IMG/VR virus record: IMGVR_UViG_3300037247_001786
Location: 320,001 to 384,000 of that record
Origin: a virus
Lineage: Duplodnaviria > Caudoviricetes
DNA: 64,000 bases
Direction: 5' to 3' (one strand)
Part shown: positions 1 to 64,000 of the stretch, in pieces
Numbering within the stretch: position 1 is the stretch's first letter
How the letters are laid out: the number at the start of each line of letters is the position of its first letter
Notes under the pieces: generated by a model
Database searches by the model: none
What the model was told of the DNA's origin: nothing
Seen by the model: the letters and a program-made list of their open reading frames with translations, nothing else
Position numbers and translations under genes: made by a program

Positions 1-526
1 CTACTGACCCGGTATTAGGATCATCTTGAACTTCATCGAAAGTAAAACCAGAATCATTAAATATTAGCTCATCCGATATCCCTGTCGCTTGAGGTGTTCC
101 TTGAAAAGTTATCTTATTTTTAGGTTCAGATGTCGTTCCAATATCAATAACATTAAGGTAGTACAATGAATTAATAACACTTATTTCTATTTTATTCCCG
201 TTCCAGGTCGCATGTTGTGCGATTCCAGATTGGTCTAAGGAAGAAGTATCGTCGGGTGAGTTAGTGTTTTCTATGATATCGATAGCAAAGAAATTACCTA
301 CTACATCTCCAGTTGCGTCATCTACTGTTGGGTCATAGAATTGAGTTACAGAAATAGGCATACCTCCCCAGTTAAGAGTGGGGGTTTGGGGATCATTCTC
401 TATTGCTTGTGAGGGGTCTGCGTATGAACATAAAAGTGTATTTGGTGTACTGAATTCAGAATATCCATCTGGATAGGAAACGCTCAATACTGATGTTCCT
501 ATTGTTATTGTTCTAGTTTGACTCAT
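1..526 (-). CDS. Partial hypothetical protein (runs off window start), T/S/D/N-rich, possibly virion-associated
   Basis: Manual translation from ATG at 526 (GGAGA RBS upstream): MSQTRTITIGTSVLSVSYPDGYSEF..., open to base 1; not in ORF track. Confidence 0.65.
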   Translation of the reverse strand, partial: MSQTRTITIGTSVLSVSYPDGYSEFSTPNTLLCSYADPSQAIENDPQTPTLNWGGMPISVTQFYDPTVDDATGDVVGNFFAIDIIENTNSPDDTSSLDQSGIAQHATWNGNKIEISVINSLYYLNVIDIGTTSEPKNKITFQGTPQATGISDELIFNDSGFTFDEVQDDPNTGSV

Positions 527-665
527 TTATATTATCTCCAATTATGAGGTATATATATATTATTCGACAAAATGAATAAAAATCCTACATCTCAATATTT
601 AGATTAGAAAAGTGAAAGAGATGATAGTATAATTCGTTCTAATATTAAAATAAAGGAAATAAAAT

Positions 666-2192
666 ATGAATGGAGATGGATGTACCAAACCAGCAAAAGG
701 GGGAAGTAACCTTACCTCAACAATAACAGAGCCATATCGACGAGCTGATATAGTTGTTTCAGCCGAAGATCGAATGTACGAACGTGATGAGTGCAAAAAC
801 GAGTGTACTCCGGCACCTCTAGGTTGCGGAGAAGATAGTCTAGGAAGAAAAATTGAAGGAAAAGAGATAGATATTTCCACGGTGAATTTTGCTAATGAGA
901 TCAAAGTAGACTTTATCCCTTCTATTGATTATAGAATAATGTGCCGTTTTCTGGGGCTTTCTGTTGTCACTGAAGTTAAAAATCATCCTTATTCTGAGTG
1001 TCCTCTCATTACGTTAATGTTGATGGAAAATTTGATAGATTTTATGAAAAAAGAGGGCTATGCTTTTGCCGGAGAATTAAATTTTGATAGAAGTGGGCAG
1101 TCAGTTCCAGTTGATAAAACGGTTTGGAAGATTAAGAATAAAGAGATATCTTTCACTTCAACAGGATTCATGTATTTCGAGAACATCAAAAAGAAAGACA
1201 AACAGAGTAATTTGATTTTTTACTTGTCAACGATATTGGATCATGGATCAGCATCGATAACTTGCTTTACCAATGATGAAAAAAAATCTGAACGAGTGAT
1301 TAAAGACCTAGAGGCTTATTCTAAGGACTATAATTGTTTAAGAGGAGCTAAGATTAGAGATATTAATATGTATGGAGCTAGTTTCTCAGAAGTCGCCTAT
1401 AGAGAGGAATGCACTTGGGATAACTACTATTACACTGATGATGTTAAAGATATTTTTGAATTAGAAGTATTCGGATTTCTTAAAAATGTAAAACAATATA
1501 ATCTTCATGGCATAACTAAAAGAGGCTTGATAATTTACGGTCCTCCAGGAACAGGTAAAACTACTATCGGACATATTCTATGTAACAATCTCCCAGATCA
1601 TACTGTTATATGGATAACTCCAGAAATTATACAGGAGAATCAACATCACTCTTATTCCTCTATTAAGTTGTTGTATAAGCTTGCAGATTTTGTTTCGCCA
1701 TCAGTTATTATATTAGAAGACTTAGATCTATTTAGTAATGACAGAGAGAGGGGAGGGGACATGTTAGGATTGGGATCTCTTATGAATGTTTTAGATGGCG
1801 TTAACTCAATATACAATGCCGTTACTCTCGGAACGACTAATAGGTTAGAAACTATTGAAAAAGCTCTCACAAACCGTCCTGGGCGTTTTGATAGGATAGT
1901 AGAGATATCTCCCCTCGACGATGATTTGAGAAGAAGGATGTTCGAAAATAGATTAGAGGAATGGGAATATGAGGATGAGGTACTTGAACATCTTATTGCA
2001 AAAACTGGGGAATGGACTGGGGCAGAGTCTCAAGAGTTTATAAATACACTTAATCTTAAATTAATCAGTTCTGATAATGAAGATAAGAAAATAGATATTG
2101 AACTGGTAAACGAAATCATCGAGATAATGCAAAAATTTGGCGTTGGAGAGAGTTCAGGAAAAGTGCTTGGTTTCGGTCAAAGAGATAAGTAG
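666..2192 (+). CDS. AAA+ family ATPase
   Basis: Walker A GPPGTGKT, Walker B IILEDLD, SRH TTNR...RPGRFD. Confidence 0.92.
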   Translation: MNGDGCTKPAKGGSNLTSTITEPYRRADIVVSAEDRMYERDECKNECTPAPLGCGEDSLGRKIEGKEIDISTVNFANEIKVDFIPSIDYRIMCRFLGLSVVTEVKNHPYSECPLITLMLMENLIDFMKKEGYAFAGELNFDRSGQSVPVDKTVWKIKNKEISFTSTGFMYFENIKKKDKQSNLIFYLSTILDHGSASITCFTNDEKKSERVIKDLEAYSKDYNCLRGAKIRDINMYGASFSEVAYREECTWDNYYYTDDVKDIFELEVFGFLKNVKQYNLHGITKRGLIIYGPPGTGKTTIGHILCNNLPDHTVIWITPEIIQENQHHSYSSIKLLYKLADFVSPSVIILEDLDLFSNDRERGGDMLGLGSLMNVLDGVNSIYNAVTLGTTNRLETIEKALTNRPGRFDRIVEISPLDDDLRRRMFENRLEEWEYEDEVLEHLIAKTGEWTGAESQEFINTLNLKLISSDNEDKKIDIELVNEIIEIMQKFGVGESSGKVLGFGQRDK

Positions 2193-2231
2193 TTTATGTA
2201 TAACGAGTTATGAAAAATAGATATTTTTTTC

Positions 2232-2260
2232 TTGACAAAGACTTGGATTTATGGTAGATT
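2232..2260 (+). promoter_or_regulatory. Sigma70-like promoter
   Basis: TTGACA-17-TAGATT with TG before the -10. Confidence 0.6.
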
Positions 2261-2293
2261 ATAAATAATTAAGTAAGAAAATAATAAAATAAA

Positions 2294-2989
2294 GTGATTT
2301 TTAGCGTTGATTTTGCCGATAGGTATGTAGCTAATAAGATATCAGTACTTAATGATTCGAAAGGAATCCTCATGAACGTCATGAAAACAAGAACCCGAAA
2401 AACAGATAGAAGTAAATTTTTCGATATTTTACTTGGGAATAAAGTGTTGAACGCTATGCCTATAAAGAGACAAAGGTTTATGATGAAAAAGATTATGGAT
2501 GATCTGGATAAAGATGGAACATTAGACCCTATTAACTACGATGATGAGATGGATACAATAGACGATGCTTTAAGCGAAATAGAGTTTGATACAACAAAGA
2601 CTCCAAAGGAAAAAGCTCTTGCAATAGAATTTTTGACCAAGACCAAAGAAGAAGAAGAGCAAGAGTTTTCCAATGTTATTTCTTTGCAAAGTTTAGAAAG
2701 AATTAGAAAAAAAAGAATAGAAATGTCTGAAGATATTGATACTGAAATTATTTTGACTCCAGAAGATACGGATCCAGTAAGTGATACTGATATGCCTAAT
2801 TCATATGGTAGAAGCTCTCTTCATGAGGCTATCGGCATGAGAAATCTTGAAATGATACAAGAATACGTTAAGGAAAAGAGATATTTAGATGTGATAGACA
2901 ACAACGGAAATACTCCGTATCAAATGGCTTATCAAGAAGGTTATGAAGAAGCAATTAAAATATTTGTGACAGCGGGCGTCGCTGTTTAA
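2294..2989 (+). CDS. Protein with C-terminal ankyrin repeats
   Basis: GRSSLHEAI...D..DNNGNTPYQMA...GYEEAIKIFV ankyrin consensus; true start may be downstream. Confidence 0.75.
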   Translation: MIFSVDFADRYVANKISVLNDSKGILMNVMKTRTRKTDRSKFFDILLGNKVLNAMPIKRQRFMMKKIMDDLDKDGTLDPINYDDEMDTIDDALSEIEFDTTKTPKEKALAIEFLTKTKEEEEQEFSNVISLQSLERIRKKRIEMSEDIDTEIILTPEDTDPVSDTDMPNSYGRSSLHEAIGMRNLEMIQEYVKEKRYLDVIDNNGNTPYQMAYQEGYEEAIKIFVTAGVAV

Positions 2990-3025
2990 ATAGAATATTA
3001 TTAGATTTATTGGAGATGTATTAAA

Positions 3026-3349
3026 ATGTTTATTAATCATTCAGATGGAAGAAGTTTTAAGGTAACGTTCTCAAGCCACTTTGTTAAAAATAGTGTGGGT
3101 AGGGAAGTTCGAGAGACGACTTGTAAGTTTGCTACTGTTGACGATGCAAAAACGGGTCGTGATAAATATGAGACGGTTGCTACTGGAGTGGCTCGTCAGA
3201 ATAGTAAGGACAGGGATAGCCGCTCTGTCGGACAGAGAGTAGCTCTTGGTCGTGCTATTCAAGGCTTTCCTAAAAATGAAAGAGCGTCTTTATGGCTACA
3301 GTATGACCCGAATATGCAAATTGATAGAGAGGCGGTTGTCTCTGCATAA
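3026..3349 (+). CDS. Hypothetical phage protein
   Basis: GGAG RBS; D...R.VG.RVALGRA motif typical of small phage proteins. Confidence 0.65.
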   Translation: MFINHSDGRSFKVTFSSHFVKNSVGREVRETTCKFATVDDAKTGRDKYETVATGVARQNSKDRDSRSVGQRVALGRAIQGFPKNERASLWLQYDPNMQIDREAVVSA

Positions 3350-3380
3350 GTAAGACGGAAAAATATAGGTTTATATTTAA

Positions 3381-3413
3381 GGGAGTCCGTCACTGGCGGA
3401 TTCCCTTTTTTTT
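3381..3413 (+). terminator. Intrinsic terminator
   Basis: GGGAGTCCG/CGGATTCCC stem followed by T8. Confidence 0.85.
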
Positions 3414-3422
3414 GGTGATATT

Positions 3423-4655
3423 ATGAAAGATTTAGTTAAGACAATTAAAAAAATAAGCAAGAGACACCCAGGATATCTAGGAGATTTTTTGCCTATAAGA
3501 TTATTGAAGTATAATTTCTTGAAGAGAGGTTTAGATAGAGAAGTTAAAGCTGACATGGTGAATGTACAGTCTCATCCACAGTTTCCTCATCTAAAAATAT
3601 ACAAGTACTCTCAAGACGCAGTTTGCGAAAGAAATTGGAACGAGATAACTCTTATAGCTAGAGGTCTGATAGTAGATACAGAAGCTAAAAAAGTTATAGC
3701 TACTCCTTTTGTAAAATTCTTTAATTATTCAGAGTTGATACCTATCGCTGAAATAATGGAAAAAGAATTTGTTGCTTTAGAGAAACTTGACGGATCAATG
3801 GGTATATGCTTCTTTTACGAGAACAAATGGAGAATAGCTACTTGCGGTTCTTTTGCTTCTGAGCAGTCTCAGTGGGCTAATAAATATTTTGCAAAGTATA
3901 TACAAGATAGGCATCTTGAAGAAGATACTACATACTTATTAGAAATAATATACCCAGAGAATAAGATAGTTGTTCCTTACTCAAAAGAAACTTTATGTTT
4001 GTTATCAGCTTACAGAAAAGGTTACGAGTTAGAGAAAAAAGAGTTAGATATAGTGGCTTTTAAATCTGGATTTTCTGTTCCAGAAACTTATGACTTTAAT
4101 AAATTGGATAAGATATTACACGAAGCATCTATCATAGATCATACTCAAGAAGGTTTTGTAGTTAGGTTTAAGTCTGGTGTTAGAGTTAAGATAAAAGGTG
4201 ACGAATATTGTCGTATCCATAAGTTGATATCTAGAGTAACTCCTATTGCCGTATGGGAGATGTTGGTAAGCGGCGATGATATGGAATCTGTGAAAAAAGA
4301 TCTTCCAGAAGAGATGGAGTTCGACTACGATAACATAGTTTCTATCTTAAGAGCTATGTTGCAAGAAACTCTTGACGGTATAGATCATGCTTACGAAGCG
4401 ACAAAACACTTGTCTGATAAAGAACTTGGTTTGGACTTGTCTAACAAAGAATCAGAGTATCTTAAAGACGAGATAGTGAAACAATTTAAGTCTTATATTT
4501 TTCCTAGGAGAAAAAACACATTTGAGGAGCAGTTCAATGATGTTGATTCTTTGATGAGAAGGAAGATATTTAAGTTGTTTAGACCTAAGAGCAACTTTTT
4601 AGAAGGGTACGTTCCTTCTTCTGCTATGAACAGGTTTCAAGACGGAGTGAATTAA
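3423..4655 (+). CDS. RNA ligase, T4 Rnl1-like
   Basis: ARGLI...PFVKFFN, motif I EKLDGS, EIIYPENKIVV, EGFVV, RVKIK. Confidence 0.9.
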   Translation: MKDLVKTIKKISKRHPGYLGDFLPIRLLKYNFLKRGLDREVKADMVNVQSHPQFPHLKIYKYSQDAVCERNWNEITLIARGLIVDTEAKKVIATPFVKFFNYSELIPIAEIMEKEFVALEKLDGSMGICFFYENKWRIATCGSFASEQSQWANKYFAKYIQDRHLEEDTTYLLEIIYPENKIVVPYSKETLCLLSAYRKGYELEKKELDIVAFKSGFSVPETYDFNKLDKILHEASIIDHTQEGFVVRFKSGVRVKIKGDEYCRIHKLISRVTPIAVWEMLVSGDDMESVKKDLPEEMEFDYDNIVSILRAMLQETLDGIDHAYEATKHLSDKELGLDLSNKESEYLKDEIVKQFKSYIFPRRKNTFEEQFNDVDSLMRRKIFKLFRPKSNFLEGYVPSSAMNRFQDGVN

Positions 4656-4682
4656 TCACTGTCAAGTATCTACATTTTCTAC

Positions 4683-4711
4683 TTGACAGTGATTCTCTTT
4701 TATGCTATAAT
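4683..4711 (+). promoter_or_regulatory. Sigma70-like promoter
   Basis: TTGACA-17-TATAAT, extended -10 TG. Confidence 0.8.
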
Positions 4712-4750
4712 GCCTCTTATCGTATTATTTACAACTAGAGGAATTTATAA

Positions 4751-5182
4751 ATGGAAAAAAAGTATGTATTGCTAGCATGTCCCATATTAAAAGATGGTAA
4801 AGATATAATAGGAAACCCTTTTGTATCTGGTGAGTTTATTCAATCTAAAGTTTTTGTTCGAGATGGAAATATCGATACTGGTTTGAGAGGTTTCTTATGG
4901 GGAAAATGTCCTAGATTTCGTCATAAAAATATTTTAAAATTTGACTGGGCGGTAGTGAAAACAGAAGTAAACGAAAATTTACTTTTGTTAGATAATGTCA
5001 CTAACGAGACCAAATTTAAAAGGGGGATAATACTTTATATCGGAAAGATACAAAGTTGTGCAGATTTCATCTTAAATATTAAAGATGATGAACAGCAGTA
5101 TTTTCTTGATGAAATAAAATCTTTAACATTAGAACAAATACTTGGAACAGAAGAATGGAAAAGGAAACAAGAAAAATGGTAA
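4751..5182 (+). CDS. Hypothetical protein
   Basis: ORF downstream of promoter with GAGGA RBS. Confidence 0.6.
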   Translation: MEKKYVLLACPILKDGKDIIGNPFVSGEFIQSKVFVRDGNIDTGLRGFLWGKCPRFRHKNILKFDWAVVKTEVNENLLLLDNVTNETKFKRGIILYIGKIQSCADFILNIKDDEQQYFLDEIKSLTLEQILGTEEWKRKQEKW

Positions 5183-5490
5183 AACCAATTACGCCAGAAG
5201 AAATTACGACTACAAAAGAAGATCTTATTCCAGATGAAGTTATAGAATCATTTAACGAAATGATTGTTGCGAAATGGAATGGAACAGAATCTTTTTTCAG
5301 GCTAAAAGAGATAACTACTGTAGCCAAGAGAAAATTAAATCTGCGAAAACCAAAAAAAGAATTCGATAGTAAATGGTTAGATGTAGAAGACATTTATCGA
5401 AGATTAGGTTGGAACGTAGTATATATGTCTCCCGACTGGGGCGAAGATTATGATGCTTATTTTACATTTAGCAAAAAGGATAAAAAATAA
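5155..5490 (+). CDS. Hypothetical protein
   Basis: ORF in coupled gene run. Confidence 0.6.
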   Translation: MEKETRKMVKPITPEEITTTKEDLIPDEVIESFNEMIVAKWNGTESFFRLKEITTVAKRKLNLRKPKKEFDSKWLDVEDIYRRLGWNVVYMSPDWGEDYDAYFTFSKKDKK

Positions 5491-6167
5491 TGTTCCTGAT
5501 CGGCGACGTTCATGGCGAGTGGAAAACTTATAGACATATCATAGAAAAGATGCAACTTAAGGGTGGCAGAAAAGGTATGGACTGCTCTCTCGTTCTAGGC
5601 GATATGGGTATAGGTTTTGAAGATTTCTCAAATGATAGCATTAGAGATAGAAGTTTCATAAAAGATATCCCTCTTCAACATAAATTCATAGTGGGGAACC
5701 ACGACGATCGTGATTTAGCAAATACTCATCCTAATTGTTTGGGAGATTTTGGATATCATGAAAAGAGTGAACTGTTTTATGTGTCAGGTGGTTTTTCAAT
5801 TGATTATGAATGGAGAGAAAAAGATATTACTTGGTGGGAGAACGAAGAGCTTTCTGCCAAGCAAATAGATGAGGCTCTTGAGTTGTACTCGAAAGTTAAG
5901 CCAAAAATAATAGTGGCTCATGAGTGTCCTACAGAGGTGAAATATTTTGTTATTACTAATCCTCTAAAAAGAGAGATTAAATCAAGGACGGAGAAGATGC
6001 TTCAAAAGATGATAGAAATTCATCGTCCAGATTATTTTATTTTTGGGCATCATCACCAAAGAGAAGAAACTAATATAGATGGAACTCAATATATCTGTTT
6101 GGGAACTTTAAGTTACGATGGATACTCACAATGTATCTTTGAGATACCAGGAATAACATGGGAATAA
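5490..6167 (+). CDS. Metallophosphoesterase (calcineurin-like)
   Basis: GDVHG, GD, GNHD, H, GHHH motifs. Confidence 0.88.
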   Translation: MFLIGDVHGEWKTYRHIIEKMQLKGGRKGMDCSLVLGDMGIGFEDFSNDSIRDRSFIKDIPLQHKFIVGNHDDRDLANTHPNCLGDFGYHEKSELFYVSGGFSIDYEWREKDITWWENEELSAKQIDEALELYSKVKPKIIVAHECPTEVKYFVITNPLKREIKSRTEKMLQKMIEIHRPDYFIFGHHHQREETNIDGTQYICLGTLSYDGYSQCIFEIPGITWE

Positions 6168-6814
6168 AAAAGAAAATAATTTATTGCATAAGTGATATGC
6201 ATGGTTGCATCTCGGAACTAACTATTCCTGAGTGTGATATATTGCTGATAGCGGGAGATGTATCTCGTTATGGTAGGCAACTCTATAAAGACGCGAATTG
6301 GCTGGAAGACCACTTTAATAAGTGGCTTGGAGAGCAACCCGCTAAACATATTGTTATGACTCCTGGTAATCATGATATTATTTTTGAGAAGATGCCAGGA
6401 CTAATTCCTAAAATAAATTGTCATGTTCTTATAGATGAAATGATAGAGATTGAAGGGATAAAGATATATGGATCTCCTTGGACTATCGAATTTTATCATT
6501 GGGCTTTTAATCTGAAAGAAGAAAATCTTAAAATGGTTTGGGACCAGATACCAGATGATACCGATATATTGCTTGTTCATTCTCCTCCTTATTGCATCTT
6601 TGACATGACTAACTCACCAGGATATCCTAGAAAAAGAATAGGTAGTAAGAGTCTTAAAAAGAGGATAGAAGAGGTGCGTCCTAAATATGTTATCTTTGGG
6701 CATAATCATGGAGAAGTAGGCGTAAAGGAAGAAAAGGGCATTACTTATATTAATGCTTCTCTCCTTGACGACTTATATATGATGGTTAATTCTCCCATTT
6801 TAATAGAGATATAA
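6158..6814 (+). CDS. Metallophosphoesterase (calcineurin-like)
   Basis: SDMHG, AGD, PGNHD, HSPP, FGHNH motifs. Confidence 0.9.
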   Translation: MGIKKKIIYCISDMHGCISELTIPECDILLIAGDVSRYGRQLYKDANWLEDHFNKWLGEQPAKHIVMTPGNHDIIFEKMPGLIPKINCHVLIDEMIEIEGIKIYGSPWTIEFYHWAFNLKEENLKMVWDQIPDDTDILLVHSPPYCIFDMTNSPGYPRKRIGSKSLKKRIEEVRPKYVIFGHNHGEVGVKEEKGITYINASLLDDLYMMVNSPILIEI

Positions 6815-6815
6815 T

Positions 6816-7703
6816 ATGGCGAAAAGTAGAGTAAATAATGGAAGAACACCAAGAAGAAGAAATCTAACAAGAATAGATATTAGCGAACCTGCACCTCCAT
6901 CGCCGGAGATATTACGAGAAATTTTAGAAGCAGCTAATTCTGTAGGTCCTACGATGGGTCCTGGCTCAGGTGCTTGGATTGATGCCGCCGCTGAGGAGTA
7001 TGACGATGACGAAATTGATCTCGACGAAGAAGAATGGGATGGACAACCTCATAGCGAATATGATTTTTCTGATGATATAGACGAAGAAAAAAAAGTTATC
7101 CCAGTTGGTTCAATCGAAGTTAGAGAAATAATTTGTAAGAGAAAAAATAGCCTATATATCGTTTCCCAATTCGAAGAATATAAAGTTTTTGAAGCTCTTG
7201 ATGGAGAGATTTTTAATAGCCTCTCCGCCGCCAAGAAATATAATAAAAATTTGAGTAGAAAGATAGATTTTGATAAGATGTTTTCCGAGGAGAAAGGAAA
7301 TCTTAGGGCAGGAGAAGAGAAACTAGCAAAAGTATTGTCCTCCCCTAAAAGTGAACTTGTAGATTATTTTTGGATATTTGTCGAAGAGAAAGAGAAGAAA
7401 TATTTTGAAAACTTCATTTCTACTCATTATCTTGTTCCTAAAAAAGACGTATTTGGTGAGACAGAAAAATTTAAAGTATATGATAAGTGGATATTTTTTG
7501 TTGTTTCTAAAAATATTAAAAAGAAACAGATATCAGTGGACATGACAGATAAAGAATCAATTAAAAAACAGATATCAGAGTTAAAATCCTTTTTACCAGA
7601 AAATACTGTTTCGACTATACAAAAAGTAGACACTTCTAAAAAGAAGAAAAATAGATTAGAAGAAGAAGCAGAAAAAGGCTTTAATAAAATAGATTTAGAT
7701 TAG
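6816..7703 (+). CDS. Hypothetical protein with acidic N-terminal tract
   Basis: Long ORF, EEYDDDEIDLDEEE stretch. Confidence 0.6.
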   Translation: MAKSRVNNGRTPRRRNLTRIDISEPAPPSPEILREILEAANSVGPTMGPGSGAWIDAAAEEYDDDEIDLDEEEWDGQPHSEYDFSDDIDEEKKVIPVGSIEVREIICKRKNSLYIVSQFEEYKVFEALDGEIFNSLSAAKKYNKNLSRKIDFDKMFSEEKGNLRAGEEKLAKVLSSPKSELVDYFWIFVEEKEKKYFENFISTHYLVPKKDVFGETEKFKVYDKWIFFVVSKNIKKKQISVDMTDKESIKKQISELKSFLPENTVSTIQKVDTSKKKKNRLEEEAEKGFNKIDLD

Positions 7704-7712
7704 GAGAAGAAA

Positions 7713-8027
7713 ATGAATGAAAGTAAAACAAAGAGTGACGTATTATGCAATCTCCGTGACATTTTCCTGCGGGTTGAAACAATAGGAATGTCCCAGTTCA
7801 CGATTGACTTCCAACAGGAAATGCTAGGAATAGAGGAGCTTTATGATCCAAATAAAATAGGGTCGCTGACCGAGGGAAAGAATTATTTGGGGAGTTTATC
7901 GTATACATGTGAAAATATTTTAGATATAATGAAAAACGATGCACCAGACAGGAAATTTTTCGAGGTGATAGTTTTCCTTTGTGAGAACATTAGATTGCAT
8001 GATTTTGATTTTAAGGAAAAGTCTTAA
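7713..8027 (+). CDS. Hypothetical protein
   Basis: GGAG RBS, co-oriented ORF. Confidence 0.55.
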   Translation: MNESKTKSDVLCNLRDIFLRVETIGMSQFTIDFQQEMLGIEELYDPNKIGSLTEGKNYLGSLSYTCENILDIMKNDAPDRKFFEVIVFLCENIRLHDFDFKEKS

Positions 8028-8038
8028 CTGGAGCAAAA

Positions 8039-8332
8039 TTGAAAGGAGAAGTAATGCCATATATTAAACAAGAAGACAGAAAAGAGTTAGACCCACTTAT
8101 TGACGCTTTAAGTGATAAATTAGTACAGGAAAAAAATGTCGGTGACTATAATTATGTGATAACTAGACTAATTCATGATTTTATTAGATCTCAAGGTGTT
8201 AGGTATCAACATCTTAATTCTGCTGTTGGCATATTAGAATGTGCTAAAGCGGAACTCATCAGAACAGTCGTATCGCCCTATGAGGATCAGAAGATAAAAG
8301 AAAATGGTGCTATAAGTGAATTAGATAAATAG
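8039..8332 (+). CDS. Hypothetical phage protein (MPYIK...R family)
   Basis: MPYIKQEDR...GDYNYVITR...GILECAKAELIR...PYED.KI.ENG pattern; likely start 8054. Confidence 0.7.
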   Translation: MKGEVMPYIKQEDRKELDPLIDALSDKLVQEKNVGDYNYVITRLIHDFIRSQGVRYQHLNSAVGILECAKAELIRTVVSPYEDQKIKENGAISELDK

Positions 8333-8393
8333 TTCTTGATAGTGTTTCTTATTTATGACATAATATAAGTTAATCAAGTTTAAGGAGCAAAAC

Positions 8394-8846
8394 GTGAAAT
8401 CAGAAAAGAATAGTGAAGATATGTTTTTCGGTAAGAAGTTAAAAGAAATAAGACTTGATGCAAAGATGGGAGTCAGAAAATTTGCGGAAAAGATAGACAT
8501 TAATGCTTCCACTCTTTATAAAATAGAAAGAGGGTATGAGCATCCTAGACTGAATCGCATAGAGAGTGATTACCTCTATCCAGTAGGAGATTTAATCTTA
8601 GACAGGATAAAAAGACTGTTGGTAGATGTCGTCGAAGAAAAAAAGATAGAAGAGTTGTATCGGTTGTATGAAGAACCTTTTGTTATGCAAAAAATGCAAG
8701 AAAATGTTGTTGTTAGTCCTCTTACAGCTAAGACCGATGGGACACAATTAACTACAGAAGAACATATGGATATTAATGATTATATAAATGACATCGCCAG
8801 AGAACATAATAAAAAAGCGGATATTTATAATGGGAAATCAAAATGA
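8394..8846 (+). CDS. XRE-family HTH DNA-binding protein
   Basis: FGKKLKEIRLDAKMGVRKFAEKIDINASTLYKIERG. Confidence 0.8.
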   Translation: MKSEKNSEDMFFGKKLKEIRLDAKMGVRKFAEKIDINASTLYKIERGYEHPRLNRIESDYLYPVGDLILDRIKRLLVDVVEEKKIEELYRLYEEPFVMQKMQENVVVSPLTAKTDGTQLTTEEHMDINDYINDIAREHNKKADIYNGKSK

Positions 8847-9580
8847 ATAAACCTTCGGATAAAGAAATAAGTGATATATTAAAAGTCGATCCTCTAGTGG
8901 AAGCAGAGAAGGCAACCGGCAAAAGCTATAAAGAAGATGATGCAACTATGAATCTGGGCTTTTTATTGAATGTCCAAAATAACCTCGTTAAAGAAAATGC
9001 GTTGAAGAGTACAGGAGATTCTGTTTTCTCAATGGATTGGTTAGCCTATTGCGAATTTGTAGAAAATCTTGGTTTCGGACTTATGATTGAAGATTTTAAC
9101 GAAGATGGCACCGAATCTGTTAGAATATATTACCACGAAAAAGATGGGCTTCTTCTCAAAACAGATTCATTTAACGGAAATAGAAATTCTGCTATAGTTT
9201 ATTACAATTGGCGTCCCGATATCAAACCAAAAGAAGAGTGGAAAGATCCCAATAAAGTAGAATTGGCTGATTGGGGAGTTACTAGTAGCGGGTCATGGAA
9301 CCGTACCGATGACATTACAGATAAAACTGTAGAAGACCATTGGAGGTCTTTAGTCTGGTCAGGAGATCATGATGCGAGAGAGGCTCTGTCGTTTAATATG
9401 AGACAACTTAGAGAGAATGGTACATTCATGCCAATATGGAAAAATAGACCCTTCCTGTGGCTTCTGGGGCATTGGGAATCCAAAGGTGAGTATTCTTATG
9501 CAAAGATAAATGAGTCTCGTATAAAAAAATTACCAGAATGGGTTCAAGATGCTATAACCCCAAATAAGGAGAAACAATAA
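8843..9580 (+). CDS. Hypothetical protein
   Basis: Long ORF overlapping upstream stop (ATGA). Confidence 0.65.
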   Translation: MNKPSDKEISDILKVDPLVEAEKATGKSYKEDDATMNLGFLLNVQNNLVKENALKSTGDSVFSMDWLAYCEFVENLGFGLMIEDFNEDGTESVRIYYHEKDGLLLKTDSFNGNRNSAIVYYNWRPDIKPKEEWKDPNKVELADWGVTSSGSWNRTDDITDKTVEDHWRSLVWSGDHDAREALSFNMRQLRENGTFMPIWKNRPFLWLLGHWESKGEYSYAKINESRIKKLPEWVQDAITPNKEKQ

Positions 9581-9973
9581 ATGATAAGAACAGTAGAAAC
9601 TCCGAAAAGACCTCACTTTATTTTTGATGGCAAGATGTGGGAAATAGAAAACAAATTTACCTCTGTTAGTGGTGAAAGGCAAAGGACGAAAGTAAAATTT
9701 GAGCATATCTGCGAAACTATGATGATTGATCAAGATAAAGGTTTTAATAGTGGAGAACCAGTAGGAAGTCATTGGTCATATGTCGAAACGGTTACAGTTC
9801 AATTTGATGACGATTATGATGATCCCGAAATAACTCTATATATACTAAATAGAGGCACCATTGTATCGCAAGGGAAAAAAAATAAAATAGAAAATTTAAC
9901 TCTTCCATTCTTCGTCGTTCAAAAACTCGTAAAAGAAGCAAGTAAGATAGATGCGAAAAATAGAGATAAGTAA
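9581..9973 (+). CDS. Hypothetical protein
   Basis: Coupled ORF. Confidence 0.55.
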   Translation: MIRTVETPKRPHFIFDGKMWEIENKFTSVSGERQRTKVKFEHICETMMIDQDKGFNSGEPVGSHWSYVETVTVQFDDDYDDPEITLYILNRGTIVSQGKKNKIENLTLPFFVVQKLVKEASKIDAKNRDK

Positions 9974-9984
9974 TAAGATAGTTC

Positions 9985-10012
9985 TTGAAAGTGATTTTCC
10001 TTTCTATATAAT
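9985..10012 (+). promoter_or_regulatory. Sigma70-like promoter (TTGAAAGTGATTT family)
   Basis: TTGAAA GTGATTTT...TATAAT. Confidence 0.65.
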
Positions 10013-10103
10013 AATAAGTGTTCTTTAAAAATAGAGAGGAAAATAGTTTTTTTCGCAGAATGTAAGATATCAATCACTAACCTTTTTTGTTGGGAGAAAT
10101 ATC

Positions 10104-10397
10104 ATGAATTCTCAGAATCAAACGGTTGTGCCTCCAAGTAATGAAGACCAGTATTCTAATACTGATTTTCATATCTCAAATGTTGCCCCTAAAACTATTT
10201 GGGTAGTTCATAGTCCCAAGGGTCCACATTTTTTCTTAACTAAAAGAGATGCAGAAAAACAGTACAAAAAATGGAAAAAAGAGCATCTCTATGATAAAAA
10301 TAAAGATTTTGAGAAAATAAGTAAGCCTCTCAAGTATATTTTAGATCATAGCAAACAAAGAAAATATATAAAAATGAACGGTATAGAAGCAGCTTAA
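10104..10397 (+). CDS. Hypothetical protein
   Basis: GGGAG RBS. Confidence 0.55.
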   Translation: MNSQNQTVVPPSNEDQYSNTDFHISNVAPKTIWVVHSPKGPHFFLTKRDAEKQYKKWKKEHLYDKNKDFEKISKPLKYILDHSKQRKYIKMNGIEAA

Positions 10398-10421
10398 AAC
10401 TATTTATTGAAGTAGAATAAA

Positions 10422-10724
10422 ATGACGAAGAAAAAGTTAAAAGCTATAACGGTACTCACTATTGCTGCAATTATATTGTTAGTAGTACTGGCCTCCACTG
10501 GAGCTATACTCATATTCTCTTTCCCCCTACTTATTCTATTGGGAACAATTCTCGTAGGCTGGGCCCTTAAGTCAGCGGTTGAATGGTTAATAAAACATAT
10601 CGACTATAAAAAAGTTGCGGACAAAACTGTTGAACATTCCAAAAAAGTAGCAGAGAAGATAAGGTTTAAAGAAGGTAAAAAAATAATTATAGAAAGCATA
10701 GACGAATTAAGGAATAAGAAATGA
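10422..10724 (+). CDS. Hypothetical membrane protein
   Basis: Long N-terminal hydrophobic segment. Confidence 0.55.
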   Translation: MTKKKLKAITVLTIAAIILLVVLASTGAILIFSFPLLILLGTILVGWALKSAVEWLIKHIDYKKVADKTVEHSKKVAEKIRFKEGKKIIIESIDELRNKK

Positions 10725-11356
10725 TGTACGAAGATAGAGTAATACAACTATGTTCTGATTATGCGGCAATAGCTCATATGAAACAGTTAAGAAAAGATGG
10801 AAAAACTCCCTATATATCTCACCCAGGCAGAGTATCTTGCTCTACTGCAACTATTGGTAAATTGGATTTTATAGGAGTCTGTGCATCTTGGCTACATGAC
10901 ACTCCCGAAGATTGTGCCGTTGGAAAACACGGCGATAAAGATTATCCATTTATAATCGAAAATCATACTGATAGATACAAAGATATAAGATTGTTCCTAT
11001 TGGATAACCCAGATATTGAAAAAACTGATGGGCAAAAGATTCTTCAATTGACGATGGAACTTTGTATGTCTCAAGATAAGTCCATTCCGAAGTGGATAAG
11101 AAAAGAACAATATATAGATAACATAGCTGGAGGTTCTGTTGATGCGGCAATTATTAAATATTGCGATAGAATCGATAATCTAACTACTTGTCATATCTTT
11201 TCAAAGAGTGGCTTTGCCTTCTATATAAAAGATACTCAAATGCTTCTGGATAAACTTTCTGGAAAAATTAAAGCGACACGCCCCCTCCTACACCTACACT
11301 TGGAACGCAAGTTAGAAGTAGTAACGAAGACATATGAAGAGATGTATAAAAAATAA
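10721..11356 (+). CDS. HD-domain protein, RelA/SpoT hydrolase (Mesh1/SAH)-like
   Basis: H..Q.RKDGKTPYISHP, WLHDTPED, IKYCDRIDNL. Confidence 0.8.
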   Translation: MMYEDRVIQLCSDYAAIAHMKQLRKDGKTPYISHPGRVSCSTATIGKLDFIGVCASWLHDTPEDCAVGKHGDKDYPFIIENHTDRYKDIRLFLLDNPDIEKTDGQKILQLTMELCMSQDKSIPKWIRKEQYIDNIAGGSVDAAIIKYCDRIDNLTTCHIFSKSGFAFYIKDTQMLLDKLSGKIKATRPLLHLHLERKLEVVTKTYEEMYKK

Positions 11357-11366
11357 TATTTTTATA

Positions 11367-11394
11367 TTGAAAGTGATTTTTAAACAGATATAAT
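11367..11394 (+). promoter_or_regulatory. Sigma70-like promoter upstream of membrane module
   Basis: TTGAAA GTGATTTT...TATAAT. Confidence 0.7.
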
Positions 11395-11451
11395 ACTGTT
11401 TTGATGTTAACCGTATATTTTTATTAAATGTAGTAGAAAGGAAAAACACAG

Positions 11452-12135
11452 ATGAAGAAATTTAAATCGATGTTAGTAGTAGGTATGTTGGCAGTAATGA
11501 GCTTTGCTTTTACCGCCGAAGATGTTCTCGCCAGACGTTCAGGAGGCGGCGGCTTTAAATCATCACCAAGGTCGGCTCCAAGGTCGGCTCCAAGGGTTCG
11601 TACAGCACCAAAGGTTCGTAGGGCACCAAAGGCTACGCCAGCCAAGAAGCGAACAACTCAAAAGAGAACAGCTACGGCTCCTAAAAGAACAGCCGCACAG
11701 CAAAAATCTTTTGAGACAGCAAAAAAGAATGGGACTTCTTTTAAAACAAAGTCCGCGGCTTCGACAGCTTTCAAGCAGAAACATTATGCAAAGTATCCTG
11801 CAAAGTATGCATCGAAACCGGCTACACGACCCGCTCATGTTCCACAGTCAACAAGCGTTGGGGGAGTAAACTATAATGTCTCCTATAATGCTGGCTATGG
11901 AGGTTATGGGTATATGGGAGCAGGAGGCAGATGGATGATGTATGATGCGATGACTGATGTTATTATGTTAAATATGCTGATGTCTCGAAATCATTACATC
12001 GTAGATACCGTCGCTCCAGCACCTGTTGTTCGAGTTCGTAGAGCTAACACAGGCAGAACCATATTTATCGTACTCGGATCTATCGTTGCTGTTATTGTTA
12101 TAGGCAGTATCGTTATCGGTCAATCCCGTCAGTAA
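11452..12135 (+). CDS. Exported, membrane-anchored basic low-complexity protein
   Basis: Signal peptide (..EDVLA|RRSGGGGF), PRSA tandem repeats, YGGYGY tract, C-terminal TM. Confidence 0.7.
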   Translation: MKKFKSMLVVGMLAVMSFAFTAEDVLARRSGGGGFKSSPRSAPRSAPRVRTAPKVRRAPKATPAKKRTTQKRTATAPKRTAAQQKSFETAKKNGTSFKTKSAASTAFKQKHYAKYPAKYASKPATRPAHVPQSTSVGGVNYNVSYNAGYGGYGYMGAGGRWMMYDAMTDVIMLNMLMSRNHYIVDTVAPAPVVRVRRANTGRTIFIVLGSIVAVIVIGSIVIGQSRQ

Positions 12136-12154
12136 AAGTTTTAACCCTCCTTGT

Positions 12155-12193
12155 ATAGTAAAGAGGTGGTCGTTCAGATTGCCTCTTTACTAT
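12155..12193 (+). terminator. 13-bp stem-loop, terminator or processing site
   Basis: ATAGTAAAGAGGT / GCCTCTTTACTAT; weak U-tract. Confidence 0.45.
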
Positions 12194-12222
12194 CTATGTA
12201 TAATTATTAAGGCACATGTTTA

Positions 12223-12897
12223 ATGGAAAAAACAAGTAAAAAATATTGGGATAGTATTAAGGTCGGTAGCATCGTCCAACTGGACGACCAACAAACTCTT
12301 GAATTTCTTATAGAGAAAGGGTTTGAGGGTATAGAACATGGAGCAGATTTTGAAGTAAAACGAATTAAAGATATCTCAGAACAAGATAATCTCGCTATAT
12401 GGAGAATTATTTATATTGAATTCAAAGAGATACTATGGTATCTAGTTATCAAAATGATTGACGGAGAGAATCAATTAAGGATATACTATCAACCAGATGA
12501 TTTCGATTGCGGTAATAGAGAAGATATGATTAATAATTATTCTGAATATCTTTTCAAACATATTGAGGATATGGACAATTGCAATTTAAATGATCTAGAA
12601 TTTGCTGATTCCATAATGGATCATGAATTCGAATATACTTCTGAGGGAGTCTTCTACGGAGCTTCTGTCGAAGATGGTAAAGAGGATTTCGCAACTGTTG
12701 TTGAATACGCTACAGATACAGAATGCGAGAATCCTTATCTCTTGGTTTTGGAATTATGTAATGTCGAAACGATTGAACAATACGATGAAGATGACGATGT
12801 CTGCGGTTCAGAGACCGACATCGATTTTAATAACGGTTTTATAATGTTACTACAAGGTTGCGACGTAAACATAAATGATATAGAAGTTTTAAATTAA
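12223..12897 (+). CDS. Acidic hypothetical protein, possibly DUF4178/YjfK-like
   Basis: IKVGSIVQL start, very acidic, next to PspA; family assignment is inference. Confidence 0.45.
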   Translation: MEKTSKKYWDSIKVGSIVQLDDQQTLEFLIEKGFEGIEHGADFEVKRIKDISEQDNLAIWRIIYIEFKEILWYLVIKMIDGENQLRIYYQPDDFDCGNREDMINNYSEYLFKHIEDMDNCNLNDLEFADSIMDHEFEYTSEGVFYGASVEDGKEDFATVVEYATDTECENPYLLVLELCNVETIEQYDEDDDVCGSETDIDFNNGFIMLLQGCDVNINDIEVLN

Positions 12898-12909
12898 GAG
12901 GCAATTAGC

Positions 12910-13119
12910 ATGACTGGTAAAAGACAAGTACAATATGGAATAACGGCTTTAGCATTTTTTTTCAATACTCTTTTAGGTATTGCGGTAATGATTAAGGGTT
13001 GGGGCGTTCAACCAGAAAGTTACGGATGGATATGGGGAGGTGCTTTTACTACTGCTCTTGTTGTGATGTTTACGACTGACTCGATAAAAAAATTATGCGG
13101 AGTTAAAGACGATGAATAA
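12910..13119 (+). CDS. Small 2-TM membrane protein
   Basis: Two hydrophobic helices; KGWG motif shared with next ORF. Confidence 0.6.
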   Translation: MTGKRQVQYGITALAFFFNTLLGIAVMIKGWGVQPESYGWIWGGAFTTALVVMFTTDSIKKLCGVKDDE

Positions 13120-13345
13120 AGAATATTATTCTGGAACTGAAAGTGAGACAGCGAAAGTAATTTTGGGAGTTGTTCTGTTTCTTTTTTCGATTGTATTTAT
13201 CGTTGTTATGCATTTCGTTATTTTTTACAAGGGGTGGGGTCTATCAGTTGTAAGTTGGCCATGGTTGATATTTTTATGGATAATGGCAGGAATAGTGAAT
13301 ATGGTTAAAGACTGGGCTCATAAAGCAGTAAAAAAAATATTATAA
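13112..13345 (+). CDS. Small 2-TM membrane protein
   Basis: Two hydrophobic helices; KGWG..SWPW. Confidence 0.6.
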   Translation: MNKEYYSGTESETAKVILGVVLFLFSIVFIVVMHFVIFYKGWGLSVVSWPWLIFLWIMAGIVNMVKDWAHKAVKKIL

Positions 13346-13364
13346 ATTTAAAAGGAAAAAAGTT

Positions 13365-14033
13365 ATGAAGATTTTTAGCACAATCAAAAACATCGTTAAG
13401 GGTAAAGCGGCAGAGGCAGATGAGTCTCTCAAAAAATCACAAGCGGTCACTCTTGGTAAACAAGCGATTAACGAGTCGGAGACAAAGATAGATGAACATA
13501 GAAAGCGTATCGGCGATTTCTCCGCTAAGATCAAAGTTCAAGAGAAAAATCTTGGGAATGCAGAAGCAGATGTAAAGAAGTGGACAAACATAGCAACTGC
13601 ACAAGCAAAGAACAATAGCGAGTCAGGAGCGAGAACCGCTCTTACTGAAAAGAATAAAGCTGCGTCAAAGGTAACTAGCTTGAAATCGGAGATAGCTAAG
13701 AATACGACTGTTCTCAATGCCGAAAAGACAAGTCTTCAAAAGTTGATAGATAAGGTTGACCAGGCTAAAAACAACTTTGATAATCTCTCCATTCGCAAAG
13801 AAGGAGCAGAGATGAGAAAAAATCAAACTGGCATCGGCGAAGATGACAGTTGTTTCGACGCCTTGGATGATTTGAAAGATCAAGTTGAAGAGTCGGAGGC
13901 TCAAGCGGAAGCCTATGAAGAAATGTCCGAGGTAGGTAACGAGGCTGCTCAGTTGGAAGCAGAGTACGATTCCGGCAATACCGGCGTAGAAGATGAATTG
14001 ACGAAGTTAATGAATAAAAATAACAAAAAGTAA
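13365..14033 (+). CDS. PspA/IM30 family protein
   Basis: 222 aa all-helical coiled coil; MKIFSTIKNIVKGKA start, A..AL.EK, C-terminal VEDELTKLM. Confidence 0.8.
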   Translation: MKIFSTIKNIVKGKAAEADESLKKSQAVTLGKQAINESETKIDEHRKRIGDFSAKIKVQEKNLGNAEADVKKWTNIATAQAKNNSESGARTALTEKNKAASKVTSLKSEIAKNTTVLNAEKTSLQKLIDKVDQAKNNFDNLSIRKEGAEMRKNQTGIGEDDSCFDALDDLKDQVEESEAQAEAYEEMSEVGNEAAQLEAEYDSGNTGVEDELTKLMNKNNKK

Positions 14034-14057
14034 TTAAATATTTTGTAGGATGATATT

Positions 14058-14201
14058 ATGGAATTTGGTCAATGTGACGATTGCGGGGGAACGATGGTAG
14101 GCGATGGTTATTCTCAAGTATTACATTGTGAGTTTGTTACAGATGACCTGTCGGATCGTGAAGCTGATTCCGGACCCATATTTTGTGGATTTAAAGATTA
14201 A
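14058..14201 (+). CDS. Small Cys-containing protein (47 aa)
   Basis: Manual ORF MEFGQCDDCGGTMVGDGY...HCE...FCGFKD with AGGA RBS. Confidence 0.5.
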   Translation: MEFGQCDDCGGTMVGDGYSQVLHCEFVTDDLSDREADSGPIFCGFKD

Positions 14202-14222
14202 TTTATTTTGTAGGAGAATATT

Positions 14223-14489
14223 ATGCATATTCCAGATGACGGAACACTCGGAGGAAAAGTCCTCTTCGGAGCTATTGTTGCAATAGTTATACTTTGTATT
14301 GATGTCTCAATAACAAATGATATTTATGATTATTGTAAAACTTTTGAGGCTTTTGCGAATGCCCCAGGAATGATACACTTCTTTTCATGGACAGGAATGT
14401 TCTTGGCAGTAGTTAGCGTTGTAGGGGTAATCGTCCAATTAATTTGGGCACTTCTTCTAATAATATTTGCTGCCATCTGCGGCGAATAG
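14223..14489 (+). CDS. Small membrane protein
   Basis: AGGAG RBS, two hydrophobic segments. Confidence 0.6.
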   Translation: MHIPDDGTLGGKVLFGAIVAIVILCIDVSITNDIYDYCKTFEAFANAPGMIHFFSWTGMFLAVVSVVGVIVQLIWALLLIIFAAICGE

Positions 14490-14506
14490 AAAGATATGGT
14501 GATTCT

Positions 14507-15589
14507 ATGTTTAAAGAAATATTAATGAAGAAAAGAATTCTAATATTGACGTTTTTAGTTATTGCAGTCTCAACAACTTTTGGTGAGCCTACAGATACTC
14601 TTCAAATAAAGGTGAAATCTTTTCCTCCTTGCGTCATTATCGAAGACGATGGCACCGTAACAGGCTATGATATTGAAATATGGGAAGCCATCTGTCATGA
14701 GAATAACTGGCAACCCGAATACACGGTCGCCTCCTCTCATAATAATATCTTAAAAGAGTTGGGCGAGAAGAAATTCGATGTTGGTATCGCTGGTTTTACA
14801 AAGACAGAAAGCAGAGAAGAATTAATAGATTTCTCTGATCACTATTTAGATTCTGGTTTAAGAATTCTTACGCTGAAATCTGAACCTGGCATAATAGATA
14901 AGATAGTATCTTTTTGGAACAATATCGATGATACTTTAGCTTTCTATGGCATCTTTTTGATTCTTTTTGCTCATATCGTTTGGGCATTAGAAAGAGATAA
15001 TGACCCCACAAATAATGATGGTAGTTTTGATGATAGTTACTTCGTAGGTATTGCCCAAGCATTATATTATTGCATCGTCACAGCTTCTACAGTCGGATTC
15101 GGAGACTTCACCTGTAAGAAAGCAAGAGGTAAAATATTTACTGTAGTCCTTATCTTTTCAGGTCTCATAGGTTGGAGTAATTTGACGGCTGTTTTATCAT
15201 CGTCTTATACTATTGAGAACCTTTCAGCGATACAGTCCGTTGAAGACTTAAAGGGCAAAACTATCTTGACTCAAGATGGTCCGTCTCTAAAAGTTCTTCA
15301 AGGCATTGGGGCTAATATCAAGTTAGTACCGACAATAGACCAAGCTGTTGATTGGCTTATGTTAGAGAGAGGCGATGCGGTAGTATACGACTCTCCTGTT
15401 ATTTTAGAATATGCAAAGAAGTACCCAGACAAAGTAGAGGTAGTTGGTTACCTGTTTGATAAGCAGTATTATGGTTTCGCTCTTCAAGAGGGAAGTCCGT
15501 TAAGACAAGACGTAAATAAAGCTCTTTTGAAGATTAGAGAGAGTGGTAAATATGATAGTATCCATTTGAAATGGTTTAAGAAGGAGTAG
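14507..15589 (+). CDS. GluR0-like ionotropic receptor: split family-3 solute-binding domain plus K+ channel pore
   Basis: Signal peptide; S1 (FPP..GYDIEIW..DVGIAGFT.T..RE..IDFS..Y); M1; pore helix and filter TASTVGFGD; M2; S2 (SVEDLKGK..DAVVYD..YYGFA..GSPLR..VNKALL.IRESGKY..I..KWF). Start moved from 14444 to ATG 14507. Confidence 0.9.
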   Translation: MFKEILMKKRILILTFLVIAVSTTFGEPTDTLQIKVKSFPPCVIIEDDGTVTGYDIEIWEAICHENNWQPEYTVASSHNNILKELGEKKFDVGIAGFTKTESREELIDFSDHYLDSGLRILTLKSEPGIIDKIVSFWNNIDDTLAFYGIFLILFAHIVWALERDNDPTNNDGSFDDSYFVGIAQALYYCIVTASTVGFGDFTCKKARGKIFTVVLIFSGLIGWSNLTAVLSSSYTIENLSAIQSVEDLKGKTILTQDGPSLKVLQGIGANIKLVPTIDQAVDWLMLERGDAVVYDSPVILEYAKKYPDKVEVVGYLFDKQYYGFALQEGSPLRQDVNKALLKIRESGKYDSIHLKWFKKE

Positions 15590-15592
15590 GTA

Positions 15593-15970
15593 ATGTTAAA
15601 TTTTGATATAGTTCTCGCAAAAGATGTTAAAACAATTGGCTTTCTGGTTTCATATGGTTATCATTACGTTCACTATGTTCCTCTCAGTAAATTGTATTTA
15701 TCGCCTACGTCTGTGATGTTCAAAGATGAGTATCATATTCAAGAAAAGACTTGGTGTGAGAAAAAATATATTTACTGGGACAGACCTTATGACGAAACAA
15801 AGGTTGAAGTTTTTACAAGTTTAACCATTGAGGAAGTCTCTGAAGTCCCAGAGTGGTTAAATAAAACGCCAGAAAAAGCAGAAAAGGAAATAGCGGATTA
15901 TAAAGAAAAACTGCGTAAAAAAACTTGGTTCTATAAAATGTGTCATTGTTTAGGTAAGAAGGAAGAATAA
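15593..15970 (+). CDS. Hypothetical protein
   Basis: AGGAG RBS. Confidence 0.55.
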   Translation: MLNFDIVLAKDVKTIGFLVSYGYHYVHYVPLSKLYLSPTSVMFKDEYHIQEKTWCEKKYIYWDRPYDETKVEVFTSLTIEEVSEVPEWLNKTPEKAEKEIADYKEKLRKKTWFYKMCHCLGKKEE

Positions 15971-15971
15971 T

Positions 15972-16184
15972 ATGTTAGCATGGTTATGTTTGTTAGGTTG
16001 GTTGTTACTGTTCACAGTAGTAACGATAGTATTAGGAGCTTGTCAAGACTGGAGTAACGGTTGGACATCGGCATGGACATCCCTGCCAAGTAAGCCTACT
16101 AATTGGATAGCAACAAATATATTTATTGTTGCGATATGGATCATATCAATAATCCTCAAAGTTGCCATTTGGGGTTGGTTGTAA
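15972..16184 (+). CDS. Small membrane protein
   Basis: Two TM segments. Confidence 0.55.
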   Translation: MLAWLCLLGWLLLFTVVTIVLGACQDWSNGWTSAWTSLPSKPTNWIATNIFIVAIWIISIILKVAIWGWL

Positions 16185-16231
16185 AAGAAGAAAAATAACT
16201 GAAAATTTTTTAACAAAAAGGAAAAAGTAAA

Positions 16232-16492
16232 ATGTACAATTTCGACAATGCAGGCATCAATAAGTTATTAATAATTTTAGCGGCGGTAGTTGTTCTTACC
16301 CTCTTACTTTCAGAAGTAGTTGGTTTTATAATTGTGGTATCTACTCTATGGGCACTCAGCGGTCTGGCTGGTTGGGGTATAGGCAGAATGCAAAACAAAA
16401 TAGATCCCAGTGAAAATCTCTCCAAGGATAGCGTGTTCTATGATCATATCGCTAGGGGACCTATCGCTATATTTCAATATTTGCGAGAATAA
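16232..16492 (+). CDS. Small membrane protein
   Basis: Long hydrophobic segment. Confidence 0.55.
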   Translation: MYNFDNAGINKLLIILAAVVVLTLLLSEVVGFIIVVSTLWALSGLAGWGIGRMQNKIDPSENLSKDSVFYDHIARGPIAIFQYLRE

Positions 16493-16495
16493 CAC

Positions 16496-16523
16496 TTGAA
16501 AGTGATTTTTTAATTGGTACAAT
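16496..16523 (+). promoter_or_regulatory. Sigma70-like promoter
   Basis: TTGAAA GTGATTTT...TACAAT. Confidence 0.65.
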
Positions 16524-16551
16524 TAGTAAAGTTAAAGCAAGAAAGGGCTTT

Positions 16552-16857
16552 ATGTTCGATAAAAAAATCATAAGAGTATATTACTTAACAAGGGACGAAC
16601 AAGGTAGAGTTGAGCTTTGGGAGTCAAAACCCGTTTTTGTTCATGCCGAAGATGGAAATGGTTTTTTTGTGGATGTAAGAAATCCAGAAAATCAGCTATC
16701 TCTCGATGATCCATTTAATAGAGTTCTCTCTCATAGAGTTCTTGTTTTGAATAGTACTTGTCAAACTGTTATAGTAAATATGACAAAAAAAGGCAGTACT
16801 ATATTGCTCGGCGAAACCTTTTCTTATAAAGAAAGTAAAGAATTATGCAAGATATAG
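16552..16857 (+). CDS. Hypothetical protein
   Basis: First ORF after promoter. Confidence 0.55.
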   Translation: MFDKKIIRVYYLTRDEQGRVELWESKPVFVHAEDGNGFFVDVRNPENQLSLDDPFNRVLSHRVLVLNSTCQTVIVNMTKKGSTILLGETFSYKESKELCKI

Positions 16858-17645
16858 ATACAAAATATGCTAGTAAAGTGGATAAAGTTTTAAAGTCTTT
16901 AATAGTAGTTACGTCACTCGGAGCAGTTCTTTTCTATTTCTATTGTACTTATCAAACCAAATATGCAAAAATAGAAGTTGATGCTCTTGCTGTCGTTACT
17001 GAGGATATAGGCAGCCTCGTCAGGTCTCCATGGGATCAAAAGAAATATATTGACAAATATATCAAAGAAGGCTCTCCCCTATCTACATACAATGAGCCAT
17101 TTGGTTATTCGTATAGTTATTATAAATATGAAGATGATAAAATTATAGTATTGACTAGCGAGAGAGACAGAGCAAGTTGGTCTTTTGCAAGATATATCAG
17201 AGAAGGGCAACAAACTTATATCTATTTAAAAATGGATGAACCTATTTTGGTGTATCATAGTATGTTACCCGATAATTTTATAGATCCAACTCCCAGACGA
17301 TTAGAGAGAAATAGAGAGAACCTAATTTGTCATGAAGGTCAATGGATCGAGTATTTAGACGTTATAGCGGAAAAAAGGAAAAAGGATGTTCGCTCAAAAG
17401 CGAAAGCTGATGCTAAGAGGCTTAAGGCAGAATGGAGAGCCTCTCAAAAGCTTTCAAAAAAGCTTTCTAGGGATATGTCTGAAGAAGATAAGAAGAAACA
17501 AAAAGCCATCGAAGAGAAAGAACGCAAAGAGAAGATGACGGAAGAACAGAAAGAATCTGAACGTTTAGAAAAAGACACCACCTTGATAGATGATAGTCTT
17601 TTATTTCTCGCGGAGAAGAATAATGACGCAAAAATTGATAATTAA
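16845..17645 (+). CDS. Membrane-anchored protein with charged coiled-coil tail
   Basis: N-terminal TM, K/E-rich C-terminus. Confidence 0.6.
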   Translation: MQDIDTKYASKVDKVLKSLIVVTSLGAVLFYFYCTYQTKYAKIEVDALAVVTEDIGSLVRSPWDQKKYIDKYIKEGSPLSTYNEPFGYSYSYYKYEDDKIIVLTSERDRASWSFARYIREGQQTYIYLKMDEPILVYHSMLPDNFIDPTPRRLERNRENLICHEGQWIEYLDVIAEKRKKDVRSKAKADAKRLKAEWRASQKLSKKLSRDMSEEDKKKQKAIEEKERKEKMTEEQKESERLEKDTTLIDDSLLFLAEKNNDAKIDN

Positions 17646-17817
17646 ATTACTCATTCAAATTATTAGAAATCAAGTAAGATCTTTGAATAATCAGAGTATC
17701 ATCATCTCGACTTTAGATAGTCGTCCAGCCGCCGATATGGTTCATAAAAATTTAGAGCAAGTAGAGCAGTCAACATTACTGCTCGCTGAGGCGAAAGAAT
17801 TTATTGGAGAAGAATAA
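17623..17817 (+). CDS. Hypothetical protein
   Basis: ATG preceded by GGAG. Confidence 0.45.
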   Translation: MTQKLIIKLLIQIIRNQVRSLNNQSIIISTLDSRPAADMVHKNLEQVEQSTLLLAEAKEFIGEE

Positions 17818-18002
17818 TGGCTGACTATATTTGTTACGCTTGTGACGGATTAGAAGACAACCCCCCAAACTGCATTATCTCTAATTCTGGTTGGGGAAAG
17901 CCAACAATTTGCCCGTATGACGGCACAAGAAATTGTGATTTTAAAGAAAAAAAGGAAATAGTATTATGCCAACATCAAACGATAAGTTGCCAGAAGAGAT
18001 AA
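17817..18002 (+). CDS. Small Cys-rich protein
   Basis: CYAC...C...CP...C. Confidence 0.45.
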   Translation: MADYICYACDGLEDNPPNCIISNSGWGKPTICPYDGTRNCDFKEKKEIVLCQHQTISCQKR

Positions 18003-18148
18003 CAGCGGAACTCGAAAAGTAATGACTGTCACGATAATACTAATAACGCTTGGTACTCTAAATCTTATTTTAGGCGTATTTAATTTTATAGCAAATAGAA
18101 AAGTTTTGGCAGAAGAGATAAAACAAAATAAAAGATTGAGAATAGATA

Positions 18149-18592
18149 ATGAATAAATATGACTACTATAATTTGATACAGAGAGTATACACTCAAGGTA
18201 TAACTAAAGAGGGGCTTACTCCAAATCTTCTTGACGAAATAAGAAATGTTATAGAAGCAGATAAAATAAATGTTAACTGCGTATTTGGTATAGGCTACTA
18301 TCCAGAATATGAACCAGATGTGCTATGTGTTTTTATCTCTGATATGAAAGTTTGGAAAGAAGAAGGGTGCTGTTCAGATTATTCTACAGATGAAGTTTAC
18401 GAAGCTTTAACTACTATGGGTTTTCGTGAGCAAGAAGATGGTATCTGGGCGACAGGTGATATCGGTTTTGATAAAGAAGATGGGCGAACAATTAGGATCA
18501 ATCAATTGAGTAGAGAAAAAATATACGAAAAATTATCAAACTTAGGATTTCATTACGACGAAAAATTTGAATATTTTATGATGGACGTTTAA
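18149..18592 (+). CDS. Hypothetical protein
   Basis: Co-oriented ORF. Confidence 0.55.
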   Translation: MNKYDYYNLIQRVYTQGITKEGLTPNLLDEIRNVIEADKINVNCVFGIGYYPEYEPDVLCVFISDMKVWKEEGCCSDYSTDEVYEALTTMGFREQEDGIWATGDIGFDKEDGRTIRINQLSREKIYEKLSNLGFHYDEKFEYFMMDV

Positions 18593-18691
18593 ATTTTATC
18601 TTGTAAGTGATTTTTTGATATGCTATCATATTAGTATGAAAACGATGTATCTCATTTTAACAGCTTTGATAGCTATATTGGCAATGGTCGT

Positions 18692-19081
18692 TTGGAATAT
18701 TATAGGGTAATAATGGGAATTAATGGACTTACATTACAACATGCTTGGTGGGTACCTGTAACTATATTTTATTATATTGTATATAGTTGGTTGTCCAAGT
18801 ACCAGAACGACCACGCTCTTGATGGAGACGTATGGTATAAGCAGTTTCAGTTCTGGTTGATGTTCGCTTGGGGGGCTTTGTGTCCTCTCTGGTTAGTTAT
18901 CAGTCGAATATCTAAAAATATAACTTTCGACGGGATGCTATATGACAATATAATGTTTTTAACATTTGTTGGGACAATGGCGGTAATGGGAGCAGGAAGT
19001 AAATTTGAGGCTCATCAGTGGATAGGGGTTGCTTTAATAGTTTTCGGCTCTATATTAATGAGAGTAGAATTGCAAGGGTAA
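18692..19081 (+). CDS. Multi-TM membrane protein
   Basis: About four hydrophobic segments; start uncertain. Confidence 0.6.
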   Translation: MEYYRVIMGINGLTLQHAWWVPVTIFYYIVYSWLSKYQNDHALDGDVWYKQFQFWLMFAWGALCPLWLVISRISKNITFDGMLYDNIMFLTFVGTMAVMGAGSKFEAHQWIGVALIVFGSILMRVELQG

Positions 19082-19124
19082 CGATGATAGTTAGAAAATC
19101 AAAAAAAACTAAAGAGGAGTCAAA

Positions 19125-19322
19125 ATGTTAGCAAGTATATTAATGATGGCTATATCAATAGCCTTATGGAAGGTATTGTTAGGTATAACGATAGTCACTC
19201 TTTTTATCGCTATTTATTTAGAGAATAAAGAAACGGCATCGTATATCCAGATCCCTGTTTGGATTCCTATATGGTTGTTTTGGAATCTTGTAATGTGGCT
19301 TATTTATTTTATAATTAATTAG
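19125..19322 (+). CDS. Small membrane protein
   Basis: GAGGAG RBS, two TM. Confidence 0.55.
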   Translation: MLASILMMAISIALWKVLLGITIVTLFIAIYLENKETASYIQIPVWIPIWLFWNLVMWLIYFIIN

Positions 19323-19334
19323 AAAGACAGTAAA

Positions 19335-19763
19335 ATGTCAAAAGTAAGATTACTTGCTACTTATCCAGCAGAAGAGATACTTTCTCAAGTAAAGGATAAG
19401 GCGAAAATAGAGTTGACTGTGGGAGAGGAAACATACTCTTTGGCGTTATGCTCTGTACGTTTAAAAACGTTTAAAAGAAGTCCCGTATGTGTTTGTTGCG
19501 GCAAAAAAGGGACACTTATGGGATTAGACCTACCTTGTGGACACAATAAGCCTCATCTTAATCTCTATCACATAAGCAGAAAAGGAAAACCTTTGCTAAT
19601 GACCAGAGATCACATTATACCGAGATGTCTCGGAGGTAGAAATCATATCTCTAATATGCAAACTATGTGTACTGTTTGTAATGGGAAAAAGGGGTCTAAA
19701 ACTCCTGAAGAATATGAAATTTATTTAAAAGCCAGAAGAGATTCAAAGCCTAAAAAACGTTAA
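19335..19763 (+). CDS. HNH endonuclease
   Basis: CVCCG...TRDHIIPRCLGGRNHISNMQTMCTVCNGKKG. Confidence 0.88.
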   Translation: MSKVRLLATYPAEEILSQVKDKAKIELTVGEETYSLALCSVRLKTFKRSPVCVCCGKKGTLMGLDLPCGHNKPHLNLYHISRKGKPLLMTRDHIIPRCLGGRNHISNMQTMCTVCNGKKGSKTPEEYEIYLKARRDSKPKKR

Positions 19764-19775
19764 AAGGATAAAATT

Positions 19776-19988
19776 ATGCTTGACTTAATTGCGATAAATG
19801 AGAGAGAAACCCTTCGAATTGTAAAAAGGGGAAAGTTGTATATTTTCCAGGTATATGTTTTGGGAGAATGGGGACCTTCTAAAGAAACAGATAAAGAATG
19901 GTTAGCCTCTAAGTGGATATTGCAATTTGATATGAGGGTATCTACTGACTATCCAACTATCGAAGAGATAAAAAATCAACAAAAATAA
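19776..19988 (+). CDS. Hypothetical protein
   Basis: AGGA RBS. Confidence 0.5.
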   Translation: MLDLIAINERETLRIVKRGKLYIFQVYVLGEWGPSKETDKEWLASKWILQFDMRVSTDYPTIEEIKNQQK

Positions 19989-20022
19989 TTTGCCAGAGTG
20001 TGAAAAAACATAATTTATATAG

Positions 20023-20325
20023 TTGAAAGGATATAAGATGATTTGTAAATTTAGAAGAGCAATAGTTATTGAAGCTATAAGATTTGAAGATACTAAAGAA
20101 AGTTTCGACGAGATAAGAGCTTGGGTAGGAGATAACTTTTATTATGATTATCAAAATGCTCCAAGAGTTTTCCTTAAAGATGCCGATGGAAGGGGAATGC
20201 CTATAAATGAGAATGATTGGGTAGTTAAAGAAGAGAATATCTTCTTAGTTCGTTCCGATACAGACATGAGCTATTTTACAAAAATGTCACATGATGAGAA
20301 AGCCATCTTTAAGAGATATGAGTAA
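20023..20325 (+). CDS. Hypothetical phage protein
   Basis: FRRAIVIEAIRF...GDW-type pattern seen in small phage proteins; likely start 20038. Confidence 0.55.
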   Translation: MKGYKMICKFRRAIVIEAIRFEDTKESFDEIRAWVGDNFYYDYQNAPRVFLKDADGRGMPINENDWVVKEENIFLVRSDTDMSYFTKMSHDEKAIFKRYE

Positions 20326-20777
20326 TGAAGCCTTATAGGAAATTTAAAAATTTTCAGATAAGATGGAAAGAAGCATTAGGTAGACCAGAATGTCCTTATC
20401 TTTATAGATGGACATTCTTATTCTTCGGTTTTTCTATAAGAATTCATCACTGGTTAAAGTCCGATGATAGGAGATATTTTCACGATCATAGCGGAGACCT
20501 TATTTCGATGGTCGTCAAAGGTATTTATAAGAACGTAGTTCCTGACCCTGACAGCCCTGATGGTAAGAGGGAGATTCAAGTCAAAAGATGGAGACCTTGG
20601 AAGTTTAAGGCAGAAGAAAGACATTATCTCGACATACCTAAAGAAGGTGCTTGGACATTATTGTTATTTTGGCCGAAAAGAAGAAACTGGGGCTTCTGGG
20701 ATAGAGAAAATCATATGTTGAGACCTCTAGAATATTTTCACAGACATGGCATAATACAAGATGAGAATTACCAGTAA
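20325..20777 (+). CDS. Cupin-like protein
   Basis: YLYRW...IRIHHW..SD..RYFHDH...MVVKG.Y...HYL. Confidence 0.55.
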   Translation: MKPYRKFKNFQIRWKEALGRPECPYLYRWTFLFFGFSIRIHHWLKSDDRRYFHDHSGDLISMVVKGIYKNVVPDPDSPDGKREIQVKRWRPWKFKAEERHYLDIPKEGAWTLLLFWPKRRNWGFWDRENHMLRPLEYFHRHGIIQDENYQ

Positions 20778-20788
20778 GGAATAATCTT

Positions 20789-21115
20789 ATGGGCATTATT
20801 ATTACATTAGGTATTTTGGCATTTATTGCTGCTTGCGTCGCCGCGAATGCCGATGACGACAGTAACGTTTTCTATAAACAGCAATGGTATAACGATGCTG
20901 CGAAAGAGTTCGGAGAGGATTACTATTATCCTCCATCTACTCATAGGAGCATTATGAATTCTTCTGGTACCGTTATTCGAAATTCACAACATTATCGACC
21001 AGTTAGAAGTTCAACTTACTCATCTGCTTTTGACAAACTGACTCCCTGGTTTATTGATACCAAAGCCGTTTACAACGGAGGATGCGAAAAGTTGTTAGAA
21101 AGAAAATTTAATTAA
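20789..21115 (+). CDS. Hypothetical protein with N-terminal TM
   Basis: AAGGA RBS. Confidence 0.5.
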   Translation: MGIIITLGILAFIAACVAANADDDSNVFYKQQWYNDAAKEFGEDYYYPPSTHRSIMNSSGTVIRNSQHYRPVRSSTYSSAFDKLTPWFIDTKAVYNGGCEKLLERKFN

Positions 21116-21252
21116 TAGATATTTTGGTTCTTTAAAAAGAGTGTCAAGAGATGAATACTGATAACGAATAGATGTGATTTTAAGATATTTAAAGGATTTT
21201 AAGCATTTTCTCTTAATTATAGTTATAATAAAACTATTTTAGGAGAAAAATT

Positions 21253-22134
21253 ATGGAAGATCGTTTTATCGGCAAGCGTATTGGAAGAGTTGTAGTATTA
21301 AAGCAGATTGGTGTCAAAAAGAAAAGAAAAGCTTACGAATGCCTATGTTCTTGTGGGAAAAAAGATATATTAAGTTCTGATCAATTATCAAGAAATAAGA
21401 ATCCTGGGTGTAAGAAATGTAGCCGTAGAATTAAATTTACAGATTTAAAAGGGCAAAGATTTAACAAATTAGTAGTTATAAAAGAAGATGTAAGTTATAA
21501 AGGTAACGGGGTAAAATGGCATTGCCTCTGTGACTGTGGGAATAAGACAGTCGTTTTGTCGGGGTCATTAAAAAACGGACATACAAAATCTTGCAGTTGC
21601 TTACAAAAAGAAAAAGTCAGTAAAATAAAAGTTAATTTAACAGGACAGAAATTTGGGAAATTAACAGTTATAAAAAAAGAGCCCGAGAACGCTAAGTGGC
21701 TGTGCAAGTGTGAATGTGGCAATGAAGTTATTACTCGCTCAACGTCTTTGTACTCTGGGGCGACGAAGTCTTGCGGTTGTATTCGTATAGAAATGCACAC
21801 CGGCCCAAATAGTAGATTTTGGAAAGGTGGTATAACTTTAATTAATAGGGGTATTAAAAAATCTTCTAAATATTGGAAGTGGGTAAGATATGTAAAAAAA
21901 AGAGATCAATATACTTGCCAATGTTGTTCTTTGCAAGCAATTAGTAAGAAATTACATGCTCATCATATAAGAAATTTTGCTGATAATATTGATGTAGCTT
22001 TTGATACTAATAATGGGATTACTCTATGTGAGGGATGCCATAAAAAATTTCATGCTGTTTATGGAAAAATTAAAACAGATAATAAACAATTAACGGAATT
22101 TATTAAAAATGAAAAAATCAAAAATAAAACTTGA
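21253..22134 (+). mobile_element. Free-standing HNH homing endonuclease with three Cys-rich repeats
   Basis: 3x G..FGKL.V...W.C.C.CG repeats; C-terminal YTCQCC..LHAHH..NGITLCEGCHKKFH; overlaps start of next gene. Confidence 0.85.
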
Positions 22135-23113
22135 AGATATTGGTTTCTATACCTTATATGAAGAGAGGTGTAAATATGCTAATGCGACAAGCCCTATGAT
22201 TAGAGCGGAACTTATTATAACTAGTTTTTGTAATTTTAATTGTCCCTACTGCCGAGGTATGAGAGAAGAATGTAGAGGCGACATGTCATTATTCCAAGCT
22301 CTTCGAACCATTTATTTTTGGACAGATGATAACCTCAAAAACATTCGCTTCTCAGGAGGAGAGCCAACTCTTCATAAAGGTTTAATGGATATGGTTCGCT
22401 ATGCTAAAGAAAGAGGAGTAGAAAGAATTGCTCTCTCCACAAATGGTAGTGCGAAAACAGAATTATATGATGAACTTGTCGAAGCTGGCGTTAACGATTT
22501 CTCGATTTCTTTAGATGCCTGCTGCTCAACTTATGCAGATAAAATGGCTGGCGTTGACGGTCAGTTCCAAAAAATTATTGATAATATTAAGTATCTTTCA
22601 GAGAAGACTTATGTAACTGTCGGCGTTGTGTTTACCGAAGAAACTGTTGATAGTATTGTAGAGGTTATACAATTGGCTAATGACTTGGGCGTATCTGATA
22701 TTCGTATCATCTCTGCTGCTCAAGAGAGTGAAACATATTTCAAATTTTCAAAGTCAGTTTCTGTCTTCGGCACAGGTTTCAGAAAGAGATATCCTATATT
22801 AGCGTATAGGTTAGAAAATATCGAAGAAAATGTTCCTGTCAGAGGTTTGATAGAGAGCGATTCTCATAGATGCGGTTTGATGACAGATGACAGTATGGTT
22901 GCTGGTAAGTGGCATTATCCTTGCATCATACATTTCAGAGAGGGAGGAGACCCTATCGGAGAAGTTGGTCCTAATATGAGAAAAGAGAGAATAGATTGGT
23001 TAAAGACACATGATACCCACTCTGATCCTATCTGCAAAAAAAATTGTTTGGATGTATGCGTAGCATATAATAACAGATTCGCAAAATATTCTGGCATGAG
23101 AAAGAATATTTAA
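22109..23113 (+). CDS. Radical SAM protein
   Basis: CNFNCPYC, GGEPTLH, STNG, ISLD; extra C-terminal Cys. Confidence 0.9.
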   Translation: MKKSKIKLEDIGFYTLYEERCKYANATSPMIRAELIITSFCNFNCPYCRGMREECRGDMSLFQALRTIYFWTDDNLKNIRFSGGEPTLHKGLMDMVRYAKERGVERIALSTNGSAKTELYDELVEAGVNDFSISLDACCSTYADKMAGVDGQFQKIIDNIKYLSEKTYVTVGVVFTEETVDSIVEVIQLANDLGVSDIRIISAAQESETYFKFSKSVSVFGTGFRKRYPILAYRLENIEENVPVRGLIESDSHRCGLMTDDSMVAGKWHYPCIIHFREGGDPIGEVGPNMRKERIDWLKTHDTHSDPICKKNCLDVCVAYNNRFAKYSGMRKNI

Positions 23114-23114
23114 C

Positions 23115-23145
23115 TTGAAAGTGATTTTTAAATATGATATAGTAT
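23115..23145 (+). promoter_or_regulatory. Sigma70-like promoter
   Basis: TTGAAA GTGATTTT...TATAGT. Confidence 0.65.
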
Positions 23146-23170
23146 TGTTTTAAGATAAAAGGAGATAAAT

Positions 23171-23362
23171 ATGTTATATATTTTAGTTGGTATCGTTTGG
23201 GGAATATTCTCTGTAAAAATGCAGCAAAAGTTCCATCCTACTTGCAGCGATAAAAGAGATTTAGCCATTAACTTTATTGTTAATGGGGTGATATGGCCTA
23301 TCAGTATGGTTGTCGCCGCTTATCGTTATTTCACTAAAACTGGTTGGGCAAAGAATTTATAG
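23171..23362 (+). CDS. Small membrane protein
   Basis: AGGAG RBS, two TM. Confidence 0.55.
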   Translation: MLYILVGIVWGIFSVKMQQKFHPTCSDKRDLAINFIVNGVIWPISMVVAAYRYFTKTGWAKNL

Positions 23363-23373
23363 TATTGTAATAA

Positions 23374-23530
23374 CGGCTCGTACCTCAGAGGACAGAGGGT
23401 CTAGCTCATGTAGTCATGTCCATGCCTAATTTCGAAATACGGCTAAGGAGAAGACGGAGTCATTCTAGAATAAGACTTTAATACGTGAGAACTACTAGAA
23501 AGTCGCAGTGTTCGAATCCTGCCGGGCCGA
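23374..23530 (+). tRNA. tRNA (CAT-like anticodon) interrupted by ~83-nt insertion in the anticodon loop
   Basis: Acceptor CGGCTCG/CGGGCCG, D stem CCTC/GAGG, anticodon stem TCTAG(23400)/CTAGA(23495), TTCGAAT T-loop; 90 nt where a 7-nt loop is expected. Confidence 0.75.
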
Positions 23531-23552
23531 TTTTTTTGGAAAGGAAAGTGTT

Positions 23553-23744
23553 ATGGCTAGTTTTATATGTTTATTAATTATAGCGGGATTAATTTATTGT
23601 TTCGTAAATAAGGACAACGAAATAGTAGAGTGCATAGTCGCTGCAATCGTAACTATCTTTTTACTATTGGTAGCTTTGATCATTGCTTATTTTCCTTATA
23701 TTCTTATCGCATGTGCAGTAGTCCTCCTTGCTAAAGGTTGTTAG
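23553..23744 (+). CDS. Small membrane protein
   Basis: ATG with AGGAAAG RBS; track start 23508 lies inside the tRNA. Confidence 0.5.
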   Translation: MASFICLLIIAGLIYCFVNKDNEIVECIVAAIVTIFLLLVALIIAYFPYILIACAVVLLAKGC

Positions 23745-23769
23745 CAAAGAGGAAGAAAGGTAATGTCGT

Positions 23770-24633
23770 ATGAAGATACAAACTTTTTCAATAGTAATAG
23801 GTGATAAAAGATGTAATGCTAGATGCCCTTATTGCGTTTCTAAAATGACGGGCGATGAAGGGCTTGAGTGCGGTTCTCAAGGCATCAATTACAGAAACCT
23901 TAAGAAGGCTTGTGAGTTCGCAAAGATGTCAGGAGTTAGTACTATACTGCTAACTGGTAAAGGAGAGCCTTTACTCCATATAGATCAAATCACAGAATAT
24001 CTCCGTTTAATAGATGGATATAATTTCCCATTTATCGAATTACAAACCAATGGGATAAAACTGTCTGAACCCGTAACTCAATCCACACTTGGACTTTGGT
24101 ATAGCCTCGGATTAACTACTGTATCTCTCTCTTGTGTTCATTGGGACGATAGCTATAATCAAAGAATTTTCGGCAAAAATTATGGTTCTTTAAAAGAATA
24201 TGTTGACATATTACATGATAATTTTCTTTCTGTAAGATTAAGTTGCGTAATGTGTAAAGGTTATATTCATAATCTTCAAATGGTTCAAGCTTTTGCCAGA
24301 ACATGTAAGAGATGGGGAGTTGAGCAGTTTACTGTACGTCCAGTTAATTATGCTACTGGAGGTAACGAGAAGATAGAAAACTGGGTCAGAGACCATTTTG
24401 TAACTGAAGGTATGATGAATAGCATTGAGAGATTTCTTGATAGGAGTAAAGAATCTACTCTATTATTAGAACTCGCTCATGGAGCGAAAGTGTATGATTA
24501 TATGGGTCAGAACCTCTCCTTAAGTTCTTGCTTGACTAGTAGTCCTAATCCAGATGATATAAGACAACTAATATTTTTTCCAGACGGGCACTTGAAATAT
24601 TCTTGGACCGAGGCTGGAGCAATTTTATTTTAG
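23770..24633 (+). CDS. Radical SAM protein
   Basis: CNARCPYC, GKGEPLL, ELQTNG. Confidence 0.9.
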   Translation: MKIQTFSIVIGDKRCNARCPYCVSKMTGDEGLECGSQGINYRNLKKACEFAKMSGVSTILLTGKGEPLLHIDQITEYLRLIDGYNFPFIELQTNGIKLSEPVTQSTLGLWYSLGLTTVSLSCVHWDDSYNQRIFGKNYGSLKEYVDILHDNFLSVRLSCVMCKGYIHNLQMVQAFARTCKRWGVEQFTVRPVNYATGGNEKIENWVRDHFVTEGMMNSIERFLDRSKESTLLLELAHGAKVYDYMGQNLSLSSCLTSSPNPDDIRQLIFFPDGHLKYSWTEAGAILF

Positions 24634-24645
24634 AAAGGTTTTACA

Positions 24646-24846
24646 ATGTTATTTACGATAGCCATGTCAGCAGTCGGTTTGATAATCGTTCTATCAATAT
24701 TATGTCAATCCAACGATTTTTTAGATTGGGTTGTGAGGCTTGATGATCCTGAGTGGTCAGAATTATATAAGGAGAAACTACCTGATATCATCAGAGCGAG
24801 AGATAGTATAAGAAACCGCAAAGAAGAACTAAAATGGGGTAAATAG
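24646..24846 (+). CDS. Small membrane-anchored protein
   Basis: N-terminal TM. Confidence 0.5.
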   Translation: MLFTIAMSAVGLIIVLSILCQSNDFLDWVVRLDDPEWSELYKEKLPDIIRARDSIRNRKEELKWGK

Positions 24847-24914
24847 ATTTTTTACTTGAAAGTGTTTTAGTTTTCCCCTAAAATAGGAAATAGTTATTTA
24901 ATAGGATAAAAAAT

Positions 24915-25184
24915 ATGACAATAGTATGTAAATATTTTATAATGTTTGTCATCGTCTCTACTCTATCCCTTGTGGATAAGTTTAAGGATGACCCTCATAT
25001 GGATAGTTTCGAGAAATTCATATCAGTATTAGTTTCTTTACTGTACGGATTATTATGGCCTATTACGATATGGGTAAGTGCCGTTCAATGGATAGTTTCA
25101 AAAGAGATTCCTGCTTGGGCAGAAGTTCTAATGAACGCCTTAAAATCTATTACTAAATTTATAACGAATAAGTTGCCGGAGTAA
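24915..25184 (+). CDS. Small membrane protein
   Basis: After promoter at ~24856; LLWP motif. Confidence 0.5.
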   Translation: MTIVCKYFIMFVIVSTLSLVDKFKDDPHMDSFEKFISVLVSLLYGLLWPITIWVSAVQWIVSKEIPAWAEVLMNALKSITKFITNKLPE

Positions 25185-25187
25185 GAT

Positions 25188-25544
25188 ATGAAAATCGAAG
25201 AAAATTTACAACTTTTCTGGGATGATATAAGATTTAAAAATGGATTATTTGGTTTAATCGTAGGGTCTATTTTTCTCATTATGATAACCGCTTTTGTCGC
25301 CGGTACTACTTTTTTTATTATAACGTCTAACATTGATTTCTTGGGGTTATCTGCTGGTATCGGACTTGTTTTCTTTATGATATCTTCGTATGGTCAAAAT
25401 AGAAAGATACAGGAGTTAGAAAATACTATCAAAGAGCAGAAAAACTCGCACCGGGGAACCGATAGAAGATTTAGCGTGGATAGAAAAGTTAGTGTGAAGA
25501 ATATAGACGCACAGATGAAGGAGATGAATGAAGAAGATAGGTAA
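25188..25544 (+). CDS. Membrane protein
   Basis: Two TM plus coiled tail. Confidence 0.55.
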   Translation: MKIEENLQLFWDDIRFKNGLFGLIVGSIFLIMITAFVAGTTFFIITSNIDFLGLSAGIGLVFFMISSYGQNRKIQELENTIKEQKNSHRGTDRRFSVDRKVSVKNIDAQMKEMNEEDR

Positions 25545-25893
25545 AAAGATATTAAGTTTTTATGCTGAATGCTCTCAAGAGGTCTCGGAAAAAAGAAAGA
25601 TAAGGAAACAAAAAAGAGAGGCAAAGGCGGAGCAAGAAAGACTCTTACAAGAAAGAAGAGAGTCCGCTTTTTGCCCTCATTGTAATACTCAACATACTTC
25701 TTCTTATTACTATTCTCATAGTACTAAGAAAGAAGATATCGAGATAAGAGAAGAACATGTCCACCGTCATATAAATTTTTTAAAGTGTTCTGAATGTAAA
25801 TGTTTATTTGGAGTAGAGGGTAGGTATTGCTTTGTGCATAGTCTTGATCTATCGAGAACGACTTTTAAACTAGAGGATAGGGAAAATGTTTAA
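25528..25893 (+). CDS. Hypothetical zinc-ribbon protein
   Basis: CPHC...CSEC. Confidence 0.5.
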   Translation: MKKIGKKILSFYAECSQEVSEKRKIRKQKREAKAEQERLLQERRESAFCPHCNTQHTSSYYYSHSTKKEDIEIREEHVHRHINFLKCSECKCLFGVEGRYCFVHSLDLSRTTFKLEDRENV

Positions 25894-26248
25894 CTGGTTT
25901 AAGAAAAAAGATAATAGAGAAAAAATAGTTCTTAATGTAGTAGATTTTTCTGTGTCACCTGGAGCTAGGTATATCGCTGATGGAGATTTCTCAGGTGAGT
26001 TATTTAGAAAAAATTATCTATATCCGAAATTAGCTGAGGCAATGTGTAACGATAAGATTTTAGTCGTTTGTTTAGATGGAGGTTATGGATATGGTGTCGC
26101 ATTTTTAGAAGAAGCTTTTGGCGGATTAGTAAGGGTTGAGGGAGAATCAGCCGTAGAGATAAAAAATCACCTTGAAATAATATCCGATGAAGAGCCTAAT
26201 CTTATTAATGAAGTTATGAATTATTTAGATGAAGCAAAATTAATATAA
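25886..26248 (+). CDS. STAS-like DUF4325 protein
   Basis: DFS..PGARY...G.FSGE.FR...L...LDG..GY..AFLEEAFGGLVR. Confidence 0.75.
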   Translation: MFNWFKKKDNREKIVLNVVDFSVSPGARYIADGDFSGELFRKNYLYPKLAEAMCNDKILVVCLDGGYGYGVAFLEEAFGGLVRVEGESAVEIKNHLEIISDEEPNLINEVMNYLDEAKLI

Positions 26249-26259
26249 GGACAAATAGC

Positions 26260-26472
26260 ATGGTAGAAATACTTATAGAAATGACAGAGGAACAAAAGGC
26301 TTCTTTAGATGAAATTGCTAAAGAACTCGGGACAACAGATGTCGAAACTTTTCAGGCATCATTGGACATACTAAAACATATGATGGCAGAAACGAAAAAT
26401 GGAGATGTGAGGGCGGTAAGAGAGATGAGTGAACTTATAAATAATATAAAAAAGGCAAAGAAAAATGTTTAA
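26260..26472 (+). CDS. Small, possibly ribbon-helix-helix-like protein
   Basis: IEMTEEQKASLDEIAKELG. Confidence 0.4.
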   Translation: MVEILIEMTEEQKASLDEIAKELGTTDVETFQASLDILKHMMAETKNGDVRAVREMSELINNIKKAKKNV

Positions 26473-26722
26473 CTGGTTGCGTAAGAGAAGAGAAATAAAA
26501 AAGATTAAAGCTATAAGAGCGAATCTCGATAAAGCAGTTGGTGAATTGGAAACGATACGAGATCGAACAATTATCGGAGAATCCCTTGAAGAATTTCATA
26601 TCACAGAAACGATTGTTAATCTCTATAAAGTAATCGAGGAAATAGATAAAGAAGTAGATGACAGGACGAGAGTAAGGAAGTCCATCTTCCAGGAGAAAGA
26701 CTGTAATGAACATGAAATTTAA
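26465..26722 (+). CDS. Hypothetical protein
   Basis: Coupled ORF; MFNW start like 25886. Confidence 0.5.
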   Translation: MFNWLRKRREIKKIKAIRANLDKAVGELETIRDRTIIGESLEEFHITETIVNLYKVIEEIDKEVDDRTRVRKSIFQEKDCNEHEI

Positions 26723-27161
26723 CAATATGTTCCAAAAAGCATTAGATACTATGAAGAACGGTATCGTCAATATCACTAAAGATATGCAATCTGAAGAAAA
26801 AGTTAAAACTATCAAGATAAGGAAAAGTAATAATATGAATGTTAGTACCGTAACTATAAATGGTTCTCATATATTTCAAACTTCTAATTGTATTCAAATT
26901 AATATAGAAGGAGACGTTCACTCGGTAGACTCTCAAGGCTCTGTAACTTGTGAGAATGTTACTGGTGATGTTAATACTCAAGGATCAGTTACTTGTCACG
27001 ATGTTGGAGGCGAGGTGGACACTCAAGGCTCTGTAAGGTGCGAGAATGTTAAAGGGTCTATTAGTACTATGGGGTCGGTAAGGGCAAATGACGTTTACGG
27101 AGATATAGATACAATGGGAACGGTTACAGTTAATAGGAGAAAACAACATGGTATGTCTTAG
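26706..27161 (+). CDS. Beta-helix repeat protein (bactofilin/adhesin-like)
   Basis: ~16-aa repeats V.GDV.T.GSV.C.. Confidence 0.6.
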   Translation: MNMKFNNMFQKALDTMKNGIVNITKDMQSEEKVKTIKIRKSNNMNVSTVTINGSHIFQTSNCIQINIEGDVHSVDSQGSVTCENVTGDVNTQGSVTCHDVGGEVDTQGSVRCENVKGSISTMGSVRANDVYGDIDTMGTVTVNRRKQHGMS

Positions 27162-27537
27162 TACCTTAGAAGAAAATCGTAGAAAAAGTGATATGGCTAT
27201 GAAGAAAGATAGTATAGTGGTCAATCCCTCTGTCCTAGAACAAAAACTGGGAGAGATATTCTACAAGTTATCAGTTAAAGAAATTATGGCTATTATTAAA
27301 AAATGTGATATGGTAGAACCAGAGATAGAGCCGACTGTTATTTTAAATAATAGCTCGAAAGGAATGAAAGAGCTAATAAAAATGATAGAGGCAGGCGAAC
27401 CACATGATTGGAAAAGATTACGCTCTTGTGATCCAAGGGCGATGCGTGGAGGAGAAGCTAATTGGAGATGTTCCAAATGTGACCAAGAGATAACTGCTTC
27501 TTACGCCTGTCTGCCCGTTAAAGGATGTAAAAAATAA
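27148..27537 (+). CDS. Hypothetical protein with C-terminal Cys cluster
   Basis: H.W...C...CSKC. Confidence 0.45.
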   Translation: MVCLSTLEENRRKSDMAMKKDSIVVNPSVLEQKLGEIFYKLSVKEIMAIIKKCDMVEPEIEPTVILNNSSKGMKELIKMIEAGEPHDWKRLRSCDPRAMRGGEANWRCSKCDQEITASYACLPVKGCKK

Positions 27538-27573
27538 TTTAGTAATCACAGTATATTAATTTAAGGAAATAAA

Positions 27574-28149
27574 ATGAAAAAGTTTTTAGTAATTTTACTA
27601 TTGTTGGTATGTATTAACTCAGCCCAAGCCGATAAGTGGGTTGTATTGAAGAAATTTAAGGATGTTGTACCTGTCAGTATCTCTTATGGCAGCAAAGCGT
27701 ATACCATTACATTAGAGTCAGGAAGATGGTTTGTATGTGCTGATTCATATGCGGATGCCTCTGTCGAGAAGATGATATTAGGTTCAACTGGTACATATTA
27801 TTGGAAGGTTTCGGCTGATGGCAAATTTATTCGCGAAGATGATACTGTTAAATGGGTAGAAAATAAGGAATTAACAAAAAAGGGAAAACAACTTAAGAAG
27901 ATAGAAGATACTTCAGAGAATAAAAAAGTATTCTCTTCTAGAAAAATTAAAGAGACTCCCTCAACTTGGGTAGAAGTATTTAGAAAATTGCCTCCAAAAG
28001 ACACTGTTGTTCTGGTTAAATATACCAATGGGGTTATCACTACCGCATATGTTAATTTTAAAAATGAGTGGAAACTTACAACAGATAAAGGTAGGATTAG
28101 CGGTGGAGTGACACTGAAGTCCGTCTCTGAGTGGAAAACAATAAATTAA
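27574..28149 (+). CDS. Secreted hypothetical protein
   Basis: Signal peptide MKKFLVILLLLVCINSAQA. Confidence 0.6.
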   Translation: MKKFLVILLLLVCINSAQADKWVVLKKFKDVVPVSISYGSKAYTITLESGRWFVCADSYADASVEKMILGSTGTYYWKVSADGKFIREDDTVKWVENKELTKKGKQLKKIEDTSENKKVFSSRKIKETPSTWVEVFRKLPPKDTVVLVKYTNGVITTAYVNFKNEWKLTTDKGRISGGVTLKSVSEWKTIN

Positions 28150-28168
28150 TAACTAAGGAAATGTAGCC

Positions 28169-28609
28169 ATGTGTCTGAAAACTAAATTATCAATAAAAGA
28201 ACAAAATAAAATAACAAAAGATATAGGCAAAGAAGGGATAGAAGTCTATAAGGTGGTAGGCATCGGAGTAAGGGGGTATCATCCTCTTTGCATCAGGAAT
28301 AAAGGATCATATAAAGAAGGCATAGATGAGGCTGATGGAGGTTCAATATATGATTTCGGCATAGTTTCCTATAAAGCAGGGTTTCACTTCTATCTGACTA
28401 AAAAAGATGCAGACAAGGCTCTAGTAGAAGTAAACCATTGTTTCGTGTTGAACCAACTTGCAGAGTTTGTCTTCCAAGGAGAATATAAAGTTATTAAATG
28501 CATCGTTAAAAAATCATGGATAACAACAATCGGAGAGGATAATATGTCGGGTATATTTGCGACTACTCTCGTAGCCAAAAAAGCAATTTTTCCTAAATTC
28601 AGAGAATAG
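28169..28609 (+). CDS. Paralog family A protein (MC..YKV..GFHFY..KKSW)
   Basis: Shares motifs with 44418, 45696 and more distantly 40960, 44858. Confidence 0.65.
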   Translation: MCLKTKLSIKEQNKITKDIGKEGIEVYKVVGIGVRGYHPLCIRNKGSYKEGIDEADGGSIYDFGIVSYKAGFHFYLTKKDADKALVEVNHCFVLNQLAEFVFQGEYKVIKCIVKKSWITTIGEDNMSGIFATTLVAKKAIFPKFRE

Positions 28610-28696
28610 ATATGGAAGTAGATAATAAATGGAATACCAAAGATTATAATTATTGCGAAGAACATAACATGTTTTATAGAAAATATTGTTTAGGCT

Positions 28697-28999
28697 GTGC
28701 CTTATGCCCATATGACGAAACAGAGAAACAAAATGAAAACAATAGCACAAAAAGCAGAGGAATATATAAGGAGCATTAACGGCACCGGAGTTATGTGGGG
28801 AGATGGAAGCCTGTTACATAACATCGCTGAGTATTGCGGCATACCTCACGAAGGACTTAAAACAGAAGATAGGATATTAAATGCCATTGATAGGGGACAC
28901 AAAGGAGTGTTCAAAAAAAGTTTTGTAAGGATACATGTTGGGATGCATAATCGGGAAACTCTAGTTAGGAATTTTTCATTAATAGAAGAAGATGAGTAA
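28697..28999 (+). CDS. Hypothetical protein
   Basis: Co-oriented ORF. Confidence 0.5.
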   Translation: MPYAHMTKQRNKMKTIAQKAEEYIRSINGTGVMWGDGSLLHNIAEYCGIPHEGLKTEDRILNAIDRGHKGVFKKSFVRIHVGMHNRETLVRNFSLIEEDE

Positions 29000-29303
29000 A
29001 GAAAAAATATATACTGAAATACAGATAGTAAATGCGAGGGAAACTGAACTTGCAAAGATCGCTATATCTTATTTCTCACCGAGGTTGTGGACATGTGATA
29101 TTGATGTAGATGATTGGAATATCGCTATGATGATAAGAGATATAGTGATATGTGCTTATGGTTATGAGGAATTCGAATTTGGACTAAATCAAGTTTTGGG
29201 AGTAGACTACAAATTCCCCCATAAGGGAACCTCTCAAGATTATATTAAAGCTTCATGCATAGTAAGATTAAAAAAAGGAAAGATCAATGAGAATATGCCC
29301 TAA
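28992..29303 (+). CDS. Hypothetical protein
   Basis: Coupled ORF. Confidence 0.5.
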   Translation: MSKEKIYTEIQIVNARETELAKIAISYFSPRLWTCDIDVDDWNIAMMIRDIVICAYGYEEFEFGLNQVLGVDYKFPHKGTSQDYIKASCIVRLKKGKINENMP

Positions 29304-29586
29304 ATGTAAGTCTAGAAAAGTAATCACTATCGATTCAGATAATGATTATTGCGAGAAATGTCAAGAATGGTTTCCCGCAGTAAAAGTATTTTGCGATGAT
29401 TGCGAAAAACCTCTTGGTACTCCGCATTTGCATAAGTGCGATCCCAGTTATAAAGATATCAAAGATGAGATAGAAAAGCTAAAATTGTTTCAAGATTATT
29501 CTTATTATGTTGGAACAGAAATAACGTGTGAGCGTATGCCTCTTAAATTTTCCCCTTGGTTAAGTGAAAGAAAGAAAAACAAATGA
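29287..29586 (+). CDS. Zinc-ribbon protein
   Basis: CPKC..CEKC..CDDC..H..C. Confidence 0.55.
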   Translation: MRICPKCKSRKVITIDSDNDYCEKCQEWFPAVKVFCDDCEKPLGTPHLHKCDPSYKDIKDEIEKLKLFQDYSYYVGTEITCERMPLKFSPWLSERKKNK

Positions 29587-30050
29587 AAAAAATAATGTTT
29601 GTAGCAATAATGATGTTGGTTGTATCGGTAAGTAATGCTTCATTTACTTATTCACTCACTACTAATAAAGAAACGTACAGTACTGATGAATCTATTTTTA
29701 TAGATTTTTCGGTAACTAACGAAACAGAAGAAGTTCTTATCTGGCCAAGAACATGGGGAACTCTAGGAGCAAAGATAATAAATACTGCTACAGATGAGGT
29801 CGTATGGTCGTCGCCGCGACCCGAAGTACATAGTATGATTTTTCTGCCGAATAAACTTCTCCCAGGAAAAACTTTTGAAATAGATTGGACAATAGATACA
29901 GGACTTCCTCATGGGCTTTATGATTTGGAAGGAACGTTTTTCGGATTAGACTATACTGAATATAGTGCTATAACCGTAATTCCAGAACCCAGTACATTAA
30001 TATTACTATCAATAGGAATTATGACGATCAGAAGGAGAAAAAGATGTTAA
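29583..30050 (+). CDS. PEP-CTERM sorting-domain protein
   Basis: Signal peptide; C-terminal VIPEPSTLILLSIGIMTIRRRKR. Confidence 0.85.
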   Translation: MKKIMFVAIMMLVVSVSNASFTYSLTTNKETYSTDESIFIDFSVTNETEEVLIWPRTWGTLGAKIINTATDEVVWSSPRPEVHSMIFLPNKLLPGKTFEIDWTIDTGLPHGLYDLEGTFFGLDYTEYSAITVIPEPSTLILLSIGIMTIRRRKRC

Positions 30051-30361
30051 AAATACCAGAATCACAATTACAAAAAGTTATGTTCTATCTTTATGAGTGG
30101 ATAGAGGAAAATGAAGTTAGCAGAGCTTCCTTGCTCATAGAAGATGATAGATTAAGATTTGTAGCTGGAACGAAAGACAATGTTTACGATGATGCCTTTG
30201 AAGATGGTTTGTCGAAATTGGATTGGAATATAGCCCAGGATGAGGGTATATCAAAAATAGAGATGTCTGTGCAAAGTACTCCAAAAGATATCTTTGATGG
30301 TCTTGTTGAATCTTTTAATCCAATAGCTATAATCGAATTTGACGACATCGAGGGTAAATAA
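30044..30361 (+). CDS. Hypothetical protein
   Basis: AGGAG RBS. Confidence 0.55.
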   Translation: MLKIPESQLQKVMFYLYEWIEENEVSRASLLIEDDRLRFVAGTKDNVYDDAFEDGLSKLDWNIAQDEGISKIEMSVQSTPKDIFDGLVESFNPIAIIEFDDIEGK

Positions 30362-30745
30362 ATGTTTGGAAGCGGATACGAAGCACGCATAAATAGAAAA
30401 GTACAAGAGCAAGCCAAAAGTCTAGACTACCGTAACGAGGAACTTGAATCAGAAATTAAAAATTTAAGACTCGTTATGCTTCAAGATAATAGTAATCTTG
30501 TTGATCTAGGAAGAAATGAAGTTCTAGATATAATAGCATCAGCCGCTTCTCCAGAGAATCACAATCGAAATATATCTATAAGTACTAGGAGACTACTAAG
30601 TACACCAGAAGGAGATCGTGTATATCGAGAAATAAATAAGCTACTAGAAGAAAAAAAAGAAAAGAGTGGAAGATTGCAGAAAGCCGAGCGGACATATCAA
30701 GAAATAATTAAATTATCGGAAAAAAGAAAAAATGGACAAACCTGA
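30362..30745 (+). CDS. Hypothetical coiled-coil protein
   Basis: Coupled ORF. Confidence 0.55.
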   Translation: MFGSGYEARINRKVQEQAKSLDYRNEELESEIKNLRLVMLQDNSNLVDLGRNEVLDIIASAASPENHNRNISISTRRLLSTPEGDRVYREINKLLEEKKEKSGRLQKAERTYQEIIKLSEKRKNGQT

Positions 30746-30992
30746 TTGTTACAAATGCATACATAGAGGAAATACACCAGGAGACGCACATAGCTGCTGT
30801 CGGCATCCGAAAGTAGGAGATGACCCATTTGCTGCTATATTAACTATGCTCTCCACAGGGGGAGCAGTGGCTAATGAACTTAATATAAAAGGTAATGAAT
30901 ATGGGGTTCAAAGCGGTTGGTTTTTATGGCCAGCCAATTTCGATCCTGTATGGCTTGAAAGTTGTGATGGTTTCGAAGGAAATGATAAATGA
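30732..30992 (+). CDS. Cys-rich hypothetical phage protein
   Basis: CYKC.HR...PGDAHSCC.HP...GWF.WP.NFDP.W...C.GF. Confidence 0.6.
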   Translation: MDKPDCYKCIHRGNTPGDAHSCCRHPKVGDDPFAAILTMLSTGGAVANELNIKGNEYGVQSGWFLWPANFDPVWLESCDGFEGNDK

Positions 30993-31315
30993 AGGCGTAC
31001 AAAACATTTATAGTGAAAAGAGACGGAGTCTTAAGATCTATTTTTCATTTTTTTGATTTCCACGATGGAGAGAATGTATATAAAGAAAAAACCAGGGGAT
31101 TTCTTTCCTGGGCGACAAAAAAACAAGCGGAAAGGTATAGAGAAACACTAGTAGCTATTCATTTTTCTGAAGTGATAGTAAAAGAAATCGAGATAAAAAA
31201 AGAAGATATTATCAAAGAAGAAAAAGAAAGATTATATACAAAAGACGGTCAGAAGAAATTAAAAATCAAGAATCCATATGGAATAGCTATATACTCTACA
31301 AAGATATATATATAA
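30989..31315 (+). CDS. Hypothetical protein, distant family A-like
   Basis: AYK...GFLSW..KKQA...EI. Confidence 0.5.
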   Translation: MKAYKTFIVKRDGVLRSIFHFFDFHDGENVYKEKTRGFLSWATKKQAERYRETLVAIHFSEVIVKEIEIKKEDIIKEEKERLYTKDGQKKLKIKNPYGIAIYSTKIYI

Positions 31316-31339
31316 TAACTGTCTTCTAAATAAAAATAC

Positions 31340-31368
31340 TTGAAAGTGTTTTCTAAACTGGTATAATA
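31340..31368 (+). promoter_or_regulatory. Sigma70-like promoter
   Basis: TTGAAA GTGTTTT...TGG TATAAT. Confidence 0.7.
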
Positions 31369-31374
31369 GATATC

Positions 31375-31812
31375 ATGAATCTAAAAGATATTAAAGATGA
31401 TATAGATAAAATCGTTCATAACTACAAAGATAAGTGGATGAATTTTGTCTTTGAAGATGATCCAGAGACAGCAGTGGCTTTTAAAGAAAAACAGATATAC
31501 AAAGCTATGTATATTATGTCTAAAATTAACGCCTACTATTCTTTCATCAAAAACCCTATTGTGACCACTAGACAAGAGGGATTCGATTTCATATTTACCT
31601 GGGAATTCAAGAAAAGCAATCGTGTTAAATTAGAATTAGTTATTCCATGGGAAGGGAATATGTTATATATGGCACATTTTATTCACGGTATGGACAGGTC
31701 GGAAAATGAATATTTTGACAAAAGTTTTTCATCCATAGGTCAGGAGATTTCGGATATTGGAGTAATGTTAAAAGAAGCGACAATAGAGGAGACTATAAAT
31801 GGCAGTAAATAA
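31375..31812 (+). CDS. Hypothetical protein
   Basis: First ORF after promoter. Confidence 0.55.
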   Translation: MNLKDIKDDIDKIVHNYKDKWMNFVFEDDPETAVAFKEKQIYKAMYIMSKINAYYSFIKNPIVTTRQEGFDFIFTWEFKKSNRVKLELVIPWEGNMLYMAHFIHGMDRSENEYFDKSFSSIGQEISDIGVMLKEATIEETINGSK

Positions 31813-32401
31813 TGACTTATTACTATATATTGAGCCGAAAACAGACCCATCTGTGATGCCAGTAATAGATGCTCTTACTTGTTCAATGGTTCATGCTTTG
31901 AGAAAAGCGAAAGAGGGAAGTGTTAATTACTGGACTGAACCTCCATATACTTTCGAAGAAGGTAACGGATATAAAGGTTGGCATAGGTGTTCCTGTGGAG
32001 TTACTTCTAGCAATAAGGATTACCAGTTGCCAGGTGGAGAGATGACAAATAGTTTGGCAATACATTACCTCGCCTATCATAGAAATGAAATAAGTGAAGA
32101 ACAATTGAAAAGAGTTGAAGCTCTTACCGAGGATACAGATTTGCCCACTGATGAAGAATTAAAAGTCCCGAAAGGATCAGAAGGCTATAGTACAAAAGCT
32201 GTAATAGACTCGATATACCCTCCACCTGATGAAGACTATTCAGTTGGTTTTAAAAATAGAGGAATGGGTAGGGGCGATTTTTGTGTCATGTCTAGAAATG
32301 GAGAGGTCATAGCAGAAATAATTACAAACGAAAAGGCGGAAGAGAATGCTAATTTTATAGCTAAGGCTTGTAACGCATATGCAAAAAAGGAAGAAAAATA
32401 A
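31799..32401 (+). CDS. Hypothetical protein
   Basis: H.CSCG..S...Y..P.G..TNSLA.HY..YHR pattern. Confidence 0.6.
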   Translation: MAVNNDLLLYIEPKTDPSVMPVIDALTCSMVHALRKAKEGSVNYWTEPPYTFEEGNGYKGWHRCSCGVTSSNKDYQLPGGEMTNSLAIHYLAYHRNEISEEQLKRVEALTEDTDLPTDEELKVPKGSEGYSTKAVIDSIYPPPDEDYSVGFKNRGMGRGDFCVMSRNGEVIAEIITNEKAEENANFIAKACNAYAKKEEK

Positions 32402-33227
32402 GATGGATAAAAAAGAGCTAAAAGAAGAGTTAAATAGAAGCCAAAAGATAGTTGAAGGTTTTAGGAAACAAGACAGCGATGCCCTCAGATACGGTAAGCA
32501 GATAGCAAAAAGAATGATCGAAAGATATCGAGCGGTGCCTTTCGAGGCACATGGGAAAAAATATCATGATAAAGGAGGACTGCAAACTGATCATGTTTCA
32601 AATGTTCTGTCTGAAATACTTTATCAGTGTTATAGTGAAGACAGAAAATGCGGGTGCCAAGAACTTCTTATGGAATGGATAATGGATAAATTCTGGGGCA
32701 AAATAGTAATGGAATATATCCCTACATTTAGAGAGGTATGGCAATATTTACATGATAATAAATTTAATAAAAGAAGTAATGCTCTTTCCTACGGAGATGC
32801 CGATGCAAGTATTTGGGTAGAATACCCGAAACAATTAAATGCATGGGAAGATAAAAGAAAAGTTGTTATACATAAATCTCATTGTAGCTGTTCGAAAAAC
32901 AATACTCATATATTTATTTATGATGAAGATGGTCTTCCAGTTTGCAGGGGAAAGTTTAATGTCAGGACGGTTTGGAATAGAGAAGTTAATAGGGGAAACC
33001 ATTGGGGCGATGATAGGGATATTGAAGTCCCCTCTCTTAGTACCTATAGAAAAAGAAATTTTGAGTATAGCTATGGGGACGGTAGAGATAAAGGATATGC
33101 ATTAAGGCTCGACGATACATCTACACCAAGAGTAGAGTGGTCGATGCTTTATCAAAAAGAGATAGAACATGCCTTATATTTGATTAGTGCGATGAAAAGA
33201 GCGAAGGAAGAAAATGAATCCATTTAA
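32379..33227 (+). CDS. Hypothetical protein
   Basis: Long ORF; likely start 32403. Confidence 0.6.
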   Translation: MQKRKKNKMDKKELKEELNRSQKIVEGFRKQDSDALRYGKQIAKRMIERYRAVPFEAHGKKYHDKGGLQTDHVSNVLSEILYQCYSEDRKCGCQELLMEWIMDKFWGKIVMEYIPTFREVWQYLHDNKFNKRSNALSYGDADASIWVEYPKQLNAWEDKRKVVIHKSHCSCSKNNTHIFIYDEDGLPVCRGKFNVRTVWNREVNRGNHWGDDRDIEVPSLSTYRKRNFEYSYGDGRDKGYALRLDDTSTPRVEWSMLYQKEIEHALYLISAMKRAKEENESI

Positions 33228-33519
33228 ATGTCCCAAATGCGGAAGTCAAAAACTTACAGTTAGTGAAAAATACCGATATAGTAGATATTTTCGATTAGAA
33301 GATAATATGTTATTTGGATTAACTGAACCAAAATGCGAAACTGCTCTTGAGACTTGGATTGATTGTAGCGACTGTAGGGAATTATCAGGTTACAGAGATG
33401 GACCCGGCCCAACAGAATGGATTGCAAACGAAGAAGAGAAAAAAATAATTTGGGATATGCTAGATAAGGCAAGTGAACCAGTTGATGTTTCTGAATTTTT
33501 AGAAAAGGAAGAAGAATGA
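33214..33519 (+). CDS. Zinc-ribbon protein
   Basis: CPKCGS...CSDC. Confidence 0.55.
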   Translation: MNPFKCPKCGSQKLTVSEKYRYSRYFRLEDNMLFGLTEPKCETALETWIDCSDCRELSGYRDGPGPTEWIANEEEKKIIWDMLDKASEPVDVSEFLEKEEE

Positions 33520-33914
33520 AAATTATACCAAAAGAAGAGATTAAAAATGACGATTACTATGGAGAGATAGTCGAAACTCTTGACCTATGCGGTTTGAATC
33601 CCATATATATAGAAGATGAAAATGGCACATATAGATTTCAATCTAATTCTATTGTTAGATATCTTGTAGGTAGTAGCAGCCTTAATCTTATATGGGGCGA
33701 GGCTGGTGAAAAAGAATATTCTTTGAGAGAGTTTTTAGAACTATATATTCATATGGGGTATTCACTTGGAGGCTATCTCGAAATTTTTGGAGAGGCAATA
33801 GATAAGATATTAAGGATCAGTTATGACTACCATACGGGAGATCGTACTTCAAAACTGGGATATGATGAGGAGTCTATTAAGTTTTTTGATAAACCAGTAT
33901 ACGAGAGTAAGTAA
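33516..33914 (+). CDS. Hypothetical protein
   Basis: Coupled ORF. Confidence 0.55.
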   Translation: MKIIPKEEIKNDDYYGEIVETLDLCGLNPIYIEDENGTYRFQSNSIVRYLVGSSSLNLIWGEAGEKEYSLREFLELYIHMGYSLGGYLEIFGEAIDKILRISYDYHTGDRTSKLGYDEESIKFFDKPVYESK

Positions 33915-34243
33915 TGATATATCTACCAGAATTACCAATCAGTGTTAAGCATATGGTACAGAACTATAATGCTTGGATAGTAGGCAGTGCCGCTGATCCA
34001 AGTTCTACAATAAAACAAGTTAAAGACATAGACGTTATAATTTCTTTCAGTCTATGGAATAAAGTTGTAGGATTGATACCGGAAAATGCTACTAAGAATA
34101 ACTATGGAGGTTGGAAGTACGGTGATAACGGAAAGATAATAGATGTATGGCCAGATGAATTAAATCATTTTATGAGTTCTGATATGCCAAAATATTTATG
34201 GCAACCAAGATATAATATAAGATATGTAAAAAATAATTATTAA
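33914..34243 (+). CDS. Minimal nucleotidyltransferase-like protein
   Basis: WIVGSAA...KDIDVII...IDVW (GS + DxD + D). Confidence 0.6.
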   Translation: MIYLPELPISVKHMVQNYNAWIVGSAADPSSTIKQVKDIDVIISFSLWNKVVGLIPENATKNNYGGWKYGDNGKIIDVWPDELNHFMSSDMPKYLWQPRYNIRYVKNNY

Positions 34244-34252
34244 GGAGAAAAT

Positions 34253-34567
34253 ATGACACCAAAAGAAACAAGAAAAGAATTCGATATGCAAATAAAAGGG
34301 ATGCAAGTAATGATAATAGACAAGATAGAAGCATCTCTCACAGACGATATATTGATACTAGAAGAAGAGAAAAAAGTAGAAATAAATATAGATAGTATGG
34401 TAAGATGTAGTTTCAGTTCGAATATAAGAAACCTGTACAATAAGCGAAGAGCTGATACCATTGAATTTCTTAAAGAAACATATCAGAATCAAGAATGGGA
34501 AGTTGAGCAAAAGTTAACATCCCAAACTGGAGATGAGATAGCTCTTATTTTCAGTATCAAAAAATAA
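34253..34567 (+). CDS. Hypothetical protein
   Basis: AGGAG RBS. Confidence 0.55.
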   Translation: MTPKETRKEFDMQIKGMQVMIIDKIEASLTDDILILEEEKKVEINIDSMVRCSFSSNIRNLYNKRRADTIEFLKETYQNQEWEVEQKLTSQTGDEIALIFSIKK

Positions 34568-34570
34568 TGC

Positions 34571-34599
34571 TTGAAAGTGATTCCATAATATGTGATAAT
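34571..34599 (+). promoter_or_regulatory. Sigma70-like promoter
   Basis: TTGAAA GTGATT...TGT GATAAT. Confidence 0.6.
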
Positions 34600-34638
34600 A
34601 GCGTCAGTTAATATTATTCAATATGTAAGGAGAGTACA

Positions 34639-35634
34639 ATGTTTGATTTTTTAGGTTTAAAAAAGACCGGAACAACAGAAACAAAACAAGAGAGTAAACC
34701 TGTCGAAGTTTTAGATTCGATTGTAGATACATATGTCTCGGAGATACCAGAAATATCTGTTGACGTAGACGCAGAAAGACAAAGGCAAATAGAGGGTAGT
34801 GCTAAGGTATTAGACTTCTTTAGCAAAGAGTTATCCTCCACAACTTTTAATAATGAGAGAGAGGCTTTGTTGCAGAAAAAAAAGGAATATGAAGAAAAAA
34901 TTTGGGATCTCAAAATGACAGTATCTCAAAATGAGATTAACAAGTTGTATCCCAAAATAGATCTATCTTTTCTTTCTATGAAACAACCTAATAAAAATGG
35001 AGAAGAAGAGACAGACATATTTTCAAGCGATAAGATGAAAATAAAAAATATCATTTCTTTTACTCCCAAATTCTCTATTCATCAACTGGAAAAAAGAGGA
35101 AGCTCCTTCAATTTCCGGGCTTGTGAAATTGTTTTTGATATCGTCGGAAATGTGTCTAAAAAATATGCGATAAATGGAGTAAGCTTGCGAGCAGGATCAG
35201 TACATATTTTTGAACATCTTGTAAAAGTATATCATGATAAACAAGTAAAAATGATTAATGACACTGAGTTTCCTCGTTTTGGAGAGTCCTTACTGGGGGG
35301 AGCCAGATCAGTTAATCGTGTTCGTTGTGACTTTAATGTTCCAAGAGCAGGCGGTCGTAAATGGTTTCATCAAGATATATTATTCTCAAGCGAATTTAAG
35401 GGAATGATACCCTCAACCACCAAAAAGAAAATTGAAAAAGCGACAGATGAATTTGCTCGTCCAGATGGAACAGGATATGATGTCTACCTTATAAAAGAAT
35501 GTACCGACTGGGAAAGTAAAGCCATCACTAAAGACCCTCTTATAGTCGGAGTGTCTGGAGATCAAGCTTACCTTATCGATCATTTTGATTGTACCGATCT
35601 CGAAAAATATGTAAAACTAGAATTCGGAATATAA
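34639..35634 (+). CDS. Hypothetical protein (331 aa)
   Basis: AGGAGAG RBS, long ORF. Confidence 0.65.
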   Translation: MFDFLGLKKTGTTETKQESKPVEVLDSIVDTYVSEIPEISVDVDAERQRQIEGSAKVLDFFSKELSSTTFNNEREALLQKKKEYEEKIWDLKMTVSQNEINKLYPKIDLSFLSMKQPNKNGEEETDIFSSDKMKIKNIISFTPKFSIHQLEKRGSSFNFRACEIVFDIVGNVSKKYAINGVSLRAGSVHIFEHLVKVYHDKQVKMINDTEFPRFGESLLGGARSVNRVRCDFNVPRAGGRKWFHQDILFSSEFKGMIPSTTKKKIEKATDEFARPDGTGYDVYLIKECTDWESKAITKDPLIVGVSGDQAYLIDHFDCTDLEKYVKLEFGI

Positions 35635-35660
35635 CTGCCCCAACTTGAAAGGCAAGTAGG

Positions 35661-36035
35661 ATGAATACTTATGGTACGGTATATAGAGTAGAGAACGATG
35701 ACACCGGAAATGGTCCTTATCATTCCACTTCAACTGGGAAGTACAATTGGATAGTCTACGACAGAGTTCATAGAAAATCTTATCAAAAAAATCATCCTAT
35801 TCCATGGATGGATGTAGGTTTTAATCCCAGAGGAGAAGAGGTTTGTGGCTTTTCTTCAATCAAACAATTAAAGAAATGGTTTTGTAAGACCGATTTAGAT
35901 TTTATTTTAAGACATAACTTTTCCGTTTTAAAATATGAAAATGTTGTTATAGAGGGAACGAGTTCTCGTCAAGTTATTTTTTCGAGAAAAGGTAGAAGAG
36001 TAAAAATAACAAATATAACGAAAAGTTTTTTATAA
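35661..36035 (+). CDS. Paralog family B protein
   Basis: YGTVYR.EN...GPY...HP.P...CGF.SI.QLK.WF; tandem duplicate of 36046. Confidence 0.65.
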   Translation: MNTYGTVYRVENDDTGNGPYHSTSTGKYNWIVYDRVHRKSYQKNHPIPWMDVGFNPRGEEVCGFSSIKQLKKWFCKTDLDFILRHNFSVLKYENVVIEGTSSRQVIFSRKGRRVKITNITKSFL

Positions 36036-36045
36036 TAAGGCAATA

Positions 36046-36438
36046 ATGAAATACGGAACCGTTTATAGATTAGAGAATAGCAGTAATGGCGGCGGACCAT
36101 ATTGCTCAAGCGTACCAGGTGGCTATAATTATGAAGTATATTGTCTCGTACATAAGAAAGGGATGCAGAAAAATCATCCAACACCAGAAAGAGATATTGG
36201 ACGAGAGACGGTAAAAGGGGAATTCTGTGGATTTATTTCTATTTCTCAATTAAAGAGATGGTTCTGTAAAACTGATCTTGAGTTTATATTAAGTCATAAT
36301 TTTTCAATTATGAGATATGAAAATGTCTCTATAGAGGCTGTTGGTAAAAGTCAATGTATCTTTAAAAAAGTAGATTATAAAACAAAAAAAACAAATATAA
36401 CAGATAGATTTCGGATAAAGGAAAAACATGAAAGCTAA
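36046..36438 (+). CDS. Paralog family B protein
   Basis: Shares WFCKTDL.FIL.HNFS...YENV with 35661. Confidence 0.65.
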   Translation: MKYGTVYRLENSSNGGGPYCSSVPGGYNYEVYCLVHKKGMQKNHPTPERDIGRETVKGEFCGFISISQLKRWFCKTDLEFILSHNFSIMRYENVSIEAVGKSQCIFKKVDYKTKKTNITDRFRIKEKHES

Positions 36439-36832
36439 AGGTTTTACACTAATCGAGTTAATGGTAGTTATGTTGATTGTGTCTCTTCTGGTAGCGGTGG
36501 CTATCCCAGTTATAAGTGGGAAAGTACAGTCGAAAGTACAGTCGAAAGAACAAGTACCGCAAAAACAAAGTATTGCGATTGTTGAACTGAAAAACGATTC
36601 GTTACTGATCCATCAAAATATTAATTACAAGATAATATTAAAACCAGCATTTCAAGGTCCTAATGTAGATCTCTATTTAACAGAGATACCAGATAATGCA
36701 GAGGTAATTATCGAGAACGGTAGGTATTATTTGCTATGGACTCCGATGACAGGGAGTACTCTAAGGACTACTATTATTACGTCTGCACCAAATCTTATGA
36801 AAGAACAAGATGTAACTATATTTGTAAAATAA
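36428..36832 (+). CDS. Prepilin-type N-terminal cleavage/methylation protein
   Basis: KG|FTLIELMVVMLIVSLLVAVAIP. Confidence 0.85.
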   Translation: MKAKGFTLIELMVVMLIVSLLVAVAIPVISGKVQSKVQSKEQVPQKQSIAIVELKNDSLLIHQNINYKIILKPAFQGPNVDLYLTEIPDNAEVIIENGRYYLLWTPMTGSTLRTTIITSAPNLMKEQDVTIFVK

Positions 36833-36990
36833 TTTTGCGAGAAAAATATGCTAAAAGTTAATTTAGAAAATGTAATAATATTATACGCCTATGACAAAGA
36901 TGGTGTATGCGATAAAGTTAAGATAACACAGCGAGACGGAAGTTGCCAATTGTTTCAAGTTGATGCGAATAATGAGATGGTACTAATAAT

Positions 36991-37527
36991 ATGAAGATAG
37001 ATATTAAACCTAATTTTATAGTAAATTCGCTTGAAGATATAATGGACTTATCAAAAGTCTACCGTTGTAAGAAACTACCAGATGCTATTAAACAAAATGT
37101 CATAGCTTGGCATAATAGCAGTAAGTATAAAGATAAACATTTGGTAAGGTTCGGCGATTGCACTAATGTATATGGAGCAACTTGTATTAAGTGCGACTGT
37201 AGTATGTGGGACTGGGGAGGATATGCAGGAGACACACAAACTATGTCTGACGAGTACTTCGAGCCATGTAAAAGGTATTCTCGTCATGGACTTATAATGC
37301 AACTATTGAAGGTAGTAGAAACATACGACTGGCAGTCTGATGCAGAATGGCTAAATGATGTCTTTGAAGAGTTTAAACTTACTACAGAAGAAGGTCGTAA
37401 ATTTTTCAACTTTTATAGTAAAAATAGGCAGTTAATAGAAAAAGATGAGAACGGTAAAATCATAGGATTTGAGAACCGTCCAGAAGAATATATAGATAAA
37501 AATAAGGAAAAGAAAAATGAAAATTAG
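36991..37527 (+). CDS. Hypothetical protein
   Basis: C...CIKC.C..W pattern. Confidence 0.55.
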   Translation: MKIDIKPNFIVNSLEDIMDLSKVYRCKKLPDAIKQNVIAWHNSSKYKDKHLVRFGDCTNVYGATCIKCDCSMWDWGGYAGDTQTMSDEYFEPCKRYSRHGLIMQLLKVVETYDWQSDAEWLNDVFEEFKLTTEEGRKFFNFYSKNRQLIEKDENGKIIGFENRPEEYIDKNKEKKNEN

Positions 37528-37993
37528 AGAAGGATTCGTATCAAACTCAAGCTCAAGTAGCTTCATCATCGGCATCGCTGTAGTCAAAGATATTGAAAAG
37601 TGTAAAAAATATATCGAAGATAATAAGATAGATCAAGATGTTATTATCAAAACATACAAAGAAATTAAAGAACAGAGACCTTACTATCTTGATACGATTA
37701 CAGATACAACTTTGGAGATAGAATCATTTGCATGTTCAACCGTATCAATAAATCCAGAAGATCTCAAGGATGAAGACAATGTCCTAATCTATTATTTCTG
37801 CGGAAATGAAGGAGGCTGCTGTTTTATGGAAGATTACGATGATGGAGAATATTCAGATATAGATTATGACATAGGCTATGACTTCTTCTATCAGGCACAA
37901 AAAAATGTAATTGATATGTTAGGAAGTGCAGAAGATGCAGGACTTAATAAAGAGCAATGTAACTATAGCTACGGTGCAGCAAGGAACGGATAA
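37517..37993 (+). CDS. Protein with MKIR.GFVSNSSSSSF N-terminal motif
   Basis: Distinctive N-terminus; acidic C-terminal half. Confidence 0.65.
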   Translation: MKIREGFVSNSSSSSFIIGIAVVKDIEKCKKYIEDNKIDQDVIIKTYKEIKEQRPYYLDTITDTTLEIESFACSTVSINPEDLKDEDNVLIYYFCGNEGGCCFMEDYDDGEYSDIDYDIGYDFFYQAQKNVIDMLGSAEDAGLNKEQCNYSYGAARNG

Positions 37994-38265
37994 TGAGAGT
38001 AATTTTACAAGCCAAAGAAATACCAGAGGGGTCGATAGTTACCCTTCCAGGAATGGATCAGCAATATGTACTTCTAGATGAAGTTGAGGTGTTTTCTGGC
38101 GAAACTACATATGAGAATATGGTACAACCAGATTGCCTATTTATGATAGTGCCAGGAGATCTAGGTTCCTTAAAGGCTGTCCCTCGAAAAACCATGTTGG
38201 AATGGATAGTCTTAACAAAAGAAGACTATATAAAACTTAGAAATATAATCGTAAAACATTGTTAA
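37993..38265 (+). CDS. Hypothetical protein
   Basis: Coupled ORF. Confidence 0.5.
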   Translation: MRVILQAKEIPEGSIVTLPGMDQQYVLLDEVEVFSGETTYENMVQPDCLFMIVPGDLGSLKAVPRKTMLEWIVLTKEDYIKLRNIIVKHC

Positions 38266-38434
38266 TTTTTGGGATTAGAAGAGGTTTCTCATGAAAAAAG
38301 TATGTATTACTCTTATTTTTATTTTTGTTATTGGTAGCCTAATAGTTCTACCGATAAGCTTACTCGTTTCTCTTAGCTTTTTTGCAGCTGGTTGCATATT
38401 CTCTATAATTTGTCCTAGATAATAAAAATAACAC

Positions 38435-38462
38435 TTGAAAGTGATTTACTGGTAGGTATAAT
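38435..38462 (+). promoter_or_regulatory. Sigma70-like promoter for radical SAM pair
   Basis: TTGAAA GTGATTT...TATAAT. Confidence 0.7.
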
Positions 38463-38469
38463 AAATACT

Positions 38470-39636
38470 ATGAAAGTAAATAATCAAGAAAAAAATATTA
38501 TGGATATACATAAATACTTGAGAAATAATTTGGGGCAAAGAAAAATGAACTATGCTGTAAGAGTAACTGACTTTTGTAATTTGGACTGCGAATACTGTTA
38601 TGCAAAAACAGATGTCCCTCATAATATGGACTTTAGGACACTACATAAAGTCATGGACAGAATATGCGAATACGCAGAAAAGGATGATGACAAGAATATC
38701 ACTATCAACTGGACAGGAGGAGAACCTTTCCTCCAAGGCGTAGATTTCTTTCAAGAGATAGTCAATATACAAAATGAATTAACAGATTACACTTTTGAGA
38801 ATGTCATACAAACAAATCTTACACTGTTGGATATGCATTTCTTAATCTTTTTTGATAATAATAATTTCAAGTTAAGAACAAGTCTTGATTTGCCAGCAGA
38901 GATTCATAATGAACGTAGAATTCGCGACCGGAAGTTTGATGGTTTTAAAAATACACTCGCTAAAATTCGTATACTTCAAACAAATGGTATTTCAATTAAT
39001 GTAAATACCGTCATCACAAGTCAGAATGTTCACAAAGCACAAGAGATATACGCATTCCTTAAAGAGAATAAGATAACAAGTTTTTCTGTTTCTAGGTTTG
39101 TCCTACAAGGCAATGCTTGCGACCACGAAGGACTGCTTATCGCGGAGCCTGGTCAATTCGGTAGATTTCTTATCGAACTATACGACCTTTGGAAAGCTGA
39201 TGTAGATGGTTGTCTTGAAAGAATTACCCCACTAGATAACCTCGAAAATGCTTGTAAATTCTATCTCGAAAAGATAGACTATGCCAAGGCTTGCTTCCAT
39301 TGTCAAGACCAGATATTTGCTATCGACCCGTATGGTAAGGTCTTTTCATCTTGTAATAAATTCTTGGCTCATAAGGATACTTGCTTCGGCGACATCAAAA
39401 CCGATACGCTCGAAAATATAATGAACTCGGAGAAGCGACAAGCCTTTCTAAAGAAGGTTACGAGTTCTACTGGTAAAGTATGCCCAACTTGTAAATATGC
39501 TCCTATATGTAAAGGTGGTTGTTTCTTCTTGGCATATACGGCGAAGTTAGATGGGAACTTGGATAGAGAAGATTTCTGCAAAGGTTACTACTTTGTATTT
39601 GAACATATCATTAAATATTTGGAAGGACAAGAGTAA
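38470..39636 (+). CDS. Radical SAM/SPASM-domain protein (anSME-like)
   Basis: CNLDCEYC, WTGGEP, QTNLT, SLD; SPASM C..C...C....C..C....C.GGC...C. Confidence 0.9.
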   Translation: MKVNNQEKNIMDIHKYLRNNLGQRKMNYAVRVTDFCNLDCEYCYAKTDVPHNMDFRTLHKVMDRICEYAEKDDDKNITINWTGGEPFLQGVDFFQEIVNIQNELTDYTFENVIQTNLTLLDMHFLIFFDNNNFKLRTSLDLPAEIHNERRIRDRKFDGFKNTLAKIRILQTNGISINVNTVITSQNVHKAQEIYAFLKENKITSFSVSRFVLQGNACDHEGLLIAEPGQFGRFLIELYDLWKADVDGCLERITPLDNLENACKFYLEKIDYAKACFHCQDQIFAIDPYGKVFSSCNKFLAHKDTCFGDIKTDTLENIMNSEKRQAFLKKVTSSTGKVCPTCKYAPICKGGCFFLAYTAKLDGNLDREDFCKGYYFVFEHIIKYLEGQE

Positions 39637-40706
39637 TGGACAAGCCCGTATTAGGCTCACTTAAATTAGCGTTAGGTTATGATTGTAATTTAAAATGCGG
39701 ATTCTGCCTGCAACAAAATGCCGACAAATCTCCGAAATTAGATTTTGCGGATGTACAGAAAATCATGCAAGAAGATATGGTCAAAAGTGATGTAAAACGC
39801 ATTACCATTACCGGAGGAGAGCCTACTCATGAACCGTATATAGATACAGCCGCTACAATTGTAGAATTGGCTAGTCGAATGGGAAAAGAAACTTGTATCT
39901 TTACCAATGGTGTTCTTCTTGATGACGATATGCTAGGCATGTTTAAGTATATGGGGCTTACTCGCTTCAGAGTTAGCTTGTACGACCCGATCGATTGGAA
40001 ATGGGTCAGAGACCTCATGAAGAGACTTAAAGCTCACGATTTCCCACGCATGGCTAAATATACAGTTACCAAAGAGACCATCGGAAACATCGATGAAGTA
40101 CTTCATAATGTAGCTAATAAAACTGGCATTGAGTGGTTCCAAGTAAAACCATATAACAGAATTGAAGTTCCAGAAGTTGATGCTCAATATGAACTTGAGC
40201 CTGATCAAGTATTTGAACTTTCAGCGAAACTTCTTAAGTTTAAAATGGAAGAGCCTCAAATCAAAGTTGACTTGCTCCCTCTCTGTTATGAGTTCCTCGT
40301 AGATAATACTATCAAGGCAGAGGATATTAGCCCTTGTAATTGTGGTCAAGGCAAAGAGGGTTATCTTGTGGTTACTCCAACTGGCGATGTAAAGATATGC
40401 GGTGCGTATCCTGTAGCTTTGGGTAACATCAAAACAGATACCATTACAGACATTTGGGAAAACCACCATCTTCTGAAAGAGGTAAGAACAAGAACTCAGC
40501 CAGAACAATGTAAAGATTGTGATCATTGGGAAAAATGTAAGAAGAATGATTGCCACTCAGCGACTTATGCGATGCATGGCGATTTCAAACATGGAAACCC
40601 CCAATGTCCTATCATCAAGAAAAAATATGCGAAATACGCAGGAAAAATAACTAATTTAACGCATGACGAATGGGATGATAAACTAGAGAGAATGGGAAAA
40701 ACATAA
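39636..40706 (+). CDS. Radical SAM/SPASM-domain protein (PqqE/MftC-like architecture)
   Basis: CNLKCGFC, ITGGEP, FTNG; CNCG...TPTGDVKICG...LGNI...CKDC..W..C...CH...CP. Confidence 0.9.
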   Translation: MDKPVLGSLKLALGYDCNLKCGFCLQQNADKSPKLDFADVQKIMQEDMVKSDVKRITITGGEPTHEPYIDTAATIVELASRMGKETCIFTNGVLLDDDMLGMFKYMGLTRFRVSLYDPIDWKWVRDLMKRLKAHDFPRMAKYTVTKETIGNIDEVLHNVANKTGIEWFQVKPYNRIEVPEVDAQYELEPDQVFELSAKLLKFKMEEPQIKVDLLPLCYEFLVDNTIKAEDISPCNCGQGKEGYLVVTPTGDVKICGAYPVALGNIKTDTITDIWENHHLLKEVRTRTQPEQCKDCDHWEKCKKNDCHSATYAMHGDFKHGNPQCPIIKKKYAKYAGKITNLTHDEWDDKLERMGKT

Positions 40707-40707
40707 C

Positions 40708-40956
40708 ATGAAGCCGGAACAAGTAGCTAAAAATCCTTTCTCTAAAGATGAACAAACAGCGTTAACTAAAAAAATGTATCATATTATAACAGATTGTGTT
40801 GTAGATGAGGTTATCGAAAAAGCTGGTTCTTGGGAAAATGTTAATGAAGTAGATTTACATAGCGGTATTGTCAATGGTTTCCGAGATATCTTGGGAAGAA
40901 TGACAGGTAAAAAACTTCGTCAAAGTATTCAAGAACTTAATATGGGAAAAGAATAA
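40708..40956 (+). CDS. Hypothetical protein following the rSAM pair
   Basis: Directly coupled ORF. Confidence 0.55.
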   Translation: MKPEQVAKNPFSKDEQTALTKKMYHIITDCVVDEVIEKAGSWENVNEVDLHSGIVNGFRDILGRMTGKKLRQSIQELNMGKE

Positions 40957-40959
40957 AAT

Positions 40960-41436
40960 ATGTGTCTAAGAACTAAACATACAGGAAAAGAAAAAAAAGA
41001 GTTAATGGAATCTCTCACTTTCCCATTAACAGCGTATAAAGTTGTCAGGAAGCCATACGGAGATGATATAATGTCATCAGGCGTATATTCAGAAACTAAA
41101 GGCACTAAATACGGACATGATAAAAACGAAAATAGACATAAAGTACAATTATGTGTAGACTATAATTTTCTGTTCTTTGACGGACCGAAAGAGTACTACA
41201 CATCTGGGTATCACTGCTTTTTAAATAAACAAGCTGCCATAGATATGCATAATTCTTTATATTGGAAGGATGAGTTAGAGATTTTCGAAATAGTTATTAA
41301 GTGTAAAAGTCATATAACAACTGTAGGGATGGAAATGGTGGAAGACCCCCGACACCCATATGATTATAACGACGTATATAGTAGTAAAGAAATAGTTTTG
41401 GTTACGCAACAATTTACTTTCGCGGAGAAAATATGA
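40960..41436 (+). CDS. Paralog family A-like protein
   Basis: MCL...AYKVV...SGYHCF..K..A...ITTVG. Confidence 0.55.
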   Translation: MCLRTKHTGKEKKELMESLTFPLTAYKVVRKPYGDDIMSSGVYSETKGTKYGHDKNENRHKVQLCVDYNFLFFDGPKEYYTSGYHCFLNKQAAIDMHNSLYWKDELEIFEIVIKCKSHITTVGMEMVEDPRHPYDYNDVYSSKEIVLVTQQFTFAEKI

Positions 41437-41651
41437 AAACAAGAATCATTGAAAGAACTGGTCCAAGCGGTAGAGTATCATATGTTATACAACAACCTCA
41501 TTTTCTATTTAGATGGTGGTGGGTAGATGCTTGGATCAACAGTATGTGCGGAGCAAACTGCCAAGATTCGTTTGACACAATGGAAGAAGCAAAAGCTAAT
41601 CTATGCTACTTCGATGGGACTCCGACAGTAGAAGTTATTGTAACTGCATAA
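41433..41651 (+). CDS. Hypothetical protein
   Basis: Coupled ORF. Confidence 0.5.
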   Translation: MKTRIIERTGPSGRVSYVIQQPHFLFRWWWVDAWINSMCGANCQDSFDTMEEAKANLCYFDGTPTVEVIVTA

Positions 41652-41663
41652 GAGAAAATAATT

Positions 41664-41936
41664 ATGATATTAACGTATATAACATTGGTATTGTGTCTGA
41701 TATGGATAGCTATCATTCTTATAGGACATGATGGGTACTCTATCAAAGGACCTCTTAAATGGTGGTCGTGCGGAATAGGGATAAGCATCTTCGGATTGCA
41801 AGCCTCTAGTGCTCAAATATGCTTTGGTTTCCCAGAGATATTTACTATCATACTCTTTATCGTGATGACGATTATGCTTGTTACTGTTGCAATTAAAACT
41901 CCTAAAAAGCCTTTACATGAGAGATTGGGCGAATGA
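41664..41936 (+). CDS. Small membrane protein
   Basis: Three hydrophobic segments. Confidence 0.5.
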   Translation: MILTYITLVLCLIWIAIILIGHDGYSIKGPLKWWSCGIGISIFGLQASSAQICFGFPEIFTIILFIVMTIMLVTVAIKTPKKPLHERLGE

Positions 41937-42166
41937 TAAACCACCATATACCAGAACGATGTAAAACATGTTCGTATCATAGAACATGGTACTGGCCTTC
42001 AAAGCTAGAACATAGGCATTGCTACCATCAGGATAGTTATAGATGTATAGAAAGACCAGGGAACAGTACGTCAATAAAAGACCACTATAGTCCTCGATGG
42101 CGTTGGTTGCTTTGGTGGGGATTAACATTTCAATGGAACAAGTTAGATAAAAAGGAAATAATATGA
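41933..42166 (+). CDS. Small Cys/His-rich protein
   Basis: CKTC.YH...C.H...C. Confidence 0.45.
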   Translation: MINHHIPERCKTCSYHRTWYWPSKLEHRHCYHQDSYRCIERPGNSTSIKDHYSPRWRWLLWWGLTFQWNKLDKKEII

Positions 42167-42561
42167 ACAGTATTATAGAAGAAAATAAAGATGTACTAAA
42201 AATACGGTTTAATACATATTATAGGGATGAAGGACAAGATGTAGGAACCGTTAAATTAAAATCATGTGATGAAAATGGGAAATTATTTGAAACACTGTTC
42301 GCCTGCTCAACAATAACAAAAAATTATGTACAGCGAAAAATATATAATTTGATGTTAAAAGAAAGTTGCGAAGTGGAATTAACTATCTCGATAGAACCGA
42401 TTGATCATACATTCATAGCACGATTAATTAATAATGGATTTCGATTAGAAGATGATAATGGAAAAGAGATATGGGGGCAGTACCATGGAGGAATTATTAA
42501 TTGGATGAAAAAATATGAATATCAAGGAAAAGAAGCGTACTTCTTTTTCGAAGTGTTATAA
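42163..42561 (+). CDS. Hypothetical protein
   Basis: Coupled ORF. Confidence 0.5.
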   Translation: MNSIIEENKDVLKIRFNTYYRDEGQDVGTVKLKSCDENGKLFETLFACSTITKNYVQRKIYNLMLKESCEVELTISIEPIDHTFIARLINNGFRLEDDNGKEIWGQYHGGIINWMKKYEYQGKEAYFFFEVL

Positions 42562-42597
42562 GGAAATATAAAATAGTAGATTCAAAAGGATAATGAT

Positions 42598-42786
42598 ATG
42601 GTAACAATACCACAAATAATAAATCAAACTAACCAGATAGCTGATGGGATAATGGCTAATAAAGAAATGAGAGGTTTCTCTGTCGCACAAGAACTAGAGC
42701 TTCAGATAGCTTCCATAGAAGCTGCATCTAAAATTATGCAAGCTATACTTATAGGTAAAGAGATAGATAATATGAGAAGATTTTAA
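42598..42786 (+). CDS. Hypothetical protein
   Basis: AGGA RBS. Confidence 0.45.
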   Translation: MVTIPQIINQTNQIADGIMANKEMRGFSVAQELELQIASIEAASKIMQAILIGKEIDNMRRF

Positions 42787-42796
42787 AAGGAACGCT

Positions 42797-43114
42797 GTGA
42801 CACCTGAACAAGCAATACAATTAAATAAAGAAAGAATATCACTCAAAATTAAAATGGTAGCAGAGCTACTCATATCATTCATGGACGATGTGCTTATCGA
42901 GGAGATAAAGTCTCTGGAAAAAGGAACACCTCAGAAATTTTGTATGAGATATTTCGCAACTACCCACCTTACGAATAAGGATAAAAATCTATTTGTTGAG
43001 CATAAATTTGCAATAGCAAAAAATATAGTGAATCATTATAATGAACACAGATGGGAAGCATATATAATAGAAAATAGTAATCTTGTTATATCCATAGAAA
43101 TACCAGGAGAATAA
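42797..43114 (+). CDS. Hypothetical protein
   Basis: GTG start with AAGGA RBS. Confidence 0.5.
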   Translation: MTPEQAIQLNKERISLKIKMVAELLISFMDDVLIEEIKSLEKGTPQKFCMRYFATTHLTNKDKNLFVEHKFAIAKNIVNHYNEHRWEAYIIENSNLVISIEIPGE

Positions 43115-43117
43115 AAT

Positions 43118-43345
43118 ATGATCATAATAATAGTAGCAGCGTACATCTTACTGACAGCCATATGCCTACCTTTTATGATAAACAGCGGAAACTTTGATTT
43201 TAAGTATGATTCTAAATGGACAACTACAAAACAAATAGCAGGACTGTTTCTTGCAGGATGGTTGTTGACAGTGATGGGCATTATATTCGTTATACTCGCT
43301 GCAATGTTCTGGATAGTTATGACTATCTTTGAAATAGAAGGTTAA
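43118..43345 (+). CDS. Small membrane protein
   Basis: Two TM. Confidence 0.5.
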   Translation: MIIIIVAAYILLTAICLPFMINSGNFDFKYDSKWTTTKQIAGLFLAGWLLTVMGIIFVILAAMFWIVMTIFEIEG

Positions 43346-43363
43346 ACTTCGAGTGAAAAGAAT

Positions 43364-43678
43364 ATGAATAAAAAAATATGGATAACAAGAAGTCGCAGCC
43401 ATCGATCAGATGGACCAAAATATGTTGTCTCAATATGGTGGATACAAAAACCATTTTGGCACAGTGATGAGAATAATAAATTTTGGTGGTCAACCTGTCT
43501 AGGAGAAAGTGAACTTATATCAACAAAATTAAGTAAACAGTTATTTGGATTAGCACCAAAAGAACATGAAATATATACAGCCGAAGAAACAGATGATGGA
43601 TATAAAATAACACAAAGACAAACAGCAAGAGATTGCTATCGTACTGATGTAGATAGAAAATTAGGTTTGGAATGGTAA
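43364..43678 (+). CDS. Hypothetical Trp-rich protein
   Basis: Co-oriented ORF. Confidence 0.5.
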   Translation: MNKKIWITRSRSHRSDGPKYVVSIWWIQKPFWHSDENNKFWWSTCLGESELISTKLSKQLFGLAPKEHEIYTAEETDDGYKITQRQTARDCYRTDVDRKLGLEW

Positions 43679-43688
43679 AATTTAATAC

Positions 43689-43717
43689 TTGAAAGTGTTT
43701 CCTAAATAAGATATAGT
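43689..43717 (+). promoter_or_regulatory. Sigma70-like promoter
   Basis: TTGAAA GTGTTT...TATAGT. Confidence 0.6.
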
Positions 43718-43838
43718 AGTGACATGAACATATGTGAAATAATTGGAATTGGATGTTTACTAGCAGTTGGAGCAGGAATATTAGCTGGTTTTATAATAAT
43801 GATGGCAGGAATAATGGAAGAAAATAAAAGAGACTGGA

Positions 43839-44114
43839 ATGAATAGACGCAACGAAATAATAATTGGAGCATCTATAATAACTCTTATTGCGATAATCCT
43901 TATGCTGTTAATAAGTTCTGTAAGATCAATGACCCCAAGGTGCCTCGAATGTAAAACTGTATCATATAGTACTGAATACTGCGGTAGTTGCGGAGAGTGG
44001 ATGAACCCTCCATATTGTAAAAAATGCGACAGAAGATATTTTAGCGGTTGTAAAAAAGATAAATACTGTGAGGACTGCGGAGAAGAACTTGTAACCTTGA
44101 CAGAGAAAGAATAA
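43839..44114 (+). CDS. Membrane-anchored double zinc-ribbon protein
   Basis: TM then CLEC..CGSCG..CKKC..CEDCG. Confidence 0.6.
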   Translation: MNRRNEIIIGASIITLIAIILMLLISSVRSMTPRCLECKTVSYSTEYCGSCGEWMNPPYCKKCDRRYFSGCKKDKYCEDCGEELVTLTEKE

Positions 44115-44120
44115 AATAAT

Positions 44121-44414
44121 ATGAACATATATAAACAAAGATGGAACAAGGCTAAACAACTAGCTAACGAGATAAATGATAGGTACGAAAAAGCCATTAA
44201 AGAATATGGCAATAAATGTATCCTCATGTATAGAGAAATACTCGAAGATGCGAATATCGTTATATATGATGATCAAATTATATTACATGTACCTGGAGCT
44301 AATTTTATATTGTTCATAGATGATCCAGAACAAGATATGGGGTCACTCTCAACGATAAAAGAAATAGAAGAACTATTCGATGAAATTAATATACTCGTAC
44401 CATATAAGGGATAG
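44121..44414 (+). CDS. Hypothetical protein
   Basis: Co-oriented ORF. Confidence 0.5.
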   Translation: MNIYKQRWNKAKQLANEINDRYEKAIKEYGNKCILMYREILEDANIVIYDDQIILHVPGANFILFIDDPEQDMGSLSTIKEIEELFDEINILVPYKG

Positions 44415-44417
44415 AAG

Positions 44418-44867
44418 ATGTGCATAGAATATAAATTAACAACAGATAAAAAAAAGAAAATACTTGATAAGATAGGCAGAGAAGGAATAAAAGTCTATAA
44501 GATAGTAAGACATGGAGATTGGGGACACTATCCTATATATCGAAATAAACAAACTCCATATGAAGAAGGAGTAAATACCGCCCAAAGAATACAAATAGTA
44601 TCGTGGGACGCAGTATCGTATATGTCAGGCTTCCATTTCTATATGAACAAATATGCCGCGAAAATGACACTAAAGTATGAATGGGAAGATATGGATGATG
44701 GTTATCAATATAAAATTATAGAGTGTATTGTCAAAAAATCATGGGTGACAACGATAGGAGAAGAATACATTTTTAACGACGATGGAAGATATCAAGATCT
44801 CACCCAAGTTATTATCACTAAAAAAGCTATCTTCCCTGTTTTCGCGGAGAATAAAACATGTGTATAA
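44418..44867 (+). CDS. Paralog family A protein
   Basis: MC...GIKVYKIV...YMSGFHFYMN...IECIVKKSW.T.IG...KKAIFP. Confidence 0.7.
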   Translation: MCIEYKLTTDKKKKILDKIGREGIKVYKIVRHGDWGHYPIYRNKQTPYEEGVNTAQRIQIVSWDAVSYMSGFHFYMNKYAAKMTLKYEWEDMDDGYQYKIIECIVKKSWVTTIGEEYIFNDDGRYQDLTQVIITKKAIFPVFAENKTCV

Positions 44868-45271
44868 ATAGAATAGCAAATAAAGAAAAATGGCTGAAAG
44901 ATAAACCAAAAGTCATAACAGCATATAAAGTAGCAATAGCATGTTATAGTAAAGAACTAGACGTAAGACTATATCCAGTCTTTAATAACGATAAATACTT
45001 TAAAAGAAATAACCTACTCAGAAAAGTTAAATCTGAAAGAAGTGAAAAATACCAACATGTCGATGGATCGAAAAACTCGACATATATAGCATATTACCAC
45101 CTGTTCGCAAAGAGAAAAGACGCAGAGAGACACAGAAACTGGATGGGAGGATCTGTTATAGAATGCACAGTACCAAAAAAATACATAACAGAGATAGGAT
45201 ACCAATACGGACATACAGTAATCGTAACAAGAAAATTCTCCATAGTAGGAGAAGATGAATTCCTAGACTAA
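44858..45271 (+). CDS. Paralog family A-like protein
   Basis: MCI...AYKV...YYHLF..RKDA...IEC.VPKKYITEIG...IVTRKF. Confidence 0.55.
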   Translation: MCINRIANKEKWLKDKPKVITAYKVAIACYSKELDVRLYPVFNNDKYFKRNNLLRKVKSERSEKYQHVDGSKNSTYIAYYHLFAKRKDAERHRNWMGGSVIECTVPKKYITEIGYQYGHTVIVTRKFSIVGEDEFLD

Positions 45272-45305
45272 TTACAGAGAAAGAATACATATAAGGAGAA
45301 TTATA

Positions 45306-45527
45306 ATGATATATATTAAAGAAAAAACAGAAGAATTACTGACAATGACACCAGAACAAGCCAGAGAACTTGCAAAAGAACTTAACTATATGGCTGACGA
45401 AACAGAAGATCATGAATACTCATTTTCAACAGAATTATGGATGGAAGGAAGTTTAACGACGGTTAAACCAATGAAGATTATTATAAAAAATATAGATAAA
45501 AATCCAGAAACACTCTTTCCAAGATAA
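45306..45527 (+). CDS. Hypothetical protein
   Basis: AGGAG RBS. Confidence 0.5.
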   Translation: MIYIKEKTEELLTMTPEQARELAKELNYMADETEDHEYSFSTELWMEGSLTTVKPMKIIIKNIDKNPETLFPR

Positions 45528-45695
45528 ATAGAAAATATGAAACCTATAAAAATAACAAACCCCAAATATAAAGAAATAATAAGAGAACAAACAAAAGAAC
45601 CACTAATACAAAATATAGCAATAGGGTTCGCAGAAGCTCTAAAAGAACTCGGACACAATAACTTCGAAATTATTATAAAAGAATAAGGAAACAGT

Positions 45696-46145
45696 ATGTG
45701 CCTAGAACATAGATTGCCAAAAAATAAAGCAAATAAAATCATAGATAAGATACCACCAGAAGGAATCAAAGTTTATAAAATAGTAAAATGCGGAAGCGTA
45801 CATTACCACCCAATACATAGATATGAATTCGGACCATATAATGAAGGAGTAAATAAAGCACAAACAAAACAAATATCGGCATGGGAAGGGGAAAAATATA
45901 TGGCAGGCTTCCATTTCTATATGAACGAAAAAAACGCTAAATATATACTCAATAAGGAATGGGGAGATTCAGTATATACCTTCAAACTTATAGAGTGCAT
46001 AGTTAAAAAATCGTGGATAACAGCAATAGGACATGAAGTCGTATTTAAAACCGTTCATGGAGATTTCGACGATGTGTATCTTACAACAACAGTCATCGTA
46101 GCAAAAAAAGCCATATTCCCTAAATTTTGCGGAGAAAATAAATAA
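45696..46145 (+). CDS. Paralog family A protein
   Basis: MCL...GIKVYKIV...YMAGFHFYMN...IECIVKKSWITAIG...AKKAIFP. Confidence 0.7.
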   Translation: MCLEHRLPKNKANKIIDKIPPEGIKVYKIVKCGSVHYHPIHRYEFGPYNEGVNKAQTKQISAWEGEKYMAGFHFYMNEKNAKYILNKEWGDSVYTFKLIECIVKKSWITAIGHEVVFKTVHGDFDDVYLTTTVIVAKKAIFPKFCGENK

Positions 46146-47122
46146 TGCTATTTAAAGTATGTATGAGTATAGCCACTATACTATTCTTAATAGTTATAGT
46201 AGTTAATATAGTCTCGTCAATCAAAGAAAAAAAGAAATATGAATATCTCAATGAGAGAGATGATGGATTCACAGGAACAGCGAAAAGATATAGAAAAAAA
46301 CACCCTATTAAAAAATAAGGATAAATATGATAGAAGTAATTAATGAACCAGATGATTGCCCATTCCAGAGAACAGATTATGACGGATTCCCAGATGGATG
46401 TAAGTATGATGAAACTAAATGCTATAATCATAACGAATTCCCAGAGGATTGCCCACTGAATGATGGCGATATTACAGTTACAAAAGGATAAATATGAAAT
46501 GTAAAAAACATCCAAGATATAAAGGGAAAAATAAAGAACAAGCAAAAAATTGCCCAGCCTGTATCTGTATATATATGAATAGACTATTTAAAGAAAAAAG
46601 GGAAAGACAATGAAATGCAAAAAACACCCAAACTATAAAGGAAATGGAAAACCAAGAAATTGTGCAACCTGTCTATGCATACACCTGGAAAAACAACTTA
46701 AAAAAAGTAGAGAAAATAGAGAATAGCTCTTTTTCCCGCGAAAAATAATAAATATAAGGATCAATACAAATGACAATAAACAATATAAACAGAGAAACAG
46801 AAATGGTATATGATAACCTAAAAAGAATAACCAGCAATATACCATCAAAAGATACACTAATAGAAGCAACTGCTAAAATAATGCAAGCTAAAATTATAGC
46901 TGAAGCAATAAGTAACATAAGGAACATAACATGAGGAAAACAAAAGTTATTAAAGCCTCTCCAGCAGCACTCGAACAAAGGATAGATACTTGGATAAAAT
47001 GTAACCCAAGAGCAGAAATAATTAGAACAAGTGCTGCAGCCATAAATGAATACAATGTTCTATATGTGATAATATATGAAGAAAAACCAATATAACACCG
47101 ATACCTCAAATAATTTGCCAGA

Positions 47123-47452
47123 GTGGTAAAAAATGGAATTTATAAGAATATGAAATATAATACTTGTCAAAATCATAAAACTCCTGACCAAATAGAAAAA
47201 GAAGATCATCGCTCTATATATCAAAAAAGATGCCTACTGTCTATAGGAGATAAAATAAAGGCTACTACCGAATTTAGAAAAGTAATGATTGGCTCATATA
47301 GACCAAAAGAACCTGTATTCGAGGGTGGCAAAATCATAGAGTTTAAAGATCCATACGACTCAGATGGAAAAACAGCACACTCATTGGCAAATGTAGAAAT
47401 GCCTTGCGGTTGTACACATCGTATCAATACAGCTTGGCTTGTCAAAATCTAA
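47123..47452 (+). CDS. Hypothetical protein
   Basis: Likely start 47151; CGCTH motif. Confidence 0.45.
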   Translation: MVKNGIYKNMKYNTCQNHKTPDQIEKEDHRSIYQKRCLLSIGDKIKATTEFRKVMIGSYRPKEPVFEGGKIIEFKDPYDSDGKTAHSLANVEMPCGCTHRINTAWLVKI

Positions 47453-48234
47453 CCCTTTTTCGCGAGAAATAAAAATCCCCATTAATAACCCAAAAATCCA
47501 TATAAACTACAATATACACAAGATTAATATATAATGACTACAATACTTAATATAATAGCAACTATAATATATGGACTAATCATATTTAGCGAACACATAT
47601 ATATAAAGATAACACAAAGATAACAATATGAAGAATAAATTCACATGAGGACACGCTAACGACGAATCCAACATAAGACTAAATGGAGAACACTATCTCG
47701 AAATATCTAACTATGGACATACAAAAGAAGTAATAGATAGAGTAGAACATATCACCGAACTACTAAACCAAACAACAACTGCTGATGTAATACCAGAGCC
47801 TCCACAACCTCCACCAAAGAGAGTAATCATAGAGGGAGTAAAGATAATACAAGAATAACAAACAAAGCACAGATCAAACCACAGGGCTTATACCCCCTTA
47901 TCAGAATACCAGTTAATAGCTCAAAAATCAACTATGGCAATCAATAGGGAAAATAATGGAACTAAGTGGTACAGAGTGGTGTAAAAGGGTGAAAAACCCC
48001 ATTATTACCCAAAAACCCAATTAGAGGTCAAAAACCCAATAAATATTGCTCACAAACCTATAACCCAAATATAATAAGAAAAATGCTTATTATTGATACA
48101 CAAGCACCAAATAGGAATATCTTTAAATAATTCTCATCGACCGATCTCGATAAACCGACTCTATTTACCCTTAATATAATAATAAGAATTATTTTTATTC
48201 CTTATATAAAAGTAATGATACACCTTATATCAAG

Positions 48235-48452
48235 TACTATGGCACTCTTTGTCATATTTGCCAGAGTGACAAAAAAACTGTTGTCTGGTATAAGTTGTTT
48301 TCAGTTGCACCAAGTTATTACCACTCTGGCAGTTATTTGATACAATTATTTGCCAGAGTGTGAAAAAACACTTCTTATATATGTAGCAGTCATATATTTT
48401 GTTAAAAACTGTCACTCTGGCACTGTATGGGTCATATTTATTTGCCAGAGTG
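48235..48452. repeat. Iteron-like array of TGCCAGAGTG boxes; probable replication origin
   Basis: + copies at 48259, 48351, 48443 (92-bp period); - copies at 48322, 48413; degenerate - copy at 48235; lies at strand-composition switch. Confidence 0.75.
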
Positions 48453-48482
48453 GTAAAAAGTGCTTTTTATAAGAAATAATAC

Positions 48483-48511
48483 TTGAAAGTGATTTATCAT
48501 TATGATATAAT
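48483..48511 (+). promoter_or_regulatory. Sigma70-like promoter
   Basis: TTGAAA-17-TATAAT, extended -10 TG. Confidence 0.8.
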
Positions 48512-48551
48512 CACGTTCTGTATTTGAGTTTATTTTTTGGAGAGAAAAGTT

Positions 48552-49232
48552 ATGAGTGACGTAGTAAGAGATTATTCAGATGTCAAGGACACAGTAGAGT
48601 TATCTATTGGTGATCGCACCAAGATAACTAATCGCAGAGGAAACGTTATCACTCCTCGCAAATACCATATGGCAGATGATCAGATAGAGGAAGCACGTAA
48701 TCGCTGGAGAGAGTTGATAAAAGATGTTCCTGCTTCTATTCGCCATAAGGCCAGGCGATCGTTCTTTAATCCATTTAGGGTTAATGGTTCTTATTTTGGT
48801 CAAGTTCAAGCACTGTATCTACTTGGTGCTAATGAGTGGCATACTTACTCATCTGTTCGTGGTAAGATGCAGGAGGACATGAGTACCCGTAAGAGTCCTC
48901 TCAACACTTTGAATAGTTGGGAGAAATTTGCTACTAGGAGTGCTCGTGAGGGAGCTACTTCTACTAAAGATTTAATGGGTAGAATAGTTAGTAACTTCCG
49001 TACTCTTCAGCGTTTAGGTGGCACTAACCCTTATGGTTATAAGCTTAAGCAGTTGTTATCGAGTGTTGATGCTCGTCGTAGAGTGGATAGTATTTGGGAG
49101 TTTAGGTTAGATACTACTTGGACTGATATGGACTTGGTTAAGCCTTTTTATGATATATCTGCTTATGTTGTTCCTAAAGGTAAGAAGGTTGATACTGTAG
49201 TAGTTTCTACAGATGTTCCAGTTGTTGACTGA
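48552..49232 (+). CDS. Hypothetical basic protein adjacent to putative origin
   Basis: ATG with GGAGAG RBS; R/K-rich. Confidence 0.65.
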   Translation: MSDVVRDYSDVKDTVELSIGDRTKITNRRGNVITPRKYHMADDQIEEARNRWRELIKDVPASIRHKARRSFFNPFRVNGSYFGQVQALYLLGANEWHTYSSVRGKMQEDMSTRKSPLNTLNSWEKFATRSAREGATSTKDLMGRIVSNFRTLQRLGGTNPYGYKLKQLLSSVDARRRVDSIWEFRLDTTWTDMDLVKPFYDISAYVVPKGKKVDTVVVSTDVPVVD

Positions 49233-49631
49233 TTGGGAGAGTATGCACTGAATTGGGTATACCCTTTTTCTTTTCCGCGAAAAAATGGGTTTTAAGGGTA
49301 AAAACAATGATTAAGTACTATTTAAAAAGATATGGTTATGCGGCATGGTTAGGTCTTGCACTGGGTATGTTCGCCAATATAGGTATATTTGATATTGATT
49401 TCTGGCTTATTCTTGTGCCTTTTTACTTCTTACTAGGTTGGAGAGATCAATGATTGAAGCACTGATTAAGATATTATGTATATGGTGTATCCTTGGTTTT
49501 ATAGCCCCTATGCTCACTCCTGACCCTGAAACAAAGAAGGGGGCTATTATCCAGTTAATAACTTTTGGTCCCATTATGTGGGCTTGTGTAGGCGTAAGTA
49601 CGTTAATTGATATTTTTTCGCGGATAAAAAA

Positions 49632-49943
49632 ATGGCTAAATGGTTAAAAATTCCCAAGACATATGGTGGACTTCAGGATAATATTGCCTATGAGAAGGCA
49701 TTATCTACTCCCACTAAAGAAGAGAAGATGATAAGTCTATTTAATTTTAGCACCAAAATCTTTAAGTTCTTATCTTGCCTATGGTTAGCACTGATTATCT
49801 TAGGTTTTAGTTTAATGTCTCTTGCACCGAAAGTAGCTGGAGTTATAGGAGCTACAGGTAGTTTCCTCTTTGTAGTTAATTTTATTAGTTATATTTGTTT
49901 AATAATGATGATATTGTATATGAAAGGTCTAAGTAATGAGTAA
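49632..49943 (+). CDS. Membrane protein
   Basis: Two C-terminal TM. Confidence 0.5.
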   Translation: MAKWLKIPKTYGGLQDNIAYEKALSTPTKEEKMISLFNFSTKIFKFLSCLWLALIILGFSLMSLAPKVAGVIGATGSFLFVVNFISYICLIMMILYMKGLSNE

Positions 49944-50157
49944 CATAATTGAATGGATTAAAGACAAAGATAATGAGTTAGTGGCTACTATTGTCCTCTT
50001 TGTAGTTGGGATATTAATAGTACTGTTTGGAGTTATATCTATTGCACTGACAAGTTCAGGGATATTTATTGTCTTTGGATCCTTGTTAATGCTAATGGGT
50101 GTTATAATTGTAATATTCGGGTTCGTTACTCTGATGGAGTTCCTAGGCGGTCTATAG
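49936..50157 (+). CDS. Membrane protein
   Basis: Two TM. Confidence 0.5.
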   Translation: MSNIIEWIKDKDNELVATIVLFVVGILIVLFGVISIALTSSGIFIVFGSLLMLMGVIIVIFGFVTLMEFLGGL

Positions 50158-50169
50158 CACTGAATAGGA

Positions 50170-50271
50170 AACCACTATATGTAGCGGTGCAGACTACCCC
50201 CAATACCCACTACATATAGTACATACAACATATGGTGGGTATGCAATGGGTAATACCCACTACATATAGTA
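50170..50271. repeat. Four-copy alternating-orientation CCCACTACATATAGT-type repeat
   Basis: 20-bp AATACCCACTACATATAGTA at 50202 and 50252; partial inverted copies at ~50170 and ~50229. Confidence 0.7.
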
Positions 50272-50287
50272 TATTGAAAGGTAAAAA

Positions 50288-50513
50288 GATGCAAAAAATT
50301 GCAAAATGGTTAAGAGATGAAGTTATCTATAAGTTAGTAGCTAGTGTTTTCATGTTTTTGGGTGGAATTTCTACTCTATTTATAGCTATTCACTTTTGTA
50401 ATAATTCTAAAATTGGTATGGGAGTAGTTCTCCTTATATTAGGTTTAGTTTTTAGTGTTCTTGGGATTATTCCTTTGATATCTAAGTGGTGTAATTGGCA
50501 GGATATAGAATAA
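50288..50513 (+). CDS. Membrane protein
   Basis: ATG after AAAGG; two TM. Confidence 0.45.
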
Positions 50514-50882
50514 ATGAGTGATTCTATTCAGGATAGTTATCAAGATGGTCATGAATCTTATTATGACGATATATTAAGATATAAGAATCCTTATAGTGGA
50601 TTGGAGTCTGAGTCTTGGTTTCGTGGTTGGGATGAAGCTGAAGAGTATCATCGGTTATTCACTGATAATCAGACCTTCAGGGATCAGATTAAAGAGTTAA
50701 AAGAAGAGATAAAAGAGTTAGAAGATAGTGTTAGTGGGTTCAAGAAAAGTATGATCCAGATTAATACAAATATATTATCTTCTATAGATCACATAAGAAA
50801 GAGTAAGTTTCTTTATTTTCACCGCGAAAAATTGGTATCTAAGCTTAAAAATATAAATTTGCCAGAGTGTGAAAAAAGCTAA
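50514..50882 (+). CDS. Hypothetical protein with coiled coil
   Basis: Y.DG...NPY.......W.RGW pattern. Confidence 0.55.
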   Translation: MSDSIQDSYQDGHESYYDDILRYKNPYSGLESESWFRGWDEAEEYHRLFTDNQTFRDQIKELKEEIKELEDSVSGFKKSMIQINTNILSSIDHIRKSKFLYFHREKLVSKLKNINLPECEKS

Positions 50883-50891
50883 TTTATAGAG

Positions 50892-51731
50892 TTGTATAAT
50901 AAATATGCGGAGAGAGAAATGTACCAATCGTTAAATAGTATAAAATATGTAGAAGTATCCCGTTTATCGACTGGTATACCTGAATTAGATTGGATATATG
51001 GAGGAGATGGTACTAATGTAGGTCTCCCTCAAGGTAAGATAAGTTTATGGAGTGGTCCATCAGGTTGTGGTAAGAGTAGGTCATTAATTACTCTTTCTAA
51101 GAAAATGAGTTCCGCTGGTCATAACGTTCTTTACTTTCAGAATGAAGTTAATTTGAGTGATTTTCGTTCTTGGGCAGGCAATGAACCCTTGGCTCCGAAT
51201 CTTTATGCATCGGATACAACTACTTTGGCTGGACAAGTAGATGAGATAACGAAGAGCAAAGCAAGAGTTGCTATCATTGATAGTATCGGATTGATTAAGG
51301 AATTCAAGACAGGACATGAGACTAATGTAAGAAACATTTATGCTCATTACCGTGCATTAACTAAAAAGACTGGTGTTCATGTTATCTTTGTTTGTCAGTT
51401 GAATAGTAATTATAAGATAAAAGGTTCATCTGAAATCCTGTATTTAGCTGATATTTCAGTTGATTTAGACAGGCATGTAGTTAATAAGAAGATAATTAAG
51501 AACCACTTTGTGATAGGCATCAATGGTCGTAATGGTGGTAAACATCGTTATGGCGAGATGGGCGATGACATAACTACTCTTTGGAGGTATTCTCCTGGTG
51601 GAGCTATATGTATCTCTAATAATAGGGGATCCTCTGATATAGTTCCTTATGGTCATATTGATAAAAAGGTAGTTGATACTGTTTCTGGATCTACTTTCTT
51701 TGTGCCGAAACTAAATTTTAAATTTGCTTGA
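50892..51731 (+). CDS. RadA/Sms-like RecA-fold ATPase lacking Zn finger and Lon-like domain
   Basis: STGIPELDWIYGG, GPSGCGKS, IIDSI, G.....YLAD, KHRYG (cf. KNRFG). Confidence 0.8.
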   Translation: MYNKYAEREMYQSLNSIKYVEVSRLSTGIPELDWIYGGDGTNVGLPQGKISLWSGPSGCGKSRSLITLSKKMSSAGHNVLYFQNEVNLSDFRSWAGNEPLAPNLYASDTTTLAGQVDEITKSKARVAIIDSIGLIKEFKTGHETNVRNIYAHYRALTKKTGVHVIFVCQLNSNYKIKGSSEILYLADISVDLDRHVVNKKIIKNHFVIGINGRNGGKHRYGEMGDDITTLWRYSPGGAICISNNRGSSDIVPYGHIDKKVVDTVSGSTFFVPKLNFKFA

Positions 51732-51894
51732 AAAGTGAAATTAGATATATTATAGTGTTGTTATGTTACGAAGGGGTGGTACCCTAGAGAGATGTAAAAA
51801 CTAATTTGTGATGAACCCATCCCTTAGCGGGGAATGGCTGAAAGTCACCGTTAAACTCGCATGACCAAATGCTCGTAATATTTTAAAAAAAGCT

Positions 51895-51922
51895 TTGAAA
51901 GTGATTTATATTATGCTATAAT
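51895..51922 (+). promoter_or_regulatory. Sigma70-like promoter upstream of the RNA gene region
   Basis: TTGAAA GTGATTT...TGC TATAAT. Confidence 0.75.
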
Positions 51923-52185
51923 GCATTTTCGAGTCAAGGGCAAGAGATTGTTGCTTGGCAGTGATTTTATTTTTTCAGCGATTTAAAATTACAACAGAAA
52001 CTAGGTAATAGGGTCTGAACATAAACCCTATCATCTTTAAAAAATATTATTTTAGTTAAAGTTATTTTAGTTAAAGTGACGATATAGTAGTATATCAACG
52101 ATATGCCGATAAGTGAGAGACGACTTGGGGCGTCGATGCCGAGAGATAGCCGTCCGACATATTTGTTGATGAATAGTAGTATACT

Positions 52186-52258
52186 GACGTAGTAACAGTA
52201 GGGTTAAGGTTGTTGATTTCGGTTAACTTCTTGGGCAGTTCGAATCTGTCCTACGCCA
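52186..52258 (+). tRNA. Degenerate tRNA-like gene (possible Arg TCG)
   Basis: GACGTAG/CTACGCC acceptor, GGCAG-TTCGAAT-CTGTC T arm, no D stem, 6-nt anticodon loop. Confidence 0.45.
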
Positions 52259-52523
52259 TTGATGGTACTGAGGATGAGATAGGAAATAAGGTTGACTAAT
52301 CTTATCTTAGGGTAGATTCTTTCGAGGCTATTTGAAAACGTTGTAAGTACGGAATAAAGTGATAGATAGAATAGAATCGAGATGGTAGCTTCAACCGATT
52401 GTTGACGATGTTAACCCTTACAACAATCCCTTGAGGTGTGTAGGTATTATCATTTATAACGATGAAGATATAGACTAAGTAGGTCGCACCTATTGGAGGG
52501 TCACTCCCTTCCATCGTTGCCAA

Positions 52524-52611
52524 GACGAAGAAACAGTAGGGTTTAGCCTCAATGACTCCGGGTCAACCGGACGTATTTGAGGAATGGGGAGTTCGAATCT
52601 CTCCTTCGTTA
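52524..52611 (+). ncRNA. tRNA-like RNA with elongated anticodon arm
   Basis: GACGAAG/CTTCGTT, GGGAG-TTCGAAT-CTCTC, CCTCAA/TTGAGG capped by TCCGG-GTCAA-CCGGA. Confidence 0.6.
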
Positions 52612-52685
52612 TTATTAGTTGGTGTCGTCTAAATCTGGCAGGTAACACAAGGGCATGCTCTGAATAACTTGTCCAACTGATTAGA

Positions 52686-52771
52686 TACGAAGTATGTACG
52701 CTCTTCGGAGTAGGATAGTTGGCTTATTCTTGCAAGAAGGTCAACTGTGGGTTCGACTCCCACCTTCGTAG
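52686..52771 (+). ncRNA. tRNA-like RNA with TTCG hairpin in D position and elongated anticodon arm (CT TGC AA)
   Basis: TACGAAG/CTTCGTA, GTGGG-TTCGACT-CCCAC, AGTTGGC/GTCAACT. Confidence 0.6.
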
Positions 52772-52957
52772 TTTAAGTATAGTATTATCCGCCACCGTCG
52801 AATACTTTTAGTATTTGTGGGAGAATTTTATTATACTTATGATAGCTGCCTTCGGGCTAGGGATTTATAACCCCGATGAGAAACCAAGTTATAATGGATT
52901 TAGTAACATAGTTATTAGAGTGAACTATCTGTCCTATAGGGACTAATAATTATATAT

Positions 52958-53040
52958 TGCAAAAAGTAGTTTAATTATGGTAAAATGCCGTTGTTACGCT
53001 TAGCGATGCGGGTATGAAGGTTCGAATCCTTTCTGAGCAA
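52958..53040 (+). pseudogene. Degenerate tRNA (possible Arg ACG)
   Basis: GAAGG-TTCGAAT-CCTTT T arm, CGTTG TT ACG CT TAGCG arm, poor acceptor stem. Confidence 0.35.
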
Positions 53041-53482
53041 TATAATTTTAAAAAATAAAAAAGGATTTATTTCGATAGTTTCGGAATAGAGTATTAATAG
53101 TAATTTAAATAGGATTAACAAAAGATGACTAACCTAAAGCATAATTTATCAGTATCTTGGCATTGTATGAGTATAACACTCAGACAACAGGCTATTTATA
53201 GCTTGGTCCCTGCCAATTTTGCGTCAGATAAAGAACGCGATGGTTAGCCGCTTTTGAATATATATACCCCATTTCAAAGGCGACTACCGAAAAGTAGTTG
53301 CCTTTTTTTTATGGAAAAATATAAAATGGATAAAATGATAAATAATATAGTTAAAGAGCTAAAGAGAAAAGAAGATATAAGAATCTTCTATCGTTTAGCT
53401 GCTAAATATGGTTTCTATGAAGGGAACCCGATCGTGACTAGAACGATCAAAAGAAAACCGTGTAGCTTATGTAATTAAATTT

Positions 53483-53553
53483 ACCCGATTAGCTGAGTGG
53501 CTTAGCACTTGTTTTACATGCAGGGGAGAGTGGTTCGATTCCACTATTGGGTA
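53483..53553 (+). tRNA. tRNA-Val(TAC)
   Basis: ACCCGAT/ATTGGGT; loop TT TAC AT; TTCGATT. Confidence 0.85.
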
Positions 53554-53694
53554 TTATGAAATGTAGAAAATGTAAAAAAGATTTTGTAGTAGGAATAAAT
53601 GGTAGTAGTCATAGACACTGTAAGAGGTGTAGGGGGTTGCTTCCATAAGGTAAAGAGAATTTTACCTTTAAGCTATTTGAAATTTAGATATTAA

Positions 53695-53766
53695 GGCCCG
53701 TTCTTCTAGAGGTTAGGATCTTAGGCTTTCATCCTGAAGACAGGAGTTCGATTCTCCTACGGGCTA
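53695..53766 (+). tRNA. tRNA-Glu(TTC)
   Basis: GGCCCGT/ACGGGCT; loop CT TTC AT. Confidence 0.88.
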
Positions 53767-53804
53767 TTTGCCAGAGTAGAAAAAAATCTCTATTATGGCA
53801 ATAC

Positions 53805-53876
53805 GGAGATGTAGCTCAGTGGTAGAGCGTTGCCCTGAAGAGGCAAGCGTGGGTGGTTCGATTCCACTCGTCTCCA
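53805..53876 (+). tRNA. tRNA-Phe(GAA)
   Basis: GGAGATG/CGTCTCC; loop CT GAA GA. Confidence 0.9.
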
Positions 53877-53922
53877 TTTAGTTCTTTAAAAAGTAAATAG
53901 AGTTATAAACAATAATACATAT

Positions 53923-53993
53923 AGTTGTGTACTTTAACTGGCAAAAGCGACCGCTTGTGGCGACGTATATGGGTTCGAGTCCCATTATGATTA
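53923..53993 (+). tRNA. tRNA-Thr(TGT), degenerate
   Basis: D and T arms intact; anticodon stem mismatched, wobble-rich acceptor. Confidence 0.5.
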
Positions 53994-54006
53994 TATGTAT
54001 ATTATT

Positions 54007-54078
54007 AGTCCTATGGTGTATCGGTTTGCATGGAAGACTTTGAATCTTCAGGGTTAGGTTCGATTCCTAATAGGACTG
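54007..54078 (+). tRNA. tRNA-Gln(TTG)
   Basis: AGTCCTA/TAGGACT; loop CT TTG AA. Confidence 0.9.
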
Positions 54079-54132
54079 TATCCAGTATGACGAAATTACT
54101 ATGTCGAGGGTAGTCCCTTACTGGATTTTTAT

Positions 54133-54203
54133 AGGTCGGTAGTGTAATGGTAGCACGGCGGTCTCCAAATCCGCAAATTAGGGTTCGACTCCCTACCCTC
54201 CTG
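54133..54203 (+). tRNA. tRNA-Trp(CCA)
   Basis: Loop CT CCA AA; two acceptor mismatches. Confidence 0.8.
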
Positions 54204-54206
54204 TTT

Positions 54207-54295
54207 GAAGAGGTAGCTCAGTTTGGTAGAGCGTCAGTCACGTCTGGCCAGACTATGAAATCTGAAGGTCGCAGGTTCGAATCCTGCCCTCTTCA
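54207..54295 (+). tRNA. tRNA of undetermined identity with 15-nt hairpin insertion in the anticodon loop
   Basis: Perfect GAAGAGG/CCTCTTC, GCTC/GAGC, GCAGG-TTCGAAT-CCTGC; 22-nt loop containing GTCTGGCCAGAC. Confidence 0.75.
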
Positions 54296-54298
54296 TTT

Positions 54299-54372
54299 GG
54301 GTATGAAGCTTATGAGGTAAAGCACTCGGCTTTTAACCGAGAGTTTTGAGGGTTCGAATCCCTCTATACCCA
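54299..54372 (+). tRNA. tRNA-Lys(TTT)
   Basis: CTCGG CT TTT AA CCGAG. Confidence 0.9.
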
Positions 54373-54378
54373 TTTTAG

Positions 54379-54450
54379 CTCTTTGTAGTATAATGGCAAA
54401 CATACATGGTTTGGGACCATGTGATGGAGGTTCGATTCCTCCCAAAGAGA
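54379..54450 (+). tRNA. tRNA-Pro(TGG)
   Basis: CATGG TT TGG GA CCATG. Confidence 0.88.
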
Positions 54451-54536
54451 TTGTTTATTCCGGTTAACAATTAAAGGAGTTTACCATTATATATCGAATA
54501 TATAAATAGAACATTATTTATATAGGAGACATTTAG

Positions 54537-54944
54537 ATGAGATACTCTAAAAAGAGATTAGCTATGGGAGAAGAAGACTGGGTAGAATACCAAAAAGAGA
54601 GAAAAAATAACAAAGCTAAACATTGGAAAAGGAAAAACGCTGATAAAGTAGTGAATTGGAGGCGAAGAGCCAAAATTAAACTTATTCACTATAAAGGTGG
54701 TAAATGTTTAAAATGTGGATATAATAAGGAAATAGCTTCAGCTTATGATTTCCACCATAGAGACCCCTCTGAAAAAGAATTTGGAATAGGAGGAAAAACT
54801 CTTGCCCTGGAAAAATTAAAAAAAGAAGCTGATAAGTGTGATTTATTGTGTAAGCTATGTCATATGGAGATACACGAAGAAGAATATCAAGAACAAAGAG
54901 AGAGAACTATTAAGGAATGGTCAGCACTAGCTGACAGAATATAG
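54537..54944 (+). mobile_element. HNH endonuclease within tRNA array
   Basis: GGKCLKCGY...DFHHRDP..KEF...KCDLLCKLCH.E.H. Confidence 0.85.
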
Positions 54945-54948
54945 ATTT

Positions 54949-55038
54949 ACCCAGGTACGCTAATTAGGTAAGCGGAATGGCTGTTAACCATTTGTATCCC
55001 GTTCAATCGGTATGGAGGTTCGATCCCTCCCTTGGGTG
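54949..55038 (+). tRNA. tRNA-Asn(GTT) with long variable region
   Basis: AATGG CT GTT AA CCATT; 21-nt variable region with CCG-TTCAAT-CGG hairpin. Confidence 0.85.
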
Positions 55039-55040
55039 TT

Positions 55041-55118
55041 AAGAAAACTGTCGTCTAAAGTCATAGGACACCGGGTCGTAATCCCGGAAATGCAATTTAA
55101 TGCACTGTGGGTTTTCTT
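55041..55118 (+). pseudogene. tRNA remnant with degenerate T arm
   Basis: AAGAAAAC/GTTTTCTT, D arm, CCGGG TCGTAAT CCCGG; no TTCG loop. Confidence 0.4.
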
Positions 55119-55122
55119 TTTT

Positions 55123-55193
55123 AGTCCTTTGGTGTAACGGTAGCATAGAACACTCTGAATGTTTTGGCGAAGGTTCGAATCCTTCGAGGACTT
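55123..55193 (+). tRNA. tRNA-Gln(CTG)
   Basis: GAACA CT CTG AA TGTTT. Confidence 0.88.
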
Positions 55194-55197
55194 TTTT

Positions 55198-55257
55198 GGG
55201 ATAGTTAAAAGTGGGAGCCTGCCGCGGAAGTTAAGGGTTCGAGTCCCTTCTATTCCA
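55198..55257 (+). ncRNA. 60-nt truncated tRNA-like RNA (acceptor and T arm intact)
   Basis: GGGATAG/CTATTCC, AAGGG-TTCGAGT-CCCTT; short middle containing CT GCC. Confidence 0.55.
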
Positions 55258-55445
55258 TTTTATAACTCTATGTTATATCGTAATATGTTACGAGTTATAT
55301 CTGAAATTAGATGCGTTAACTCGTCATATTATGTATTGTTCCTTTACAAGTTAATAGTGAGTATATCCAAAAAATGTTAAACACCTCTCTAGAGGATGCT
55401 AACACTAAATAGGGTTCCCCTGTTTTCTTTAGATCCTCTAGTTTT

Positions 55446-55518
55446 GGCTCTATAGTTCAATTGGCTAGAACGCACGACCGATAATCGTGTAATCCAGGTT
55501 CAAGTCCTGGTGGAGCTA
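55446..55518 (+). tRNA. tRNA-Ile(GAT)
   Basis: CACGA CC GAT AA TCGTG. Confidence 0.88.
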
Positions 55519-55522
55519 TATT

Positions 55523-55595
55523 GGGGGGTTCATTGCTAACGGGAAGCAGCCTGCTTTGCACGCAGGAAATAAGGGTTCGATTCCCTTACTCTCCA
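55523..55595 (+). tRNA. tRNA-Ala(TGC)
   Basis: Loop TT TGC AC; G3:U70. Confidence 0.9.
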
Positions 55596-55738
55596 TTTTT
55601 GGAACAGGTACAGAGTATTTAGTGTTAATTTACTTAGAAATTGTCGCGAAGAGTAGATGAGTAGTAGATAATACATTCTCAAGGGCAATACGAGAGTCAC
55701 TTATTTATTAGCAATAGGTACCAACTGTTCCAGTTTAA

Positions 55739-55810
55739 CGCGATATCGTATAACGGCTAGTACACCAGGTTGTCAACCTGTAAATCGGAGTTCGATTCTC
55801 CGTATCGCGA
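55739..55810 (+). tRNA. tRNA-Asp(GTC)
   Basis: CGCGATA/TATCGCG; loop TT GTC AA. Confidence 0.9.
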
Positions 55811-55823
55811 TTTAGTTTTTTAA

Positions 55824-55907
55824 GGGAGTACGCCAGAGTTGGAGAGCTGGGGCAGATTGTAAACCTGTTGCTTAACCGCTGAGTAGGTTCGAATCCTATT
55901 GCTCCCA
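55824..55907 (+). tRNA. tRNA-Tyr(GTA)
   Basis: Loop TT GTA AA; long variable arm. Confidence 0.88.
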
Positions 55908-55921
55908 TTTAACATTTTAGC

Positions 55922-56035
55922 GGGAACGCTGACATTAATATAGAAATATGATTAAGCTTTATGTGGCGAGTCAGCCTATAATCGTATGTATAGGTACTTT
56001 TGATAGTTATGTAGGTTCGAATCCTGCCGTTCCCA
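55922..56035 (+). ncRNA. 114-nt tRNA-like RNA with greatly expanded D loop
   Basis: GGGAACG/CGTTCCC, CTGAC..36 nt..GTCAG, CCTATA/TATAGG, GTAGG-TTCGAAT-CCTGC. Confidence 0.65.
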
Positions 56036-56048
56036 TTTTTGTAACACT

Positions 56049-56133
56049 GGATGAGCAAGCAGATTGGTGACTGCACTTCTTTGCTAAAGAAACGAGCGTA
56101 ATTGCCTTGTAGGTTCGATTCCTATCTCATCCG
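56049..56133 (+). tRNA. tRNA-Ser(GCT)
   Basis: Loop TT GCT AA; long variable arm; G73. Confidence 0.88.
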
Positions 56134-56136
56134 TTT

Positions 56137-56229
56137 GGAATGCGTGGTAACTATTGGTAGGTTGCGTTAGTCTTGAAAACTAAATTGCCTCGTTGAGGGG
56201 TAATAAGGGTTCGATTCCCTTCCATTCCG
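56137..56229 (+). tRNA. tRNA-Ser(TGA)
   Basis: TTAGT CT TGA AA ACTAA; long variable arm. Confidence 0.88.
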
Positions 56230-56238
56230 TTTAGCACT

Positions 56239-56322
56239 GGATAGGCATTAGATTGGCGACTTACTTCGCTTGGAAAGCGTGTGTTCCGCAAGGGCTTACA
56301 GGTTCGAATCCTGTTCTATCCG
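56239..56322 (+). tRNA. tRNA-Ser(GGA)
   Basis: Loop TT GGA AA; long variable arm. Confidence 0.85.
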
Positions 56323-56655
56323 TTTTTTATAACACTATATCAGTAGTTATAGCACTGTATAGTATAGTAATTTGCCAGAGTGTGAAAAATGTGTTATTAG
56401 TAAGAAAAAGAGGTATTTTTCTTTATTTTCGCGAAAAAATAGTTTGTAAGTGAAAAGTATTTTGATATAATAAAATAAGTAGGAGAATAATATGGCAAAA
56501 AAGATAAAAACTACTGAAGCAAGTAGAGAAGCGAGAATCAATATGGCTATGTCTATGAGATGTATGGCTTCTAAAATGTTGAAAAAGTCTGATGAAGAGG
56601 ATCGTATAGCACGGCAAAAGATAAATCAACTTAGAGATAAAAGAAAGTAATTGAT

Positions 56656-56727
56656 TGCGGGGTAGAGCAGTGGCAGCTCGTCAGCCTCATAAGCTGGAGG
56701 TCGGTGGTTCGAATCCACCCTCCGCTA
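56656..56727 (+). tRNA. tRNA-Met(CAT), initiator-like
   Basis: 1:72 mismatch, GAGC/GCTC D stem, loop CT CAT AA. Confidence 0.85.
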
Positions 56728-57006
56728 TTTTAAATTGAAATCCTGTTTGTTACATAGGGACATGAATAAGGCTTGAGCTGGACGCACCGGCAAAGAGATA
56801 AGATACAGTCATGTAGTCGCCATAGAGTATAAGGGTAAAATGCGAATAAATCCCGGATAGCAAGTGGCTCCTGGAATACTGGCGTATTAAATCCTGCCAG
56901 AAACTGAGATATCACGTTGTGTAACAGGTAGACCTTTGTGTGTGGGTATAGGACAAAACACTCAACTTCTTAACACCATATTGCGGAGGATCGCAAAAAG
57001 GTTTAT

Positions 57007-57078
57007 GGCTATATGGTATAATGGCAATTACGCTTCTTTCATACGGAAGAAAATCTGGTTCAATTCCAGGTATAGCTA
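57007..57078 (+). tRNA. tRNA-Met(CAT), elongator-like
   Basis: CTTCT TT CAT AC GGAAG. Confidence 0.8.
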
Positions 57079-63923: not shown

Positions 63924-64000
63924 ATAATAGGTTATAATAGTTTTTTAGTTTCAACACGGGAAGCAGGGAAGGTATATCTTTCCCTGTTTCTTTCTTTTGC

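Follow-up and report, generated by a model that had tools for sequence, protein, structure and literature searches.

Why would a phage begin its tRNA array with RNAs that resemble tRNAs at their acceptor ends and possess no anticodon arm? This question is raised by the window analyzed here, a stretch of 64,000 nt that corresponds to bases 320001-384000 of a single 460,978-bp contig (G+C, 34%). The 460,978-bp virus record has direct terminal repeats and is rated complete, and the phage DNA is present in a marine-sediment run and, in part, also in the marine runs of a second study. ARAGORN identified 37 tRNA genes genome-wide, 33 of which lie in one plus-strand array that runs from 53.5 kb of the window on and has a tRNA-Val at 53482 as its first called member. 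None of these 37 real tRNAs has an encoded CCA, and the phage encodes a CCA-adding-type nucleotidyltransferase as well as RNA ligases. Phage tRNA arrays are usually seen as reserve decoding capacity or as protection from the anticodon nucleases of the host. Just upstream of the tRNA-Val lie the elements E1, E2, E3, and EB (Table 1), the first three of which had been described in a first-pass annotation as related tRNA-like RNAs with an intact acceptor/T helix and remodeled D and anticodon regions.

Table 1. Features of the region that precedes the called tRNA array (window coordinates; R1 is the covariance model described in the text)
Feature	Coordinates	Strand	Basis or remark
KaiC/RecA-like ATPase gene	50892-51731		Just upstream of the tRNA-like stretch
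E1, type-A tRNA-shaped RNA	52186..52258	+	Sequence, fold, 66.3 bits with R1
S1, conserved ~200-nt structured spacer RNA	52259..52457	+	7 orthologues
EB, fourth superfamily member	52458..52522	+	8 copies, covariation
E2, type-A tRNA-shaped RNA	52524..52611	+	Sequence, fold z-score of -3.0, 75.9 bits with R1
S2, spacer between E2 and E3	52612..52685	+	Can self-close by a terminal helix, as read from the sequence
E3, second family	52686..52771	+	Sequence, fold, 8 orthologues
Intrinsic-terminator-like hairpin and T run	53276..53305	+	Ends the segment that carries the tRNA-like RNAs, S3, and the conserved ORF of 40 codons

The 5' acceptor strands reported at 52186, 52524, and 52686 were found as described, and each pairs with the strand directly after a T arm. 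E1, E2, and E3 each contain a 7-bp acceptor, a 5-bp T stem, a 7-nt T loop, an unpaired discriminator (A, A, and G, respectively), and a U-rich trailer, and they share both their strand and this kind of 3' trailer with the 37 real tRNAs of the phage. In the window, 35 occurrences of the T-arm motif stand against an expectation of 1.9, and a genome-wide scan for the consensus T arm together with a pairing acceptor located such combinations only inside two tRNA clusters; on the basis of this excess and this confinement we regard E1-E3 as real elements and not as chance matches. The minimum-energy folds of all three are cloverleaf-like, with the anticodon position occupied by a closed irregular hairpin whose cap is UUCG in E1 and a loop of 5 nt in E2 and of 4 nt in E3. 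ARAGORN did not call E1, E2, or E3, no Rfam family matched over E1-E3 at the gathering score, and the Rfam tRNA model, searched at E values up to 10, matched only 52704-52771 with 23.5 bits, which is below the 29-bit threshold of RF00005 for a canonical tRNA. The acceptor/T-stack feature of canonical tRNAs is present in E1-E3, EB being the exception with its 6-bp arm and 5-nt loop, and the canonical anticodon arm (a 5-bp stem and a 7-nt loop with U33 and a purine at position 37) is absent.

E1 and E2 belong to one family, here called type A. E1 comprises a 7-bp acceptor in which A2·C71 is mismatched, a D hairpin that is invariant, a UUCG-capped hairpin of 28 nt, the T arm, and the discriminator; in its orthologue (L055, positions 1-73) the central hairpin is kept and the T stem and pair 5:68 are changed on both sides. 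E2 has a fully paired acceptor (including G1·U72), shares the D hairpin of E1, and continues with an irregular hairpin of 43 nt ending in its 5-nt loop, the T arm, and the discriminator. Related strains of the second study differ from E2 in the central hairpin and show no differences in the acceptor, D, or T parts. A covariance model, R1, was built from a MAFFT alignment of 12 type-A copies. Its scores were 47-84 bits for family members and ~31 bits at most for ordinary tRNAs, and in the phage genome it identified E1 and E2 only. Within the 12-copy alignment the acceptor nucleotides A2, C3, and G4, the D-position block, and the T loop were invariant, 92% of the cells of the acceptor, D, and T helices were paired, and seven pairs were changed on both sides, compared to a mean of 3.8 in shuffled alignments and 0-4 when partners were slid.

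Relatives of the locus were found in metagenomes. A blastn search of 52100-53100 against a phage GenBank collection gave no match, pattern scans of IMG/VR gave either nothing or two chance matches at 18 bits with R1, and an IMG/VR search with the neighboring ATPase gave no relative. Homologues of the KaiC/RecA-like ATPase with ~50-78% identity occur on metagenomic contigs of up to 255 kb, and eleven ATPase-bearing loci from such contigs were used as the relatives. Downstream of the ATPase gene, the close relatives have a stretch with few genes and, beyond it, tRNA-Val, tRNA-Glu, and the remainder of the array; elements of the E1-E3 kind occupy the same place in this gene-poor stretch. Scanning metagenome contigs with a 19-nt E1/E2 signature yielded ten further contigs with true members. 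The exact type-A signature was matched 14 times in 185,579 prokaryote species genomes; none of these matches has a T arm and several clearly lie in protein-coding sequence, so we attribute them to chance and count none of them as a type-A element. Two contigs that carry the phage-type ATPase and a tRNA array, L010 (GCA_023131495.1) and L003 (GCA_004196315.1), are filed as bacterial metagenome-assembled genomes, and one protein on these contigs is labeled Candidatus Babeliales; both are probably mis-binned phage DNA.

The first-pass annotation had proposed a covariance-model search, with a failure to find conserved homologs counting against its interpretation; the search returned 29 type-A copies on 19 contigs. 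In these copies 94% of the cells are paired, four of the five T-stem pairs covary, two T-stem pairs do so in about half of the copies, and pair 5:68 flips between A-U and U-A. At position 2:71 an A stands opposite C in 23 of the 29 copies and forms A-U in the other 6. The acceptor of E1, which had been described as intact, carries this mismatch, the norm of its family. The shared D region of E1 and E2, previously described as stemless, can fold into a stem of 3 bp that closes a 6-nt loop containing GG. This stem is 98.8% paired in the 29 copies; because it is almost invariant, covariation neither confirms nor refutes the stemless description. Between the D hairpin and the T arm every copy (29/29) has a single hairpin, 28-61 nt in length except for one of 101 nt, capped by UUCG in 10 and by a GNRA tetraloop in 3 of the 29, with a mean fold z-score of -3.1 relative to shuffled sequences. 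Lengthening of the anticodon helix had been noted for the second and third elements only, but all three elements lack a 7-nt anticodon loop, E1 ending in its UUCG tetraloop. When the copies are read from the plus strand, G·U pairs are frequent, which fits an RNA read from that strand.

These data bear directly on the suggestion that the elements have no function as RNA and are either decaying tRNA pseudogenes or repeats at the DNA level, for example recombination or attachment sites. Large phage tRNA arrays often contain pseudogenes, and the failure of the tRNA detectors on E1-E3 is what such decay would predict. Decay does not, however, explain why helices are changed on both sides in phages whose neighboring ATPase proteins are only ~70% identical, why the hairpins are capped by stable tetraloops, why G·U pairs that are workable only in RNA from the plus strand are common, or why the position in the array is fixed among relatives. 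We give this explanation scarcely any credence.

E3 differs from the type-A elements. Its 7-bp acceptor starts U-A-C, a UUCG-capped hairpin takes the D position and a long hairpin the anticodon position, the T arm has a T loop that deviates slightly, and the discriminator is G. Its R1 score is only 23.7 bits, the level of ordinary tRNAs, and we therefore filed it as a separate family; of the three-member family originally suggested, E1 and E2 remain together and E3 stands apart. In eight E3 orthologues the acceptor starts U-A-C; its pairs 1-3 do not vary, and its pairs 4-7 covary. The copies share a short conserved single strand, a tetraloop-capped D-position hairpin (UUCG in most copies), a conserved purine-rich linker, the long hairpin, the T arm, and the G discriminator. 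Within this family (n = 8) 97.4% of the cells are paired, 13 of 20 pairs are changed on both sides, and there is support for each of the four helices, which confirms the outer boundaries that had been assigned to E3. The alternative start at 52704 offered by the Rfam match was rejected on inspection by eye, as it is unpaired in the copy of L001.

The initial list of three elements missed a fourth, EB, which has the same kind of acceptor. EB has a 7-bp acceptor starting A-A-C-G, 14 nt of conserved single strand, and a hairpin that covaries; where the T loop is expected, a G+C-rich arm of 6 bp bears an invariant 5-nt loop. Nine of its 19 pairs are changed on both sides among the eight copies. 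In seven of the eight copies CCA is encoded after the discriminator, and in those seven exactly 1 nt separates it from the next tRNA-shaped element. The EB bin is the deepest-covered part of the E1-E3 stretch in other runs, a measure that comes from DNA contigs and thus speaks only to presence and strain differences.

The acceptor common to the families starts N-A-C-G and has C-G at 3:70 and G-C at 4:69, with A2, C3, and G4 invariant while the T stems vary freely. Relatives carry more variants on the same acceptor theme, some without a D arm and others with long inserts. Given that the N-A-C-G 5' end is common to E1, E2, E3, EB, and these variants, we treat them as one superfamily. A ~200-nt CCA-ended RNA located 30 kb downstream was considered as a member and was rejected since it has no N-A-C-G acceptor. 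The leader 5' of E1 (52100-52170) starts A-A-C-G, and its ends can pair around a hairpin whose loop contains GG; it is without a T arm and may be a further, degenerate member. The sequence comparisons show E1, E2, E3, and EB to be conserved, structured, non-decoding tRNA-shaped RNAs whose helices are kept by compensatory changes and whose acceptor stem hardly varies in sequence between paralogues or between phages; in EB, where the T loop is missing, the gene conserves the CCA end. The superfamily is conserved in a clade of huge marine-sediment phages. The proposal that the locus holds a duplicated family of tRNA mimics is upheld by these results, and the family is conserved: the parts read by RNase P, RNase Z, and the CCA-adding enzyme (the acceptor/T stack, the T loop, the GG-containing D loop, and the discriminator with its U-rich trailer) are kept, the helices covary, and the phage encodes a CCA-adding-type enzyme.

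A second part of the first-pass annotation, which likened the elements to the tRNA-like domain (TLD) of tmRNA, fared differently. On this reading the elements, as RNAs reduced to the TLD, would bind SmpB and EF-Tu and either enter ribosomes or sequester SmpB. Their shape fits, with an acceptor/T arm, a small D region containing GG, and a long helix at the anticodon position. However, every copy has C-G at pair 3:70 (type A, 29 of 29; E3, 8 of 8; EB, 8 of 8) and none has G3·U70, so the alanine identity pair associated with AlaRS charging is absent; EF-Tu handling requires aminoacylation. Furthermore, the elements contain no tag frame or pseudoknot, the centers of the type-A copies being simple hairpins of the lengths given above, no model of the tmRNA clan matched 52170-52790 at E values up to 10, and the tmRNA search of ARAGORN found nothing at E1-E3. 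The phage genome is also without an SmpB or EF-Tu-type gene, and the host presumably has SmpB. We consider TLD-only RNAs very improbable here and conclude that the tRNA-mimic family holds and that the relation to tmRNA does not.

Could the elements nevertheless be real tRNAs, whose anticodon arms carry intron-like inserts that are spliced out by a phage ligase/kinase/Tpt1 kit? RNA ligases are encoded by the phage, and the array does contain one element, at 54207-54295, that looks like a tRNA-Phe with a 17-nt insert. In the type-A family, by contrast, there is no conserved anticodon: U33 and a purine at position 37 coincide at the would-be anticodon loop (after a 5-bp stem) in only 6 of 29 copies, which is about the chance level by estimate rather than by computation, and the would-be anticodons differ. 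No excision from the 28-nt center of E1 could leave a 7-nt loop on a 5-bp stem, and the central sequences differ freely between orthologues. ARAGORN with introns allowed made no call at its normal threshold, and at a lowered threshold it gave implausible "introns" of 102 and 121 nt that span separate elements. Spliced tRNAs are thus a highly unlikely identity for these RNAs.

Several other members of the array are unusual. In the element at 54207-54295 the insert is palindromic and lies in the anticodon loop of a tRNA-Phe-like body, ARAGORN calls the element only with introns allowed, and a normal tRNA-Phe is also present in the array, at 53805. The sequence at 53923-53993 is tRNA-shaped without a normal anticodon arm and scores 28.4 bits with the Rfam tRNA model, just under the threshold; L001 (13877-13970) and L003 (12828-12896) carry a conserved counterpart at the equivalent point of the array. 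Two elements of 59-60 nt, at 55198-55257 and 57727-57787, have perfect acceptor and T arms and no D arm, with orthologues at 13929-13987 of L003 and 9714-9774 of L005.

The spaces between the tRNA-shaped elements are themselves structured. S1 was wedged between two tRNA-shaped elements in all seven of the orthologues extracted, and in each of them it starts at the base after the discriminator of the tRNA-like element. Covariation in seven contigs supports both its terminal helix of 10 bp and a hairpin of 9 bp, and the terminal helix ends a few nucleotides before the next element, here 5 nt before EB; S1 has no Rfam match. The terminator-like hairpin and T run that closes the stretch is kept in L001, L003, L005, and L012. 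Downstream of E3 (52840-52945 and 53125-53305) there is a conserved structured stretch followed by the 40-codon ORF, which is conserved in relatives with length changes that are in frame, and then by the strong terminator-like hairpin itself. At the other end of the region, a near-consensus sigma-70-type promoter (51895-51922) lies right after the ATPase gene, with a hairpin ~100 nt later (52006-52033), and in relatives the corresponding position is likewise occupied by a promoter, a short RNA, and a terminator. This promoter and hairpin may define a separate small RNA upstream of the tRNA-like operon.

The arrangement of S1 suggests that the tRNA-shaped elements could serve as pure punctuation or scaffolding, being cut by RNase P and RNase Z only to define the ends of S1, S3, and EB, with no function in trans. 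The position of S1 in seven of seven orthologues, with its terminal helix flush with the predicted cuts, is what punctuation would produce. The central hairpins are, moreover, simple rods of free length, and neither they nor the EB single strand show above-chance complementarity to the rest of the phage genome, the longest shared words being no longer than in shuffled sequences. No phage-encoded partner was found among those sought: the genome contains no TROVE/Ro, SmpB, Thg1, or EF-Tu-type GTPase, and no tRNA-synt_2b, tRNA-synt_1, tRNA-synt_2c, FemAB, Leu/Phe-transferase, or Acetyltransf_6 was identified. On the other hand, any tRNA would do for punctuation, yet the acceptor and D parts are almost invariant in 29 copies while the T stems drift; tandem copies lie 1-10 nt apart with nothing between them to release; and CCA is conserved on EB. 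Because of these three features we consider punctuation alone insufficient, and a role limited to it rather unlikely, and we favor an additional role for the acceptor end as a ligand.

The reading that we prefer combines both aspects. In it, non-decoding RNAs are matured by tRNA enzymes, release their neighbors in the process, and act through their acceptor ends on one protein; we assign it a probability of about one-half. The features that end-maturation enzymes read are retained in the elements, which argues for excision by RNase P and RNase Z and for completion with CCA. The operon transcript would be cut by RNase P at the 5' ends of the tRNA-shaped elements and by an RNase Z-type activity after the discriminator, and CCA would then be added by the phage's own CCA-adding enzyme. 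EB, which has no T loop, carries the CCA in its gene instead. The same cuts would release interleaved structured RNAs such as S1 and give S1 its ends, in the way that tRNA-like elements punctuate transcripts in other systems. Engineered tRNA scaffolds of the same design are precisely processed and stable in E. coli (PMC3753655). With no anticodon and a near-identical acceptor stem the RNAs cannot decode and probably work via their tRNA-like end, so the excised molecules would act through the CCA-bearing acceptor. We expect the RNAs to be ligands of one acceptor-specific protein, either as its substrate or as a decoy for an enzyme directed at tRNA ends. As a counterpoint, part of the acceptor conservation could come from gene conversion among paralogues and not from a protein partner.

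A more far-reaching version, which we offer as speculation and think unlikely, is that the phage clade keeps its own "identity class" of anticodon-less tRNAs, in which several paralogous bodies are combined with one invariant acceptor (N-A-C-G, including a deliberate A2·C71 wobble), a required CCA, and a dedicated enzyme. Such RNAs might be charged with a residue for non-ribosomal use, or they might act as decoys that shield the real tRNAs of the phage from a host immune enzyme that attacks acceptor ends.

At this locus the first transcription unit of the array is devoted to conserved RNAs that are unable to decode and have one shared acceptor sequence. The arrangement would imply a function directed at tRNA ends in huge phages that has so far not been described; we found no account of the tRNA-shaped RNA family in the literature and no model for these families in Rfam 15. 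The families are ready for use as covariance models and represent a natural counterpart of the engineered tRNA scaffold, and E1, E2, E3, EB, and S1 provide a concrete set of RNAs for studies of processing, CCA, charging, and partners.

Comparison with known systems places the elements near several of them and within none of the classes tRNA, tmRNA, or YrlA, from which they differ in defining features. YrlA, the Y RNA-like RNA of bacteria and phages that is bound by Ro/Rsr, is likewise a non-coding RNA with a tRNA-like module. The two ends of YrlA RNA are located in its Ro-binding stem rather than in an acceptor. The present phage, moreover, is without a TROVE/Ro gene, and the E1-E3 stretch has no match to an Rfam model of the Y-RNA type. 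The tRNA-like domain of tmRNA resembles the elements in its acceptor/T arm, its reduced D region, and the long helix that replaces the anticodon arm; compared to tmRNA, including the reduced forms that consist of the TLD only, the elements here have no G3·U70 pair, no mRNA-like domain, no match to the Rfam tmRNA models, and no SmpB from the phage. RNAC and RNAD of phage T4 are released from tRNA-containing precursors by RNase P. These two RNAs are the nearest phage precedent. Small stable RNAs of this kind are transcribed with the tRNAs and accumulate as discrete species, and the location of E1-E3 inside the array and their strand fit that kind. The T4 tRNA region encodes them as small non-tRNA RNAs (species 1 and 2) whose roles are unknown (PMC3014915). 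In contrast to the T4 pair, the present elements fall into several paralogous families that have one acceptor sequence and the entire upper half of a tRNA in common, and they occur in huge marine-sediment phages that are not T4-like. The engineered tRNA scaffold of Ponchon and Dardel, which together with the tmRNA domain is nearest in shape, also keeps the acceptor, T, and D arms and replaces the anticodon stem-loop with an inserted hairpin, and the tRNA machinery of bacteria recognizes, processes, and stabilizes such RNAs (PMC3753655); the scaffold, however, is a man-made carrier of cargo, whereas the "cargo" of the phage RNAs is often a short tetraloop-capped rod and their acceptor is conserved. 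Nearest in logic are the tRNA-like elements of MALAT1 and murine gammaherpesvirus 68. The mascRNA that follows MALAT1 and the tRNA-like RNAs upstream of the pre-miRNAs of murine gammaherpesvirus 68 are non-decoding, are cut by RNase P or RNase Z, and receive a CCA tail, and the cutting of either defines the ends of neighboring RNAs. Compared to these, the phage elements, whose processing is a prediction, belong to a bacterial virus, lie inside a true tRNA array, and comprise several families built on an invariant acceptor stem.

Follow-up and report, generated by a model that had tools for sequence, protein, structure and literature searches.

A tRNA-shaped gene with an invariant palindromic hairpin in its anticodon arm in a lineage of marine megaphages

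Introduction

Huge phages carry dozens of tRNA genes, a growing number of which have unexplained inserts in the anticodon arm. In the Lak megaphages (genomes >450 kb) 'enigmatic' inserts in the anticodon region of tRNA genes are highly conserved and belong to no known self-splicing class; these introns were recognised with tRNAscan-SE run in its eukaryotic mode, and insert-free alleles served as a check on where they are excised, which gave a defined anticodon (Devoto et al., 2019; PMC6784885). A related architecture has been engineered: in the tRNA scaffold of Ponchon and Dardel the anticodon stem-loop is swapped for a hairpin such as the MS2 operator, and the resulting chimera is processed, stable and protein-binding in E. 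coli (PMC3753655). Some jumbo phages also encode a Ro/TROVE protein with a tRNA-like partner (PMC7824862).

The subject of this study, here labelled gene X, is an 89-nt tRNA-shaped RNA gene at positions 54207–54295 (plus strand) of a 64,000-nt stretch of phage DNA, the whole of which is referred to as the window. Like the Lak genes, X has an insert in the anticodon region of a tRNA gene within a huge-phage array. It differs from them in that no insert-free allele of it occurred in 13 kin arrays, the anticodons implied by excision disagree, and the insert is of 15–19 nt with an invariant palindrome. The engineered scaffold shares the architecture of X, with the acceptor, D and T arms kept; being man-made, it shows feasibility and not function. 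YrlA/Y RNA (RF02553) is comparable in that a tRNA-like module is joined to a protein-binding helix, but the topology of X is not permuted and TROVE/Ro (PF05731) is absent from the complete phage genome; matches to RF02553 scored 28.3 and 20.4 bits against a cut-off of 69 bits, and straddled tRNA borders.

Three further comparisons can be made. T4 RNA C and D are small, stable, tRNA-like RNAs, devoid of an anticodon, that lie inside a phage tRNA cluster and are processed with the tRNAs; in X, by comparison, the canonical tRNA body is complete and only the distal part of the anticodon arm is different, the likeness being one of description. Group I introns have a catalytic core of more than 200 nt, and the insert of X is 15–19 nt long with no match to an Rfam intron. 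Bulge-helix-bulge introns, spliced by EndA/Sen in archaea and eukaryotes, have two 3-nt bulges with a 4-bp helix between them. With archaeal and eukaryal introns X shares a short anticodon-arm insert that pairs with the anticodon region and a 3-nt bulge at the anticodon stem, but it has a single 3-nt bulge, a helix of 3–4 bp (3 bp in two members) and then a 1x2 internal loop in place of a second 3-nt bulge, and its position is not 37/38.

Results

A canonical tRNA body with a hairpin in the anticodon arm

The genome that carries the window, from a giant marine-sediment phage, is complete (460,978 bp, direct terminal repeats, 34% G+C) and contains 37 tRNA genes by ARAGORN, 33 of them in one plus-strand array. 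Gene X lies in this array in the order Trp(CCA)-X-Lys(UUU)-Pro(UGG), the genes being 3, 3 and 6 nt apart. Its upstream neighbour tRNA-Trp(CCA) occupies 54133–54203 and its downstream neighbour tRNA-Lys(UUU), which served as the anchor for finding kin, 54299–54372, both on the plus strand. Given this packed spacing with canonical tRNAs, X must be co-transcribed with them and freed by their end-processing enzymes.

The acceptor (GAAGAGG/CCTCTTC), D (GCTC/GAGC) and T (GCAGG/CCTGC) stems of the window copy are all Watson–Crick on reading of the sequence, as had been claimed for them, and no CCA is encoded. The gene is recovered by ARAGORN, by our covariance model R1 and by the Rfam tRNA model RF00005, which scores it at 60 bits (gathering threshold 29 bits) and fits 24 nt into the 9 model positions of the last anticodon-stem pair and 7-nt loop. 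Run without introns, ARAGORN reports an undefined tRNA. Against the Rfam families nothing beyond tRNA was matched at E ≤ 1 except noise, a promoter and terminator scan gave no signal specific to the insert, and neither Rfam nor the literature yielded a family or paper describing the element. A hammerhead-like reading of its GAAA motif was discarded, the core being absent and Rfam giving no match.

The proximal 4 bp of the anticodon stem, helix 1, pair TCAG (54234–54237) with CTGA (54262–54265). Between these strands lies a distal element of 24 nt (54238–54261) that replaces the last stem pair and the 7-nt anticodon loop. An earlier reading made from the sequence alone had given a 22-nt loop, which is correct if a T·T pair is counted as closing; otherwise there are 24 nt between the Watson–Crick TCAG and CTGA strands. 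The fold proposed in that sequence-only reading (TCAG/CTGA, an AAT bulge, TCA/TGA and a hairpin) is the minimum-energy fold of the arm when the cloverleaf stem is enforced. In the constrained folds, helix 2 pairs TCA (54238–54240) with TGA (54256–54258), as also in the pair table, and is followed by a 1x2 internal loop (C54241 opposite TA54254–54255) and by the palindrome GTCTGGCCAGAC (54242–54253), which forms an apical GUCU/AGAC hairpin with a GGCC loop; a 3-nt bulge (AAT, 54259–54261) on the 3' strand separates helix 2 from helix 1. All of these parts are on the plus strand. The description of the arm as a relaxed bulge-helix-loop was not supported, since there is no second 3-nt bulge and cuts at the expected positions leave no canonical loop.

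Palindromes of 12 nt are common, with 154 in the 461-kb genome, where GTCTGGCCAGAC itself is single copy. The signal beyond chance therefore lies not in palindromy per se but in the invariance of this sequence across five diverged lineages, as described below.

Independent assembly and relatives of gene X

This DNA was present in public runs from two studies. A contig of run X4, from the one that is not its likely source, covers 54207–54330 with 0 differences and 0 gaps, so that the identical insert was recovered in a separate assembly and an assembly artefact, raised earlier as a possible explanation, does not account for it. A second X4 contig (54213–54283) has eight substitutions and no gap, indicating that a diverged strain has the same insert length; one loose end has tRNA-Trp fused straight to tRNA-Lys, a relative without X. 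No DNA joint skipping the insert was seen in these public-run contigs.

Relatives were sought by several routes. Against GenBank phages megablast found nothing and sensitive blastn generic tRNA matches only. In IMG/VR, an exact DNA pattern of the tRNA body with a variable anticodon region had no match, nor had ATPase and RNA ligase protein anchors; a 508-aa ATPase anchor recovered three kin fragments whose records are without the tRNA, and the small HNH ORF led to non-syntenic loci. Homologues (66–78% identity) of a KaiC-like ATPase encoded 2.5 kb upstream were found on contigs with syntenic arrays (Val, Glu, Phe, Gln, Trp, a slot, Lys, Pro, Asn), and a 20-nt pattern from the nearly invariant downstream tRNA-Lys gave 83 further metagenome loci (L-numbers). 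BLAST of X against all loci matched the insert, but not the body, in L063 and L039, and L030 and L095 were added by inspecting the sequence upstream of every anchor. The four homologues score 40.6–46.7 bits with RF00005 and each lies directly upstream of tRNA-Lys; tRNA-Trp precedes X in L063 and L095, the contigs that reach far enough. Over 554 kb of phage arrays, model R1 scored the five members at 84–99 bits (window copy 99) and the next match at 58, revealing no further member and no variant hairpin. The palindrome with 1 mismatch did not occur in three long megaphage records. A pattern of palindrome plus T-loop had 3 matches in IMG/VR and 42 in GTDB (185,579 prokaryote genomes), none in a tRNA context, and these matches are chance.

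The Trp–Lys slot was inspected in 13 distinct kin arrays. Five contain X (window, L030, L039, L063 and L095), always with the palindrome; in another five the slot is empty or a short spacer (L013/L041, L062, L072, L146, L149), and in one array each it holds an unrelated tRNA-Arg(GCG) (L015/L016/L071), a non-tRNA spacer (L037) or an HNH endonuclease gene (L010/L011). The comparison with homologues lacking the insert that had been suggested as a check thus returned no insert-free allele of X in any of the 13. The HNH gene in the slot encodes 209 aa (L010:14342–14971, the same at L011:7464–8093; phrog_1271, E=2.7e-19) and does show that the Trp–Lys junction is a place of gain and loss.

Two candidate relatives were rejected. 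The L037 spacer as a decayed X has an identity of 0.46 against 0.48 for shuffles, leaving an 11-nt match at the start alone, and for the tRNA-Arg(GCG) of L015/L016 as an insert-free orthologue, differences in the acceptor and T arm mean that orthology is not supported. Elsewhere on these contigs, a 74-nt tRNA (L015:10099–10172, equivalent to L016:9518–9591) has an 8-nt anticodon loop, TTTGAACT, for which ARAGORN reports the 4-base anticodon tgaa; its D arm resembles those of the L030 and L063 copies of X, and it could be a distant insert-free relative of X or a quadruplet-type tRNA.

Conservation of the fold and of the palindrome

Across the five members 24–26 nt lie between the 4-bp stem strands. 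The flanks from stem to palindrome measure 4 nt (5') and 8 nt (3') in the window and L063, and 5 and 9 nt in L030, L039 and L095, so that the 3' flank equals the 5' flank plus 4 in all five; this is exactly what helix 2, the 1x2 loop and the 3-nt bulge together predict. With the cloverleaf stem enforced, the window, L030 and L063 share one fold, in which the 4-bp stem is followed by an A-rich bulge of 3 nt in the 3' strand, then by helix 2, the 1x2 loop, and GUCU/AGAC with its GGCC loop. Helix 2 is UCA/UGA, extended in L030 to UCAA/UUGA (4 bp) through a compensated one-nucleotide insertion in each strand. The bulge is AAT or AAA in four members and longer in L039, which has a shifted version of the arm; L095 is without helix 2 and has the apical hairpin alone, one pair longer. 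In the constrained folds the would-be anticodon UGA(A) is base-paired in 4/5 members. Unconstrained folds of the whole molecule were mixed, with alternative pairings that are not conserved, and the window copy prefers another local pairing.

Between the five contigs the neighbouring canonical tRNAs are 66–83% identical. For X, mean pairwise identity is 64% in the body versus 82% in the distal element; in the stem columns it is 57%, with 11/40 columns invariant. The four cloverleaf stems are nevertheless paired in 96/100 cells (96%), 13/20 pairs having changed on both sides, and helix 1 in 19/20 cells, with three of its four pairs compensatory. The palindrome is identical at 12/12 positions in all five members (rough probability 2e-7 at the stem rate), although conservation here rests on five sequences and with an invariant hairpin the constraints of structure and of sequence are inseparable. 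The paired stems and their compensatory changes indicate that selection acts on the RNA: in the body it maintains the fold, and at the tip of the anticodon arm it is stronger and operates on the sequence itself. A recent transfer of the insert is unlikely, given that no two members share the 4-bp stem next to the distal element (TCAG, GCAG, CTCG, ACGG and GCGG).

Gene X is thus a real, selected accessory gene that occupies a fixed slot in a lineage of marine megaphages. That it arose through faulty assembly, or is a tRNA gene no longer alive, we consider very improbable. No usable anticodon loop is encoded as such, and the slot is empty in several kin, making the gene dispensable for some lineages; however, the separate assembly is identical, and five lineages keep a compensated cloverleaf and an invariant insert at RF00005 scores of 40–60 bits. 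The idea of a one-off insertion in a decaying body likewise fails, with four diverged homologues retaining both features.

Excision does not restore a conserved anticodon

In a functional decoder a 5-bp anticodon stem closes a loop of 7 nt that has U33 and presents a defined anticodon. X, with 24–26 nt between the strands of its 4-bp stem, has no anticodon that is conserved after excision. Allowed introns, ARAGORN removed 17 nt from the window copy to give the loop TTGAAAT and Phe(GAA), a solution that puts a G·A pair at the upper end of the stem and drops nucleotide 26; it called UGA in L030 and L063, nothing in L039 and a non-intron structure in L095. A manual parse with standard numbering, in which nucleotide 26 is kept, the stem has 5 bp and the variable loop 4 nt or more, gave UGA for L030 and L063, GAA for L039 and AAU for L095, and left the window copy with nothing canonical. 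The earlier assertion that no simple excision gives an obviously canonical loop has to be qualified by the near-canonical Phe-GAA solution that ARAGORN found; apart from this and minor differences in counting, the earlier description of the gene is correct. No-intron folds from ARAGORN, in which a stem is built from half the palindrome (Arg-ACG, Val-AAC, Thr-AGT), were set aside, not being conserved between members. According to bacterial identity rules a class-I body cannot be tRNA-Ser; Phe(GAA) is already present in all the arrays, and Ser(UGA) also in the window and L063.

These results bear on the possibility that X is a pre-tRNA with a short protein-spliced intron, in which a non-EndA endonuclease would read the hairpin and remove 15–19 nt, and the phage kinase and ligase would heal and seal the loop to yield a decoder, Phe-GAA in the window copy. 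This is the chief alternative to a non-decoding RNA; we think it unlikely, although several observations fit it. In each member excision can produce a 7-nt loop that has U33 and, at position 37, a purine, as from a true intron; the insert pairs with the would-be anticodon, as in archaeal and eukaryal pre-tRNA introns; and UGAAA 3' of the hairpin is retained in 4/5 members. Against this, anticodon and register vary by member (GAA, UGA, AAU), the window copy would need the G·A pair and the loss of nucleotide 26 noted above, and L030 and L063 could read GAA only with a 3-nt variable loop. No fixed cut distance from the hairpin yields 7-nt loops in both flank classes, and the product would duplicate tRNAs that every array contains. 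Further, no insert-free allele was found in the 13 kin arrays, and the 'exon' is less conserved than the 'intron', the reverse of what a spliced decoder predicts. Of the two options first put forward for X, an intron-bearing tRNA or a translation-inert mimic, both survive; the evidence leans to the mimic because the hairpin is more conserved than the would-be anticodon, the anticodons produced by excision differ and no insert-free allele was found.

The phage gene complement

The phage encodes a sigma-70-type factor, from a family that among our controls matched bacteria only, and this points to a bacterium as the host; together with a bacterial-type CCA-adding enzyme (a domain of the CCA-adding/poly(A)-polymerase family within an open frame of 814 aa at 268.7 kb of the genome, L156) it led us to take the host to be bacterial. 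To our knowledge, bacteria lack EndA. EndA (PF01974) was not found in the complete phage genome in a search for which archaeal controls were positive, and RtcB and RNase III were likewise absent from it, leaving no endonuclease candidate in the phage for removal of the insert.

Enzymes that could seal spliced exons are nonetheless present, and to that extent favour an intron: a T4 Rnl1-type RNA ligase (window 3423–4655, plus strand; phrog_562, E=8.6e-55; PF09511), and an Rnl2-type ligase with two adjacent AAA_33 P-loop kinases of 304 and 194 aa (genome ~281.6–284.5 kb, L154:195–3125), in addition to the CCA-adding enzyme. By itself this set is no sign of splicing. A ligase and kinase complement like this one is the standard tRNA-repair set of jumbo phages (PMC7824862), and repair explains it equally well. 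The window also contains three radical-SAM genes (phrog_1802, QueE-like; 22109–23113, 38470–39636 and 39636–40706) that may encode nucleic-acid modification enzymes.

The palindrome as DNA

A perfect 12-bp palindrome, single copy in the genome, could instead act as DNA, either as the site of a dimeric protein or as a plug or mini-element, left behind by homing endonucleases, by which a nuclease target within a spare tRNA gene is broken up. HNH endonuclease genes abound in the array (54537–54944 and 58215–58913), and in L010/L011 one of them occupies the Trp–Lys slot itself. The nearest to X (54537–54944, plus strand; phrog_2255, E=2.5e-24) begins 240 nt downstream but is not linked to it: a 59%-identical orthologue is found at the same place in L013, which is without X, and L063 has X with no ORF nearby. 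A homing cassette would also pair the nuclease with a partial palindrome-bearing tRNA copy, and such co-occurrence was not found; X is a complete gene rather than a piece copied from a neighbour, its best identity to any array tRNA being 0.75 and spread over unrelated tRNA types. In the non-palindromic flanks a compensated indel preserves an RNA helix, and all stems covary, neither of which a DNA site needs; with the stems diverged by 43%, a neutral plug would have drifted too. Finally, unlike a mobile element, the sequence occurs nowhere else in the genome or in 554 kb of other arrays. Taken as DNA, a role for the palindrome is improbable.

Discussion

Our leading explanation, held tentatively but favoured over an unconventional intron, is that X is a non-decoding, tRNA-scaffolded, protein-binding hairpin. 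The lack of EndA, RtcB and RNase III in the phage, the unfixed anticodons and the lack of an insert-free allele all favour a non-decoding RNA. On this explanation it is the anticodon arm, rather than any decoding role, for which X would be made and kept. Its acceptor, D and T arms make up an ordinary tRNA body that should stabilise the RNA, and host RNase P and 3'-end enzymes would excise it from a polycistronic transcript like any tRNA, as suggested by the 3-nt spacers to tRNA-Trp and tRNA-Lys. The anticodon arm is lengthened to ~12 irregular base pairs, and the invariant palindrome that tips it would be the working part, most likely read in a sequence-specific manner by a phage or host protein that probably forms a symmetric dimer. 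X would thereby serve as a ligand, a decoy or a cofactor built on a tRNA scaffold. The conserved fold with its compensatory changes, the invariant palindrome and the unconserved would-be anticodon are observed, while the absence of decoding, the binding of the hairpin by a protein and the effect of such binding are inferred.

Certain observations run counter to a scaffolded hairpin. Loops of decoding type can be obtained by excision from every member, L095 lacks helix 2, and the genome has genes for ligases of the Rnl1 and Rnl2 types and for P-loop kinases. Inserts in other tRNA genes of this genome and in Lak megaphages, which carry unexplained tRNA introns of their own (PMC6784885), hint at a general removal system. 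Were X to contain a protein-spliced mini-intron, which we think unlikely, it would be of a kind with the Lak introns. It is also possible, but not probable, that the hairpin is the recognition element of a new sequence-specific RNA-binding or RNA-cutting protein, with X serving as a natural tRNA-scaffolded decoy or cofactor in phage–host conflict or as the substrate of a new tRNA splicing pathway, catalysed by proteins, in a bacterial virus; in the latter case a hairpin-specific endonuclease would cut first, followed by healing and sealing by the phage Pnk and Rnl enzymes.

The X family is an unusually clean test case for anticodon-arm inserts, being short, in a fixed slot and preserved in five diverged lineages with an invariant 12-nt element that can itself be used to capture a partner protein or to detect a cleavage activity. 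Should a partner be found, it would define a new class of phage regulatory or decoy RNA on a tRNA scaffold if X is non-decoding, or the first protein-dependent tRNA splicing system of the bacterial world if X is spliced.

Other atypical tRNA genes

Several other tRNA genes of unusual form were noted. A tRNA-Asn(GTT) gene of 88–93 nt, at the same array position in several kin (window 54948–55039, L013:13836–13924, L015:7130–7222, L149:5920–6007), has a stem-loop of ~20 nt in the variable region; such a class-II-like extra arm is unusual on tRNA-Asn. A paired long variable arm was also reported by ARAGORN for an 85-nt tRNA-Thr(TGT) (window 57811–57895). At 62465–62555 lies a 91-nt tRNA-like gene that shares sequence with the beginning of a 125-aa ORF (62467–62844); ARAGORN assigns it a 6-nt loop with a 2-base 'anticodon', tg, and a long extra arm in which pairing is weak. 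By sequence inspection the 114-nt tRNA-like sequence at 55922–56035 has an AT-rich insert of ~36 nt in the D-loop region.

Outside the window, two over-long tRNA-like genes (109 and 90 nt) are called by ARAGORN with introns on the minus strand of the same genome (32000–32253), their inserts being unrelated in sequence to the palindrome. In other megaphage arrays, some from genomes of ~490 kb, many full-length tRNA-model matches are 118–144 nt long, corresponding to inserts of 45–70 nt; over-long matches include L019:6424–6548, L092:6096–6218, L029:1538–1655, L022:3975–4094, L020:1038–1166 and L031:8002–8454. Inserts in tRNA genes look common in huge-phage arrays.
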